A stretch of 64,000 nucleotides of DNA from Vitrella brassicaformis CCMP3155 (GCA_001179505.1 CDMY01000869.1:179452-243451), one strand, 5' to 3'; positions 1 through 64,000 are shown, counted from the first letter of the stretch. Numbers and translations: made by a program. Notes: generated from the sequence alone by a model not told the origin.

Positions 1-3000
1 GGCCTCAAGGGTGAGCCGCGTAGATCTGCACAGCATGCAGATCCTGCACGTCACTGCGGATGGGTGTGTTGTATTGTGTGGCAGAGCTGAAGGACTTCCT
101 GGACGATCCGCAGCGCATCCTGATGATTGAGCGGGCCGAGGACATGACAGACGTGTGGACAGCTGTCGGCAGATTGTGAGCCACCAACCTTACGCAGACC
201 AGACTTGGTCCCATCGCCATGGATTCGACCGTCACCTCTCTGTGTCGTGTGTGTGTGTGTGTGTGTGTTCCGCTCGCAGTCTGGTTGAGGCGATGCAGAA
301 GGAGGTGAGCTGTCGACGCACGCCACGCCCAGGGGACGGGTGGTGGTGGGGTGGGGTGGGGTGCCTGCCTGGATCTCTGTCGTTGCATGTGTTGTGCTGT
401 GTGGCAGATCAAGCGCATCCAGCACAGCAAGTCCAAGAAAGGTAAACCACGGAATGCCATGTCTGCCCCACCCACCACCTTGCTTTGCTGCACCACCTGT
501 CATATCACCTCATGTGCCTGTATATGTGTGTGTGCGCGCAGCCCCTCCCAAGTTCGACCCGAATGATGCGACGCTGTTCCATGGCATTGTGACGGTGATA
601 GAGCGGCACGGCCCCAAGCTGGTGGTGTGCGCCGACGAGTACTTCAACCACCTGTGTGAGGTGCTGAGGGACGACGGCCAGGTGTCGCCGCGGCCCGCAT
701 GGGGAGAGGCCTACCTGGGTGTGCTGCTTGCCATGGTGTCCAGACAGCAGTACACCTACAAACTCACAGAACACCACTTGAGAGGTGCAGCAGACAGTCG
801 ACCGACCCACCCACCGTGGGGAGCGGGAGGAGGTGGATCTCTATCTCGTTTTCTGTGTGTGGTGTGTTTATGACCTTCATTCAGATTTCCTGAAGGTGTT
901 GTCTGGCTTTTCGCTGACGCCGAAGCACATGTGCATGCAGACGCTCCAGATACTCTGCGCCAACGCATACGGTGGGCGACAAAGGGAAGCAGTCAGACAG
1001 ACAGTCAGACAGACAGACAGACAGGCAGGCAGGTCAGCTGTGTGGTGGGCTGTGTCGTTCCAGGTGACATCAGCCAGAAGCTGCCGACGATTGTCTCTAC
1101 TGTCTTCGACAAAATCATCCAGCTTGAGTGAGTGAGCGACTGAGTGAGTGAGCAGAGAATACGTACACACACACACAAACGTATGTGTCCATTGTGTTAC
1201 GCTGTGCTTTAAGTGAGGAGAAGGAGTTCAAGCCGAGCAATCAGTCACTCGTCGACGCCACTGTGCTCTGCGCCACCAGGTGATGCAGTGAATCAACTTT
1301 GTGTGAATCAACTGTGATGTGACTTGTTTGATTGATCTGACTCGTTCGTTCATTGTGTGTGTGTGTGCGTGCCAGTTTGGCTCTGTTGTCGCCGCTTCAG
1401 TTCCAGGACACCCTGCTGCGCAAACCCAAGATATTCGCCGCGCTCAAAATACTTGTGCGGGTACGCCAGCAAACGGCACACAGCCAATCAATTCACCGCT
1501 GCTGCATTCTCTGTTGCTGTGCTTGTGACTTGGCGCGTGTGTGCAGACATTTCGGTCTCTCAGCTCCAAATCGAAGGTCAGTCCAGAGGACAGCGAAAAT
1601 GTGTTGACTGCGTGTGTGTGTGTGTGTGTGTATGTCTTTCATCTGTGGTGTGTGTGCGCAGGAGCGTTTGATAGTGTTGCTGCGTCTGGTGGTGGTGGTG
1701 TTTAGGTCGTCAGATACGCGCCTGCCAAAAGCACTCTCCACTGGTGGGGGAGCGACAAAGACGCTGGTGGGTGCACAAACGCTGATTTGTGTCTTTGTCT
1801 GTGTGGTGCAGGTGCTCTGCGGTGGACGTTGAAGAGTCTGCTTAGCATCCTGCCGTACTACATCGAAACGCTTCTCTCAGTGGTGATGATAGGCAGGCGT
1901 ACGATGGACACACTCTCATTTCATTGGAATCTCTGCGTGTGCTACCTTGCAGAAGAGCGAGCAGAAGGGACGGCCGGACCGACAGGCACACGAATGTGGT
2001 GGGCAGTGAATGAGCCACCGTCCACTTCGTGCCGTCTTCACTTGGTGTATATGTATATGTCAGTCATCATCGCATACCAGGATCAGTTGGGCATGTCGGC
2101 CCCTTCGGACGACGCCAACCACCGGACGAGCTCATGTTTCGGCATCCGGGGCCTCAACTCGGCCGTCGAGCTGCTCACTGACATCGTGTGGGAGGTACGC
2201 ACCGACACACCATGATATCCGCACACACCTCGCCTGTGTGTGTGTGCCTGTGTGTCACACAGGCGTTCCAGCATGTGGAGTACCGTCGCATGTTTAGTGG
2301 TGATTCGGCCGCACAGGGCGGCGACACGTCATCGACACTCGCCAGTCAGGCCTCACAAATGTACCCGCCGGTCATCACACCCGAGGAGCAACGGTCGGCG
2401 CTGATGAGTACGACAGCGATCCATCTCGTGTGAGTACGTGTGTTTCTTGTACACATCTCCATCAGTGTGAAGGGCAGTGGAGAGGGCAGCGACATGCTGC
2501 GGTACTTCGAGAGGTTCCTGCACGGACCACGGGCCTCTGCATGGTACGTACGTACGTACGCAAGCACACACACCTGCTGCTGGCCGTCATGCATGTGATG
2601 ATATCAGGTGTCTGGTGCTGGCCCGTATGTGCGAGAAGGCCTGTCTGCAGCTCCCGCTGGCCGACCTGAGGGCCCTCTACCAGTTCATGACGGAGAAGCT
2701 CGAAGAAATGACACAAGCCATACTAGCGGGGTCAGTGACCGAGGGGTCAGCATGCAAAATGTGCAATCGATCGGTATCATGTTTTCTCCCCACGCCTCAC
2801 TTGCAGTGTGTTGCCGCACTCTCTCGGCATCCCTTCTCTGCGCGGCACGTCGTTCGCCCCCGACCTGTCAGACGTCTACTGCTGGCTGCTCGGGCAGACG
2901 GCCGTCCTCGAGTGCCTCTTCCTCAACCATCTGCTCGCACCACAGCGCTGCACGGCACCGACACAAGGCGACACACCCAGCACTTCAGCAGAGGATGGAG

Positions 3001-6000
3001 GGAGTGACGTACCTTCGCCGCAACACACCACCCAGTTCAACGCGGTGCCGCTGCAGATGAGTGTGCTCACCACCAACAACGCCGCCTTCTGCTCGTCGCG
3101 CGGCGGTGTGGCAGACGTGCCCGCCATCCACACGCCGTCCGAGTGGGAGGACACACTGCTCGCGAGTTTGCGGTGGCTGCTGTCGAGTCTGCCGGCACTG
3201 CTGGCGGCCCGCTACACGCGGTTCTCAGAGGCCAAGAGTGCGCTGTGCCGGCTGCTCCACCACCTGCTGGTGCTGCTCCCATCCAACAGCATCCGACAGG
3301 AGATCGCCGCATTCGCACAGCTGCGGCTATTCGACGCACAGGTGCAGCGTCATGGCTCTGGTGCGATCGCGATGGCCACACAGCCCTTCTGGCTGGCCGA
3401 GTCTTGCGTGGCCATCGCGTCTCGGCACCGCCACACTCTCCCGCCGCATGTGGTGAATCGGCTGCTGGCGTTCTCTGTGTCGATCGGCGAGAGCCTCAAG
3501 TCGCGCCACCTGGTCGTGCAGGCCGCCAGCCTGTTCAGCGCACTCCACCAGCACCAGCAACATCCCGCTGTCAACAATACACTCAAGGAGCTCCACCTCT
3601 CAGGTGAGCGATCAGACCACACCGAAAGCCCAGCCTCAGTTATATGTTCAATGTGCTGCGTGTATGTGTGTACCAAACAGCTTGTCTGCCCTCTGTCTGG
3701 CATGAGTGTCTGGAACTGGAGGTGACGGCCGAGGGCGAGGCGGGCGAGGGCAACAGTGTCGCTGGGGCCATGCTGGCCGCCACGCCAGGCGACAGTGAGG
3801 TGGTCGAGGACGCCATGCTCGCCAGAAGCGGCACTGCACTCTTGATGCGGCCCACACTCTCAGACTGGGGCATCTCCCACCCCCCGACACCCCCCGAAGC
3901 CATCGGCCCCGCCCCCCTCCCACCCCACTCGATGGCGCTCCTTCACGCGGCCGTCGCTCGCAGCGTCGACACCCTCCTCCCGTTCTTCCTCAACGAGACC
4001 GAGGATGAGGTGGTCGCCACCACACCCACACACGGCAAGTCTCGCCGTGCGGGGATGTTCTTCCAGACCGTCCACGAGACAGGGGCGGCGGCTGCGGCCG
4101 CCGCTAGTGCAGGGGCGGGAGGCACGGACGAAGCGACGCGGCGGCATCCGTTGTTGCAGTCGACAGACGGATTCTGGATGCCGAGTCTATCCAAGAGCGC
4201 CTTCCAGGCCGTCATTGGGCTGCTGAGAGTGCTCTGGCTGGCGACCAAGGTCTCGTGTCCTGCCCCAGCTGACGCGCCGGATGCGCCTGAGGTGCACGAC
4301 TGCAGCTCGCTGGACTCCGGGGTGTGGCTGGGTATCCATCTGGTGGTCTTCTGGCTGCACCGACTGCTCGAGGGCAAGACCACCAAGAGCACCAACGAGG
4401 CCACACAGAAGGAGATCCGGGCCTTCGCGTCGGCCATCTGGCTGGAGCTGGCGGAGCTGCTGGCGATCAGTGAGCGGCACGGCCTCCCCTTCTCGTGCAA
4501 TTACCCCGTCATGAACAACAAGGCCAGCAGGCGCATCGTGTCCAGCCAGACCGGCAAACCAAGATGCTCATTCGCACTCTTCCTCGACACATCCGCCGTT
4601 CTCAACGATCGCATCAACGCGGGAGGAGCTCTCGAGTCACAGGGGGGCCAGGCAGCCGGCGAGGGCACGCGGCTGCTGTCCGTGGCCACCCTCAGAGGCC
4701 GGCTGATGGCTCTGCTGCAGCGAACAGTGAACCTCAGCGTCACATCGGCTGTGGTGGCCACCAGCCCCACTGAGCCCTCTTCGTCTAATCGCAACCACCG
4801 GCGCGCGGCCCCGGCAGCAGCGGCCGCAGGTGCAGCCCGCACGCAGCAGCGAGCATCGGCGGCCCCGCAGCTGGACCCAGAAGACGATGCAGACGACTTC
4901 GGAATGCGCACACCACCCAGGCCCGGCCAGGATGGAGGCCATCAGGGTGCGGACATGGCTGATGCCTTCTTCGAGGATCAGCAGGGGGACAGAGACGGGA
5001 GGGCCCAGGGCAAGCCAACCGACATGGAGATCGAGTGGCAACTGCCGCGGCACGGCGGGCCGAAAGGCGCTACCCCTGCAGAGTCGGAGCTTCTCTCGAC
5101 CTTTCTGCCTTCTCGGGCGGCGGTGATCCGTATCCAGGTGGACCTGCTGGTCAATCCTGCACGGACTGTCGGGCCGGTGGATGAAGCCACAGACAGACTC
5201 TACAGCGGCATGCTGAAGGTGAGACTCTCACATCACGCAGGCACCCCATCAATCGCAGGGCACGCTGTCATCACGCATGTGTGCATTTCAGGCACTGGAG
5301 TCACTGGTAATGGACGAGCAAGTGGCGGATCGGCAGCAGGCTCGACGCAGCGGGGAGGAGGAGACCGCCTCAAGAATGCCCTGCGCCCAGCAGATGGGAG
5401 TCTTCGCACTGGTCGTCACCGCACTCGTGTCCAGACGCCCACCGATCCACCTGTCAGGTGCCATGACCATTGTGGGGATGCTGTGCCGGTGCGCCATTCG
5501 CCTTGCGGCCCTGAATGTGCAAATGGCGCTCATGGTGGTGTTTCCCCTCTGCCGGCTGGTGCTGTGGGCCATCGACACCAGCCGCAGCGCCGGCAAGGAG
5601 TGGGAGCTGTGCGGCGTGCTCACGCACCTCACGGGCGGCAACGACTCGCCCGCAGTGGTGTGCCGGCTGCTGAGCAGCCTGGCCAAGCGACACAAGATCT
5701 TCACTCCCCACCACCACGTTGCCTTCGGCGTCATGGCGGCGTCGACGCTCCGGTTCCTCCAGAGGTGGGCGGGCTCAGGGGTGGACTGGCCATGCGCGTA
5801 CACAAACAGACAGACACTCGTGTGTGTCTGGTCGTAGGAACAAGCATCGTGTGGCACCAGACGTGATTGAGACGCTGTGCACTATCGTGATGAACAGGGT
5901 CCCAAACCTCATTCTTGACGCCAACACCAACCCTGAAGTGAGTGAGTGAATTCAGGAGACACAGCCGACAGGGCAGGCAAGGATCGCCCTCTTCTGTGTC

Positions 6001-9000
6001 CATCCATCTGCATCTCCCATGCAGGTGCGTCTGGTTGCTGCAGCATGGTGCACTGCTCCTCTGTAAGCCATGATTGCAACGACAGAAGCCATGATTGCAA
6101 CGACAGACCTGCTGAGTGTCAATGTATCGTTTGTGCATCTCTGATCATGGGTCAGCATGGAGGTGTTTCCCGCGGCTGAGGTGTCGGAGGAGTTCAAGTC
6201 CAAGGCTCTCAAGCGCCTCGAGCAGCTGCAGGGCGGCAACAAGGAAGTGAAGATCGACCAAGACGTCAGACAGCTCCTGCACAAGCACGGCATATCGGTG
6301 GAGGCCGACGCATTCCAGGCGCTCATTTCAGCCCACCACGTGGCCGACGTCCTCTCCCTCGCTCGCGCTGGCATCGCCGCGCCCGAGATCACTGTCGACT
6401 TCCTCACATCGATATGCGCGGTGGCGAGGGAGCCATCCCTGGTCCAAGTGTGCTTCTTGGCCATCCGGCACATGGATCAGTCGCTGATGCAGGAGCAGCC
6501 GACACTGCTCGCCAGGCACATGCAGCACATCGCCGCGGGCTGGATCCGACGCAAGCTGCCTCTGGGGCAGTTTCCGACCCAGCTGTTCGATGGCGGTGCG
6601 AGTCATTCGGACTTCTTGTGGTCCAACTCGGCGATGCTGGTGAGTGCGTGCATCCTCGGCGGGCTGGAGCCCAACAAAGTCATGCCCTGCTTCCGCGAAG
6701 CACTCGGCCTCAAGAGGGTACGCCAGGCACACGCACAGAGAGAGACGGGCTCCAGCTGCATGCTGGCTTTGTGTGCGCGCTGTGTGTGGATGTCGTCAGG
6801 ACAATCAGGAGAAGGGACCCGAGCTCCGCGACGCCGTGGCGCCAGCGTTGGTGGCGATCCTGCTGATGATCAAGGGGCAGAACGGCGGTGCGTCTGAATA
6901 TCTGAAGCAGCTGCTCGGCAGCGGCAACATCATCAGTGTGCTCAAGCAGCACCTGCGGTCATCGGTGCTGTCGAGCATGCTGCGCTTCAAAGCCCAGCCC
7001 CGCGATGCCGTCGCGGCCGTCGCCTTCCCCAGCCTGCAGGCCGCCCTCTCCGAGGTCATCCCCACACCCATCGACAGCTACCCCAACCTGGACGCCTTCG
7101 TCAGTGCCAACTTCAAACACATGCTCCTCGTACTCGACAGCGCCGTCCTGCTCTCGCACGGAGACGGTGCGACCCCAGACAAGGCCGCGGCTGGCTGTTT
7201 CCAGGACTTCCTGCGCATGACGTCGTGTGTGCTCAAGCAGACGTCGCACGTCCGCCACCTCATCAACTTCCTCTTGCGACACCTCAAAAGCGCCATGGAG
7301 GCACGCGAGTCGGCGGGCGGGCGGATGGTCAAGACGGCCGGCAGCTGGCCGGATGTGCGGCAGTCCTGGATGGTGGACGGAGGGGCGCTGGCAGCCCCAG
7401 AGGAGACCAACGAGAAGTGGCAGCGGACGCTCAGCGACGAGGTGTGCCGCATTCTGAGGGAGTGCACCGACGCCATCCTCCTGCAGCTGTTCGACCGCCC
7501 TGCTCCGGGCATCATGGATCTCCTGCTCGAGCTCGTCGTCAAGAAGTACGGCGGTCTCATGGTTAGCCGGGAGGGCAGCAGCAGCAGCAGCGGAGGGGCG
7601 GACGGCAGCTGCGACGAGCCCAGCGTGACGATGGCCACCTGCCCCGTCTTCAAAATCGTCGGCGAGGCCGTCCTTCGCCTGCTGCCCCTTCGCTGCACGA
7701 GGTTCAACACGAGAGGCCGCACACAGGCGGACACGCCCAGTGTGGTTGAGGTGTTGGGACCCTCCTTCGTTCCATTCTTTGCCGCTGCAGACATCATCCC
7801 CGACACAGCAGCCGTGGCCGTCAATTCTGTCGCAGCACACTGTCTGCAGCACATCCAAGAAAGCCTCCGAGCACAAACGGATACTGCAGCGGCGCAATTA
7901 GGCAAGAGGCGACGCAGCGGCACAAAGGCAGCCGCCGCAGAGGGCGAGCCAGCGGCCAAGAAGAAGAAGCCCGCCCAAGAGGATGCGGCTCGACCGGGGG
8001 TCGAGCCAGTGCCGATGGACACCGATGATGCCGACAATGAGCCACTGTGGCCGTCTGCAGAGGCGACGGAGGCGGTGCTGGCCGCATCGGGTGGTGACGC
8101 CGTCTTGTCTCCAGAGGACCGGCTGAGGCTCTTCATGGATGAGCTCACCGACCACGACCAGCGGGCATGCGACAACCGTACTCGCATGGCCGCCGCCAAA
8201 TCGTGGGCGGACCGCCTCTCCAACAGTTTCGGCTCCGCTTTGCTCCTCCGGCGTGTGGCGGCGATATGTCTGTGGCTGAAAGGGGCCAAGGCACACGCCA
8301 GCGCCGTGAGGGCCAGTGGAGAGTCGGCCCCGGCAGGACCACGGGTGTTTGTGAGCATGGTGGTGCGGCACCTGGTCAACATCTCCAGACTCGGGACGTC
8401 GGACCATCTCCCCGAGGCGTGGAAGCTGCAGACGGCCCGGCTGCTTAGCCATGAGGGTCTGCGTGATACCAAGCTCGTGTCCGATGCTCTCCGTCAGGAC
8501 CTATCCGCCAACCTCGCCCGTGATGCCACCATGGCCTTCGACCTCGTCTGGACCTCTGAATACGGCACACCAGACCCGCGGAACCAAGCCGTGGACGGCG
8601 AACGCCCACTCATCGTGCGAGAGCTGGGCCTGGTGGTGCCCTCCGTCGCTGTGCTTGGCTTCCTCTTCGCTGTCACGTCGCTCAACCACACGGTCAAGAC
8701 TGTGCGAGAGGTGGGTTTGAGGACCCTTGAGGCGCTGGTGGGTGATCCGGTGTTCCAGCGGTGTCGGCAGTGTTTGGCGCGACAGCTGGAGGTGTCGCTG
8801 GGAGACATGACTGAGATGGCCGCTGGTGCCGCGGGAGAGGGGGAGAGGGATGGGGAGATTGACGTGTCCGCACTCAACTGGGAGGGGTGCTGGGCGCTGC
8901 CTACCGACGCAGATGGTGCCACGAAGTCGAACGAAGGTCAGAGACTCAGACATTTCTCCGAGGCAGCGTGTCGCATTGGTGGTCTTTCAGGGTACGACTC

Positions 9001-12000
9001 GTGGCTGTGCCATCTGAGCGCTTCGCTGCTGTGTCCGACATCGGACGAAGTCAAGCTGCCACGACAAGAAACAGCAAACGTGAGCACCGGTCGATAAATG
9101 AAGGGACGGCACCCAAACATCAATCGCGGTTCTATCTTGGTCTTTTCAGCTGTATCGTCGTCTGGTGCCAATGGCCATGCGCAGCCCCGGCTTCGCTCGT
9201 GCTGTCCTGCCGCTGTTGCTACTCGAGTACGTCACGGCATTCACCCCTCTCGCATGCAAGATCGCGGACATGATGAACCGACACATATTCGTCAACGCGA
9301 GCACCACCACTGACGACCACACGGCAACCGATCCAGCACCAGCTGCAGCAGCTGCAGCCGGACCGAGGGCGGACAAAGGGTGCAGTGCCGCTGCCAGCAC
9401 CGCTGATGCTGCAGGCGAGGGGAGCGACAGGCGGACCAACCATGCGAGCCGGATGGCGGTGGCTCAGTTCCTGCGTGCGCTGCAGTTGATGCGGCTGTCC
9501 CTCACGACTGTCCTCTACCAGGCGGTGCCCTTTTTCACCGAGCAGGGCAACGACCAGCAGGAGCAGGGGCGGCGATCGCGGGCGTTTTGGAACACGCTGG
9601 ACCTCCAGGCAGTGTCCGACGCTGCGTACAAGATCGGCATGCCGGCCGACGCCATTGTGTACCTGGAGCTGCAGATGACCAAGATGTTCCCCAACCTCAG
9701 CCCCGACAAGGCCTTCCTCACTATGCAGGTGCAGACGCGCCTGGCGAGCTCGGGGGAATCATCGCAGGACCAAAGGGCCGAGGCGCCGCCGGTCGAGGAC
9801 TCAGACATCAACGCTTCCTTCCAGCGGCCGCCGCATGCCGTGTGGGAGCTCGTTAAGTCGAGCCAGCAGCTCTCCTTCGACCTGGGGGATCCCCTTCACG
9901 GCAGCCTCTCGAGCTGGGCACACGAGGCCGTGGTCCTATCAGAAGCCGGCAGACACAACGCATCCTCGATGACCCTGCTGCACCAGCCCAGTGGCGACAC
10001 TGACATGACGACTGATGTTGACAGCCGAGTCGGACAGATATCGACCGTATTTCAGCAGAATGGCCTCCAAAACATCCTGCTGGGGTACCTGGACGGCCTG
10101 TGGCCTCAGGATGGCTCGGCGGCTGATGTGGCTCGTCAGGTGGACCCGAGCAGCGACCGACGGCAGCTGGAGGTATGGGAGCAGCGGATGGAGGCCCTGT
10201 GGCGGCTCCGCCAATGGGGGGCCATCACGTCGGCTGCACATGTGCCGCAGTGGCTCGAGCGCCACGGTGAGGCTTTCCACGTCCACCTCTACCAGACCCT
10301 CAGCAACCTCAAGACGCATTCGGATCGCATGCGGCAGCTGACAATGGCAGATGACATGGACGTGCAGATGAGCACCGCCGCTGCTGCTGAGGCCCACCAC
10401 CCCCGCTTGCTGGAGCAGGTGGAGCATGCCCTCCTCAACACGCTGCAGACCATCCGCATCGGCGAATGGTGCTCGCCACCCGATCTCTTCACGGCCGTCA
10501 TGCGCATCCGCATGACCGAAGCTGTCAGAGAGGCGGCCGGGTGTCTGCTGGACCACCAACGGCCGCAGGATGCTGAGGCGAGCATCATCAAGCTCCAGCA
10601 GTCCTGGTCTCGCGACCTGTCGACCTTCCTGGACCCATTCTCCGTCACGCCAGTCCTCTACCCACTGGTGGAGCCACTCGCAGCTCTGCAGGTGTCGGCG
10701 CTCAGCTGCTGCGGCCAGCCCAAGCCCCTCTACCAGCACCTACTCGAGCTGGGCAAGGCCACACGCAGGAACGGCCGCATCCAACAGGCCTTGACGCTGC
10801 TGCATGAGACCAACCGGGCACTTTTGCAACCAACCGTGGCCACACGGATCGATCTGGGCCGTGGCGGCGGTCTGCCTGCTTCGTTTCTGGTCAAGTGGGA
10901 GCTGGCTCAATGTTTCTGGGAGTCAGAGGACACCCGCCGTGCCCTCAAACTCGCAAGCAGTCTCGCGGCCCATGCGCTGCAAGCCGCCACAAGCACAGGC
11001 CAGCCGGGAGGCAGCCGTGGCCGCGGTGGCGGTGGCGGTGGTGGTGTGAGTGGGTCAGATCTGGTGCACGTGTGTGAGGTGCTGAGCCGGACGGGCGAGT
11101 GGCTGTTCGCGTCCCGCTGGGTGGATGCCAATGTGGTGCGGAGGAAGTACCTGGAGCCCGCCATGAAGCTGGGGTCGGTGGAGGGCGAGCAGCTGGCCAA
11201 AGCGAGTCTCGCCGCCATGCTCGACGAGCTCCTGAAGGTAAGTGGGTGGCTGGATATATGAATGCAACGACCAGACAGAGATGTCTGGATGTGTGTGTGT
11301 GTGTGTGTGTGCAGGCGCATCGACAGCGTCAGAGCTCGTTGGAGGCGATCAAGTCGCGGCAGATCCGAGAGCACGCCGAGGCGGAAATCGACAACTGCAT
11401 CAAGGAAATGGAGGACAAGAGCACCGAAGCACATGTACAGTACACATCTCACAGGCGCACAGCACACCAAATCACTGTCATTCGTGCGTGGCGGGCAGCC
11501 GGGCTGAAGAGTTGTTGTCGGTGATGTTTGTTGTAAGGAAAAGAAGGCGTGGGCTTTGCACAAGGATCAGCTGGAGAAGAAGGTGCTTGGCGACAACAAT
11601 GCACTCGAGGTGGAGCTGCAGCAGGTATGCAAGACACACACGTCATGCAGGCAGCCGCTGTGCGTGCGTACATCAATGCATTCATTTTCATCGTATCGCT
11701 TGCTTGTGCATGTTGAGCAGGTGAGTGGTTGGGCGGTGGATGCGGCCACGCTCTACACCGATGCTCTCTCACAGAGCCACGTCAAGGACGCACCCAGGTA
11801 CACGCACAGACAGATTGACCGAGTGAGATGGAGAGAGAGGCGCCAACGGCTGGCCATGTGTGTGTGTGGTCAACGTGCACATTGCCAGGTTGGCGTGTCG
11901 GTTGTTGGGTCTTCTGTTTGACTACGGGAGTGAGTTCGAGGAGCTGCCGGCCAACCTGACCAAAGCCGTCAACCAGCGGAAGATCCACATGCGGCACTTC

Positions 12001-14560
12001 CTGCCATTCATCTACCAGATCGCGTCACGGGTCACACCGCCGCCATTCACCCCATTCCAGGAGTGTATCGACGCACTCCTCAAAGCACTGGTACGGCAAC
12101 AGCAGTCTTCGCACACTGCTGGACTTGACTGGTCGATTGAGTGATGGGGTGTGTGTGTGTGTGTGTTGCCTGCCTGCCTGCCCAGTGTCGCTCGTATGCC
12201 TTCCACTGCCTGTATCCTCTGATTGCGCTGCGAAACGGAGACAAGATACCCGCTGGCGCGTAAGCGATAGACGAGGGATGGTCGGTGCCCCCTCTCTCAT
12301 TCATGTGCACGTGTTGTGTTGTGTTGTCCGTGTCTGTGTCGGTTTGATCCCGCAATGGTGCAGGAGAGGCAGGTCAGCCTTCACACCTCAGGTGAGGCAG
12401 TGAGCCAACGGCACGAAGGAATGAATGAATGCAAGCATCGCTCGACTTGCACCCTTTGTCGGTCGGCCGATGTGTGACTATCTTGTTCGCGCACTTGACT
12501 CACGTGTAGGCGCCCAAGATCGAGGGTGCGCAGCAGCTGCTCGACTATCTCAAGACCATCGACGGACTCCAGCAGGCCGTCAAGGCCACTGATGACCTCG
12601 TCGAGCTCTACATCGCCCTGTCCACCTATGGCGACGAAAGGACGCGGGAGATCGACATCAAGAAGGTCCCCAACTACCGCGCCGTCGCCAAGGGGCTCTC
12701 CCTCTTGCCCGTCCCAACCGCCGAGCTGCCCGAGAATGTCATGGGGGCTCTCGTCCGGGCGTCTGCCACTGCGGGCGGCAGGGGCTGGCAGCGAGGGAAG
12801 ACGGTGTCGGACGGCAAGACTGGCGAGTGCGACGTCCCGCGGATCAATCGGTTTGTTGAGCGTGTTCAGGTGAGCGATACGGGTCTGTCCCATCCGCGGT
12901 TTGTCAAGATGTCTGACACGAGCGGCCGGGAGCACAAGCAGGTGGTCAAGGCGAAGGACGACCTCAGGCAGGACGCTGTCACACAACAGCTCTTCATGCT
13001 ACTCAACAAGGTGGGTAGGCGTGCAGCCAGCAACCGAGCCACACAATGCGGTCGATCCCATCCCATCTCCCTTGCGCAGCCATCCGAGCGATCATTTTAT
13101 GCGTGTGTGTGTGTTAACAGGTGTTCTCGTCGATCCCGCAGACCCGCCAGCGTGACATCCGTCTGCGGACCTACAAGGTGCTGCCCCTCTCGCCGCAGCA
13201 CGGCGTGACCGAGTTTGTGCGCAACACCACCACCCTCGCAGAGTACCTCAAGGGCGCACACGAGCACTACCGGCCCAACGACTACTCATTCGACACGTGC
13301 CGCAAGCTCATCAAGGGCGTCGAGGACAACACCATCCCCAAATTGCGCGGTCAGGTCGGCCAATTGCGCGACAGGCTCCGCAACAAGAGCATTGGCGATA
13401 ACGAGAGAAAGCGGCTGACGGCCGACGAGCGGGCCCTCCGTGAGCAGCTCGACAGAGCGACGGCCAACCTTCGGCGCAAGAAGATCAAGGTCTTCCGCGA
13501 CGTCTGCGACAACTTCAAGCCTGTCATGCACGCATTCTTCCTCGAGAAATTCCCATCCACCCACGAATGGTGGGAGGGAGGGAGGGAAGGATGAATGGCT
13601 TGGCTTGGCGCGCCAGACGGTACCAGACCAACGAAACAATCTGTATGTTTGCGTGTGTGCAGGTACTGCAACCGTCTTCGCTACGCGACGAGCGTGGCGG
13701 CCAACTCGATGGTGGGCTACATCGTGGGTCTGGGCGACCGGCACCTCAGCAACATCCTGCTGGACAACTCGACGGGCGAGCACGTGCACATTGACTTCGG
13801 CGTCATGTTCGATCAAGGCCGCACCATGGGCGTCCCGGAACTCGTCCCCTTCCGCCTCACACGCGACACTGTGGCCGGTCTGGGGGCGCTGGGCGTCGAG
13901 GGCAACTTCCGCAGGCTGTGTGAGGCCACCCTGCAGGTGCTCCGCGAGTCCAACACCCTCGTGCTGGCGGTGCTCGAGGTCTTTCTGTACGACCCCCACT
14001 ACCAGTGGTCCCTGAGCCCACGCAAGCGCTTCCAGCTGCAGCACACGCACGACAATGACAACTACGGCCAACAAGAACACACAGCCCAGAGCGTCAGGGG
14101 CCGGGGAGCGGCCGCCAACTCGGCCGCACAGCAGAGCTCTGCCGGTGGGCGGGGGGGTACGGCTGCGGCATCAGCAGCAGCTGCTGCTGGTGGTGGTGGT
14201 GGCGGTGGTGGCGGTGGTGGCGGGAATAGAGGGGCGAGGGGGCCGTCACCGGATGCGGGCGTGTTTGGCGAATACAATGCGGAAGACGAGAACGCCTTTG
14301 CAAACACGGCCATGATCACTGTAGGCCAGTAGTGCTGTACATGGCTTCATGTGAAGCGTGCCATGAGGGCAATGGTGTGTCCGTCTGTCTGTCTGTTGTC
14401 TGTCTGTCGTGTTTGTCAGGTGCGCAATCGGTTGGCGGGTTTTGACGAGGGCGAGAACACGCCATTGCAGGTCTCGGTGCATGTGGAGCGGCTGCTCAAC
14501 AACGCCATGAGGGAATCCAACCTGGCACCCATGTTCGCGGGATGGTCCGCATTCGTCTGA
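1..14560 (+). CDS. ATM: ATM/Tel1-type PIKK serine/threonine kinase (multi-exon; 5' end lies just upstream of the window)
   Basis: The spliced C-terminus has the ATM kinase signature KAKDDLRQDAVTQQLF (~12940-13010), RTYKVLPLSPQHGV, SVAANSMVGYIVGLGDRHLSNILLD..HIDFG..PELVPFRLTRD (13690-13870), VLEVFLYDP, and a FATC end LAPMFAGWSAFV* (TGA 14558-14560). FAT/HEAT-like helical exons run from 2800 to 12400. The N-terminal exons (85-700) resemble the ATM TAN domain. Confidence 0.9.
6065..6106. repeat. 21-bp perfect tandem duplication inside an ATM intron
   Basis: aagccatgattgcaacgacag occurs twice in a row. Confidence 0.85.
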
Positions 14561-15368
14561 CGATCGACTCACTCACTCATCGAGCAATTCAGCCACTGGC
14601 CGCCGCATGCATCCATCATGTGTGTGTGTGTTTATTTGGATGGACGGGTGCGCAACGGCCGGGGGGGCAGCAGGCAAAGCAGGTGGGCGCATTTGTTTGT
14701 GTGAGGTGTGTGTACACATTCTAGAGAGAGGTGGGTGGATATGTAGAGGTGGGTAGGTGGGTGAGGTGCATGGATATGTGGCTCTGTCTTTGTGTTGGCG
14801 TGTGGACTTTATTTATCAGTACATGGTGCAACACGACGTTGTATACGTACATGTGATGTGCCATAGATATCAGTAAGCCAATTGTACAAAACCAAACGGG
14901 GCCCGACGCACATGTAGGTAGCTCTTGCTTCCGTGTGTGTATATATGTGTGTGCGGATTCACGCCGGCCATCAATTGTGCTGAAGTTCCGGGTTTTTCAC
15001 GCACTTTTTCACGAACCAGACGTGACATATAGATATACATCGAACCGCGAAGGAGCCAACAAACAGGTCCCAAGTCAAACACGACATGTGGGCTCACACA
15101 CACACACACTCACACATGCATACAAAAGACATTGCTCCTAGATCTCGGCACACGCCCTTCCTTTGCCTTGGCTGCCCCACACCCACCCACGCACACAGCC
15201 TGCAACTCGCTACGTGGCTACAAATAACCCCTGCTGCAGGCCGGCTGACCAGAATCCCTCTCTCTACACACGCACAGAGGATTGTTGGTCCGTCTTGCTA
15301 CTGACGATAGGTACACACACCCGCAACATAGCTACATAAGTCCGGTGAGCGACGAGTGCATTCGCTCC

Positions 15369-16729
15369 TCATTTCCCGCCATCGGCCATGCCGCGCATGG
15401 TGTCGGTGTTCATCCTGTGGTAGCCGCGGGATATCCGCCGCTGCTCCTTCGTCATGTCATCCTCCACCGCATTGTTTCGACGCGAAGACCTCTTCCGCAA
15501 CCTCGCACTCCTAGATGACGACACACGACACACTTATGTCTCCCTTGCTTTTCGTCCTGTGTCTCCCACTTAACGTGATGAGATCTGCAGGTGCGGTGAG
15601 GTATGTGAGTGAGCCGCGCCTCAGGACCAGCCTGGCCTTCTTGCCGCAGCAGCACGAACACAGGAAGAAACTCACCAGCAGAGACATCAGCGCCCCCGCC
15701 ATTATGGGGTACTTGCGAGCCAGCCGCCAACACGCTTTGACTCCACCAGACAGACGGCCTAACAAGGCTGAAAATAGACGAAGAAGAGGCATGCATACAA
15801 ACATGCGTACAGACGACGGGGGGCTGGCTTGTCCATCTGACTTACATAGGTCTGGCCGGAGTGTGTTGTCATCCTCCTCTCCTTCTTCCGCTCTTTTCTT
15901 CGTGATCTTCTTCGCACCTGTATCATCCCATACACCGGCAGGCAGGCAGGCAGACACACGAGACACACTCATCCATGGGTTCCCGGTATCCACGATTCGT
16001 ATGTCTCGCCTCCTTCTCGCAGCTCACTTAGCCTTCTCCTCCTTGACGAGAATACCTCCCCCTTCCTCTGTTCCGTTCTGACTTTACACCTGGCAGGGCC
16101 TGACAGTGTCCCCTTCCGAGACACCACTCTGCTGCGAGACAGTGGGCCCTTCTTGAGGCGGCATGTCTGTGACTCTTGCTCATAGGTGAAGGCTCCACAC
16201 CCGGCATGGCGCGCGCACAGACGTTGGCAGCCGAGTGCATCAGAGATGTTGGTAGCTGTTTGTTTGTCTGGTCCACTGATGTATGTATCCACGGCGAAAC
16301 AGGCCAACCGGGCTGCACACAACACGACACAGAGAGGGGACAAGAAGGACCAAAGTGTGCATGACATTGTGCACATGGGTGCCCATCTCTGTGTCTGTGC
16401 TCCTACCTGTGTGTGTCCGCCGGCTGGCCTTGACAGCCCGACGCATCAACATCAAGTCATGCAGCCGCCTTGTGTGGAGGCCTGTCCGCCCCCGCAGGAG
16501 CCGCAGGAGCTCCCTGCCGACCGTGCGCCTTCTGCCGACAGATCGTGCCTGTCTCGCCATGAGTGCAGGTGAGTCTTGTGCAGCATCGGTGGCTTGCAGT
16601 GCCAGCCCCAACACAAGGGCGACACCTGAGGAGAAAGGCAACACAGTCCCGATTTGTTTTCTCTTGTCGCTTGTGCTCACCAATGAAGACCCGGCTCACC
16701 AAACGACAGCGGTTGTGCCGTGCAGCCAT
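15369..16729 (-). CDS. PAN/Apple-domain type I membrane protein (signal peptide, PAN domain, TM helix, short basic tail)
   Basis: Spliced product: MAARHNRCRLVSRVFIG|VALVLGLALQATDA (signal); PAN domain CFAVDTYISG..DALGCQRLCARHAGCGAFTY..TCRLK..LSGPARC; TM YPIMAGALMSLLVSFFLCSCCC; tail ending GMADGGK*. GT-AG phases are consistent across exons. Confidence 0.75.
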
Positions 16730-16751
16730 ATTTTCTCTGGCGGGCCCCACT

Positions 16752-16779
16752 CTCGCGGCTCGCGGCTCGCGGCTCGCGG
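16752..16779. repeat. (CTCGCGG)4 heptamer array in a 108-bp divergent intergenic region
   Basis: Four exact copies between ATG 16729 (-) and ATG 16838 (+). Confidence 0.85.
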
Positions 16780-16837
16780 CCCCAAGTCAAATTTCTCATT
16801 TCCCTTCCCTCCCCTCGTGAAAGTTTGGTGCTCCAAG

Positions 16838-18749
16838 ATGTCCCTCCGGCTAGATGAAGCTCTCATTATGGTAAGCTGCAAGAAAGAGCACGTTGCATGG
16901 GCATTCCCGCGAACCATCATGCATAACGCTCCTGTTCTGTTGTTGCTGCACACAGGGTGTGAGTGGCCTGATGGGCGGGTTCTGCAAGGGGCTGGCGGGG
17001 ATCGGTGACGGTGTGATATACCACTGCTGCTTCACCCTCATTGCCCTCGGCTACCCCGCCATCAACGAGCACATCTCGCTGCAGGCCCGTGTGGCGGCCA
17101 TCACGGCCACTTCCTTCATCACCAACTTCTCGGTGCTCTTCTTCGAGAGGGAGGGCGCCAAGCGCTACTGGCCCGTGGGCATCGCGTTCGGGTGCGGCAT
17201 GCTCACGAGCGTGTTGGGGGCCTGGCTGCTGCAGAACCTCGACACGTACGTCATCAACATTTGTCTCGGTGTGCTCTTCCTCTTCTTTGCGGCCTTCTCT
17301 GCCACCAACGACATCAGAAAGAACGTCATCTGGGCGGTGTATGCGTCCATACCCGACGAGCAGATGGCAGAACTGGAGAAGGCGCAGTCGCTTGCCCCAG
17401 AGCCTCTGAAGAAGAACATGAGCACCAGGGTGCCCTCTGCCGACCTCACCGAGCCCTCTGCCGGTAACCCACCCATCCCTGCGGAGCCGTCAGATCCAAA
17501 CTACCCCAAAATGAGTCGGCGGCTGATGCTCGACGCAATTTGGGGAGGGGCCATGACCGGCGTCTCCATGGGGCTGACAGGCGTGGGCGCGACTGCACTG
17601 ATCTTCTTCTCCATCCGCCAATGGCCGCCTCCGTTGGTCAAGGCCTCCTTCTGCGTGGCGTGCTGCATGGAGCTGTGCATCCGCAACATGACCTACGGCA
17701 TCAACGGCACCCATCGCGGCGAGTATTGGCCCCTGTACGTGTTGCTGGCGGTGACTCTCGCCCTTGGGCTGCTGGTGGGACAGGCGCTCTACCGGTTTGT
17801 GCGGACTGTGTGGGTGATCCGCTTCCTGCTGTTCGTCCTGTGGCTGTCTGGTCTGGAGCTGTGCGGCCTCTACGATGCCGAGATACTCGGCCTGACGATG
17901 CTGCTGCTGAGCGTCGTGTGGGGGGCTGCCATGGGGTTGTGGATCTGCAGTGCCAACAAGAGGGTGGAGGCGGCCAAGCAGAAGCTGCTGGAGGGGTGGG
18001 AGGGGGGCGAGCAGACCACTCCCAACATTGGCAAGAAGACCCCCCTGGCATTGCCAGTGGACAAGCGTCTGAGCATTGGCACAACCAGAAGCATGGAGAC
18101 GCCATCCCTCGACCGCAGCCCTCCCATGAGGCCCACCGCCCTCATGACGGCCAAGGAGGCCATGCCTCAGGAGCTGCGCTACATCAGCCCCGCCATGACG
18201 CACTCACTGGAGCCAACGCCCATGCCCACAGTGCAGGAGGAGGAGGTCTGGGTAGAAGTCGACTTGCAGCACCCTCAGCCCCCCACCAAACTGGCCAGAC
18301 AGCCGCCCTCGCCGACACACCAGGCGCCGCTCGTCCGCGTGCGGACCTTCAGCCAGGCTCTGAGACGCTCGCTGTCCTCTTTGGGTCAGATAGAGGAGGT
18401 GGCGGGGAAGGGCAGGGCACCGGGGACTTTGGACGTTGTCGACTTTCTCAACACAACCAAGCCCCCGGCTCAGGTGGTGCGGATGCGGTCGATGCCCATT
18501 TACTCGCAGCACACGCGGCTGTCCCTCTCGCTCTCTCGCGCGCTGACGTCGCAGAGCCACCAGGGACATGGACGGGGGGAAGAGAGAGACACCAACGCGC
18601 CGACGGGTGCGTCTGTGTTTCGGCGGTTTCGGAGTGTGAGTGCGACGATGTTGGGGATGGGTGTGGGGGTGGGGGGGAAAGGGGAAGGGCAGACGACACA
18701 GACACAGACACAGACACAAGCAGCAGTGAAGCGGATGGATGGTGTCTGA
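16838..18749 (+). CDS. TauE/SafE (sulfite exporter, DUF81)-family multi-pass transporter with a long low-complexity C-terminal tail
   Basis: Exon 1 MSLRLDEALIM, intron 16871-16955, then GVSGLMGGFCKGLAGIGDG and a second repeat GGAMTGVSMGLTGVGATAL. These are the two Gly-rich TauE half-repeat motifs, with ~8 hydrophobic segments. Confidence 0.72.
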
Positions 18750-19376
18750 TGGTTGTCCACTCATTCGGCGTTCGGTCTTTTTTGTCAATCTCTGTGTGTG
18801 CTGACAGTGACGTGCAGGTGTGTGTCTGCGTGGCGTGGGGTGGATGGGGGAAGACACCTGGCTTTGCTAAATGTGTTGGCTCTTTTGTAACACTTCCACG
18901 CTGCGCAGCATTGCATCACTGCATCGATTTCATGTTAAATCGACAGTTTGCGACGGCATCCCGATGACAGTTCACTTCACACAGTCTGCAGTCCATCACG
19001 CCACCCTTTTCCCAACCCACCACGTCCCGTCTTCCTCCACTTTACACATGTTTCCGCTTGGCTAATGGCCTGTCGTGTGTGGTTCCGCCTCACATGGAGA
19101 TCTGGTAGCATGGTTGAGGCATGCAATCGTGCCGCAACCATGCCCAAAAACCCCGACGAGGGCGACACAACACCCACAATCAAAGTGATCAGGCAAACAA
19201 ATGTGGATCCCTCACTCTCATCAGCTAATGCACATGTGACTGCATGCCGACTCGCATCTCACAGACAGCACAGACAGCCAGTCCCACCACCCCCTCTCCC
19301 GATCTCTCACTCACCCACTGCCTTGACAGCAGACACACATCATGCTGACAGACAGACAGTCAGTGCAAGGTCTTCC

Positions 19377-19709
19377 TCAGTCTTCTCCCTTCAGGGGTGG
19401 GGCCAGCAGGATGATTATCAGGAAGAGCGTGAACAGCCCCACGATGGGCAGCGTGAAGCCTCCAAACGACGATGAGTCATAGGCCACCAGCTCAGTCATC
19501 GACACGCCGTCAACGAGAGATCCGGATGATGCGAGTGACGGAAGTGAGCTGAGAGGGGTGTGCTGCTGCTGCCGTGACGGTTGCTGCGCGATTGAGGACG
19601 TGCGGAAGCGCTCCTTGACGAGTGGCGATGCCTGCGGGAACTGGAAGCAGTGGGAGGATGATGCGATGAACGCAAGGATGCCGAAAGCGGAGAAAAACAG
19701 CTTTGTCAT
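19377..19709 (-). CDS. Small (110 aa) intronless protein with a bipartite plastid-targeting presequence and one C-terminal TM helix
   Basis: MTKLFFSAFGILAFIASSSHC|FQFP (signal peptide followed by Phe), a Ser/Gln/Arg-rich transit-like region, then FGGFTLPIVGLFTLFLIIILLAPPLKGED*. Confidence 0.7.
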   Translation of the reverse strand: MTKLFFSAFGILAFIASSSHCFQFPQASPLVKERFRTSSIAQQPSRQQQHTPLSSLPSLASSGSLVDGVSMTELVAYDSSSFGGFTLPIVGLFTLFLIIILLAPPLKGED

Positions 19710-19981
19710 GTTGTCAAGGATCGCGTATGCGAGAGGCCCCTTGCTGGCAGGTCGGTTGGTATAGTGCGCTGGTTGACCGAAGGCAATTCGAGGTAGAGCA
19801 GCGCGATCATGCGAAAAAGGGTGTCCCAGTGCTCTCTCTCCTCTCCCGCCCATGCTGTCTACTCTCTTCTTGCGCTCTCTGGCCTCACCAATCCCCATCA
19901 ATCGGAGCTGACCTGAAAGTCTGTCGTGTTTCTTATCTGACTCATCACCAGACCCTCCCTTGCAAAGAACAGTGATTAGAG

Positions 19982-22093
19982 ATGGCGCACTGCCTCGCGA
20001 CTGCTGTGTTCTGCTGTCTGGTGGCGCTCTCATCTGCCCAAGTTGGGACTCGCGATGTGCGTCGCGGCTCAAACAAGTGAGTGAGGCAGACAGACAGACT
20101 GACAGACAACGGACGTGACAGATCTGTTTCACGGTGTGTTGTAATGCCTGTCTTGGGTGCAGGGAGTTTCTTGTCGCTGAGGTCAATGCTACGTGGGACG
20201 GGGTAAGTGCTGTCAGGAGCGGGAGAGTCCCATCTTACACAAACACACGCTGGTCTCTGTGGGTGCTGTGAGTGCAGTTCCTGTGGGGCAAAGAGGTTGT
20301 GGAGGTCCAGTCGTTCGCCGCGCTCAGGGTGGGCCATTTTGGCGACTTCCACCTCGAATGGCTGCAAGCAAGGATCGAGAAGGCGATGATTGACCAGGGA
20401 TACGGCGACAACCAGACGGCCATCGAATTCTGGCGCATAGCGGGCCGGGTCTATTTGGATCACGTGATTGCGAACCCTGGCAGATTTGATACGGAAATCG
20501 GCAAGGCCAATGTGTCGTCAACGGTGGGGGCGAGCACAATACAGAGACAGAGAGACCCCGATGAAGTGCATTGCTCAAGGTGGCACTCACTTGTGTGTGC
20601 TTCCTATGTGTGTGCAGCTGGCCTTCCTTGCGTATTCGACTTACGAGGAGGGCTGCCTTTGCTGCAAGCCGTGCAACATCTGCGATGAGGTCTGCTCCTG
20701 TGACCAATGTGGGGTGTTCCCATCCGAGACGCCGACCGTCTTCCAGCCTTACATTGGGTGGTCAGTGTCGGCCTGGGACGAGGTGAGCCGGCAAGACACA
20801 CAGGCAGCAGGCAGGCACGTCCCATTCGCCCCCTGATCTGACTTCCATCATCTCGTGTGTGCGCTTGGGTGGTTATTCATTCAGAGTACCAGGGCCCCCG
20901 ACGTAATTTCCCTTCCCGCAGAGCCCGGCCCGACTGCCCCCACACGCGCAGAGCCCGGCCCGACTGCCCCCACACGCGCAGAGCCCAGCCCGACTGCCCC
21001 CACACCCGAGTCCGGTTCCGGTGACGACAATGACCTGTCGGTCGGCATCCTTCCCCCTCCCACCACCAGTGACGGTGGCCCGGACGCCAGCGAGACCATG
21101 ACAGCCCAGGACCTCCAACGAGAAGTGCCATCGACATCTGACAGCGGGACGAGACTTCTTCAGTCGGCGGCCACCGACACGAACAGCACCCGCCCGTCGG
21201 TTGATCCTCGTGCTTTCGACCGGACGTCTGTTGGCCCGACGCCATTGAACATGCTGGAGGTGCGCAGCGAGCCCTGTTTGTTGTGTTTCTGGATCCATCA
21301 GTGCACACATGGCTGGGCTGGCTTGTCGGTGGTGTGCTTGGGGTGTGTGTGCAGCGTTCGTCGCTCATATACATCGAGAACGGCTGCCCCTACGGTATCA
21401 TGTTGGTGGTGCGCTACTTTTCTGATGAGGACAACGAGTGGAAAGACGTGTGCTCATTCCGCTCGGGCACAAATGACGACGAAAGTAGGACCACATACAC
21501 GAAGGGATAGAGGAGACGGTTAGGCCATTCCTCCTCGTGCTGCTGCTGTGCTCTTTGTCTGTCTGTCTGGTTCAGTCGTGCATAGCAACCTCACCGAGAC
21601 CACATACAACTACGAGGTCGGCACACTTTTGGACACGGCGGCGTCCCACATAACCTACAACCAGAAGGCCTACCTCTGGCCGTGGGAGTTCTCCGACAAG
21701 CGGGCATCCACACGCTACCCTCTCATATACTACGCGGCGACCACGATATCGGACACCTCGCCCGCTCTGCACTGGTGGGGCCACCGACGCCTGCTGGACC
21801 CCGAGACCAACAGCTGCGCGTCCCCTGCGCCGCTGCGCCCCTACACTTACATGGATGGCGGGAACATTTTTCTGCACATCTCGTGCGAGGACTACAGCCG
21901 CCAATCCCGCAGGCTGCTGCCGTCCGGCCTGCGTGGCGCATCTGATAAGCGTGTGCCGGTGCACATGAAGCAGACCACTCCGGCGGTCCGCCAACTCGAG
22001 CCTCTCAAGGGCGGATTGCTGTCGCTGGGAAGTGGTGGTGGGATGAAGTGGCGCCCTGCCGAGTCCAGTCGCGTGAGAGGATGGGGGGCCTAG
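19982..22093 (+). CDS. Secreted hypothetical protein with a Cys cluster, Pro/Thr repeat linker and C-terminal globular domain
   Basis: Signal peptide MAHCLATAVFCCLVALSSA. In-frame spliced exons at 20163, 20278, 20619, 20885, 21356 and 21578; Cys cluster GCLCCKPCNICDEVCSCDQCG; stop TAG 22091-22093. Confidence 0.65.
20918..21007 (+). repeat. 30-bp coding minisatellite x3 encoding AEPGPTAPTR
   Basis: gcagagcccggcccgactgcccccacacgc x3 (third copy has two substitutions). Confidence 0.9.
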
Positions 22094-23462
22094 CCAGGCA
22101 GCCAAGGGGGCGCCTCACAACCATACATGTCATGTTTGTGTGTCAATGCGTCTGTCTGTCTGTCTGTCTGGCCAATCACTCACGTGTTTTTTCGATCGAT
22201 GGAGCGCCCGGCACGACTGACTGACGTGTGAGAGGGGGGATGGGACGTGAGAGTGGGGGGGTGAGAGGGGATGCATCATTGATGCGGTCGTTGATCGGTG
22301 TCTTTTTGTGGTCCGCACATGAATGCCTTTACCATCATCTCTGTCTGTCTGTCTGTCTGTCTGCGTTTGTTTCTTCCTGCCTGTGTCCTGCCTGCCTGCC
22401 TTACCGCGTTTTGGCTGCGTGACAGACGTCACTGTGTGGGCCTGAGTGTGTTTTTTCGTATACATCCATCCGCAATCGCGGCCTGCCATGTGCGTGGCTG
22501 TGCGCAAGTGCGAAGTGGGCTCGTGCACTTTTGCCGCGTGCGCTCACAAGTGGGACCAAGCGGGCCGCCAGGATGGCTATCTCCTGTTGCTTTATCGCAT
22601 GTGTTGTGATGGGCGGGCTGCATCCGGCCATGTGTGTCGGATGCCATGTGTGTCGGATTCCGTGTGCGTATGAGTGTAGACAGTCGTGTCATGCTCCACG
22701 CACTCACTCACACACACACTCACTTGGTCATTTTTGGTATCCATCGCTAGCTGGATGGATGGATCAAGGTGACGCCCTCACTCTGTCTTCCTGTCTGTGC
22801 GTGTGTGAGCGTGCATGCTATGCGGCCGATAGTGGCCAATCGTCGTTGGTTGTGTGGCCTCCAGGGGAGTTTTGAGCGAGACAGCGACACACAGCTGATC
22901 ATTGAAGCAATCTACATGGGAGAAGTGCTGAGTCGACTGGCATACACACACCATGCTTATACCATCAAGCAATCACATGTAGAGCATGTCAGTCAGGGCC
23001 CGACACGAGACAAACAAAACAAGTCCACTTGTTGTGGCACTCACACGACCGGTCTCATCGAAAACAGACTCCTTTTCATTGAGCATTAGCATGGCCAGTG
23101 AGAATGTTTGCGTCTTTGATGGTGAACGATTGGCTCATTGGCTGATTGATTGATTGGTCAATCTGATCAGACGCGCGGTGCTCTCTTCACGGCCGTCTCG
23201 TTCGCCGATGGGGCAGGAAGAGAGAAAATAAGCCAGCGCTCGGCCCCTCCCATCCATTGTGTACATCAATCAGCTTTGAGCGGTAACGAACCTGAGGCCA
23301 GTGTGGTGTGGTGTGTTGTATTGTGTTGCGTGTATGTGTGGGCTGCTTCACTGTTTCTGCTTCGTCTTCTTGGTCGTCTGTCTGTGCGAAAGGGAAGACA
23401 CATGAATTCGAATGCATAGCATCCACAGACAAGCCTTCCTGCTTCCTGTCTCCCCCTTGTCA

Positions 23463-25919
23463 TCATCTGCACTCTTCTTCCTCTGGTGGGGAGTCGCCGC
23501 CTTCAGCCAGCAAACGTCCCTGCTCCAGACCACCGACCGATATAAAACGTAGGCAGCGCTATATTCCAGCCATGCACAGACATGCATTGATCAGTGATAG
23601 TTGGAGTATCGATATGTCTTTGCCGTGTGTACTTACATCGTCAATGATGTGTCGAACGATACGCGGCCAATTACGAGACACCCAAGGGAGACGTCGCTGT
23701 CTGATAAGGTAGTGGTAGTGCCGGTCGTAGTCCCATGTGTACCCGTCCCAGCACTCGTAAACCCATGGCTCTTCGCCACCGAAAATCTCTATCAGAGAAC
23801 ACCCTGCAAAGCAGAAAGCAAACGCATCCATGACGCATCCCACACATGCAATGTTCGCATGTTTCTTCACCTAGAGCCCAGATATCAGTTTTCTGGCTGA
23901 TCCGGCCGTTGGTGAATATCTCTGGCGCCATGTAGTTGAACGTGCCGGCCCTCGGGTCTGGCGGATTGCGAATTTCAAATCCTACACAGACACACCCCAC
24001 ACAAACAATCACAGGCAATATGCGTGTGACACAAAAAAACTATTTACCGCGCACGACTCCGCCATCCCGAAGTCGGCAAGTTTGAGTATCTCGTCGGCTT
24101 CACGGATCAGGGCATTCTGAACGAGCAAGAAACCGGTCGACAGATGAGCTCAGATTGCGTGGACACATGTGTGTGTAGAGTAAGCGCAGGTTTTATGTCG
24201 CGATGGACAAATCCGCGATCGTGCACGTGTGAAATCCCTCGTGTCTGCAGGCAGGTATTACACAAAGCGCAAGATGCACCCACTTATGAAACGATAGGCC
24301 GACAGAGAGAGAGAGAGACAGACAGGTGATAAATACGCTCACGTACCAACTGTCGGGCCCAGCTCAGCCGTTGTAGGCGTGTGGGAGGAGGTGGCGGCGG
24401 GGCCGGGGCAGGCAGGTTGTAGGGTGGCGGGGCACCTGGCGGTGACGGATGCAGGCGCTCGGCGAGGGTGTCTGTTGAGCAGGCACAGACATGACAAACA
24501 CGAGACACAGACATGCAAGTGGGTGCCTTTCGAGTGTGTGCGGGGGGAGGGGGGCAGATCTCGCGCACGGCCTTCAATGAACTCGACCACGATACAGTAG
24601 CGAGGCTCTTTTTCGGTCAGCAGCCGCGCCTCCGTGTGCCCATCGTGCCAACACACCCCAAGGCAACGTAGAACATTTGTCCGTGGCTGCGGACAGGGGA
24701 TTATCAATGCACACGTTATGTGCAGACGAGCACAGCATGACAGCGCATATTGGTATACGCATACCTGTAGGCTACAGCTTCTCTCTGGAAATTGAAGACC
24801 TCCCAGTTGTCGGGGTCCGGAGGCGGATCTACAGAAGCAGGTTAGGAAGACTTCCACCATGTAATAACGCATTCACTGTCAATCTGTCAGTACGGGGTGG
24901 TGACATGACCAACATCCAAGAGCTTACCGTTGTGTAAAGACAAAAACATCGATTCTGGCCACTCGTTGGTGTTTCCTTAGCATTGCGCTCTCCACCTGGT
25001 TTGTGCATTACAATGGTATTCATGCCACAGAATGCCTAGCTTGCTCATCTTCCCTCATCGTCGCTTACCAGATCCAGTGACCCACACCCGACAGCCATTG
25101 TATCATCCCATTCGAGGTCTGCAGCAAGTACATCACACACATCAGTAGGCCACATGCTTTCACTAGCATTGGCTTACGGCGAAGCGGGATGTCTTCAATG
25201 AAGACGGGCCCTGTGGCCATCTCGAAAGGGACCGGGGTGCTGCTGAGGTCCAGCTGCTCGGCCAGCTTTTCAAGCCGGCCCAACTGCCCCATCTCCACTG
25301 CATCCCTCTCCCAAAGCCCCTCCTCGTCCTCCACCTACCAATGGCGCTGGAAGGGGCATTGGCACGGCGTTTGTCCCATATTGGCCGCTGCAGGATGGAC
25401 TGCCGGCGGTCTTGCTTGTAGGCAAGCTGCCAATGGAGGGACAGACAAGGACACACATACAATACATACAAAAGAAAGATCCACTCACTCGCTCTGGCTG
25501 ACTGGCTGAGTGTGTCACTGGCGGTTGATCACTCACCAGCCTCTCAGTCACTTCACCAAGCAGCGAGTCAACCCCAGTCGACGCGGCTGTCGACGAGAGC
25601 CCGGGGCTGGGAGGCGGGATGACGAGGGCAGGCGTCAGGTCGCGACCGAGCTGCAATAAATGAGACCACCAATCCATCGGTCAAGAAGCCTGCCCTCGTG
25701 GTTGTGTGCTGCTGAGACAGGAAGACACACATCGAGGAGGCCACTAAATCGGCGCAGAGATGGGTGTGTATGTGTGTATATGGTGTTTGCCCACCTGTCC
25801 ATTCCTGTTGTCCACCATCGATGAATCCACAGACATGTCTGGCGGGTCGCTGGTGGTAAGTCGTCGAACAGATTCATGAAGGGGGGCGGGCTGCCTGACG
25901 TTGTTGCAGTATTTCCCAT
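23463..25919 (-). pseudogene. Degenerate N-myristoylated TKL-like protein kinase (probable pseudogene)
   Basis: Kinase motifs are spread over exons: MGNTATTS start, GCGSLDL loop, FQREAVAY, NVLRCLG..IVVEF, RLSWARQL|TRGISHVHDRGFVHRDIKP, KLADFGMA, GTFNYMAPE, KTDIWALGC. Joining them needs several frameshifts, and there is no GT donor after HRDIKPA. Confidence 0.62.
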
Positions 25920-26222
25920 TGAGAGAAAGGGGGGTGGGGTGAGGGACGGGTTGAGCGATAGAGGGGGGTGAGTGAGGGGATGACGAGGCGAAGGTGGGCC
26001 AGTAGACAGAGTCGCCGCTGCATTGTGCTTGCAATTCAAACCCTTCCTATTTGGTCGGTGCACTCGGTGAAGTATGCAGCAGCTTTCCAAGACTCCACCG
26101 CGTCACACCTCACGCAGACGAAAAAGGAACGGAATCTTAGGAGAGAGGAAGGAGATTTATTTCTGTCTCCTTAAAGCTCGCAAATCTCGCCAGGCCGCCT
26201 AGGGTGCTCCCTGAAACCGCTG

Positions 26223-26271
26223 CTGCTCGACGGGAGCAGGGTTTAGACTGCTCGCGGGAGCAGGGTTTAGA
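26223..26271. repeat. Tandem ~24-bp duplication, each copy a CTGCTC..GAGCAG hairpin followed by GGTTTAGA
   Basis: ctgctcgacgggagcagggtttaga followed by ctgctcgcgggagcagggtttaga. Confidence 0.8.
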
Positions 26272-26358
26272 CCCGAAAGCCCATCGCGGAGCCTGTTTTC
26301 CCCTCTCGCACGCGGCGGCATTCATCAATCAAGCCCGTCGCGTCTCGCGTCAATCGCC

Positions 26359-27896
26359 ATGTACGTCTCCCAATTCTTGCGCGACGCCGTGGTTGGCCGC
26401 CACTTCACCAGTGGGCACGGCGGAGGCAGATCCACACACGTCGATGACCGCCCAAGAGACGAGGCGCCTGGCGTGACGAAGCCAAGCAAGAATGCCGAGT
26501 TCGGCGGCTACCCTTGGCCTGACAGCTTCCTGTTGTGGCTTGGGCTGCACGCGCTCTTCTACGTGATGGAGAACGGCTTCCAGATTCTGCTGGCGTACGC
26601 TCTCACGGTGGGTCACTCATTCGCACGCACACCTCAGACGCATGAGACCAAGCCAGAGGTGCCACGCATGTGCTCTTTCCCCCTCATCTATCCATCCATT
26701 CTGCAGGTCACCTTCACCCCCGTGTACCTGTGGGCGTTCGCATCCGAGTGGGTCAACTCCAACGCCTTCCTGTACTGGCTGGCGCTCTCTGTCCCCACCT
26801 ACATCATCTCGATGGTGGAATACTTCGCAATCAGCACGATGGTAAGACCGGCCATCAAGCAGGTCGACTGACGGATGGATGGGACGCTTTTGTTTTTATT
26901 TGGCTGCAGGTGGACTTCTTGGCAGACAGCGACATCTTCCCCACATCCATACGGTTTAGCTCCCACAAGCGCGACCAGCTGCGGGCCAGGAAGACCGACA
27001 CCGAGGCCGACCAGCCGCAGGATGACGTCGGTGTCAGCTTCGATTACAGTTATCGCAACTATTTCCGGAACCACCTGCTCTACACTGTCCGCTGGTCCCT
27101 CCCGGTCGCCATCGGCAGCGTGATCTGGCTGCCGCGATTCCACCTCACCCACAGAAATCCTCTGTGGATGGTTCCCATCAAGGTGCGGTGCGTCGGGTGG
27201 AAGGGGGACGAGGAGAGGAGAGGAGGGAGCTTGCTGCATGACGGCATACACACTGGCTCCTGTGTATGGGACTGGTCTGTGTGCAGGTGCAGTTCGCCCT
27301 CATCTTTGCCGACTGTGTGTACTATTGTGTGCACTACAGTCAGCATCGCTGGCGATGGATGTACAAGTGGACCGACCACACTTACCACCACACGTTCACC
27401 TACCCATGGGGCAGCGCCGGTCAGTGAAGGAGGGCGCAAACACACACAGGGGCCGTCCATCCATCCATCCATGCATCCATCCATCCGTTGTGAATGCGCT
27501 CCTTTCGTGTCCGTCAATCAAGCAGGAACCTGGCTGGGTACTCTGGATTTGATGCTGTCGGCCTTCTCGATGGGCTCCATCAACGTTTTCCTGATCGAGA
27601 TGATGCTCGGCCGCCTCACCCTCTTCGAGTACATATTGATGATTAACTACGTCTTCGAGATGGTGTGCGTGGACCATGCCGGCAGCGAGCTGCCCTTCTG
27701 GTCGGGCTGCCCCTTCTTCCCGCCACTCGGCTATCTCATGGGCTTCGACAAATCCACCGCACTGCACGAGGCGCACCACAACTTCAACCGATACAGTTAT
27801 GGGCTGCTCGGTTTCGCCGACTGGATTGCCGGCACTCGCATGTTCCCCACCGAGTATCCCGGGCACCCAGAACACCCCAAGGGCAAGCAGTTCTGA
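26359..27896 (+). CDS. Fatty acid hydroxylase / sterol desaturase superfamily di-iron membrane enzyme
   Basis: After splicing, His boxes HYSQH, HTYHH, DH and HEAHH are followed by YG...DWIAGT, with several TM segments. TGA at 27894-27896. Confidence 0.85.
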
Positions 27897-28735
27897 TACA
27901 CTCGCTCACGCACTACGTGCTGTTTCCAATGCTGCCCGGCTGCCTCCTTTTTCTTTTCTTGGCTGGCTGCTTAGTGACGAGCCTCACGTGTATCTGTATT
28001 GTGTGTCTCTGCAGCATTGCAGGGCCCTTTTTCGTTTCCGTTGCCTCTCTACAGGGAGGGACAGGGCGGCGTGTACACTGAGTGTGGGTGGGTGTGGGTG
28101 TGGGTGTATGCCCGGCCGGCCTGTCTGCCTGCCTGCCTGCCTGCCTGTTGTGTCTGTGTGTGTGTATCTGTATCTGTATCTAGCTATGTATTTGTCGTTC
28201 ATGTCGCTCCCAGATGCATACATAACGCAGTTATATATCTCACTTTTCCTCAGCGGGGGCTGTAGGAACATATGTACGTACATGCCTTTGTCCATCGAAT
28301 GAATGTCGATGTGATGTCTTTTTCTCTTTTCTCTTTTCTCTTTTCGTGGTGGCGAGGACGGACGCGTGGCCATTCAACCCATGTTTCGTGTACGACACAT
28401 ACATACATACATACATACGTACATACGTACATTCGTACATCCTGCACTTGCTCATACCGTGCAGTGAGGGGCTGCGATGGCTCCGAGGGAGGGAGGGACG
28501 GAGGGAGGGAGGGACGCAGGAAGGAAGATGGGAAGCGGACACCACGCCTAACACCGATTTGACCCCTATGTGTCGATAGTGGCCGGATGTTGCATGCGAA
28601 TGTGTGTGTGTGGATATTTGATAAGTTACGACCGGTTTTTTCATGGACGCCTCCTTGCCTTTGCTTTGCTTGCTTGCACCGCGCGTGAACTTTTACATCG
28701 CACAAGTAAAGGTCCTGACTCTGAATCATGGCATC

Positions 28736-31431
28736 ATGGCGTCATTCTCACCGCCAGTACCCCGCCCAACAGCTCCCATGCCTTCGCGCAACACAAGGCA
28801 CAACACGACGATGTCAAGTGACTTCGCATCAGGTATGTATGCAACGATGAATGCATGGCAACAATCATCTGAATGATGATTTGTGGCCATCCATCACAGC
28901 CCCTCTCGTTCCAATGCCTTCACGCCCACCCCGCGCGATATCATCCCAACGAACGCGCCTCTCTGCTGGCCGTCTGTCGGAGACCAGCAGAGGGGGTCGG
29001 CGAGCGCTGTCGTTGGGCCGGCCAATGAGAGATCAGCCCAGGGGGATGGCGATGCATCGAGGGCCCTTGGCTCAGCCTGCTGCCGTGGGTGAGGGGAGGG
29101 TGAATTTGGTAGAGCAGCCGTCCAGTGGCTCGTCTGCGTACTACCACTTCCTGTGGCAGCAGGAGGCCAGGCTGAGGCAGCGACTGGTAAGTATGAAGGA
29201 ACGAACACATTGCACTGTGTCACCCATCCTGTGTTCATCCTGCCCGCAGGAGAGTGAGCTTGAGGGGCTGAAGGTTGAGTATGAGCTGATTAGCGCTGGT
29301 TTGGCTGCGAGGCAGCGGAGCCTGACCAAGCTTGCGGCGCAGGTGGACCAGCTCAGCAGACAGCACCACCCCCACCTGCCCAAGCAAATGAAGGTCGGCA
29401 GCATGACAAGGCACTGGGGCTTCGTTCTCTTTATTCTCCCATTGCCGGGTGCTTGTGTTTGTGTCAGCATTTGAAGCGTGACCTGGACCTTCTTGTGGCC
29501 ACCTTAGCAAGCATCCTCTCCACCCTCACAGGTAGTAGCCTGGCACCCTGGATCCATTCTCATGCTTCAGTGTCGCCCTGGCTCTTATCTTTCTTCGTTC
29601 AGATGGGGGTGTTGCGCTCTCACCGTCGTGCATATCGCAGATAGCGGCCCTCATGCACCCGCTGCTGCCATACGACGAGCGATTGAGGACCAGCTTCCAG
29701 CAACTCATGACGCGCCCTTGCAAGGCAGAAGACACCACACGTGCACCCAGGTGTGCTCCGCCAATCCGACCAATAAGCCCCACATCTCGCAGGAGACGTG
29801 TGTGTGTGTGCGTGTGTGTGTGCTTGCTGTTGCATCCGTCTGCCTTCAGCCGTGAGAATCAGCTTACGTCCAGCTGTCGCCGCGAAGTGGCCGCCCTGCC
29901 TCCCTCCAGGAGTGCCTCGCCCACTCTGCCAGCCGCCAAGAAGCCCTCAATGGAGCTGCCCGAGGACGAGCCCCCTCAGGAGCAAGACTCTCATTCAGCC
30001 CAACCACCAGCAGCAGCAGCATCGGACAAGAGGCCGTCGGAGCCTTTGGACGCTGCGCATGCGACCCGAGTTGGGGGCAGGATCGTCCACAGAGGCGTGA
30101 GTCGACATCCGGCCACAACCACGCCGCCATCTGAAGGACCGACACGCAGGGCATCCCTCGCCGATCAGGCAGGAAGGCCGCGGCTGGATGTGCGAGTGAG
30201 GGCGGCGACGCTGACCAGCGACGAGGGGCGGCCTGCGGCTGTGGAGTCGGTGTGGGTGGAGTTAGGGATGGGATCCAACCATCGCAAGACACCTGCAGCG
30301 ATCCCAGTTCTCGCATCCGCAGAGCCGGGCTGCACATCGCTGCGAGCTGACTGGCCCTCTAGCACCCCTCCCCTCACTTTCGACTATGGCCAAGAGCAGA
30401 ACATCACGGTCGCCCTGTGGGTGCTGGGCCGCTGGCAGGTCGGCCCGGCGCTGTGTGTGCCCTCACCACACGTGCTCTCCATCCGCCTTGTCCGTGGGTC
30501 TAACATACCTCGGAGTGAGTTGTTTGGCCCGAGTGAGAGTTTGGTGGAGGCATACTGGGCGCCTGAGGGATGGGCGCCGCAGCATCGAAGGCCCCTGCCG
30601 AGCCCTGCGTCGTCTGATTCTGGTGAGGTGGCGGCCTGCGTATGTGCCCCATTCTGGTTTGTGAGTTCTCTCATGTGTGTGGTGCAGTGTCAGTGAGTGC
30701 GGCAAAGGGCGGGGTGGACCCTGTGTGGGAGGAGTGGGAGGGGTGGCTCTTGCTGCCCCTGGCGGACATGCAGCCATCACAGGTAGCTAGCTGGGCGAGG
30801 GAAGACACAATAACCTGTCGAACATTCAAATGTGTTTGTTTGGTGTGTGACGTTGCAGGACGCAGTTGTGCTGTTTCGCGTGTTGGCAAAGAAAGATGGC
30901 AGTCTGCTCGCTGAGACATCGATGCAGGTTGGAGGCCCGTTGCTCCTGAACACATGCGTCCAAACACCCCTTTCTCTTTGCCTCCACGCAGGCTTTGGCC
31001 CTGATCGAAGCGTCTGAGTCCAAACCCATCACTGCCCCTCTGCACCTGAGAGGCCGGGCCATTCCTGACGCGAGCATCGACCTCGCCGCAGAGGCCCTGC
31101 CGACATGTCAGGCCAAAAGGCAAACGCCACCAGAAAGTGAGCTGACCTGCAAGTGCAAATAAAGACACCAACACCATGACGCATGATATGATGTGTCTCT
31201 GTGTTATTAGTTGTCGCCCGGGGAGAGGTGCCGCTGATAAACCAGGAGGAGACAGCACGGTCGGAAGAGAGTGTCGTCCAGTATACTGAGGGGCCCGTAG
31301 AGGCTCGGTTAGCAGGTGCTGATGGGTGTGGGCATGCGTATGTCGCGAGGGTTGGCCTTGACGTTCGATGGCCGCCCATCGGGGCCCCAGCGCAGTCCCG
31401 GTCGACCACATGGCAAGATGACCACGAGTGA
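28736..31431 (+). CDS. Coiled-coil plus C2-like domain protein (multi-exon, hypothetical)
   Basis: Coiled coil QQEARLRQRL|ESELEGLKVEYE; C2-like strands LDVRVRAATL, VLSIRLVRGSNIP, VDPVWEE, VVLFRVL. The exon phases checked are consistent; the start codon is uncertain. Confidence 0.55.
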
Positions 31432-31572
31432 GTGTGAGTAGCTAGCTGTGCCGGGGACAGGTTGATGTACCCGTGCAATCGATATGTACAGACACATCCA
31501 TCATCCGTCCATGTGTGTTCTTGTGAATCAATCCCCTCATGCAATATCCAATGCCCCTCATCTTGATTGACA

Positions 31573-33189
31573 CTAGGCAGTCCATGTGATCTGTCTCCTG
31601 GTCTTCTCTGCCAGCTGCTGCACAGACGGATTCACATGGTCTTCCAGCGCCCTAACCGATGAGACACAATCTTGGAGCATCCGACGCGCCTGCAGCACGC
31701 CACCCACACAGAGAGACAACAAGAAGAAAAAAGAGCCATCTGTTCTTTGGCTGCTGTCCTGTGGCTGTCTCTCTTGGGGCTTACGAGAGGGTCTTCAGCA
31801 ACGAGCGACAGTGTGTGCAGCACATTGAGGAGCAGCAGGTGCGAGTCCTCGGTGATGAGGGCCTGCTTGAGCAGCACCAGCCCTGTCCCGCTGCCCTTCT
31901 CGCCCGCCTCCTCGTCCACAACCTTACCAAACGACGTCACCAACATGTCACGCACCTGCACACACACATTCGTATCTCTACCAGCATGTGTCTCTCCGTC
32001 TGCATACCTGACCTGATATTTGCCTTGTCTTCTGAGGCAGAGGCTGCCGAGCAGCCGCCATGAGTCAGCCCGCACTTGCCAGGACCACAGGGGACAGTCC
32101 CGTGACGGCACACTCTCCTGCAGACAGACAGATATTCCATCCACCACAGCGGGGTCAGAGGGAGAGGGAAAGGAAATCGGTGGGCGCCTTTGCTTACGTC
32201 TGATGGAGGGGCTTCATCAACCCGTTGTTGGGTGAGGATCTGCAGCAGGCTCGCAATGCAGTCAGCTGCAAGCAACCTGCGGGAGAAATGGAGACACAGC
32301 CAAATGCATTCCCAACAATCCAACACGTGTGTCTCTGCCCACACACACACCGGTCTTTGTTGATATCGAGAATGGTCATGGCAAAGAGCAGGTCCAGCAC
32401 GGCCAACGTCTTGTCCTCAATCAGCCCCTCAATCTCATGCCCATTCTCATTCCTCAACGCGATCAACGGGTTCAGCAGACCCATCACGCTTTCCCCCGGG
32501 TGCCCCAGCGTCTCCCTCTGCCCAGCGGAACACCGCTTCACACACGCAGCAAGAGTCGCAATGAGCAGGCAGTCCACTCGGTTCTGCTGCACCAGCTCTG
32601 GAGACGGACAGGAAGAGGCCGCCCCCTGCCCCGGCTTAAGTGCGCTGTCGCCACATGTGTATGCGAAGAGGGTGTCGACGTACTTGCAGGCCGTCAGCTG
32701 CGCGGCCCCTGGAGGCGTCTTGGACAGGTTGTGCAGCGTCAAGCTGAGGGCCTGCTTCAGCCTTAGCGAGGTCTCCTTCTGCAGCAGGTTGGTGAGTACC
32801 TCCAACAGCTCGGGGCACTCCTCCGCCAGGATCTTGTCACGGCCAAATGCGTCGTTGGTCACCCAGCGAAGGCATTCGAGCGTCAATGTCCGGATCTCCA
32901 GATCGTCGCTCCTCAGCAACCTGTTGAACAGCCCCAGGATGCCCGCCTTGTGCGCCTCCACGACCTCTTCGCCGATCTTCAGCGCCTCCCTCAGCTGGCG
33001 CAAGCACTTCGTGGTCAGAACGAGATCACCGCTCTGCGCTGTGAGTTTCTTGTACAGCTCGTCGGCCTGCCAGTTGCCGTAGGCGATAGTCAGCGTCGAT
33101 TGCGGGAAGGGCTTGGGGTTGGCGGCCACATAGCCGAAACGGCTCCATGGCGGGATGTTGGGACGTGTCTGGAACATAAAATCCTCCAT
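31573..33189 (-). CDS. RSPH14: Radial spoke head protein 14 homolog (RSPH14/RTDR1/RSP8, armadillo repeats)
   Basis: N-terminal TLTIAYGNWQADELYKKL matches the RSPH14 start (ITTAYG..ALPKL); ARM repeats follow; C-terminal LNVLHTLSLVAEDPL|ARRMLQ..AEKTRRQITWTA* matches the RSPH14 end. Confidence 0.75.
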
Positions 33190-33308
33190 GATGATTGTTA
33201 GATGGAGTGGTTTGGGAGGGAAAGTCACTTCAGACTGGGAGACTGCATGCGAGCTCGAGACCCCCAGGAGCCCCCCGTCTCTGACAAACCTGAAGCTCTG
33301 GGGCCATC

Positions 33309-35396
33309 ATGGCGCACAACCGTGCAGTCATTTGTGAGATGTGCGGAGGGAAGGTAAAGAAACAGCACCAAACACGGACTCGGTCTCTCGCAATTCCACC
33401 CTGTTAGTCTCCCTCTGCTGTCTTGTTGTGTGCGTTCCAGTTCTTCCCCAAGAGCTTGCCTTTCCACCAGAAGAGCTGCGCCAAGAAGTCTGCCCTCGTG
33501 GAGCTGCCCTGTCCACACTGCGACCTCCCTGTCCCCAAGTAGGCGAGCAACAGCTTGATCCAGTGTGTGTGCGCCCTCTCGTCGCATCGAACTGCATCTG
33601 ACTCCTTCTCTGCCTGCCTGCCTGCCTGCCTGCCCATGTGCGTCAGGTCGGAGCTGAACGCCCACATTGCCAAATGCCCCAAAGCGCCCAAGATGCCCAA
33701 GCCGAAGGGCGGGGCCAAGGGTGCCGGACGTGGTGCGGAGCCCCAGCTGGAGGAGATCGGACTGGCACCCAATGCCGACGGGCTGATTCCCTGCCAAGTC
33801 TGCGGCCGCACCTTCCTGCCCGACCGGATTGCAAAGCACCAGGGGATCTGCCGGAAAGTCGGAGCCAAGAAACGCAAGTGAGCTGTTTGTTTGTTTGTGG
33901 GCCGTGTCTCCCTCTCCTCTCCTTTGCGCCATCGTCATTTTTGCCATCCATTGTGTCCGTCTGCCCTGCAGGAAGTTTGACGACTTCAAGCAGCGCAAGG
34001 TCGACGGTATGATGCACAGGGTCAACCCGGCGAAGGAGCCACACGACTCGGGGGTCTCATCAAAATGGCGAGAGGAAAGTGAACAGTTCCGCGCGGCGAT
34101 GAAGGCGGCACGGGAAGCCGCTGCGGGTCTACCACCGTCCAGCCCGCCACCTCAGCCTCAGCGTGCGAATCCTCGAGCGGGAGGGCGGCCGATGGGTGTG
34201 ACCGGCAGAGGCATGGCGGAGCCACGCAAAGCAGCAGCACCGAAGCCCTCACCGGCACCCCCACCGAACGTCCGTGCTGTGACGCCTCCTCCCGCATCAC
34301 GCGCAAACGCGCAGCGGAGCCCGGCAGTGGAGCGGGGCCGCACTCCGCCGCCATCGACGGGGCGTCAGTCGCAGCCCATCCGTGCGAACAAGCAAGACCC
34401 CAGCCTCTCACTGGGACCACCTGCAGGCAAGCAGCCCATAAGCAAATCGACACCGACCACTCCCCCAGCAGCAGCCAGACGCACACGCACGCCGCCACGG
34501 ACGCCGCCGCCCATTCAGCGAGGGCCCCCCAGATTTGGCGGCGGGCCTAGCCCGGGGCGAGGTGTGGGTCCGGAGATGATGGGCACTGGGGGGCGGGTGG
34601 GGTTTGGTGGCGGCGGTGGGGGGTTCGACACAGGCTGTCATACCAGCCTGGACAATCCTCTTGCTACGGTATACACGTGTAGCGTGTCAAGAAAGACGCT
34701 CGAGGCGTGTTGTCTCTCACTTTTCGTCATGTCTCTCTGCAGCATCCCCTGCAGGTCGTTCCTCACAAAGAGCTCGGCCCTGTCCCGCAGATGGAGCGAA
34801 TCGTCATGGGCAGTGGGCGTGCGGGGCCGCCGAGCGGTGGCGGTGGCTTGCTGACGACCAACGAGACATCATGTGACAATCCCATGTTCCTGGGCTACAC
34901 TGGCTACCCCGACAAATCGTCAGGGAGAGGGGGAGGGGGAGGGGGAGGGGCCGGGGGCGGGCTGCCTAACTTTGGCTACGCTCGTGGTGGCGGTCGTGTG
35001 GGCCCGCCGGAGGGAGGCTTTGACACGGGCAACCAGGTAGGTGTGCATCACTGAACACATGTCTCCGGCTGTCTCTCTGTCTGTCACATGTCTCCAGACA
35101 TCGATGGACAACCCGCTGATGACCAATATGTACCAGGCAGCGGCACACCCGACTGTCTCGGCGGTCAATCGGAGAGGGCAGGGGGGCGGGGGTGGCATGG
35201 GAGGCGGGGGCGGGTTTGGGGGAGGTGGCTTGGACACCGGCAACCAGGTCAGCACTTGCACTACAGCACAGTGACCGAATGAATGCGTTGGGGTGTGTGT
35301 GTGTGTCTCCAGACGTCGATGGACAACCCCCTGATGACCAACATGTATCAGGCGGCGCCACACCCGCCGCCATCGGCAGCCAACAGAAGAAAGTGA
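33309..35396 (+). CDS. C2HC zinc-finger protein, ZC2HC1/FAM164-like
   Basis: Three C-x2-C-x11-H-x3-C fingers (CEMCGGKFFPKSLPFHQKSC, CPHCDLPVPKSELNAHIAKC, CQVCGRTFLPDRIAKHQGIC), then KFDDFKQR and SKWREESEQFRAAMKAAR, typical of ZC2HC1. Pro/Gly-rich tail with repeated DTGNQTSxDNPL. Confidence 0.72.
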
Positions 35397-35765
35397 TGGC
35401 GTCCATTAAGAGATGCAATTTTTTTGACATGGGAGGGACTTCTCTTCAGCTTTTCACTGTATTGATTGTATTGCACTGTACGTATTGATGATGCCGAGGG
35501 ATAACAACAACGATGTGCGCAGATGAGAAATCCATTCAGGGAAGGGACGTTTGCAAGTGAAGTGGGATGGATGGATGGGGATGGATGGATGGATGGGCCG
35601 TTGTTCTTGTGTGACGGATACAGACAGAGAGATCCGGGGACTAAATATGGCATTGAGGAACACCATCGACTGCCGGTCTGGCTGTCTGGCCATCCATCCA
35701 TCCATCCATCCATCGATGCGTGTCGAAAATTGACACTATCATGCCAGCCAGGCCAGGCCAGCAGC

Positions 35766-35805
35766 AACACGAAAACACGAAAACACGAAAACACGAAAAC
35801 ACGAA
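35766..35805. repeat. (AACACGAA)5 octamer minisatellite between convergent genes
   Basis: Five exact copies. Confidence 0.85.
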
Positions 35806-35843
35806 AACTGACTGACCCACAGCACCACCAACAGCACCCACAC

Positions 35844-38800
35844 TCACGTCCTCCTCGCCCTTTGCCGGCTGTGATTGCGCGGCGACAGGTCCATCACAAA
35901 CGGGGTGACCACCATCTTCCCACTACTGTACAGCGCACACTGAGGGTACCCGTACCACAACATCCTCACACCCAACACAGTGCCACCTTCCCCACCCCCA
36001 CCCTCGCCCTCGCCCAGCCCCAGCCCCAGCCCGTCGAGATGCAGCTCCACCCGCCCTGCCTGGCCCTCACTATCAACAATCGTCTTGGCCAGCGGCACCC
36101 CAACCCACTCCCTCTCCCTCTCCTTTTTACCCCCTTCCGCACTCCTCTCCACTTGCACGTCGAAGAGAGTGGTCGCATTCGCGTCGTCGCAGCAGGTGCG
36201 GCAGCCCCGCGTGCCCGCCGTGTGGAGGCCGTCCCCGTGTGAGAAGGCCAGGACGATGCGGCCCCTGGCTGTTTTGGTGCCGGAGGGCACCAGGGAGGGC
36301 GGGATGGACGTGGCGGGGATGGGGATGCCGTAGACGTGTCCAGCGATCTGGGTGGCGAGCCGCTTGCCGATCTCGGCCTTGTGCCGGGGGTGGATCGGGT
36401 CAAGCGGCGAAGTGGGGTCCCCCAGATCAACCGCACTCACCATGCCTAAACGATCCACACACACAGGGAGGGAGAGGTATGTGTAGCAGCAATGGGAGGC
36501 CCGGTGCGTGTGTGCTTACCAGTGTGTGGCAGTTGCAGGGCGCTTGTCTGCTGCCACCTCATTGTCTTGAAGTCAAGGGCGGAGGGCTCCTCGTACGCCG
36601 CGAGCTGGACAAACCAGAAGGGCAGCTCGGGGGACAGCCACTGGTGCCGCACGTCAGCCACAAAGGCCGGGAAGCGACACGAGTACATTGACAAGTCGGA
36701 GGAGTCCGAGGTGTCCTGCTCGCCTTGGTACCAGATGACGCCCTTGACGTCCACTTTCTTGAGGGGGTGGAGGAGGCCATTCCATACCTGCCGAGGTCCG
36801 AGACACCATGGGCAGTGGCTGTCCCGCCGAGAGGAGCAGCCGGGCAGCCGTGGGGGGCACGCGCTGGCATTGTTGGCGGTGAAGCCATCACTGAGGCATG
36901 CCTGATGGATGCCACGAGACATAGAGAGAGAAAGGCAGATGGTTATAGGTGGGTGGTTCGCATAACATCCATCGGTGTGTGTGCTCACCTACCTGGTCAG
37001 GCCGGTCGTCACACGACGGCGTCCACCCTTGCCTCACCTTCCTCCATCCCTCACACACGCCCACCACCCCGCCCTTGGTCCTGTTGTAGGCCTCAATCGC
37101 CTCCCGGCACATCGGGTAGGCATCGAGCGCCTGCCACCACATCGCCGCACCACTCCTCTCACTCTCACCCACTGGCCGATCATTGCCGCCATCCACACGC
37201 AGCGGCCGTACAGGCGAGCCGTCCACCCCGCCACACGACAGGTCATTGATGGCTGCCGCCGACATGAAGCTCTCGATGCGCTGCCCGCCCCAGGCAGAGG
37301 TGACCAGCCCGATTGGGACGGTTGGCTCCTTCTCAGCTTGGTGGTTGAGCAGTGTGTCAAGATGTCGGCCAAAGGTATAGCAGACGGCGGAGTGGTATTT
37401 GAAGAAATGGTCGCGTGTGAGGTTGCTGTGGGTGGCTGACTCGTTTGCCGCGAAGAAGGATTGCGGGCGTGACGGTGCCCAGGCGAATGAGGCGAGGGAT
37501 GAGAGGTCTTCGCGAGGCGTGTCGGATGCGCTCAGGTTGACAGTGAACATCCGGATGTGGGGGTACCTGACACACACATACAGAGGGGGAGATGGGCTAG
37601 AATGTGCCCACTGGCGTGTCTGTCTCTTTTCCCTCCCTCACCTGTCAGCTGTTGTGATGTATTCCTGTCCTTCGAGGTCCCCATTGAGGGTCATCTGCAT
37701 GTTGGACTGCCCCGAGCACAGCCACACGTCACCGAAGACCACATCCTCCAGCAGCACGCCGCCCTCACTGGTGCTCACGCTGATCCTCCGCCCCTCAGCA
37801 CTGGCCTCCACCCGCGGCAGCAGCAGCTCCCACGCCCCAGTGTCCTCGTCGGCCCTCACATAGTAGCTAGGCGAGAACTGCTGCGGATCGCTGCCTTTGC
37901 TGGTGGATGTCTTCTGTTCGATGCGTATGGTGACGGTGACGCCCTTCTTGGCCCAGCCCCAGATGCGCGCCTGCTGTGGCGCGCGTGGGAGGACCATGTG
38001 TGAGGAGAAGATGCCATGCAGCTTGAGGTCGGGATCCTCCCTCGTGCAGTCGTGACAGAACTCCCACAGCCGCATGGGCACTGCATCGATGCTGCACACA
38101 CACACACACACAGGGAGGCTCCGCGACCATAGAGGGGCGTGTGTGTTGTCCTGTGTTGTGTTGTGCTGTGCTTTGTGTGGAGCGTACGGTTCATCGAGTC
38201 TTCGTGTGTTGTGTGGCTGGTATGAGGCGAATGTGTCGTAGAGGTTGCGGGTGAGCAGAGTGGAGGTGAAGTTGCTGAGGGCGAAGGAGCAGTCCAGCCG
38301 ACACTCAAACGTCACCTCACGACTCGCGCCAGGCAACAAATGGAACCCTGCAAAAGGAAAGAAACCCAGGACTTGTGTGTGTGCGTGGGCATTACGAGCT
38401 CTTTCCTACCATTATCTGAGAACCTTCCAGCCATCGGCGACTCCAGCCACACAAACATGGCCACCCCCCCTCCCTCTGCGGCCTTCACGCGCACCTTGGC
38501 CGCGGCCCCCTGCACGTCAATGCCCTCCACTGACACTTCCGCCCGACTCAGGTCAGCCAGCTTGTATGGACACATCACCAGATGGCCCTCGGCGTGGTGA
38601 CTGCTGCTCTTGCTGCTGGTCTGGGTCTTGCTGTCGTTGAATGAGAGCTGCATGGTGAAGAAGCAGTCGTTGGGCGAGCAGAGGAGGTGCTGCCGGAGGT
38701 CCGTGTCGGTGGTGGCATCCAGGGTGCGGCGGCGTGGTGATGGTGGGAGGCCTTTGAAGGCGCGGGAGATCTTGAACTGGTGGATGACGGCGGCCGACAG

Positions 38801-41800
38801 GGGGGCGAGGGACAACTCGCCGAGCTCCTCTCGCCACAAGACGGCCCCATCACTGCATTGTATGCACGCCATGGCAACGAATGAGTCAAACACGGTGGCC
38901 CTCAAGTACCTACCGGAATCGCACGAGCTGCACTTGTAGCGTGCCGCCGTCGAGCCGCTCGTTGATGTCTGACACGGCGTAGATCCGTGTGGTGTCCTTC
39001 CGAGGCACATACTCCCCCCGCACCATCAGGGGGCCGAAGAAGCTGCGGGCCGCATAGTGGAGGGGCTTCCACTTGCCGCTGTACTCGAGGGAGCTCCACG
39101 ACGGGCCCTGCCAGACGTCGTTGAGCTGCCAGTAGAGCACCCCCATGGTCATGACGGCCTTGTCGCTCTTGAGCCGCCGCCAGTAGCTAATGGCCGCGTC
39201 GTAGCACATACTCTGCTCCAGCTGACTCAGCCACGTCAACGACGCGAAGTCCTGCGCACCCTTGGGCAGCCGACTGAGCGCCAGCGGCTCCATCAATGCC
39301 CCTGCTAGGCCTGAAGTGATGTCTGGGGTGGTCTGGGGGCGGCCGAGGTCGGCATGGCGCAGGTACGCCTCATCCGGCACGGCTGCCGGTGCGTGCTGCG
39401 ACGGGGGGAGGCTGCACAGCACAGACACACACGCACCGAACGTTGCACATGTCGACTTCTGTGCTGTCATGACACATGACACCGCCACTGACCTGAAGTG
39501 TTTGCCAATGACTTCGATGAGCTCCCTGTTGCCGCCGGGGTGTCTCATCCTGAAAGCGCTGAAGTTTGAACTCAGCGTGAGGTCTGCCGGTTCGGCGAGG
39601 CCCGCGTAGGCCAGGATGGATGGGAGCGACTGGAAGCCGAACTCGGAGACGAACTTGGCCCTTGGGTAGTGGGAGGTCTTGAGGCAGTCGATGCCGTAGT
39701 CGTAGAAGTGCACGTCGCCCCGGTGGATGTCGTAGGGGTCGCCCCATTGCCTGTGACGGTGGAGAGGGACAATGCGCGTGTGTGTTGGCGCGTGTGTGTG
39801 TGGTTGTGGAGAGATCCACTCATCCGCTCACTTTCTGTATGTGTCAGGGTATTCGGTGAGCGGGCCGTTGGTCGGGGAGGAGTCGAGAAAGATGGCCGAC
39901 GGGGGGCCCACCTGTGCCAGCCATAGACATGCGAAACGTCTGCCGTGTGTGATGATATACATCCCAACAGCGTCTGCGCACCTTTCTGAACTCATCGTGT
40001 ATGGTGTCAATGTACAGGACGTTGTACTCGGACAAATAGAGGTCGCGATTGCTCTGCGAATCGCGGTACCTGCATTCACGCGACACAAAGCGAACGGGCC
40101 AGTCAGTACATATGCAAGGGAGCCACGTGACATCCAATGAATGGTGTCCATCCATCCCTGTGACCATTGTAGTGCAGCTTCATTCTCATTGCTCCCGCCC
40201 CAGATGACGATAGAAGGGTGGGAGGCGAGGCGACGCACCTGAATGCGCACCTGCACAGACAGCCACGAGGGAAGACACACACCGTCACAAAGGCATCCAT
40301 CGATGCACACACACAGATGGATGCGGCTGCACAACCAGCCCACCGGCCGGTTGCTGTGCTGACCTCTTGCCTGACGTTGTCGAGGAATGGTTTGTGTGTG
40401 GGGTACATGGCACAGGCGAAGATGAACTCCTGCCAGACGAGGATGCCGTGGGCGTCGCACCAGTCGTAGAAGTACTCCTCCTGGTAGATGCCCCCGCCCC
40501 ACACACGCAGCATGTTCATCTCCGCTGCCAAGGCCGACTCTGCACCCACACACAATAGATACATCACACGAAGTCACGCACACCGCCATCCACCCACCGA
40601 GGATCGCCTCCACATCTTCCTGGGTGACGGTGGCGTGGAACGACGAGAAAGGGATGACATTGGCCCCTTTGGCGTAGACGGGCACCCCGTTGACCTCGAA
40701 GTAGAAGCTCTCGGGCTTGTAGGACGTGGAGCACTCAGCGACGCTGGCGGGGCACTTGTTGCACTGTGAGAACTTGCCATGGGTTGTGTCGCAGCAGTCC
40801 GGGTGGCCGCAGTACTCGCCCAGCTCGTTGTCCCACGTCTGGCCCTCAGCCCGAACCTTGCCGTACGCCTCACAGAAAGTCAGGGACGGCTCGCGCTTCT
40901 GGTACCACTCTATGCCAGACTGAGGGGAGAGAGAGAGAGNNNNNNNNNNNNNNNNNNNNNNNNNNNNNNNNNNNNNNNNNNNNNNNNNNNNNNNNNNNNN
41001 NNNNNNNNNNNNNNNNNNNNNNNNNNNNNNNNNNNNNNNNNNNNNNNNNNNNNNNNNNNNNNNNNNNNNNNNNNNNNNNNNNNNNNNNNNNNNNNNNNNN
41101 NNNNNNNNNNNNNNNNNNNNNNNNNNNNNNNNNNNNNNNNNNNNNNNNNNNNNNNNNNNNNNNNNNNNNNNNNNNNNNNNNNNNNNNNNNNNNNNNNNNN
41201 NNNNNNNNNNNNNNNNNNNNNNNNNNNNNNNNNNNNNNNGGGAACATTCATTCATTCAGGAGCCGTGCCGCTGTTGACCCACCAAGCCTGCCTGCCTGCC
41301 TGCCCGTCTTACCCTGCAGTAAGGCCAGTTCTCGATCCTCTCCCCCTGCTTGAGGCTCGCGGCATGCGTCAGCGGCTCACGCACCAGCCGCACCCGCCGC
41401 AGCCCCACCAGGACTACCCGCCTGTCGATCGACCCGTCGTGGTCCTCACCCACATGCAGATGCAGACTGGGGGAGGACGGCACCCCCAAAGTCACGTTCA
41501 GGGGCACCAGCCTGCCCGGCGTGCCGCTGTAGCCTCGCGGCCACCATAGCGGCGGGTTTGTGACGTGGAAAGAGAAAGTGAAAGAGAGAGAGTGAAGGGG
41601 CTCGGGGGCGGAGGAGGTGGACGGGGGGGAGCGGCAATCGCCGGGAGGGATCTGCATGGATCGTTGAGTGAGACGGGAAGCAAGGAGAAGGGTGATCGGT
41701 CTGTCTCTTTTGGTGTACAGTGATGGCTGGCTGGCTGGCGCACCTTTTTGGACAGCGTCTGTCCCATGAATGTGGCGGAGAGCATGAGGTCGCCCCTCAT

Positions 41801-43362
41801 GCAGGGGTCCAGCAGCACGCCCACCTCAGACGTCACCTTGACTGCAGACAGACCGTTGCCCTCAAACACCTGGTCCGTCACCTACATACACATGTGCAGG
41901 CAACGGAAACAGACACAGGCACCGATCAGGTCAAGTCTCTCCGCCTCCCTCCCCCTTCGCCCCCACTCACCACGTGCTCAATCCTCCCCTCGCTGAGCCC
42001 CACGGCGTGCACCGACCGCCATATCCCCATGGGAGCAAAGCCAGGACCCCAATCCCACCTGCGATGCGATCCACACCGAAGCAACAAAGCCATGACACAG
42101 CCTCTGCCTCATAGCACAGGTGTGTGTGTATGTGTGTTATCCGAAGACGTACCCGAAATCTGACTGTGCCTTCCTGACGAAGTTGCGATTGGGGAGGTCG
42201 TAGAGGTTCTCCGTCACGGGAACGGGGTAGGGGAACCGGGCGGCCTCTCGCTCGCCCACATGGATAGCATTGGCGAACCGGAATGAGAGCTCGTTGCGGC
42301 CAAGCCGGAGATAGGGCTGGATCTGAGAGGGAGAAAGAACATCGGTCCTGCTGTGCTTAGTGGCCAGTTTGTCGGGCAACGACCTGGAAAGTGTATTTGA
42401 CAAACATGTTGTCCAAGGTGCCGACTTGGTGACCGTTGAGCCGCACTTGTGCGAATGTGTCGACCCCATGGAGGTCCAGCAGCACGATGCGATGACGCAG
42501 GTGGGTGCCCGTCAGCACGAAACTCGCCGTGTAGGTCCAGTTGCTCAGCGCCACCCACCGATACCGGAGCTCGTTGAAGCGATAGTACGGATGACCGTCC
42601 TGAATGAATGATCATAAACCAACGAACCAATCAATCAGACACACCACATCAATCCAATCAGAACGCGCGAATGCACGCATCCACGAACGCATCATGTTTC
42701 CTTCGCCCTTTTACCCTCTCACCTTGAGCACTCCACATGCAAGCAGGTCCTCGTAGACAGAAGAGGGTGGCGACGCCGGGCAGTCGATACGCCGATGGGG
42801 ATGGGAGGTGTCGTTGGAGCTGGTCAGCCGCCACGACACCGCTATGTGTGACATCTTGTCGTCATCGTGGGCGGCCGAGCGGTGTTGGCCGAGGGAGAGA
42901 GAGGGGTCGGCCGAGACGGGGACGCTCTCGGCCAAATGGATGACGTATGGCGCGTAGAACCTGCGTGAATGACGGACGAATGCAGCCGATTCATCAGTCA
43001 ATCAAGCAGATAGATTGCGTGTGGATGTTTACTTTGACGGCGGTATGCCTATTGCGTGTCCGGGGTCCATTCTCCACCCGATGCCCAGGAAGACAAACCC
43101 GACGGCCATCCCCACCAGCATCAGCAGAAACCCGTACTGCAATAAACAAACAGCACAAACACCAAAACAGCCCATGAGTCCATGCAGCCCGCTGGTTTGT
43201 TGATTTGTGGTTACTTACGATCAGGTAGACGCCATCCCTGCGGTTGTCCCTGTCCTTGCTGTCCCGCCTGATCTGCTGACGCTGCAGCAGATGATCGGCC
43301 TCTGCAGCATTAGTCTGACGCCCAAGGATAGTGGGACTGGCGTCATCTGCTTCGCGCTGCAT
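35844..43362 (-). CDS. Type II membrane GH2 beta-mannosidase fused to a C-terminal sialate O-acetylesterase-like (SASA/SGNH) esterase
   Basis: GH2 motifs: GVDTFA, RKAQSDFGWDWGP, FEVNGVPVYAKGANVIP, MNMLRVWGGG, WQEFIFAC, WGGSNENE (acid/base), GDVHFY, FVSEFGFQS (nucleophile), GVLYWQLNDVW, KWKPLHY, FSDNGF. Esterase motifs: IFSSHMVLPR, VFGDVWLCSGQSNMQ, PIGLVTSAWGG, GVIWYQGE, DPIHPRHK, RLA. There is no stop codon between the two. An alternative upstream start is at 43470. Confidence 0.85.
40940..41239. other. Assembly gap (300 N) inside a GH2 gene intron
   Basis: Run of N flanked by a (GA)n microsatellite. The flanking exons join in phase 0. Confidence 0.95.
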
Positions 43363-43672
43363 GCTGATGCTGTCGAGGCCCTTAGACTGTTGTGTGTCCT
43401 TATACTCCTTTCGCGCGCGAAAAAGTTCTGAAAGCGCGCAATGATTCCGTGAAACCGCTCTCTCGGGCATCGTGATGGGACAACGCAATCGTCACGCCAC
43501 TAAACAACCACCCACTGGCAGAATGAGGTATTTGCTCTCTCAAAGGGACTGAGCACTCGTGTTGACATCAAGATCTGACCGTTGATAGGTCAGCCTCTGA
43601 ATTCATCCCTTTCAGGCTGTTGATCCATTCATTCCTCTTTTGTTTGCACGCCAGAGGCTGCAGGCCAGGCTG

Positions 43673-44707
43673 ATGGGTGCTGTGTCGAGCTACATCGTCT
43701 CCAACTACCACCCCGAGTGCCCGCCGAACACACACGGCCTGGGCGACGTCGACGAGTGCCACCACACCGCTCCCGACAGAGTCTTCGCCGCGCTGGACAA
43801 GTACCTCTTCATCCGCAAAGCCAACGTCGAGGCCATCAGGAAGGGCCCCGACGAGCCGCGGCTCAGCGGGCGGCTGTTCGACTGGTGCATGACCTTCTGC
43901 CGCGACTCCCACTGCCTCCTCCCCGACCACGCCAGCGAGATGTTCAGCCAGTGCAGACAGCGGTACCACGAGAGGACCACCGGGGGTGGCGGCCTGAATG
44001 AGGACGAGAAGGAACACGAGAAGGACAAGACCTACCACAGCGGGCCCGACTACTGGTGCAGCATCGTCAAGAAGGACGGCGTGCCCTTCATTATGAATGG
44101 CGGCCGGCGTCGGTGTCCGCGGAGCTACTTCTGGTGCAGGCACCTCAAGTCGGTCAACGAGACGCAGTTCTGCCAGCGGCTGACGCGCTGCATGCACCAG
44201 TTCGACCCCAACGCTCTCGAGTACAAGAAGGTGGAGGGCCGTGCGGCCGATGCCAGGGAGGACAGCCTCGTGGGCGAGAAGAGGAAGCTCTTCAAGCTCT
44301 CCCTCCGACCCTATCGGGTGCAGTACCAGCGCTTCGAGAACCGATACCGGGAGGAGACCCACGAGGAGTGCATCAAGCTGGTGGCCTTCCTCAACGGCGA
44401 GAACCCCTTGAAGGACATGGACAAAGAACAGCAGTATCGGGTGTTCTTTGGTGAGGGCATCGACCGCAGCGAGAACCAGCAGCGGCACCTCAGCATGGCG
44501 CACTATGCCGTCTGGTGGGTCTCGCAGCAGGGCGATGAGATGCGCGCCAAGCTGAGGCGGGAGTGGGACATCCTCCGTGGGAGGGCGCGTCGCAGCAACA
44601 CGACGTGGATGGACTACATGCCGCAGAGGGAGGACTTTGCGTATGGATACGGGAGGAAGCACGGGTTCGGCACCGACATTGACAACCAGGGCCTCATAGC
44701 CAAGTAG
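43673..44707 (+). CDS. Intronless 344-aa hypothetical protein with a possible N-myristoylation motif (MGAVSS), rich in Cys and His
   Basis: Long uninterrupted ORF with strong G/C third-position bias; no recognised domain. Confidence 0.72.
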   Translation: MGAVSSYIVSNYHPECPPNTHGLGDVDECHHTAPDRVFAALDKYLFIRKANVEAIRKGPDEPRLSGRLFDWCMTFCRDSHCLLPDHASEMFSQCRQRYHERTTGGGGLNEDEKEHEKDKTYHSGPDYWCSIVKKDGVPFIMNGGRRRCPRSYFWCRHLKSVNETQFCQRLTRCMHQFDPNALEYKKVEGRAADAREDSLVGEKRKLFKLSLRPYRVQYQRFENRYREETHEECIKLVAFLNGENPLKDMDKEQQYRVFFGEGIDRSENQQRHLSMAHYAVWWVSQQGDEMRAKLRREWDILRGRARRSNTTWMDYMPQREDFAYGYGRKHGFGTDIDNQGLIAK

Positions 44708-45001
44708 CTCAGCTGCCCTGCCCAGGCTATACGGGGCTGAGTGAGCAGTGAGTGGCTGGCTGTCGGTGTGCAGTGGGTGTGTCCATGAGGGGGATGCGTA
44801 ATGAGTAGTGGTGTGTGAATCGATTGTCAGTCAGTCGGTCAGTTGGTTGCTGAGAGAGGTGTGCATAGGCGACCAGACGTGACATGTCATGACCCAATCA
44901 ATGGACGTGTGCAATTCATCAAACATGAAATCGATTGACGTCAGTCAGGTCATGTGCAAAAGCCAATGCATGCAAAGAAGAGTAAACCGTCTTTGTGCTA
45001 C

Positions 45002-48000
45002 CTACCGATCCCCTTTTGTCCCCTTGCCCCCCTTGAGCACACTCGTTAATGTCTTTCTGGGCTCGCGAGGTGAGTAGGTCCAGCCCGTCACCGAGAGCCC
45101 GGCCACATCTGCCCCCTCCCCCCACACGCCATCGGCATCCACAACCTCTCCCTCCTGACTCCTGTCCTTATCCACAGACGACATGATCACCTCACTCCTG
45201 CCCTCTAGAGGCTCAATCGACTCGAATGACGAGTGATGCTCCCGTGCAGGCAGAGACGACGCTTGTGAGGGCCGGGAGAGACTGGTTGCTGTCACGTTGA
45301 GGAGCTGGCTGCCGCCACCTTCGGTGATGAAGGCGGGCCGGGGCGGAGGGGTGGGCTCATGCTCATGGTCATGGTCTGCTGCAGGGGGTGGCGAGGGCGA
45401 ATCAGACGGGCTGATGGCCGTGTCAGAGACGTCCGGGGGAGGAGGGGCAGCAGGCAGGGCCTCGGCCGCCGGCGAGAGTTCGGCCATCTGCTCCTCAACT
45501 TCTTGTCTCACTGTCTGGGTGAGGCGCTTCAGGTCCTCTGCGGACTTGCGAACGGCGTAGGCCGGACGCAATCGCCGCCCTCGTGCGCGCAGCCGCGTGT
45601 ACGGTCCGTCCTTGGCCTTATCCCTGGGGCGGAAGGAGCCTGTGAACCACCGCATGCCGCTTTGGGCCTCGGTGGACTCGGTGGGGGAGGGAAGGGCCGG
45701 CAGGAAGGTGGAGGATGTGTCCTTGGTGGAAGCGGCGGGGTGAGTCTGCATGACAGACGGCAGGCCAAGACAGATAGATAGATACTGTGGGGGGCGTGTA
45801 TGACCCCTGCCTGTGTCTTCCCTTCCCACACAAACACACACCTGGTCGGCTTCGTTGCGGAGCCTCTTCCAGAAGTTGCGCTTTGGAGGGGGCGCCTCGG
45901 GCAGGACGGCGTGCTGCAGCTCAAGACGCGACCAGAACTCCTCCTCGACTCGTGTCTCAAGAGCGAATAGCCGGGCCTCTGCCACTTTCCTGGGCAAGAG
46001 CGTCGTCTCAATCCAGTTGCGGAAGCGCATCTCCAGACCCTGCAGCCTCTTGAGTGTGGCCGTGATCTCCTCCTGGTGCCACTCTTGGGTGGTTAGCTCG
46101 CAATCCAGCTGCTCACGGAGGCTGTCTAAAGTCTCGTTGAAGCGCTCCTCCTGCTGAGACACCTGGGTCGCGCGGAAGGCCTCACCCTAAGAGAGGAAAG
46201 AGGGAGAGAGGGATGACAGAGAGGGAGGGGCGAAGCATCCATCACGTGCCTTGAGTCTGTCCTGTTCGGTGGATTCGATGGCTCTCTCGAGACGCTGCAC
46301 TTGGTCGTTGAACGAGCAGCGCAGGTGGTCGATGGATGCCTCCTGTGATTCGAGTCACTCGACGTTCATTGGTGTACTCATTCAGACGCTACATGTCCTT
46401 CCTCGTCGGCTGGCCCTCTTACCTACCTGTGTCCGCAGGTCAGTTGTCTTGGTATCGAGCTCGGAGTAAATACCGGGAAGCTGTTTCTGGATCTCTTGCA
46501 CAGCTACCTCTTGCTCCTCCTGACAGACACAAACACACACACGCCGTCCGTTGCTGCATGAGTCGAGTGAATTGAGGGCCTCCCATATATGGATATATAA
46601 TGCTCGTAGATACGTGTCTCTGGTGGAGGTTGTTGACGAAAGTGCTGATGGGGTCTAGGTGTTCTTTCACCGCGCCAAAGACATTCGCTTGCAGCACCTG
46701 GAGGCCACGCTCGGACGACACCGACTGAACAAGAAAGACAAACGAAACACAGATGAGATGAGCACAGACGCGTTGGTGACAAGCAAGAAGGGTCGGACGG
46801 ACTTACAATGTCTTCGATGGCCTTCTTGAGCCGCTGGTTCGTGTCAGTCTGGTGGCTCTGCCACTGTTTGACCACGTGACTCATCTGCAGCCAGCCATGC
46901 AGCAAGCGGGCCACATACCTGCCTCTCTCTCATGTCCATGTCTGTCTCCACGTTCGTTCATGCGCAGACCTACCTGTTCGTATGACTGCTTAGCGGCCTG
47001 GTGGATCAGTTCGATCTTCTTCTCGACTTTATCCCGGGTCAGTGTGCTGCCCTTGACACTCGCCACCTCCTCCTCAACCGAACTTAGACCCGCAGCTGCC
47101 AAGGCTATCTGCTCCGCACTCTCTTCACATGCCACACAAGGACACGCACACAATGAAGCTGTCGATTCTGTCTGTCTGAGAAGGGTACGTACCTTCTCCC
47201 CTTCTCCTGAGGTCATCGAGGTCTCGATCGTGCGCTTCTACCCCTTTGGTAAGCGCCTGTATAGACTCATTGGCCGTCTGGATCTCGCCGCGTAGCCTGT
47301 CGCCCGTGTCGCGCAGGGCCGAGAAGACGCCATCCATGATAGACATGTGGTCGTCGATGCTCTCGGCTGGCCCATTTGACTTGGGGGTGCCGCTGACAGA
47401 AGCTGAACGCACAAGGAGCGAGCCAATGGGGTGCGGTGCAAGATATGTGGATGGATTTGTTCTGCTTCAGTCAGTGTGCAGGTGTGTTCTGTACCTCTGA
47501 ATTCGTCTGCCTTCTGAATGAGCATTTTCTGGACGCTTCTGGTGTAGTCCGCGTGTCTGTGTGGAAACGAAAAGGGAGAGAGGGAGGGGGGAAGGCCCGT
47601 GCTGTCACGATGGTTATGCTCTCTCCCTCTCTGCTCTCTGTGCGTACTGTACGTACGTCTGCAGTTGTTTGATTTTGGCGTTGAGGTTCTTGACCCCCGT
47701 CCACAGGAGGCTGCTCATGACTGTCTGGTGGGTCGTCAGCGAACGCACACTCTTGTCAATGTTGTTCTGCACACAACACAACCAGGCAGACCATCATACA
47801 CCGATAATTCTCCTCCCCCTGCCCTCCCNNNNNNNNNNNNNNNNNNNNNNNNNNNNNNNNNNNNNNNNNNNNNNNNNNNNNNNNNNNNNNNNNNNNNNNN
47901 NNNNNNNNNNNNNNNNNNNNNNNNNNNNNNNNNNNNNNNNNNNNNNNNNNNNNNNNNNNNNNNNNNNNNNNNNNNNNNNNNNNNNNNNNNNNNNNNNNNN

Positions 48001-48403
48001 NNNNNNNNNNNNNNNNNNNNNNNNNNNNNNNNNNNNNNNNNNNNNNNNNNNNNNNNNNNNNNNNNNNNNNNNNNNNNNNNNNNNNNNNNNNNNNNNNNNN
48101 NNNNNNNNNNNNNNNNNNNNNNNNNNNNCCCTCCTCACCAGCCTTGAGATGATGGGGCCGTCTTCGTGCAGTGTCTTCTGCACTTGGGTGAGCTTGTTCT
48201 CCATGCCAATCGCCCAGTTCTTCATCGAGTTCTGCAACCACCATTGCAGAAGACACAAGCACCGCAGCACATGCTGGGAGTCCCTGTGTCCTGCGCCTCA
48301 CCTGGTTGATGGCCATGGTTCTGATGGACGAAAAGATGATGGATGGCACATTCTCCCATGCCTCCTTGTCAAGCGGCACAGGAGCAACAGCTAACGATGC
48401 CAT
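45002..48403 (-). CDS. Multi-exon coiled-coil hypothetical protein with a Pro/Ser-rich tail
   Basis: MASLAVAPVPLDKEAWENV start; heptad-rich exons (LRGEIQTANESIQAL, QEERFNETLDSLREQL, KVAEARLFALETRVEEE); stop at 45002-45004. One intron contains a gap. Confidence 0.62.
47829..48128. other. Assembly gap (300 N)
   Basis: Run of N within an intron of the minus-strand coiled-coil gene. Confidence 0.95.
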
Positions 48404-48414
48404 TTTGGCGTGAT

Positions 48415-50642
48415 ATGAGTGCTGTATATGTATGTTCAAGCTCGCAAATCGCTGAGCTGCTGATCTCGCAGGGCGACGAGGTGTGCACCATCCTGAGGGA
48501 GTGCACCGACACTTCGGATTTTTCGAAGCTGGCTGAGGCAAGTCGCAACCCTTTGCGCGTCCTCGGGATGCTGTCCCAGTCCTCCCAATCGGGGGACGTT
48601 GCGGGCGTCACCAGACTCGAGTCGGACTCCATCCTCGCAGACTGGTAAGATGACGAGCAGCGCGCCGCTGTCGCAACAGCCAGAACCAACGGCACATCTC
48701 AAGTTTCCCTTTGTGTGTTGTGCTGCGCCTGTCTGTGTGTGGTGTGAACTTCTTCCTCTCAGGAACTATGCAGCCCACCGCGAGGCCGAGCTGACCCGCC
48801 GTGAGAGCGACGCTAAGCGATGGGAGTCGGAGGGCGACCTCTTCCAAGTCAGCTTCACCAACGGCGCCCCGGCGGACGGCGGCAAGACCGCCGCACAGGC
48901 CACCGCAGACAAGAAGAAGATCAAGAAGCAGTATGCCAAGCGCCGCGGTCTACTCAAGCTCTCATTTCCGAAGCTCGGCAAAGGGTCCAGGACACCGCCC
49001 CAGTCGATGGAGGCGCCCCGCGTCGACACCGAGGCGGACCTCAACGCGGCTCTGATCAAGCTGGAGGCCAAGATGCGCGAGGGCGAGGAGCTCTCGCGTG
49101 TGGTGGTTCACAGCGGCTCCCACCCGCCGCCCCGCCCTCCGGGCCGGCCCAAGAAGGGCGGCCTCAAGGCCATGGCATCCTGGGCCACCGGCCTGGGGAG
49201 CTTCAAGCCCAAACCCAAGAAGAAGTCGGGTGCGATGCTGCGGAGCGAGATGATGCGCATCGCCATGGAGGGCATCCCCGACAATGCCCCCAAGGGCAAC
49301 GGCATTCTGCCGCGGCGGAACCGCAAGACCTTCAGCGAGGTGTCCGGATGGTCGCAGGTGGACCCTCAGGACCTCGAGGGACGCATCAAGCAGGCCCACA
49401 AACAGGCCGAGGACATCGTCGCTCGTGCGCGTGAGCGGGCCAAGCAGCTGATGGCAGCGGCCAAGGAGGAGGCAGCAGCCGAGGCGCATGAGATGAAGTG
49501 AGGGAGGGAGGGCGTGGGGGAATGAGAGGAATTTGCAGGACAGGACACTCACGGTACGGTGTCTTATGTGGATGATGTGTGTGTGGTTGTCCGTTCAGGC
49601 TATCCCTTGAGAAGGACCTTGACCGTGAGAAAAGCGAGGTGCGGTGCGCCAAACAACACACCACCACACGCTCACATCCCCGCTCACATCCTAACATACT
49701 GTGTCACTCATGTCATGATGGTTGGTCGTCAGCTGTCTGCGCGTGAGTCGGCCGACACCGAGGACACCATTCCCACTGCTGAGGGCGAGACGCCCGCCGG
49801 GCTGCAGGAGCGGGTCGACGAGATATTCGAGGCCCTCAGACAACGGGACGCCGTCAAGGACGGATGCAAACTCTGCACACGTGAGGCAGGCAGCTGACAC
49901 ACACACACACCCGCACACACACGCTGCTTTTGTTGGTGTCGCGACTTCATTGTGCTGTGGTGTTTGTCTGTTGGTCCTGTGTTTAGGTCACGTGTTGGCA
50001 GTGGATATGTGTCTGAGCCAGGAGGCCACGAGCACACTCATCCGCGAGCGGCTCGCCAGGGAGAGCGCGGCGCCCAAAGTCAGCGTCGCCACCCAAACTG
50101 GCGAACGGTCGGGACTTTTCTTGTGATGAATGAGCAGTGTGGCCACCGTGGCGTCTCATGTCGTGTGTACTGCTATCCTTTTTGCGCTGCCGTGTTTTTG
50201 GCCGGCACCAGCACATAGGGGGCGGGGCGTGTGTGGATGGGATGCGGCGGGTTGGCTGTGGTGTGTGTGTATGCGTGAGCCGTTTTTGGCTCACTGGCAG
50301 CTGTTTTCCCTGTCAGCCTCAGGTGTGCCTGCCTGTCTGTCTGTCTGTCTGTATGTGTATCGCTTATGCATCACTGGCTAAATGGCTTTATGCTATGCGT
50401 GTCTCCTGTGAAGTGAGTCTCTGTGGGGGGTGGTGCCTTCCTTCGCCGTTTCGCTTGTTCGTCGCGGATGCCTCAGCGGCTGCGCACCGTCGCGCACCCG
50501 CTAGTGCATCCGTCGGGTGCAGGAGGAACGAAGGGCGGCACCAACACCCACGGCAGACATCAGTGTTGGACCATTCCTTGATTGGCTTCTCTCTGGCTGG
50601 ATAAATCAGCTTCTTCCTGTGGTATGGCAGTGGCTCGTATGA
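48415..50642 (+). CDS. Hypothetical Lys-rich / coiled-coil protein (both ends uncertain)
   Basis: Exon SQIAELLISQG...ILADW splices in phase to NYAAHREAEL...AHEMK (48764-49498), with further exons near 49733 and 50022. The 3' exon choice is tentative. Confidence 0.5.
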
Positions 50643-51783
50643 CAGCTGTGGCACACCGCCGTGCCCTCGTCTGTGCGAGGCCAAGCGGGCTGCCGCATCA
50701 CACATATACCACCTCAGTAGCACACTCACGCGCCATCTTCGCATTCATATGGCTTTCTGTTTTGTCTCTGAGCGGTGTGATGTGATGTCTTGGTGTGTGC
50801 ATCAGTCATTTGCGCCCCGTCGCGAGCTCTTCAGCGAGATCGATTGAGGAGCGCATCCGCCTCTCTGTCCTTCTCGCAAAGAGCTTGCTGACGCGGAGCG
50901 AATGCCGATGCACCGAGGCATTAGGATGGCGAAATGTTTGTCAAATTAATGATAACGGCGCCGCCTGCCTTTCTGCATGGCGCGTGCAGATGAGTGTGAG
51001 CGATGGCGATGGTTGGTTGGTTGGTACCTGCAACATTCATTCATTGTCATATATGCGCATGGCCGACGGACTTTTGTGCCGGTTGGTTCCTGTTTTGTGC
51101 TGTGCGTGCGTGTTGTGTCCCCTTGCCTAGTTGTATGTGCGTGTCCGTGGGCCACATGTGCATGGACCTAATTCCACTCTGGGTGTGCGTGTGTGTTCGT
51201 GTGAGTGGCGATGGATGACACCATACCATGACAGAGACACCATGCAGTCGAATTGACTGAATGACGGATGATGCGAGAGTCGATCGATGGTCCCGCCCTC
51301 CCTCTCCCTCTCTCTCATAAACACACACACCCCGCACGAACAGGCGCGCATACAATTTCCTCCGCTGCTGCTGAATTAACCTAACTAACCGTCCGTCCGT
51401 CCGTCCGTCGCTCTGGTAAAAGTACGTAGCGACATCACTCTACACAAGGAGAGGGTCACTACGAGGGCGCTCAAAACAGGCACCAACTCACTCACCCACA
51501 CACACACGCACCCACTCACACGGACACGACACACACACACAGACATACACCCCTCTCTCTCCGAGTAGGCATCGTGTCGCGCGAGTGACGCCGTCTGCGT
51601 GTGTAAGTGCGCGTGTGAGCGGGTGTGTCTGTCCATGGCATGGTGTTGTACATCACATCCGTCCATCCCATCGATCCTTCCATGCCATGCCATGTGTCGA
51701 CTGATAGATCTCATTGTTATAGGTGTGTGTGTCGTGTCGGTGGTCATGGCATCCATCCATCCATCCGCCCGTCCATCCATCCA

Positions 51784-53371
51784 TCATCGCCTCTGGGCAT
51801 AAATGTTGCCATGGTCCCCCAACTCGATGTGGACCATGCGCTCGCCCCGCAGCCGCTTGGAAGACCGACCCCCACCCATGAAGGGCAACCCCGTACTCGT
51901 GTCCTTCTCAACCACTACATCAACCTTCTGCAGTCATCATATCATTACGACAGACACAACGAGACGCAGGTGAACAGGTGAGCATGTCGGCCGGTCCGTG
52001 TGTGTGTGTGCTGTGCGTGCCGTGCCGGTGTGTGCGCGTACCTGAGGCACGTACGCGTCAAACGCGTCATCTGGTGACAACAGACAAATAAGAGTTGACA
52101 GGTGAGTCCGTCGGGTGCGCGTGTGCGGTGTGGTTTGGTTTGGTATCTGACCATCAACTGAGACCACCTCGACGGAGGGCCTCTTCTTGGAGTCGACCGC
52201 CATGCCGCTGTCCCTCCTGTGCTGCCGCGCCTGCGCCAGGGGCGGCAGGCGTGATGGGGTGGTCATGCCCACCCCGCCCGTAGACATACGATGGTTGGTC
52301 GTCCCCGGCTGCCCTGTGGCCCTCGGGTGCGAGGCCTGGCCGCTCGGCCGGGGGTGCTGCGAGTGGCGCTTCTTGCCGTGAGCACTGGTGCGGTTGCTCG
52401 TGTCGGCCGACATGAAGTGCCCCGCCCCCATGCCCATGCCCATGAGCACATCGCCGCCGAGCTCGTCGACGTCCATCATGTCTGTGCGGCCCTCGCCCTT
52501 CTCGTGCATGCTCACGGGCTGGTGGCTGCTGGGGTGCCTGCTGGGTGTCTTGTCGGCCTTGTGTGGGGGGGAGGGGGGGAGGGGGGCCGGCAGCGGCTCA
52601 GTGACGACGGGCGAGAGGCCCTTGACCGACGGGGGGCAGTACTGGTGGATGTAGGCCGTGTTGTACGGCTCCTGCTTATTCCGCACCGGCAGGTACACGC
52701 CATACGTGCTGCTCCGCTGACAGACCAGAAACCACGTCACGTCACATGTCACAATGAAATGACACACACAGTGCAAACGCATGCAGGGGTCCTCATCTGT
52801 TGGTGGTCAGGGCTGACTCACTCACCTCGTTGGGTGCGTGGTAGTAGAACATATCTCTTTTCAGAACGACGGCGTCATCGATAGCGAAGTCCTTCCTCTT
52901 GCGCTCCAGCATGCCCATGAGCTTGTCCACCTTGACCGTCTCCATCTGCATGGCCGTGCGGTCTGAGTCGCCCATGAACACGTCCACACCGGCAATCTTG
53001 CCGGCGAAGGGGCTGCAGTAGGGCACGGCCTCCATCCGAATCTGCTTGACGCGAAGCGCCGAACGCGAGAAGAGCCGCGCATTCGTGTCGGAGCTGTCAA
53101 CCCAAACTATCAGCGAACCCCACGACTCTGAAGCACACAACAACACAGAGTAGAGGGAGGGAGGAAGTGAGGTTGCAAGCTGCCATGCCAGCCTTGCTGG
53201 CCTCTCCTCGCACGCTCTCTTCAGCTCGTCTACGGCCTGTGTACGGGCGTCCCGTCCCCTCTCACCGTCTGATACGTCTTCGCCCCCGTGCTCGGTGGTG
53301 ATGCGGAGGAAGTGGGGACAGCGAGACATGCAGCTGCTGCTGGTGTGGGCGGAAGAGGCAGAGGCCGCCAT
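51784..53371 (-). CDS. Hypothetical protein with an N-terminal globular region and a disordered C-terminus carrying basic NLS-like motifs
   Basis: In-phase exons LRITTEHGG..ELKRACEE, WGSLIVWVDSS..DMFYYHAPNE, RSSTYGVYLP..KKRPSVEVVS, DDAFDAYVPQ, KVDVVVEK..SKRLRGE..YAQRR*. The start could also be 53425. Confidence 0.58.
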
Positions 53372-53691
53372 GGTGCCCAACGCCGAGAACAACCACCTAA
53401 GGATGCGTGTACTCTTGGTCTGCACGGACAGTTACGATGGCTTCCAGGGTGTGCTACACAGACATCAGGGGCACGCCAAGAGAGGAATTCCTGTCGCTCA
53501 AAAAGAACTCTAAGCTCGCAGGCCGAGAAGCGATCCGAATGCGCACCGACCGACCGACGTTGACCGACCGATCTTCGAATGCGTGAGGGCTGTGCCAGAT
53601 TTGGTGCCATCGACATGCACCTCCAGTCACGTCACGCAGATCTTTGTCCACTGCAAAATGGCAATGAAATGAAAGTGAGTCCGCGTGCGCA

Positions 53692-55883
53692 TCATGAGTC
53701 GCCGCCCTCGGCAGACGGCGCGTCTGCTGCAGCCGCCTCCTCATTGGCTGCCTCCTTCGCCGCGACCACGCCGGCCATCATGGCCCGAAGGAACTCCATC
53801 TGGCGCCTGCACGATGACGTGACACCTACCCAGAACAAGAATGACACATAGCTGGGTATCTGTCACCTGAGCTCTTGCCGGTAGGCGATGCTCTCCTGCA
53901 CGTACTCGATGGGCGACGACTGTGACAGCGCCATAGAACAGAGGAAAGATGGTCAAACAAACCTCTTGTTGTCGGGTTTACTCACCAGTTTGCTCTCCGT
54001 TTGAGCGGTTCGGGTCTCTCGCATCGTGCGGCATGCACTGTCAATGGCGTCTTGGATGGGCCGGGTCAGGTCGGACGGCATGAGGCGCTCCCTCTCGATG
54101 TACTCGAACAGCTGCACACAACACGTACACATAGATAGAGATATGCTCACACACGTCGTAAGACAATTTGCTTACCACGTCGAGGACCTCGGCCCGATCG
54201 CTCTCCGTGCCCTCAATCTGAGGGAGCAGCCAGGTCATCAGGACACATGTGCTGCCTGCCGCTATCAGCCAGCCTTTGTGTCGTGTGCACTGCTCGGGTC
54301 TCACCTGGTACCAACAGAAGGGGATAGCGACGAACGCAGTCATCTCCAAAGCAGTCGGATGCGACCCGTCGCCCTTGTTGGACGTCTCCTTGTCTGCCAG
54401 CACTGCCGCCGGGTTTTTGAGCAGCTCGAACGGCGCCAGCTCGACAAAGGGCGGGGCTAGTGCCGGGTCGGTCGGGAGGTCCGCCGCCGATGGAGGGGGG
54501 AAGTATAGAAACATTGGCGTTCCTGCAAACACGGGATTGTCAAACAAATGTACTTACTACTCATCAGCTTCAAAGCGTCAGCATCACATCAATGTCTGTC
54601 TGATTTGTCCACCGACCTGTGATTTCTTCGTGGGTGATCCCTGGTGGCAGGTGGTTCTTGGAGAGGTTGTATTGGAAGAATCGCAGTCGGTCGCGGAGTG
54701 CAGGAAGCGCAGCAGTGACGGGCAGTAGGTCATGACACAGGGCACACACAGGACAGTCCTGGACACATAAAAATATAAACAGGCGCTCATCAGGGGCATA
54801 TATACATAATTGACGATCGGGTCTCACCTCGGCGGTGAGAATGACCACTGCAGGAAGAGGTGACGATGCGCGCACCTAGAACGGAGAACGCACCAGGGAG
54901 GTGCACGCACCTATCCACCCACTCTTCCCAAGTACCTTGCTCGCCCCACCTCTTGCACAAAATTGTCATAAACGATCTCCTGCACCACACCAGGGGGCCC
55001 CTCACCACTATCATCGCCAGCGGCAGAGGGCGGTGGTGGTATGGGTGCCGACGGCACCAGGAGTGGTTCGATCAATTGACTGACTTGGTCGATGTCGTCT
55101 GCACTGACCATATCCATCGTTTGCTTGTAGTCCACTTGCACACGCAGGCCGATCACATGCCGGTCGGGGGTGGGCAGGGACGACAGCAAGTCGCTCTCGG
55201 GTGACGACGCGGCTGCTGAAGACTGCTGGGTGGTCTCCCGGGCTTTGCCCTCGACGAGCGAATAGCAGAAATCGAATTCGTCGGCATACTTCTTCCTGAA
55301 TGCACACCATACCATACATGGTGTGCAGAAACGACTCGTGTACGAGTGCTTACATGAGCTTCAAGACAACCTGTTGACATTCTTCCTTCTGTCGCTCGTT
55401 GACAAAGACGAACTAAAGGGAGGGGAATGCAGTGACATACAGCCACGCACGTGTCAGTCTGTCAGTCTGTCTGTCTATCTGTCTGTCTGTCTGAGGAACT
55501 CCCTCACTGACCTTGATGAAGCGATTGAAGTTGAAGTCGGCCGGCACGTCACTCAAGGGAAATAGGAGCGATAGCAGCAGCGGATCTAGGTCACCGTCAT
55601 CATCTTCCTTGAAACTGGAAGGCGATTGTGCCATTCCATCTGTCGAAGGCAAAGCAGCAGCCTCATTCATCGCAGGCCGCTTCGTCCTCCTTTCCAGCAG
55701 TGCTGAAGCCATCAGTGCTATCGTGGGGATGCCCCAGAGCAGCTTCATGGGCATCTCATCTGTCGTTCGTGTCCTTCGCTGCGCCCAAGCATGGAGGGTC
55801 ACCATGCTGCAAACGAGCCGTCGGCTTTCAGGCTGCAAGCGGGACAGGCTGCCTGCAAAGCGGCGAGGCAGATGGCCTTGCAT
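53692..55883 (-). CDS. Thioredoxin-fold (CxxC = CPVC) protein with an Arg-rich N-terminus and a TM segment
   Basis: Spliced YDNFVQE|VRASSPLPAVVILTAE|DCPVCALCHDLLP..RFFQYNLSKNHLP..|GTPMFLYFP follows the thioredoxin/PDI pattern. The N-terminus is MQGHLPRRFAGSLSRLQ.. followed by LLWGIPTIALMASALL. Confidence 0.6.
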
Positions 55884-55946
55884 TTTCACTGCGGGATGCG
55901 ATCGTTTTGAAGCTCGCCACAAAAAAAGGAGCAGCGACGCGAAAGA

Positions 55947-58900
55947 ATGCGTGTGAAGGAGCACAAAGCAGACGCATCGGCCCCACCTGAAAAGTACACT
56001 TTGACGGTGAGTTGTGGTCCCTTCCCCTCTCTGCAATGTACCGATCAATTCGTTCGTGTGCGTGTGTGAATTCAGGTGAGGGTAGCTGGGCCAAGGCAAC
56101 TTGGTCTCGACCTCGCCTTTCGCATTCACGTCGACCACCACGCAACACAAGGAGGCAAGCAAGAGCGAAGAGTGTGTATGAGTCGGTGTGAGTGGGGCTC
56201 ACTCCACCTGCCTTGACTCCTCGTTTCTCGTCAGGTTTGCCAGCCCCCCTGTGTGCTCTGCGAGACTTCCTCCAGACGTTGGCCTCCTCGAAGGCCATCG
56301 ACCCGAGGGAAGTGGAGGACGCACGAGATCCTGAACGACGCATCAAGGAATGGCACTGGACAATCGTCAAGGAAACGGAGGCGTTGGAAAGGAAACTAAA
56401 GGTGAGCTGTGCGGGGAAAGAAACAGCGGCTGCACCTGTCCCCATCCCACTGCTCTGCTGCTTCAGGAGGCAGACGACGTCATCCGGAAGAAAGAATCAA
56501 AGGTGAGACACGCGGATGCGGCGTGCAATGAGTACGTTGATTGCTTCTTGTTAGGAGAAGGCCATGCAAGACATGCTGGCCTCATTCCACAAAGAAATAG
56601 CAAGTCTTCGAAGCCAGGTGAAATACGGTGCCAGACGAGCACAAACGTACACACACCCGACGTGCCATCACTTGCCTGTGTATTGATCACGCGTACATGT
56701 ATGTGTCCGCAGCTCACTCGGTCGCGCCGTAGCTCATCCAGGGGGCTCAGCAGGGCTGGGTCGGAAGCGGATTCGCCGACACACGCCGAGAGAGTAACGT
56801 TTTTCGATGCCGAGAAATACATCACCGGTGGGACATGAGAAGTACCCACATCGATTGCATGACTCTCTGCCCGGCTGTCTCTCTGTGCAGATGACTTGGT
56901 CAATCAGCTGCTGGCGCAAAAGAAAGACGAAATGCAGGCCAAGTTCGACCGGGAAATGACGATGCAACTTCAACGATTCCAGTGAGACAAGAGAGGCGGA
57001 AAGAAAACGATGAGTCTTTCAGTTCCTGTCTCCCGTTGTTTTCCGTGCAGTGCGCTCAAGGAGAACTACGTCAGCAAGTGTTTCCGCCTACGAAGCAACC
57101 AGGTATGGATCTCTGTGTCTCCTATAGGCAGGAATTCACAGACTCTCATGTAACGTGGTCTCAGGTGTATCTCCATCGGCTGAAGGGCAAGTTGGGAATA
57201 AGAGATAATGAGGACCTGGTCGCCAAGGTGGGAATGCTGCCTTCTCTCATTTCTTTCCTTGGCGTCAGCCTACTGCGTGTGACTGCTGATTGCAGCTTGG
57301 TGAGTTGGATCAGTCTGAAATCTGGCACATCCTTCAAACCATGGAGAACGAGCTGGTGCAGATCGACGACAAATGCAGACAAACAACTGTAAGCATCCAT
57401 GTCTTACACTTATGCGTCTTGCCCTATGCGTCTCTGCATTCCTCATTCAGGGCAAGGAGCCGCTGAAAAGGCTAGCGTCCTTCAATCCTGTGAACGATCT
57501 TCGCTTGGAGCTACTAGGTGAGGCAAGTTGAGCATCAAAGAGGCCTGCTCTCGCCTTCTCTTTTCTTGCGATCCATCAAGGTCCCAACTTTGATATCACG
57601 AAGGTCAAGCACAAGCGAAAGAGCGACGCCTTTCAGCACTTCATGCAGTCGCTAGCCAACAACGATGTCGAGAGGAAAGATGCGGCCTCTCAAACAGATG
57701 CAGCACTGCTTCTACACATGTGAGCACCGACCGGTGCTTCTCGTATCTTTGGGCACCCGGCCTTTGTACTGACTGACTCGCGCAGGAGTCGTGTCATGGG
57801 TGCCTTCCAAAAGGCGAAGAACCGCTCGTCAACATATGAACTTATTGAGGTGCACGAGCACAGCATGTGGCCAAAGTATCTGTGCTAATTGGTGTCTGAC
57901 ACGATTGGCACGCAGATGGAGCACACAGGCATGCAGACAGACCTCTCTCTGGTCGAAATCGACCTGCTCATTGCCCACGCCAATCAGAGCCTCGCCCGCG
58001 AGCGCTTCAAGCCAGCATCCGACACCCCAATGGCCGAGCTGCCCATGGTCATCAGCAAGATCAGCTCGCCTGGGTTGAGACAAATGGAGGGTGACATGAA
58101 GGGCGCCTCTCTCCCAGAGATAGAAGCTGTCATGGAGAAGCTAGACACATACGAAACAGCAGCGAAGAATCAGTTTCAGCGTGTGATGGAGCTGAAGAGG
58201 CATCAATGCACCAAACTGCACGAGGCCCTCCTCGAAAAGACCAAGTCACTGGGGGCATCAGATCATGGGGAGGAATCTGCTGAAATGAGACGCCACGAGA
58301 AGCTCATCGAGAGACTTGAGCTGTCCATGCAGGTGAGGGCTGGCCATCCCTTCTCACATACATCCGTGTCTCCCATCTCGTGCCTATGCGTGTTGCCGCA
58401 GTCTTCAGCGTATTCGACGGGAACGCCAGCCATGCTGACGCCAAGACTGGACCGGAGAAAGAAAAAGAAGACTCTCCAGGCGAGCGTCCAGACAGACCCA
58501 TACGCCGCCCCCGAGCAGCGTAGCCTCGTACCGGTGCCTGCCCCGCAGAAGAGCAACGAGGCACCCGTCTTGAAGTGTCCCGGCTTCCCAGGTACGATCC
58601 ACAACGCGAACTACTCACACAGAGCCATAACTCTTTTATATGTATGGATGCATCAGTTGAACTCGGTATCACTCCTTTCCTGAAGCTGCGTCTCGATCCG
58701 ACTCTGCAAGAGCGCGAGGACTCCCTCCGGGATCAGAGCACAGCGTCCCGCGACGAGGCGGGCAAGTCGACAGCGCTCTCGACCGTCGCCCTCCACTGCA
58801 GCCTCATCACATCCTCTTCATCTGCAAAGAGCGACGACAGCGGCGAGCTGGCAGTGGAGTCCATACAGCGGGGAAAGAGACGAGCCGAGTCTCCAGCTGA

Positions 58901-59513
58901 GCCCCCGCCTCTGCGATATTCGTCAGGTGGATCCCCCAGCACCCTGTCGCCCAGGGAGAAGACGGAGCTCTTTCTCAACACCGAGAGGACGAGGCGCATC
59001 GCTCCACTTAGCCAGAGGTTCGTGCCGCCTGTCCTGCCGGTGATCGGGGAGTCCTTCGGCGAAGCAAGGCCATTGAGACCTCACACGCGAGACACTCGAA
59101 TCACCGGCGTCGCCAGGAGGGCACCGGTGCACCATCAAGTCGACAGGCCGCAGACAACTACACAAAACGTCAGCCACTGCAGCGACATCCAAGAGGAGGC
59201 ACAGCAGGAGTCATCCATCGAGCATGAGCGGGACTCTCCTGAAATGTCTTTCCGCGGCCAAGTGAGTGCGCGAGTGCCATCGAGACACTACCCTTCACCA
59301 ACAATACAGACAAGGCGGCCAGACACCTCGTTTCATGAGTGTATGGTCGTCTCGCCCCTCGACGTCCGTGTCGACCACCACAACTCCATCAGCACGCGAA
59401 CGAACGATGCAAGAGAGGAGAACGAGGGAAGGAGTGAGCACAGCCTTAGAGACAGTCAAAAGGCAATATCTACGGCAATAGCTGCCGCTGCATATTCCAG
59501 AGTTGTTAGGTGA
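55947..59513 (+). CDS. Large multi-exon coiled-coil / disordered hypothetical protein with three xxQTD motifs
   Basis: Phase-consistent exons from MRVKEHKADAS to AYSRVVR*, with coiled-coil segments (TEALERKLK|EADDVIRKKE, QKKDEMQAKFDREM). Confidence 0.58.
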
Positions 59514-59835
59514 GAGAGAGGTCTATACGTTGCACACCATGCATTGATCTTCTGTGTGTGTGTCTGTGTGTCTCGGTGTTTCATTCAGACGGAAGGCGAC
59601 TATTCCGTCTAGGCAAACGAGAACCTTTCTTCACTCGCAACGGGGAAACCTCCGGCTGCCTGCTTGATCGGTGTGTCGGTTGCTTCTCATGATTGGATGC
59701 TTGTGACTCTGTTGTGTGACTGACTGACTCTGTATATTTACATGACGTGGGTCCTTTTGTAAAGATCGATCAACTGTTGCTGCACAGCACACCGCCGCTG
59801 ACAGACAAACAGCACACACCCAATCGGCACCCGCG

Positions 59836-61567
59836 ATGCTCAAAGCCATGGATGGGCTCATGTTGGTGCTGGTCTCTACACTCAGTCTGTGTGTGTCGTC
59901 TGTGCTATCATCTCGCGCTGTGCACATCTTCCATCGTTTGGACAACTCACTTGTTCCATCCATCAAGGCGCAAAACTCAGTGCCGTTCATCCGTAAGTGC
60001 CCTGTAACACGACGCCCAATCATGTGCGCTTCACAATGCTGTCGCGACATGCAGACAAGTGGCAGGCGGCGACTGGCAAGCTGAAAGCACAGTCATCGCA
60101 GTATTTCGGCCAGGTTTCAATCGGGTCACCGCCGCAGGCAAGAATATGTAGCAAATTGATACATACAGCACTTCTGTGTCTCCACTAAGGGATTTGCGCT
60201 CGTCTGCGTTTCCAATCGTCTGTGCAGGTGTTCGACTGTGTCTTCGACAGCGGATCTACGCATCTCTGGGTATGGAAGTTGGCTGTGCATTCCTCTCGCA
60301 TAATGCATGTCACTGCTCCAAATGAATGTCAGGTGCCGAGTGCGCGTTGCTCTGACAACGCCTGTCTCGTCCACTCACGATTCGATGAGACAAGGTCCAG
60401 CACTTTCCGGCACATCCGCCCAGCCCAACACACAACCATCCAATACGGTGGGAATTTGAAACACACACATCCATTCATTCATTCATCAATCGACGGATGT
60501 CTCTGTCCGTTCTCCTTACACAGGGACTGGTGAGGTGGAGCTCGAGCTGGGCATCGATCGTGTCGTGCTGTCCGGAGGCGTCGAGGTTCCCGAGCAGACA
60601 TTCGGCCTGGCCATCACACAGACAGACGCTCCCTTCGCCAACCTTCCCTTCGACGGACTCTGCGGTCTGAGTCCATCCATTGATCCCAACGTGCCTTCGC
60701 TCATGGACACTCTTCAGCAGCAGTCGCTGCTCGACCGGACGATGTTCACTGTCTACTTGGCCAAGGACCCCACTTACGGCGGGCGCATCACCTTCGGCTC
60801 GATCGACGAGAGTGCCATCCACCCAGGGCATACAATGACGTGGCTCAAGACGGTACGCATGCTGGCACGGCCAGACAGACAGCTTCGCGAACAAAGGTGT
60901 GCTGTGTCTCCACCTTCATCAGACATCATCATCCTTGTGGGAGGTCCACCTCGTGTCCGTCGCTGCCGACGGGGAGCCTGCCGATGTGTCGTGCAGCGTA
61001 TCGATGCCCTGCCGAGCAGTCATCGACACAGGCTCGAGCTCGATCTCCTTGCCCAGCACCGACATGAGGAAGTTGCGTCTAGTGCTAGGACCAGGAAGCA
61101 GCTGCAGTCGCCTCCCATCTCTCCCTGTCCTCAGATTCGTATTCGCAGACAACAGTGGTTGGTGTCACAAGAAAACGAGAGGACAACATTTGTCTGACCT
61201 GGTTTTCTGCGCCTGACACGGTGCGTCTTTGTGCAGGTGGGACGTTCACTGCAACTCTGTCTGGCGACGACTACACACTTCAGGGCGAAATGGTACTGAC
61301 ACACATGAACAGAGACACACAACCTCGTTACGTGTTGTTCATTCCAGGAGTGCGTGCCTTCATTCCTCGCGCTGGACGTGCCGCCACCTCGCGGACCTCT
61401 CTGGGCCTTCGGGGACGTCTTCCTGCGCAACTACGTGGCAGCGTTTGGTAGGTGCAAGACACAGTGTGCTTCTCTCTGGTGCGTGCTCATCTTGTCTGTG
61501 TCTCGGTTTGTGTGTGTATACAGACGCAGACACTCGACAAATCGGATTTGCTCTGGCAAACCATTGA
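59836..61567 (+). CDS. Secreted pepsin-family (A1) aspartic protease
   Basis: Signal peptide; YFGQVSIGSPPQ; catalytic FDSGS and IDTGS; flap IQY|GTG; FDGLCGL; WAFGDVFLRNY..FD; IGFA. TGA at 61565-61567. Confidence 0.92.
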
Positions 61568-61677
61568 ATGTGACCATTCATGAGTGAGTAACACACGAAC
61601 AGTTCGTCAACACATGTGAAAACCAGCACGAAAGGTCTCTCGGTGGCAACACCAACACGGACACTTCCGCCACATGA

Positions 61678-62468
61678 ATGAATCCTCTGGCACGGCACCT
61701 CTGTACACCTAGAGCTAGTCAAGTCAGCCTCCAGCCATGCTGCCTCCAGCACATATCAACATGCTCCGCCGAGTGGACAGCAGGTCATCTATCCTACCTA
61801 TCTATCTATCTACCTACCTATCTGGCTACCAGTCAGGCGTTGGCCTCGCCGCCCTCGTCAAAGGGGCTGTCTGGTGTATCCAAGCACACAGTTAACGAAC
61901 GACAGAAGATAGCGGCCAGTGAGCTGGCTGCAAGAAGGATGGCAGACTGAGTGACCACTTTGATCCGCCACGAGAGCAGTCACCGCATCGGTGCCCATCG
62001 ACAACGGACTCCTGATGCCCGTCGTGATCACTGCGGCGCTCATCACCATCAGTGGAGCAAACAACGGTTCGGATGGCGAGATTCACAATGATCTTTTCCA
62101 TATCTCGGTTTGGTTGTTCTTCTCGTCAGTCATCGGCATATGTCTAATGGTCTGGAGTGTGAGTGGTCTTCTTGCCGCGGCAGGTGGTCTCCCCTGGGCG
62201 GTGGCAGGCATCGTGCTGGCAGCGACCATCCATCTGCTCACAAACGTGAAGGTATGCCATAGGGATGAGTGAATGAGTGAATCTGTCTCATCCTCTCTCT
62301 CTCTCTCTCTCTCTCTGTCTGTGTGTGTGTGTGTGTGTGTGTCTGTGTGCGGGGCAGCTCATCTTTATGAGTCACGCCGATGATGACACGTCGCCGTATC
62401 AAGTCGACGACGCCGCGTACGTGAGCATGGTGAGCGGATGGATGGCGACACACAGGAAGTGCTCATAG
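61678..62468 (+). CDS. Small four-TM protein, possibly Vps68/TMEM50 (UPF0220)-like; ends uncertain
   Basis: Tentative splice EWTAG|VGLAALVKGAVWCIQAH|..GLLMPVVITAALITISG..SVWLFFSSVIGICLMVWSVSGLL..WAVAGIV..|LIFMSHADDD. TM spacing and the WLF and W-x-x-AG motifs resemble TMEM50/Vps68. Confidence 0.42.
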
Positions 62469-62711
62469 TGGTGAATGGCTGTGTGTGTGACATAGTGGCT
62501 CGCAACTGCCCTGTTCGAACTCGGTGAGCGGTTCTGAAGAACGCGGTGTGAAGCACGGACACGCAGAGATGAATGGATGGATGGCAGTGTGGATGGATGG
62601 ATGAATGGATGGATGGATGGATGGAAGGACAGATGGACAGACAGATGGATGGATGATGAGCCCCGATGCATCCTCGCCGTCATGTAAATTGGCTGCATCT
62701 GACCAGCGGTG

Positions 62712-63677
62712 ATGATAGTTTTCGCTTTCCTGGTCTTCCTGGCGGGCTGCAGTGCCGCGCCAATACGCGTGTTCGAGGTGGAATACATAGATGTCGGCGA
62801 GAGACTTGGCGGCTTCGACAAAAAAATGAACTCGCTGGACAAGACACTCAAGGAGGGCTACGTAATCGTGAAGGATGGGGAGCTGAAGCTGGTCTCGGAG
62901 AATTGGCGACTGTGCTACTCAGTGACGCCGCCAGGCGACCTGCGGGCTGAAACGTGAGAAAAATGCACGTGCAGAGCCATAGCGCTTGATGGTATGCTGT
63001 GGTGCAGCGAGAGCGGGTTCAACGAGGTGTTTGGTGACTCTGGATACACCATATTGTCGGTCGGGCGGGAACTGTTGGAGAAACCAACCCAAAAACAGGT
63101 GTGTGAGGGGAAGGGATGCGCTGCTTCATGGCATCGCTCTGGCGCCCGTTTGACCCAGGTGGTCGCACCCATGCTTATGCTGGAGGCTGAGGCCCACCGC
63201 GACAAGCTGCGTGTGAAGAAGACCATCGAGAAGGCACGCGGGAAGACCATCGGCAAGAAGGGCAAGAAGGCCATCGGCAAAAAGAGCGGAGGCAAGAAGG
63301 GGGGCGGCGGCCTGGCACCTGCCGATGATGTCGATGAGGAGGGAGAGCCAAGCGACAAGACGGCCAGCTGGGCGAAGATACAGGCAGCCATGCAGAGTGA
63401 GGAGCTGAAGGACCTGATGACGCCAAGCGCAGTAGAAATGCTCAGGGAGAACGTGGAGAAAGAGAAGGAGCTCACGGCCAAGCTATCGCCGCCGCCCGGC
63501 AATGTTTGGGCTGGGCAGATGAGCCACAGGGCGATTCAGATGATACGGATGATCCCCCTGCCTGAGGGGGTGAGGGAGGAAGACCAGCTGCCTGAGGTCA
63601 AAAAGTACCTTGAGGAGAACCCTGAGTGGGCGAGGTATGTAGACAAGCTGTGGGCAGAGGTCCCGCCTTTCTCTTAG
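62712..63677 (+). CDS. Secreted hypothetical protein with a Lys/Gly-rich segment
   Basis: Signal peptide MIVFAFLVFLAGCSA; two phase-consistent introns (62954-63007, 63099-63158); TAG at 63675-63677. Confidence 0.6.
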
Positions 63678-63694
63678 CCGGACAAATTGGCCAA

Positions 63695-64000
63695 TCATAA
63701 CGGCGGACTGATAGCATCAAATGGGCGCTTGGCGGCCGCCATGGTCTCGTCCGTGTTGCTAATGGTCGGCGTGACGCTCGTGCTGCCAAACCCGCCCTGA
63801 CCTCGGCTCGTCGCATCCAGCTCATCTACCATCTGACACACAAGACAATCGGGGAGATCAAGGGTGGACGAAGACACGTCGATGTGTCATGTGTCAGCTA
63901 TCCACGTACCTCGAATGTGATACTGTCGCCCTTGAAGGACACGGCCTGCACCAGGCGGTCGCCCTTCTTGACCGTGTAGTCCTCACCGCGGATGTTGTCC
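63695..64000 (-). CDS. DUT: dUTP diphosphatase (trimeric dUTPase), 3' part only
   Basis: DNIRGEDYTVKKGDRLVQ (motif 4 region), then after an intron DELDATSRGQGGFGST (motif 5), followed by a short C-terminal extension. Confidence 0.88.

What the first reader, a model, noticed from the sequence alone, without database searches (positions are those of the whole stretch)
35844..43362. Apparent bifunctional GH2 beta-mannosidase / SGNH O-acetylesterase fusion gene
Seen in sequence: the last GH2 exon (FSDNG|FHLLPGASREVTF..RNLYDTF) has no stop codon. It continues through a 96-nt GT-AG intron (38092-38187, phase 2, itself stop-free and in frame) into IDAVPMRLWEFC..LKLHGIFSSHMVLPR, the start of a complete sialate-O-acetylesterase-type domain (GQSNM catalytic Ser, YQGE, DPIH). 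The esterase has no signal peptide of its own. Established knowledge: MANBA-type GH2 enzymes and SIAE/SASA esterases are normally separate proteins, and O-acetylation blocks exo-hydrolysis of mannans. Inference: one polypeptide may de-acetylate and then exo-hydrolyse acetylated beta-mannan or mannosylated glycans, for example in wall or cyst remodelling or prey digestion. I do not know of this architecture being described.
Basis: partly seen in the sequence, partly recalled or inferred. Interest (0 to 1): 0.8.

Follow-up and report, generated by a model that had tools for sequence, protein, structure and literature searches.

The report
Beta-mannosidase fused to acetylesterase, alga
The alga Vitrella brassicaformis has one 21-exon gene joining a membrane-anchored sugar-cleaving enzyme (beta-mannosidase) to an acetyl-removing enzyme; the join is real and spliced in RNA, but the protein is already in public databases and similar pairings are common in bacteria.

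Summary
On the minus strand, 43362..35844, 21 exons with GT-AG introns and matching phases give 1851 codons. Exon by exon this equals a public Vitrella brassicaformis CCMP3155 protein, named only 'beta-mannosidase'.

The last GH2 exon has no stop. The 96-nt intron 38187-38092 is in frame and stop-free. One cDNA-like contig shows it removed exactly. The assembly gap lies inside intron 8, and the exon 8/9 join is colinear with a Vitrella paralogue.

- **N-terminal part:** a type II anchored MANBA-type GH2.
- **C-terminal part:** a mammalian-SIAE-like (CE20) esterase with Ser and His intact and no leader of its own.

Caveats:
- The two RNA-like runs hold only the esterase half plus exon 17, so a full-length mRNA is not shown.
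- The closest GH2 relatives lack the esterase.
- GH-SASA fusions, including a GH2-SASA protein, are frequent in what look like bacterial proteins, and a sialidase-esterase fusion is characterised (PMC10017367).
- The substrate, acetylated mannan or N-glycan debris, is inferred only.

Verdict: a real fusion gene, a new variant of a known kind, of moderate interest.

The parts
35844..43362 (-). Whole coding region of the fused gene. It has 21 exons: E1 43362-43219, E2 43136-43033, E3 42960-42723, E4 42599-42384, E5 42322-42153, E6 42058-41971, E7 41881-41744, E8 41651-41313, E9 40919-40598, E10 40539-40364, E11 40250-40165, E12 40069-39982, E13 39911-39832, E14 39750-39493, E15 39411-38914, E16 38852-38410, E17 38347-38188, E18 38091-37642, E19 37566-36993, E20 36901-36520, E21 36445-35844. 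The stop TGA is at 35846-35844.
   Evidence: GT-AG at every intron, consistent phases, no internal stop; every exon peptide is found contiguously in the public protein P0001 (1851 aa).
43285..43302 (-). Acidic dileucine-type motif EADHLL (residues 21-26) in the 44-residue N-terminal tail. It is a possible endolysosomal sorting signal.
   Evidence: pattern [DE]xxxL[LIM] found once in the tail. Its role is inference only.
43071..43230 (-). The only hydrophobic segment of the protein (residues about 45-70, split by intron 1). It is a signal anchor preceded by a basic stretch, implying type II topology with both enzymes lumenal or extracellular.
   Evidence: Kyte-Doolittle above 1.6 only for windows 43-71. 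The paralogue and the Chromera relative also carry an N-terminal hydrophobic segment.
38188..42960 (-). GH2 beta-mannosidase part (residues about 84-1174, exons 3-17). It contains Glyco_hydro_2_N2, the TIM barrel and the final Ig_mannosidase domain. A 95-residue Cys-rich insert (residues 455-549) is shared with the paralogue and with Chromera.
   Evidence: PF22666 1.9e-49; PF17753 4.8e-15. (mouse MANBA 6ddt, 6.2e-127). (alignment).
40179..40190 (-). NENE motif (residues 666-669), which holds the GH2 acid/base glutamate.
   Evidence: Aligned to sgnNENE of mouse MANBA. N666, E667 and E669 are invariant in alignment A1.
39642..39644 (-). Glu766 in FVSEFGFQS, the GH2 nucleophile position.
   Evidence: Aligned to lvSEygyqs of 6ddt. 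S765, E766 and G768 are invariant in A1.
40940..41239 (.). Assembly gap (N), lying inside intron 8 (41312-40920).
   Evidence: phase 0 on both sides; the exon 8/9 join is colinear with paralogue P0267. DNA contigs end at 40939 and 41314, so the gap is not bridged.
38092..38187 (-). Intron 17: 96 nt, GT..AG, phase 2, in frame, stop-free and CA/TG-rich. It separates the last GH2 exon from the first esterase exon.
   Evidence: X1 record 6 (186 nt) has 48 letters on 38040-38087, 4 unplaced letters (equal to 38088-38091) and 134 letters on 38188-38321. So 96 letters are removed.
38013..38213 (-). Linker of about 35 residues (1175-1209, interrupted by intron 17). It runs from the end of GH2 homology to the start of SIAE homology.
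   Evidence: the Xanthomonas beta-mannosidase chain ends opposite residue about 1174. SIAE homology starts at residue 1210; pLDDT is below 50 for model residues 1-15.
35847..38012 (-). SIAE-like / CE20 SGNH acetylesterase (residues 1210-1851, exons 18-21). It has an N-terminal beta-sandwich, the SGNH core, a C-terminal beta domain and a 123-residue Cys-rich, partly helical insert (residues 1440-1562).
   Evidence: 8f9o, 9.7e-45. (mean pLDDT 79.8, pTM 0.81). (dog, guinea-pig and rabbit SIAE, TM by target 0.80-0.84, then CE20 esterases).
37698..37712 (-). GQSNM (residues 1310-1314), with catalytic Ser1312 at 37706-37704.
   Evidence: G, Q, S and M are invariant in 34 relatives; aligned to csGQSNMqmt of SIAE.
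36713..36730 (-). Block III, YQGEQD (residues 1582-1587). The usual oxyanion-hole Asn is Asp here.
   Evidence: N in 28, D in 3 and E in 2 of 34 relatives.
36390..36401 (-). DPIH (residues 1667-1670), with catalytic His1670 at 36392-36390 and Asp at position -3.
   Evidence: H in 33 of 34 relatives; aligned to gsIHPrdk of SIAE.

Best explanation
This is one nuclear gene of Vitrella brassicaformis. It encodes an 1851-residue type II membrane protein.

**Architecture.** A short cytosolic tail and one signal-anchor helix carry two catalytic units into the secretory or endolysosomal lumen, or onto the cell surface. The first unit is a MANBA-type GH2 exo-beta-mannosidase. After a flexible linker of about 35 residues comes the second, a SIAE-like (CAZy CE20, Pfam SASA) SGNH O-acetylesterase.

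**Origin (inferred).** A chrompodellid membrane-anchored beta-mannosidase paralogue lost the stop of its terminal exon, now exon 17. That exon gained a donor site that splices in frame to an algal SIAE-type esterase gene lacking its own leader.

**Mechanism (inferred).** The esterase strips O-acetyl groups that block exo-glycosidases. The tethered GH2 then removes terminal beta-linked mannose. Candidate substrates are acetylated beta-mannosides or mannans, or N-glycan remnants (Man-beta-1,4-GlcNAc) together with O-acetylated sugars in a digestive compartment.

**Shown:** the continuous frame, the splice at the junction, intact catalytic motifs and the single anchor. **Inferred:** full-length mRNA and protein, localisation and substrates.
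For: **Gene model**
- 21 exons, all GT-AG, consistent phases, 1851 codons.
- Identical exon by exon to the public protein P0001.

**The junction**
- The frame stays open across it, with or without the intron.
- A contig of run X1 joins 38091 to 38188.
- X1 also removes introns 36446-36519, 36902-36992 and 37567-37641, whereas DNA runs X3 and X4 carry unspliced 5.17-kb contigs with no differences. This shows X1 is cDNA-like and that there is no misassembly at the junction.

**Exon 17 belongs to the GH2 protein**
- It encodes the conserved second half of the Ig_mannosidase domain.
- It is homologous to the terminal coding exon of the stand-alone paralogue. Both have a preceding 62-nt intron at the same codon (SDN|G/D|FH). 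The paralogue ends in TGA 17 residues later.
- So a protein using exon 17 reads on into the esterase.

**The esterase needs the GH2 anchor**
- It has no leader. SIAE homology starts at mature residue 18.
- It carries 16 Cys and 7 sequons, which is typical of lumenal proteins. The only hydrophobic segment of the whole protein is at residues 45-70.

**Catalytic residues and fold**
- NENE and SEFGFQS align to mouse MANBA.
- GQSNM, GG and His are conserved.
- The esterase model has pTM 0.81 and matches mammalian SIAE with TM 0.80-0.84.

**Other support**
- This is the only SASA locus found in the 72.7-Mb genome.
- There is precedent for esterase-glycosidase tandem enzymes: SiaBb1 (PMC10017367) and many GH+SASA proteins.
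Against: - The two RNA-like runs (X1, X2) have contigs only from 36116 to 38321, that is the esterase half plus 134 nt of exon 17. Nothing lies on exons 9-16. The word share of 0.34 agrees with this. An esterase-dominant shorter transcript is therefore possible.
- Contigs cannot show RNA ends, and no run is on record as RNA.
- Block III Asn is Asp, which might lower esterase activity.
- No orthologue with the same fusion was found. The Vitrella paralogue, Chromera, green algae and animals have GH2 alone. Metagenome loci matched only the esterase part. So the architecture has no support from conservation.
- Function and localisation are entirely inferred.
Confidence: 0.7

Rival explanations
1. 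There are two overlapping expression units. An internal promoter in or just upstream of exon 17 makes an esterase-only mRNA that is the main product. The GH2 part is silent or expressed separately, and the fused protein is rare or absent.
For: X1 and X2 contigs cover 36116-38321 only, at depth about 6-9, with nothing on about 2 kb of upstream exons. In X2, short imperfect matches at 39192-39224 and 40483-40517 (2-3 mismatches) come from 329- and 738-nt contigs. These probably belong to the paralogue, so other GH2 mRNA was assembled in that run.
Against: - Such an mRNA would carry conserved GH2 coding sequence as its 5' leader.
- Its first AUG (38194-38192) is out of frame and opens an overlapping reading frame of about 100 codons (read).
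- The first in-frame Met (residue 1189) gives an esterase without any signal peptide, although it is Cys- and sequon-rich.
- The GH2 frame would have no stop at all.
- Low depth and possible 3' bias on a roughly 6-kb mRNA could give the same picture. The tool itself warns that a hole proves nothing.
Confidence: 0.2
2. The fusion is a gene-prediction or assembly artefact. Two adjacent genes were wrongly merged, or a stop-carrying exon is hidden.
For: An assembly gap lies in the locus. The public model is an automatic prediction.
Against: - The gap is 2.7 kb upstream of the junction, inside an intron. The exon 8/9 join is colinear with the paralogue.
- Two DNA runs from different studies have contigs spanning 35800-40939 with no differences.
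- The intron between the halves is only 96 nt and is seen spliced out directly, exon 17 to exon 18. No exon can hide there.
- There is no in-frame stop, spliced or unspliced.
Confidence: 0.03
3. The fusion protein is made, but the esterase half is catalytically weak or dead. It would serve as a carbohydrate-binding or targeting module for the mannosidase.
For: The oxyanion-hole Asn of block III is Asp. There is a large lineage-specific 123-residue insert next to the core, with pLDDT 40-79.
Against: Ser, the Gly-Gly and His are all conserved. D or E at this position occurs in 5 of 34 relatives. In the related CE6 family the Asn can be functionally replaced by Gln (PMC12247016). The core is modelled with pLDDT above 90.
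Confidence: 0.1

Closest known systems
Animal lysosomal beta-mannosidase MANBA (GH2; mouse structure 6ddt)
   Same: It shares the N-terminal beta-sandwiches, the TIM barrel with NENE and SE(F/Y)G(F/Y)QS glutamates, and the C-terminal Ig-fold domain. E = 6.2e-127 over three blocks, and Pfam PF22666 plus PF17753 match.
   Different: MANBA is a soluble lysosomal enzyme of about 880 aa with a cleaved signal peptide. Here there is an uncleaved-type N-terminal anchor with a cytosolic tail, a 95-residue Cys-rich insert before the barrel, other inserts, and a 640-residue esterase appended.
Vitrella paralogue CEM13540.1 / A0A0G4FIN5 (P0389, 1292 aa) and Chromera velia A0A0G4GYN0 (P0268, 1647 aa)
   Same: Both have the same anchored GH2 design and the same Cys-rich insert. 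Identity is 43% and 39%. The paralogue shares the position and the 62-nt length of the last intron.
   Different: Both stop after the Ig domain or an unrelated tail. Neither has a SASA domain. The Chromera tail shows no similarity to the esterase.
Mammalian sialate O-acetylesterase SIAE (dog, guinea-pig and rabbit structures 8f9o-8f9r); CAZy CE20 acetylesterases (XAC1771 7kmm, PpCE20_II 9ega, FI8 9h4u)
   Same: The same three-part fold. Sequence E = 9.7e-45. TM by target is 0.80-0.89. The GQSNM Ser and the IHP His are conserved.
   Different: It has no signal peptide of its own and is fused behind a GH2. It carries a 123-residue Cys-rich insert between blocks II and III. Block III Asn is Asp. 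Substrate is unknown, since CE20 members are not all sialate-specific by their entry titles.
Tandem SIAE-like proteins of unnamed algae or metagenomes (P0152 1134 aa, P0003 1933 aa, P0151 1809 aa)
   Same: These are the closest esterase sequences, at 33-43% identity with the same motifs. The P0152 contig carries PsbQ and SPRY genes, so it is probably a eukaryotic alga.
   Different: They repeat the esterase 2-4 times and have no GH2.
Multi-catalytic GH+SASA proteins, probably bacterial, and the characterised sialidase/O-acetylesterase SiaBb1 of Bifidobacterium bifidum
   Same: One polypeptide holds an exo-glycosidase and a SASA esterase. Examples are P0196 GH2(N, middle, TIM)+SASA, P0175 GH67+SASA, P0241 SASA+GH97, and BNR sialidase+SASA. 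SiaBb1 is listed as an O-acetylesterase/sialidase fusion in PMC10017367.
   Different: None of those listed has the mannosidase-type GH2 (PF17753). None is known to be eukaryotic or type II anchored.

Membership tests
GH2 beta-mannosidase (MANBA type) | GH2 N-terminal galactose-binding-like domain | tested here: met
   PF22666 at 1.9e-49, residues 126-305, full profile 1-167.
GH2 beta-mannosidase (MANBA type) | TIM barrel with an acid/base Glu (NENE) and a nucleophile Glu (SExGxQS) | tested here: met
   Residues 666-669 and Glu766 align to the same motifs of mouse MANBA 6ddt and are invariant in A1.
GH2 beta-mannosidase (MANBA type) | C-terminal Ig-fold mannosidase domain | tested here: met
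   PF17753 at 4.8e-15, residues 1096-1168, profile 11-81 of 81.
GH2 beta-mannosidase (MANBA type) | Exo-beta-mannosidase activity | not testable with these tools
   Needs an enzyme assay.
SIAE / SASA (PF03629) / CE20 SGNH acetylesterase | Block I, GQSNM, with the catalytic Ser | tested here: met
   Residues 1310-1314; invariant in 34 relatives.
SIAE / SASA (PF03629) / CE20 SGNH acetylesterase | Block II Gly and block V His | tested here: met
   G1426/G1427 are conserved in 30-31 of 34 relatives. H1670 is conserved in 33 of 34.
SIAE / SASA (PF03629) / CE20 SGNH acetylesterase | Block III oxyanion-hole Asn | tested here: not met
   Asp1587 replaces Asn. The position is N in 28, D in 3 and E in 2 of 34 relatives. 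This is a minority variant whose effect is unknown.
SIAE / SASA (PF03629) / CE20 SGNH acetylesterase | Overall three-domain SIAE fold | tested here: met
   AF2 model with pTM 0.81. Foldseek to 8f9p gives E = 3.8e-41 and TM by target 0.84. PF03629 scores 4.5e-21.
SIAE / SASA (PF03629) / CE20 SGNH acetylesterase | Its own N-terminal signal peptide, as in stand-alone SIAE | tested here: not met
   Homology begins at mature residue 18, directly after the GH2 linker. There is no hydrophobic segment outside residues 45-70.
Bifunctional glycosidase-acetylesterase fusion enzymes | Both catalytic modules in one reading frame of one gene | tested here: met
Bifunctional glycosidase-acetylesterase fusion enzymes | One mRNA or protein carrying both modules | tested here: inconclusive
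   The exon 17-exon 18 splice is seen in a cDNA-like contig. No RNA contig lies on exons 9-16. The protein search with the junction fragment was blank.
Bifunctional glycosidase-acetylesterase fusion enzymes | Both activities demonstrated | not testable with these tools
   Needs recombinant enzyme assays.

The most novel reading that the evidence does not exclude
Vitrella makes a full-length 200-kDa membrane-anchored enzyme that would be the first eukaryotic fusion of a MANBA-type beta-mannosidase with a SIAE-type O-acetylesterase. The two animal lysosomal glycan-catabolic activities would be physically coupled and act in sequence on O-acetylated beta-mannosides or glycoprotein glycans, in a digestive vacuole or during wall turnover. 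It may coexist with an esterase-only isoform from an internal start, which would explain the uneven RNA coverage.
Probability: 0.45. Interest if true: 0.5.

Novelty: new variant of a known kind. Interest (0 to 1): 0.4.

Why it matters
If the fused protein is made, it is a natural 'Rosetta stone' link between de-O-acetylation and beta-mannoside hydrolysis in a relative of apicomplexan parasites.

It would point to O-acetylated mannose-containing glycans, or SIAE-type substrates, in chromerid walls or vacuoles.

It would also give a ready-made two-activity enzyme for acetylated mannan processing.

The locus shows a clean route of gene fusion. The terminal exon of a paralogue lost its stop and gained a donor site.

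The wider impact is limited. GH-esterase fusions are a familiar CAZyme theme, the protein is already deposited, and no orthologue conserves the fusion.

Tried and rejected
**Joined protein.** I did not build or search a joined spliced protein myself. Exons were searched by reference, and the full-length protein used was the public entry P0001 returned.

**Fused relatives: none found**
- The exhaustive HMMER search with the junction ORF listed 150 of 6655 hits. Only the window's own protein is GH2+SASA. The other 15 long hits scanned are SASA-only or SASA plus other domains.
- The word search with the esterase region among proteins of 1018-3239 aa found no PF17753+PF03629 protein among 120 of 222 hits.
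- The word search with the GH2 part found no SASA in 120 listed hits.
- A scan of JGI metagenome contigs with residues 1000-1400 gave 80 loci, essentially all matching only from about query position 195 onward (protein residue about 1195), which is the esterase part.

**Other blanks**
- A protein search with residues 1060-1260, meant to catch transcript-derived fragments across exons 16-18, was blank.
- The Chromera C-terminal extension compared with the esterase showed no similarity.
- DNA contigs did not bridge the N gap.
- No run is on record as RNA. The read tools are capped at one call each, so coverage of exons 1-8 by RNA was not examined.
- Papers holding both 'Vitrella' and 'mannosidase': two, and neither title or abstract concerns this gene; I did not read them.

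**Weak argument.** The stop-free state of the 96-nt intron is by itself no more than chance would often give.


Full report
**Observation**

The gene lies on the minus strand. The region 38348..37640 translates as one open frame. It runs from the end of a beta-mannosidase Ig domain (GFHLLPGASREVTF...RNLYDTF), through the 96 nt at 38187-38092, into IDAVPMRLWEFC...LKLHGIFSSHMVLPR...GQSNM. The 96 nt start with GT, end with AG, hold 32 codons in frame and contain no stop.

A coordinate-only script defined 21 exons from the ATG at 43362 to the TGA at 35846-35844. Every intron is GT-AG (58-123 nt, plus the gap-containing one). Every phase matches, and the sum is 5556 nt, or 1851 codons.

Exon peptides were searched one at a time by reference.

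The exhaustive protein search with the continuous junction ORF returned a public protein, P0001, of exactly 1851 residues. Each of the 21 exon peptides sits in it contiguously. Its sources name it 'unnamed protein product [Vitrella brassicaformis CCMP3155]' and, in UniRef, 'beta-mannosidase'. The genome size of 72.7 Mb in 1064 contigs fits that species, from my own knowledge of the genome.

**The assembly gap**

The N run at 40940-41239 lies inside intron 8 (41312-40920). Exon 8 ends and exon 9 begins in phase 0. The join ...ENWPYCR|SGIEWYQKREPS... aligns residue for residue, without an indel, to P0267.

P0267 clusters at 90% identity or more with the Vitrella paralogue CEM13540.1 (P0389, 1292 aa). 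The Chromera relative is colinear apart from an insertion of its own.

So the coding sequence appears continuous across the gap. The gap itself is not bridged, because DNA contigs of runs X3 and X4 stop at 40939 and 41314.

**What the two halves are**

*GH2 half*
- The whole protein hits Pfam Glyco_hydro_2_N2 (1.9e-49) and Ig_mannosidase (4.8e-15, residues 1096-1168, reaching the last profile position).
- It matches mouse lysosomal beta-mannosidase 6ddt at 6.2e-127. The NENE and SE(F/Y)G(F/Y)QS catalytic motifs are aligned.
- A Xanthomonas beta-mannosidase chain ends opposite residue about 1174. The GH2 protein is therefore complete there.

*Esterase half*
- Its homology to dog SIAE (8f9o, 9.7e-45) begins at residue 1210, which is residue 18 of the mature chain, and runs to the C terminus.
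- An AlphaFold2 model of residues 1184-1851 has mean pLDDT 79.8 and pTM 0.81.
- In that model the linker is disordered, and the 123-residue Cys-rich insert is a moderately confident helical sub-domain.
- Its best structural matches are dog, guinea-pig and rabbit SIAE (TM by target 0.80-0.84). CE20 acetylesterases follow: XAC1771, PpCE20_II and FI8.
- In an alignment with 34 single-domain relatives, GQSNM, the block II glycines and the block V His are conserved.
- The block III Asn is Asp, as in 3 of the 34 relatives.

*Topology*
- The protein has a single hydrophobic segment (residues about 45-70), after a 44-residue tail that contains EADHLL.
- The lumenal parts carry 13 sequons and many cysteines.
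- I infer a type II anchored protein with both enzymes outside the cytosol. The esterase would depend on the GH2 anchor for entry into the secretory pathway.

**Is the fusion transcribed?**

No sequencing run is on record as RNA. Run X1 nevertheless contains contigs in which four introns of this gene are removed exactly: 36446-36519, 36902-36992, 37567-37641 and 38092-38187. The DNA runs X3 and X4, from two other studies, carry unspliced contigs of 5.17 kb spanning 35800-40939 with no differences. X1 therefore behaves as cDNA, and the junction is not a misassembly.

The key record is number 6, 186 nt long:
- letters 1-48 lie on 38040-38087;
- letters 53-186 lie on 38188-38321;
- the four letters between them correspond in number to 38088-38091, which the aligner skipped as a repeat.

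The limit is clear. X1 and X2 have contigs only between 36116 and 38321, and none on exons 9-16. The index share of 0.34 agrees. Contigs cannot show RNA ends, and depth is low, so full-length co-transcription is not shown. An esterase-rich shorter RNA cannot be excluded.

Four points argue against a functional esterase-only mRNA:
- Exon 17 encodes the conserved second half of the GH2 Ig domain.
- Exon 17 is homologous to the terminal coding exon of the paralogue. Both have a preceding 62-nt intron at the same codon, and the paralogue then ends with TGA.
- The first AUG downstream of 38321 is out of frame (read).
- The first in-frame Met would give a leaderless esterase.

In addition, the GH2 frame has no stop, spliced or unspliced.

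**Relatives and novelty**

The closest GH2 relatives all lack SASA. They are the Vitrella paralogue (43% identity), the Chromera velia protein A0A0G4GYN0 (39%), and green-algal and animal MANBA. The Chromera C-terminal tail is unrelated to the esterase.

The closest esterase relatives are proteins with 2-4 tandem SIAE-like units on metagenome contigs. One such contig also carries PsbQ and SPRY genes, so it is probably from a eukaryotic alga.

This locus is the only SASA match found in the genome. Metagenome contigs matched only the esterase part.

SASA is widely fused to glycosidases elsewhere. Examples are a GH2 (N, middle, TIM barrel) plus SASA protein, GH67+SASA, SASA+GH97, and sialidase+SASA. 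A sialidase/O-acetylesterase fusion of Bifidobacterium bifidum is characterised (PMC10017367). A survey of GH2 architectures explicitly set aside hybrid enzymes with further catalytic modules (PMC5145203).

The general design is therefore known. The specific pairing of a MANBA-type GH2 with a SIAE-type esterase in a eukaryote was found only here, within the limits of the lists I could see. The protein is deposited, but I found no paper that discusses it. Only two papers hold both 'Vitrella' and 'mannosidase', and neither title or abstract concerns this gene; I did not read them.

**Mechanism**

*Shown:* one frame, the splice, intact motifs and one anchor.

*Inferred:*
- The esterase removes O-acetyl groups that block exo-glycosidases, and the tethered GH2 removes terminal beta-mannose.
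- Equally possible is a lysosome-like role in glycoprotein glycan breakdown. The nearest characterised relatives of both halves are animal lysosomal enzymes, and the tail has a dileucine-type motif.
- CE20 members are not all sialate-specific by their entry titles, so the substrate cannot be read from the family name.

**Verdict**

This is a real fusion gene with the junction splice confirmed. Full-length expression and function remain open. It is a new variant of a known kind, of moderate interest.

Noticed in passing
window 43468-43470 (minus strand): An in-frame ATG lies 36 codons upstream of the annotated start (MPERAVSRNHCALSELF...), with no stop between them. The cytosolic tail could be 36 residues longer than in the public model.
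   Followed up: no
window 38139-38180 (inside intron 17): A CA/TG-rich stretch of about 40 nt matches many other contigs of the DNA runs. Depth jumps from about 22 to 266 in X3. It is therefore a short dispersed repeat or microsatellite sitting in the fusion intron.
   Followed up: partly
window 35564-35808: The 3' flank of the gene holds tandem repeats: (AACACGAA) x5.4 at 35766-35808, directly after the stop, and (GGAT)n / (CCAT)n at 35565-35596 and 35690-35714.
   Followed up: no
L090 (G000:C447:50000-59999), about 1992-7156: This is the stand-alone paralogous beta-mannosidase (CEM13540.1, 1292 aa). It has the same anchor, the same Cys-rich insert, and a last intron at the same position with the same 62-nt length. 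It ends with TGA after ...QSPPPHIS.
   Followed up: partly
window 39192-39224 and 40483-40517: Run X2 has 329- and 738-nt contigs that match only these conserved GH2 motifs, with 2-3 mismatches. They are probably transcripts of the paralogue, which would mean the paralogue is better expressed than the GH2 half of the fused gene in that sample.
   Followed up: no
window 43640-44707 (+ strand): A 355-codon open frame starts about 280 nt from the fused gene's ATG on the other strand. It may be a divergent neighbour sharing the promoter region. It was not identified.
   Followed up: no
P0268 (Chromera velia A0A0G4GYN0), residues about 1380-1647: The Chromera relative has an extension of about 270 residues after its Ig domain. 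The extension has no Pfam match and no similarity to the Vitrella esterase.
   Followed up: partly
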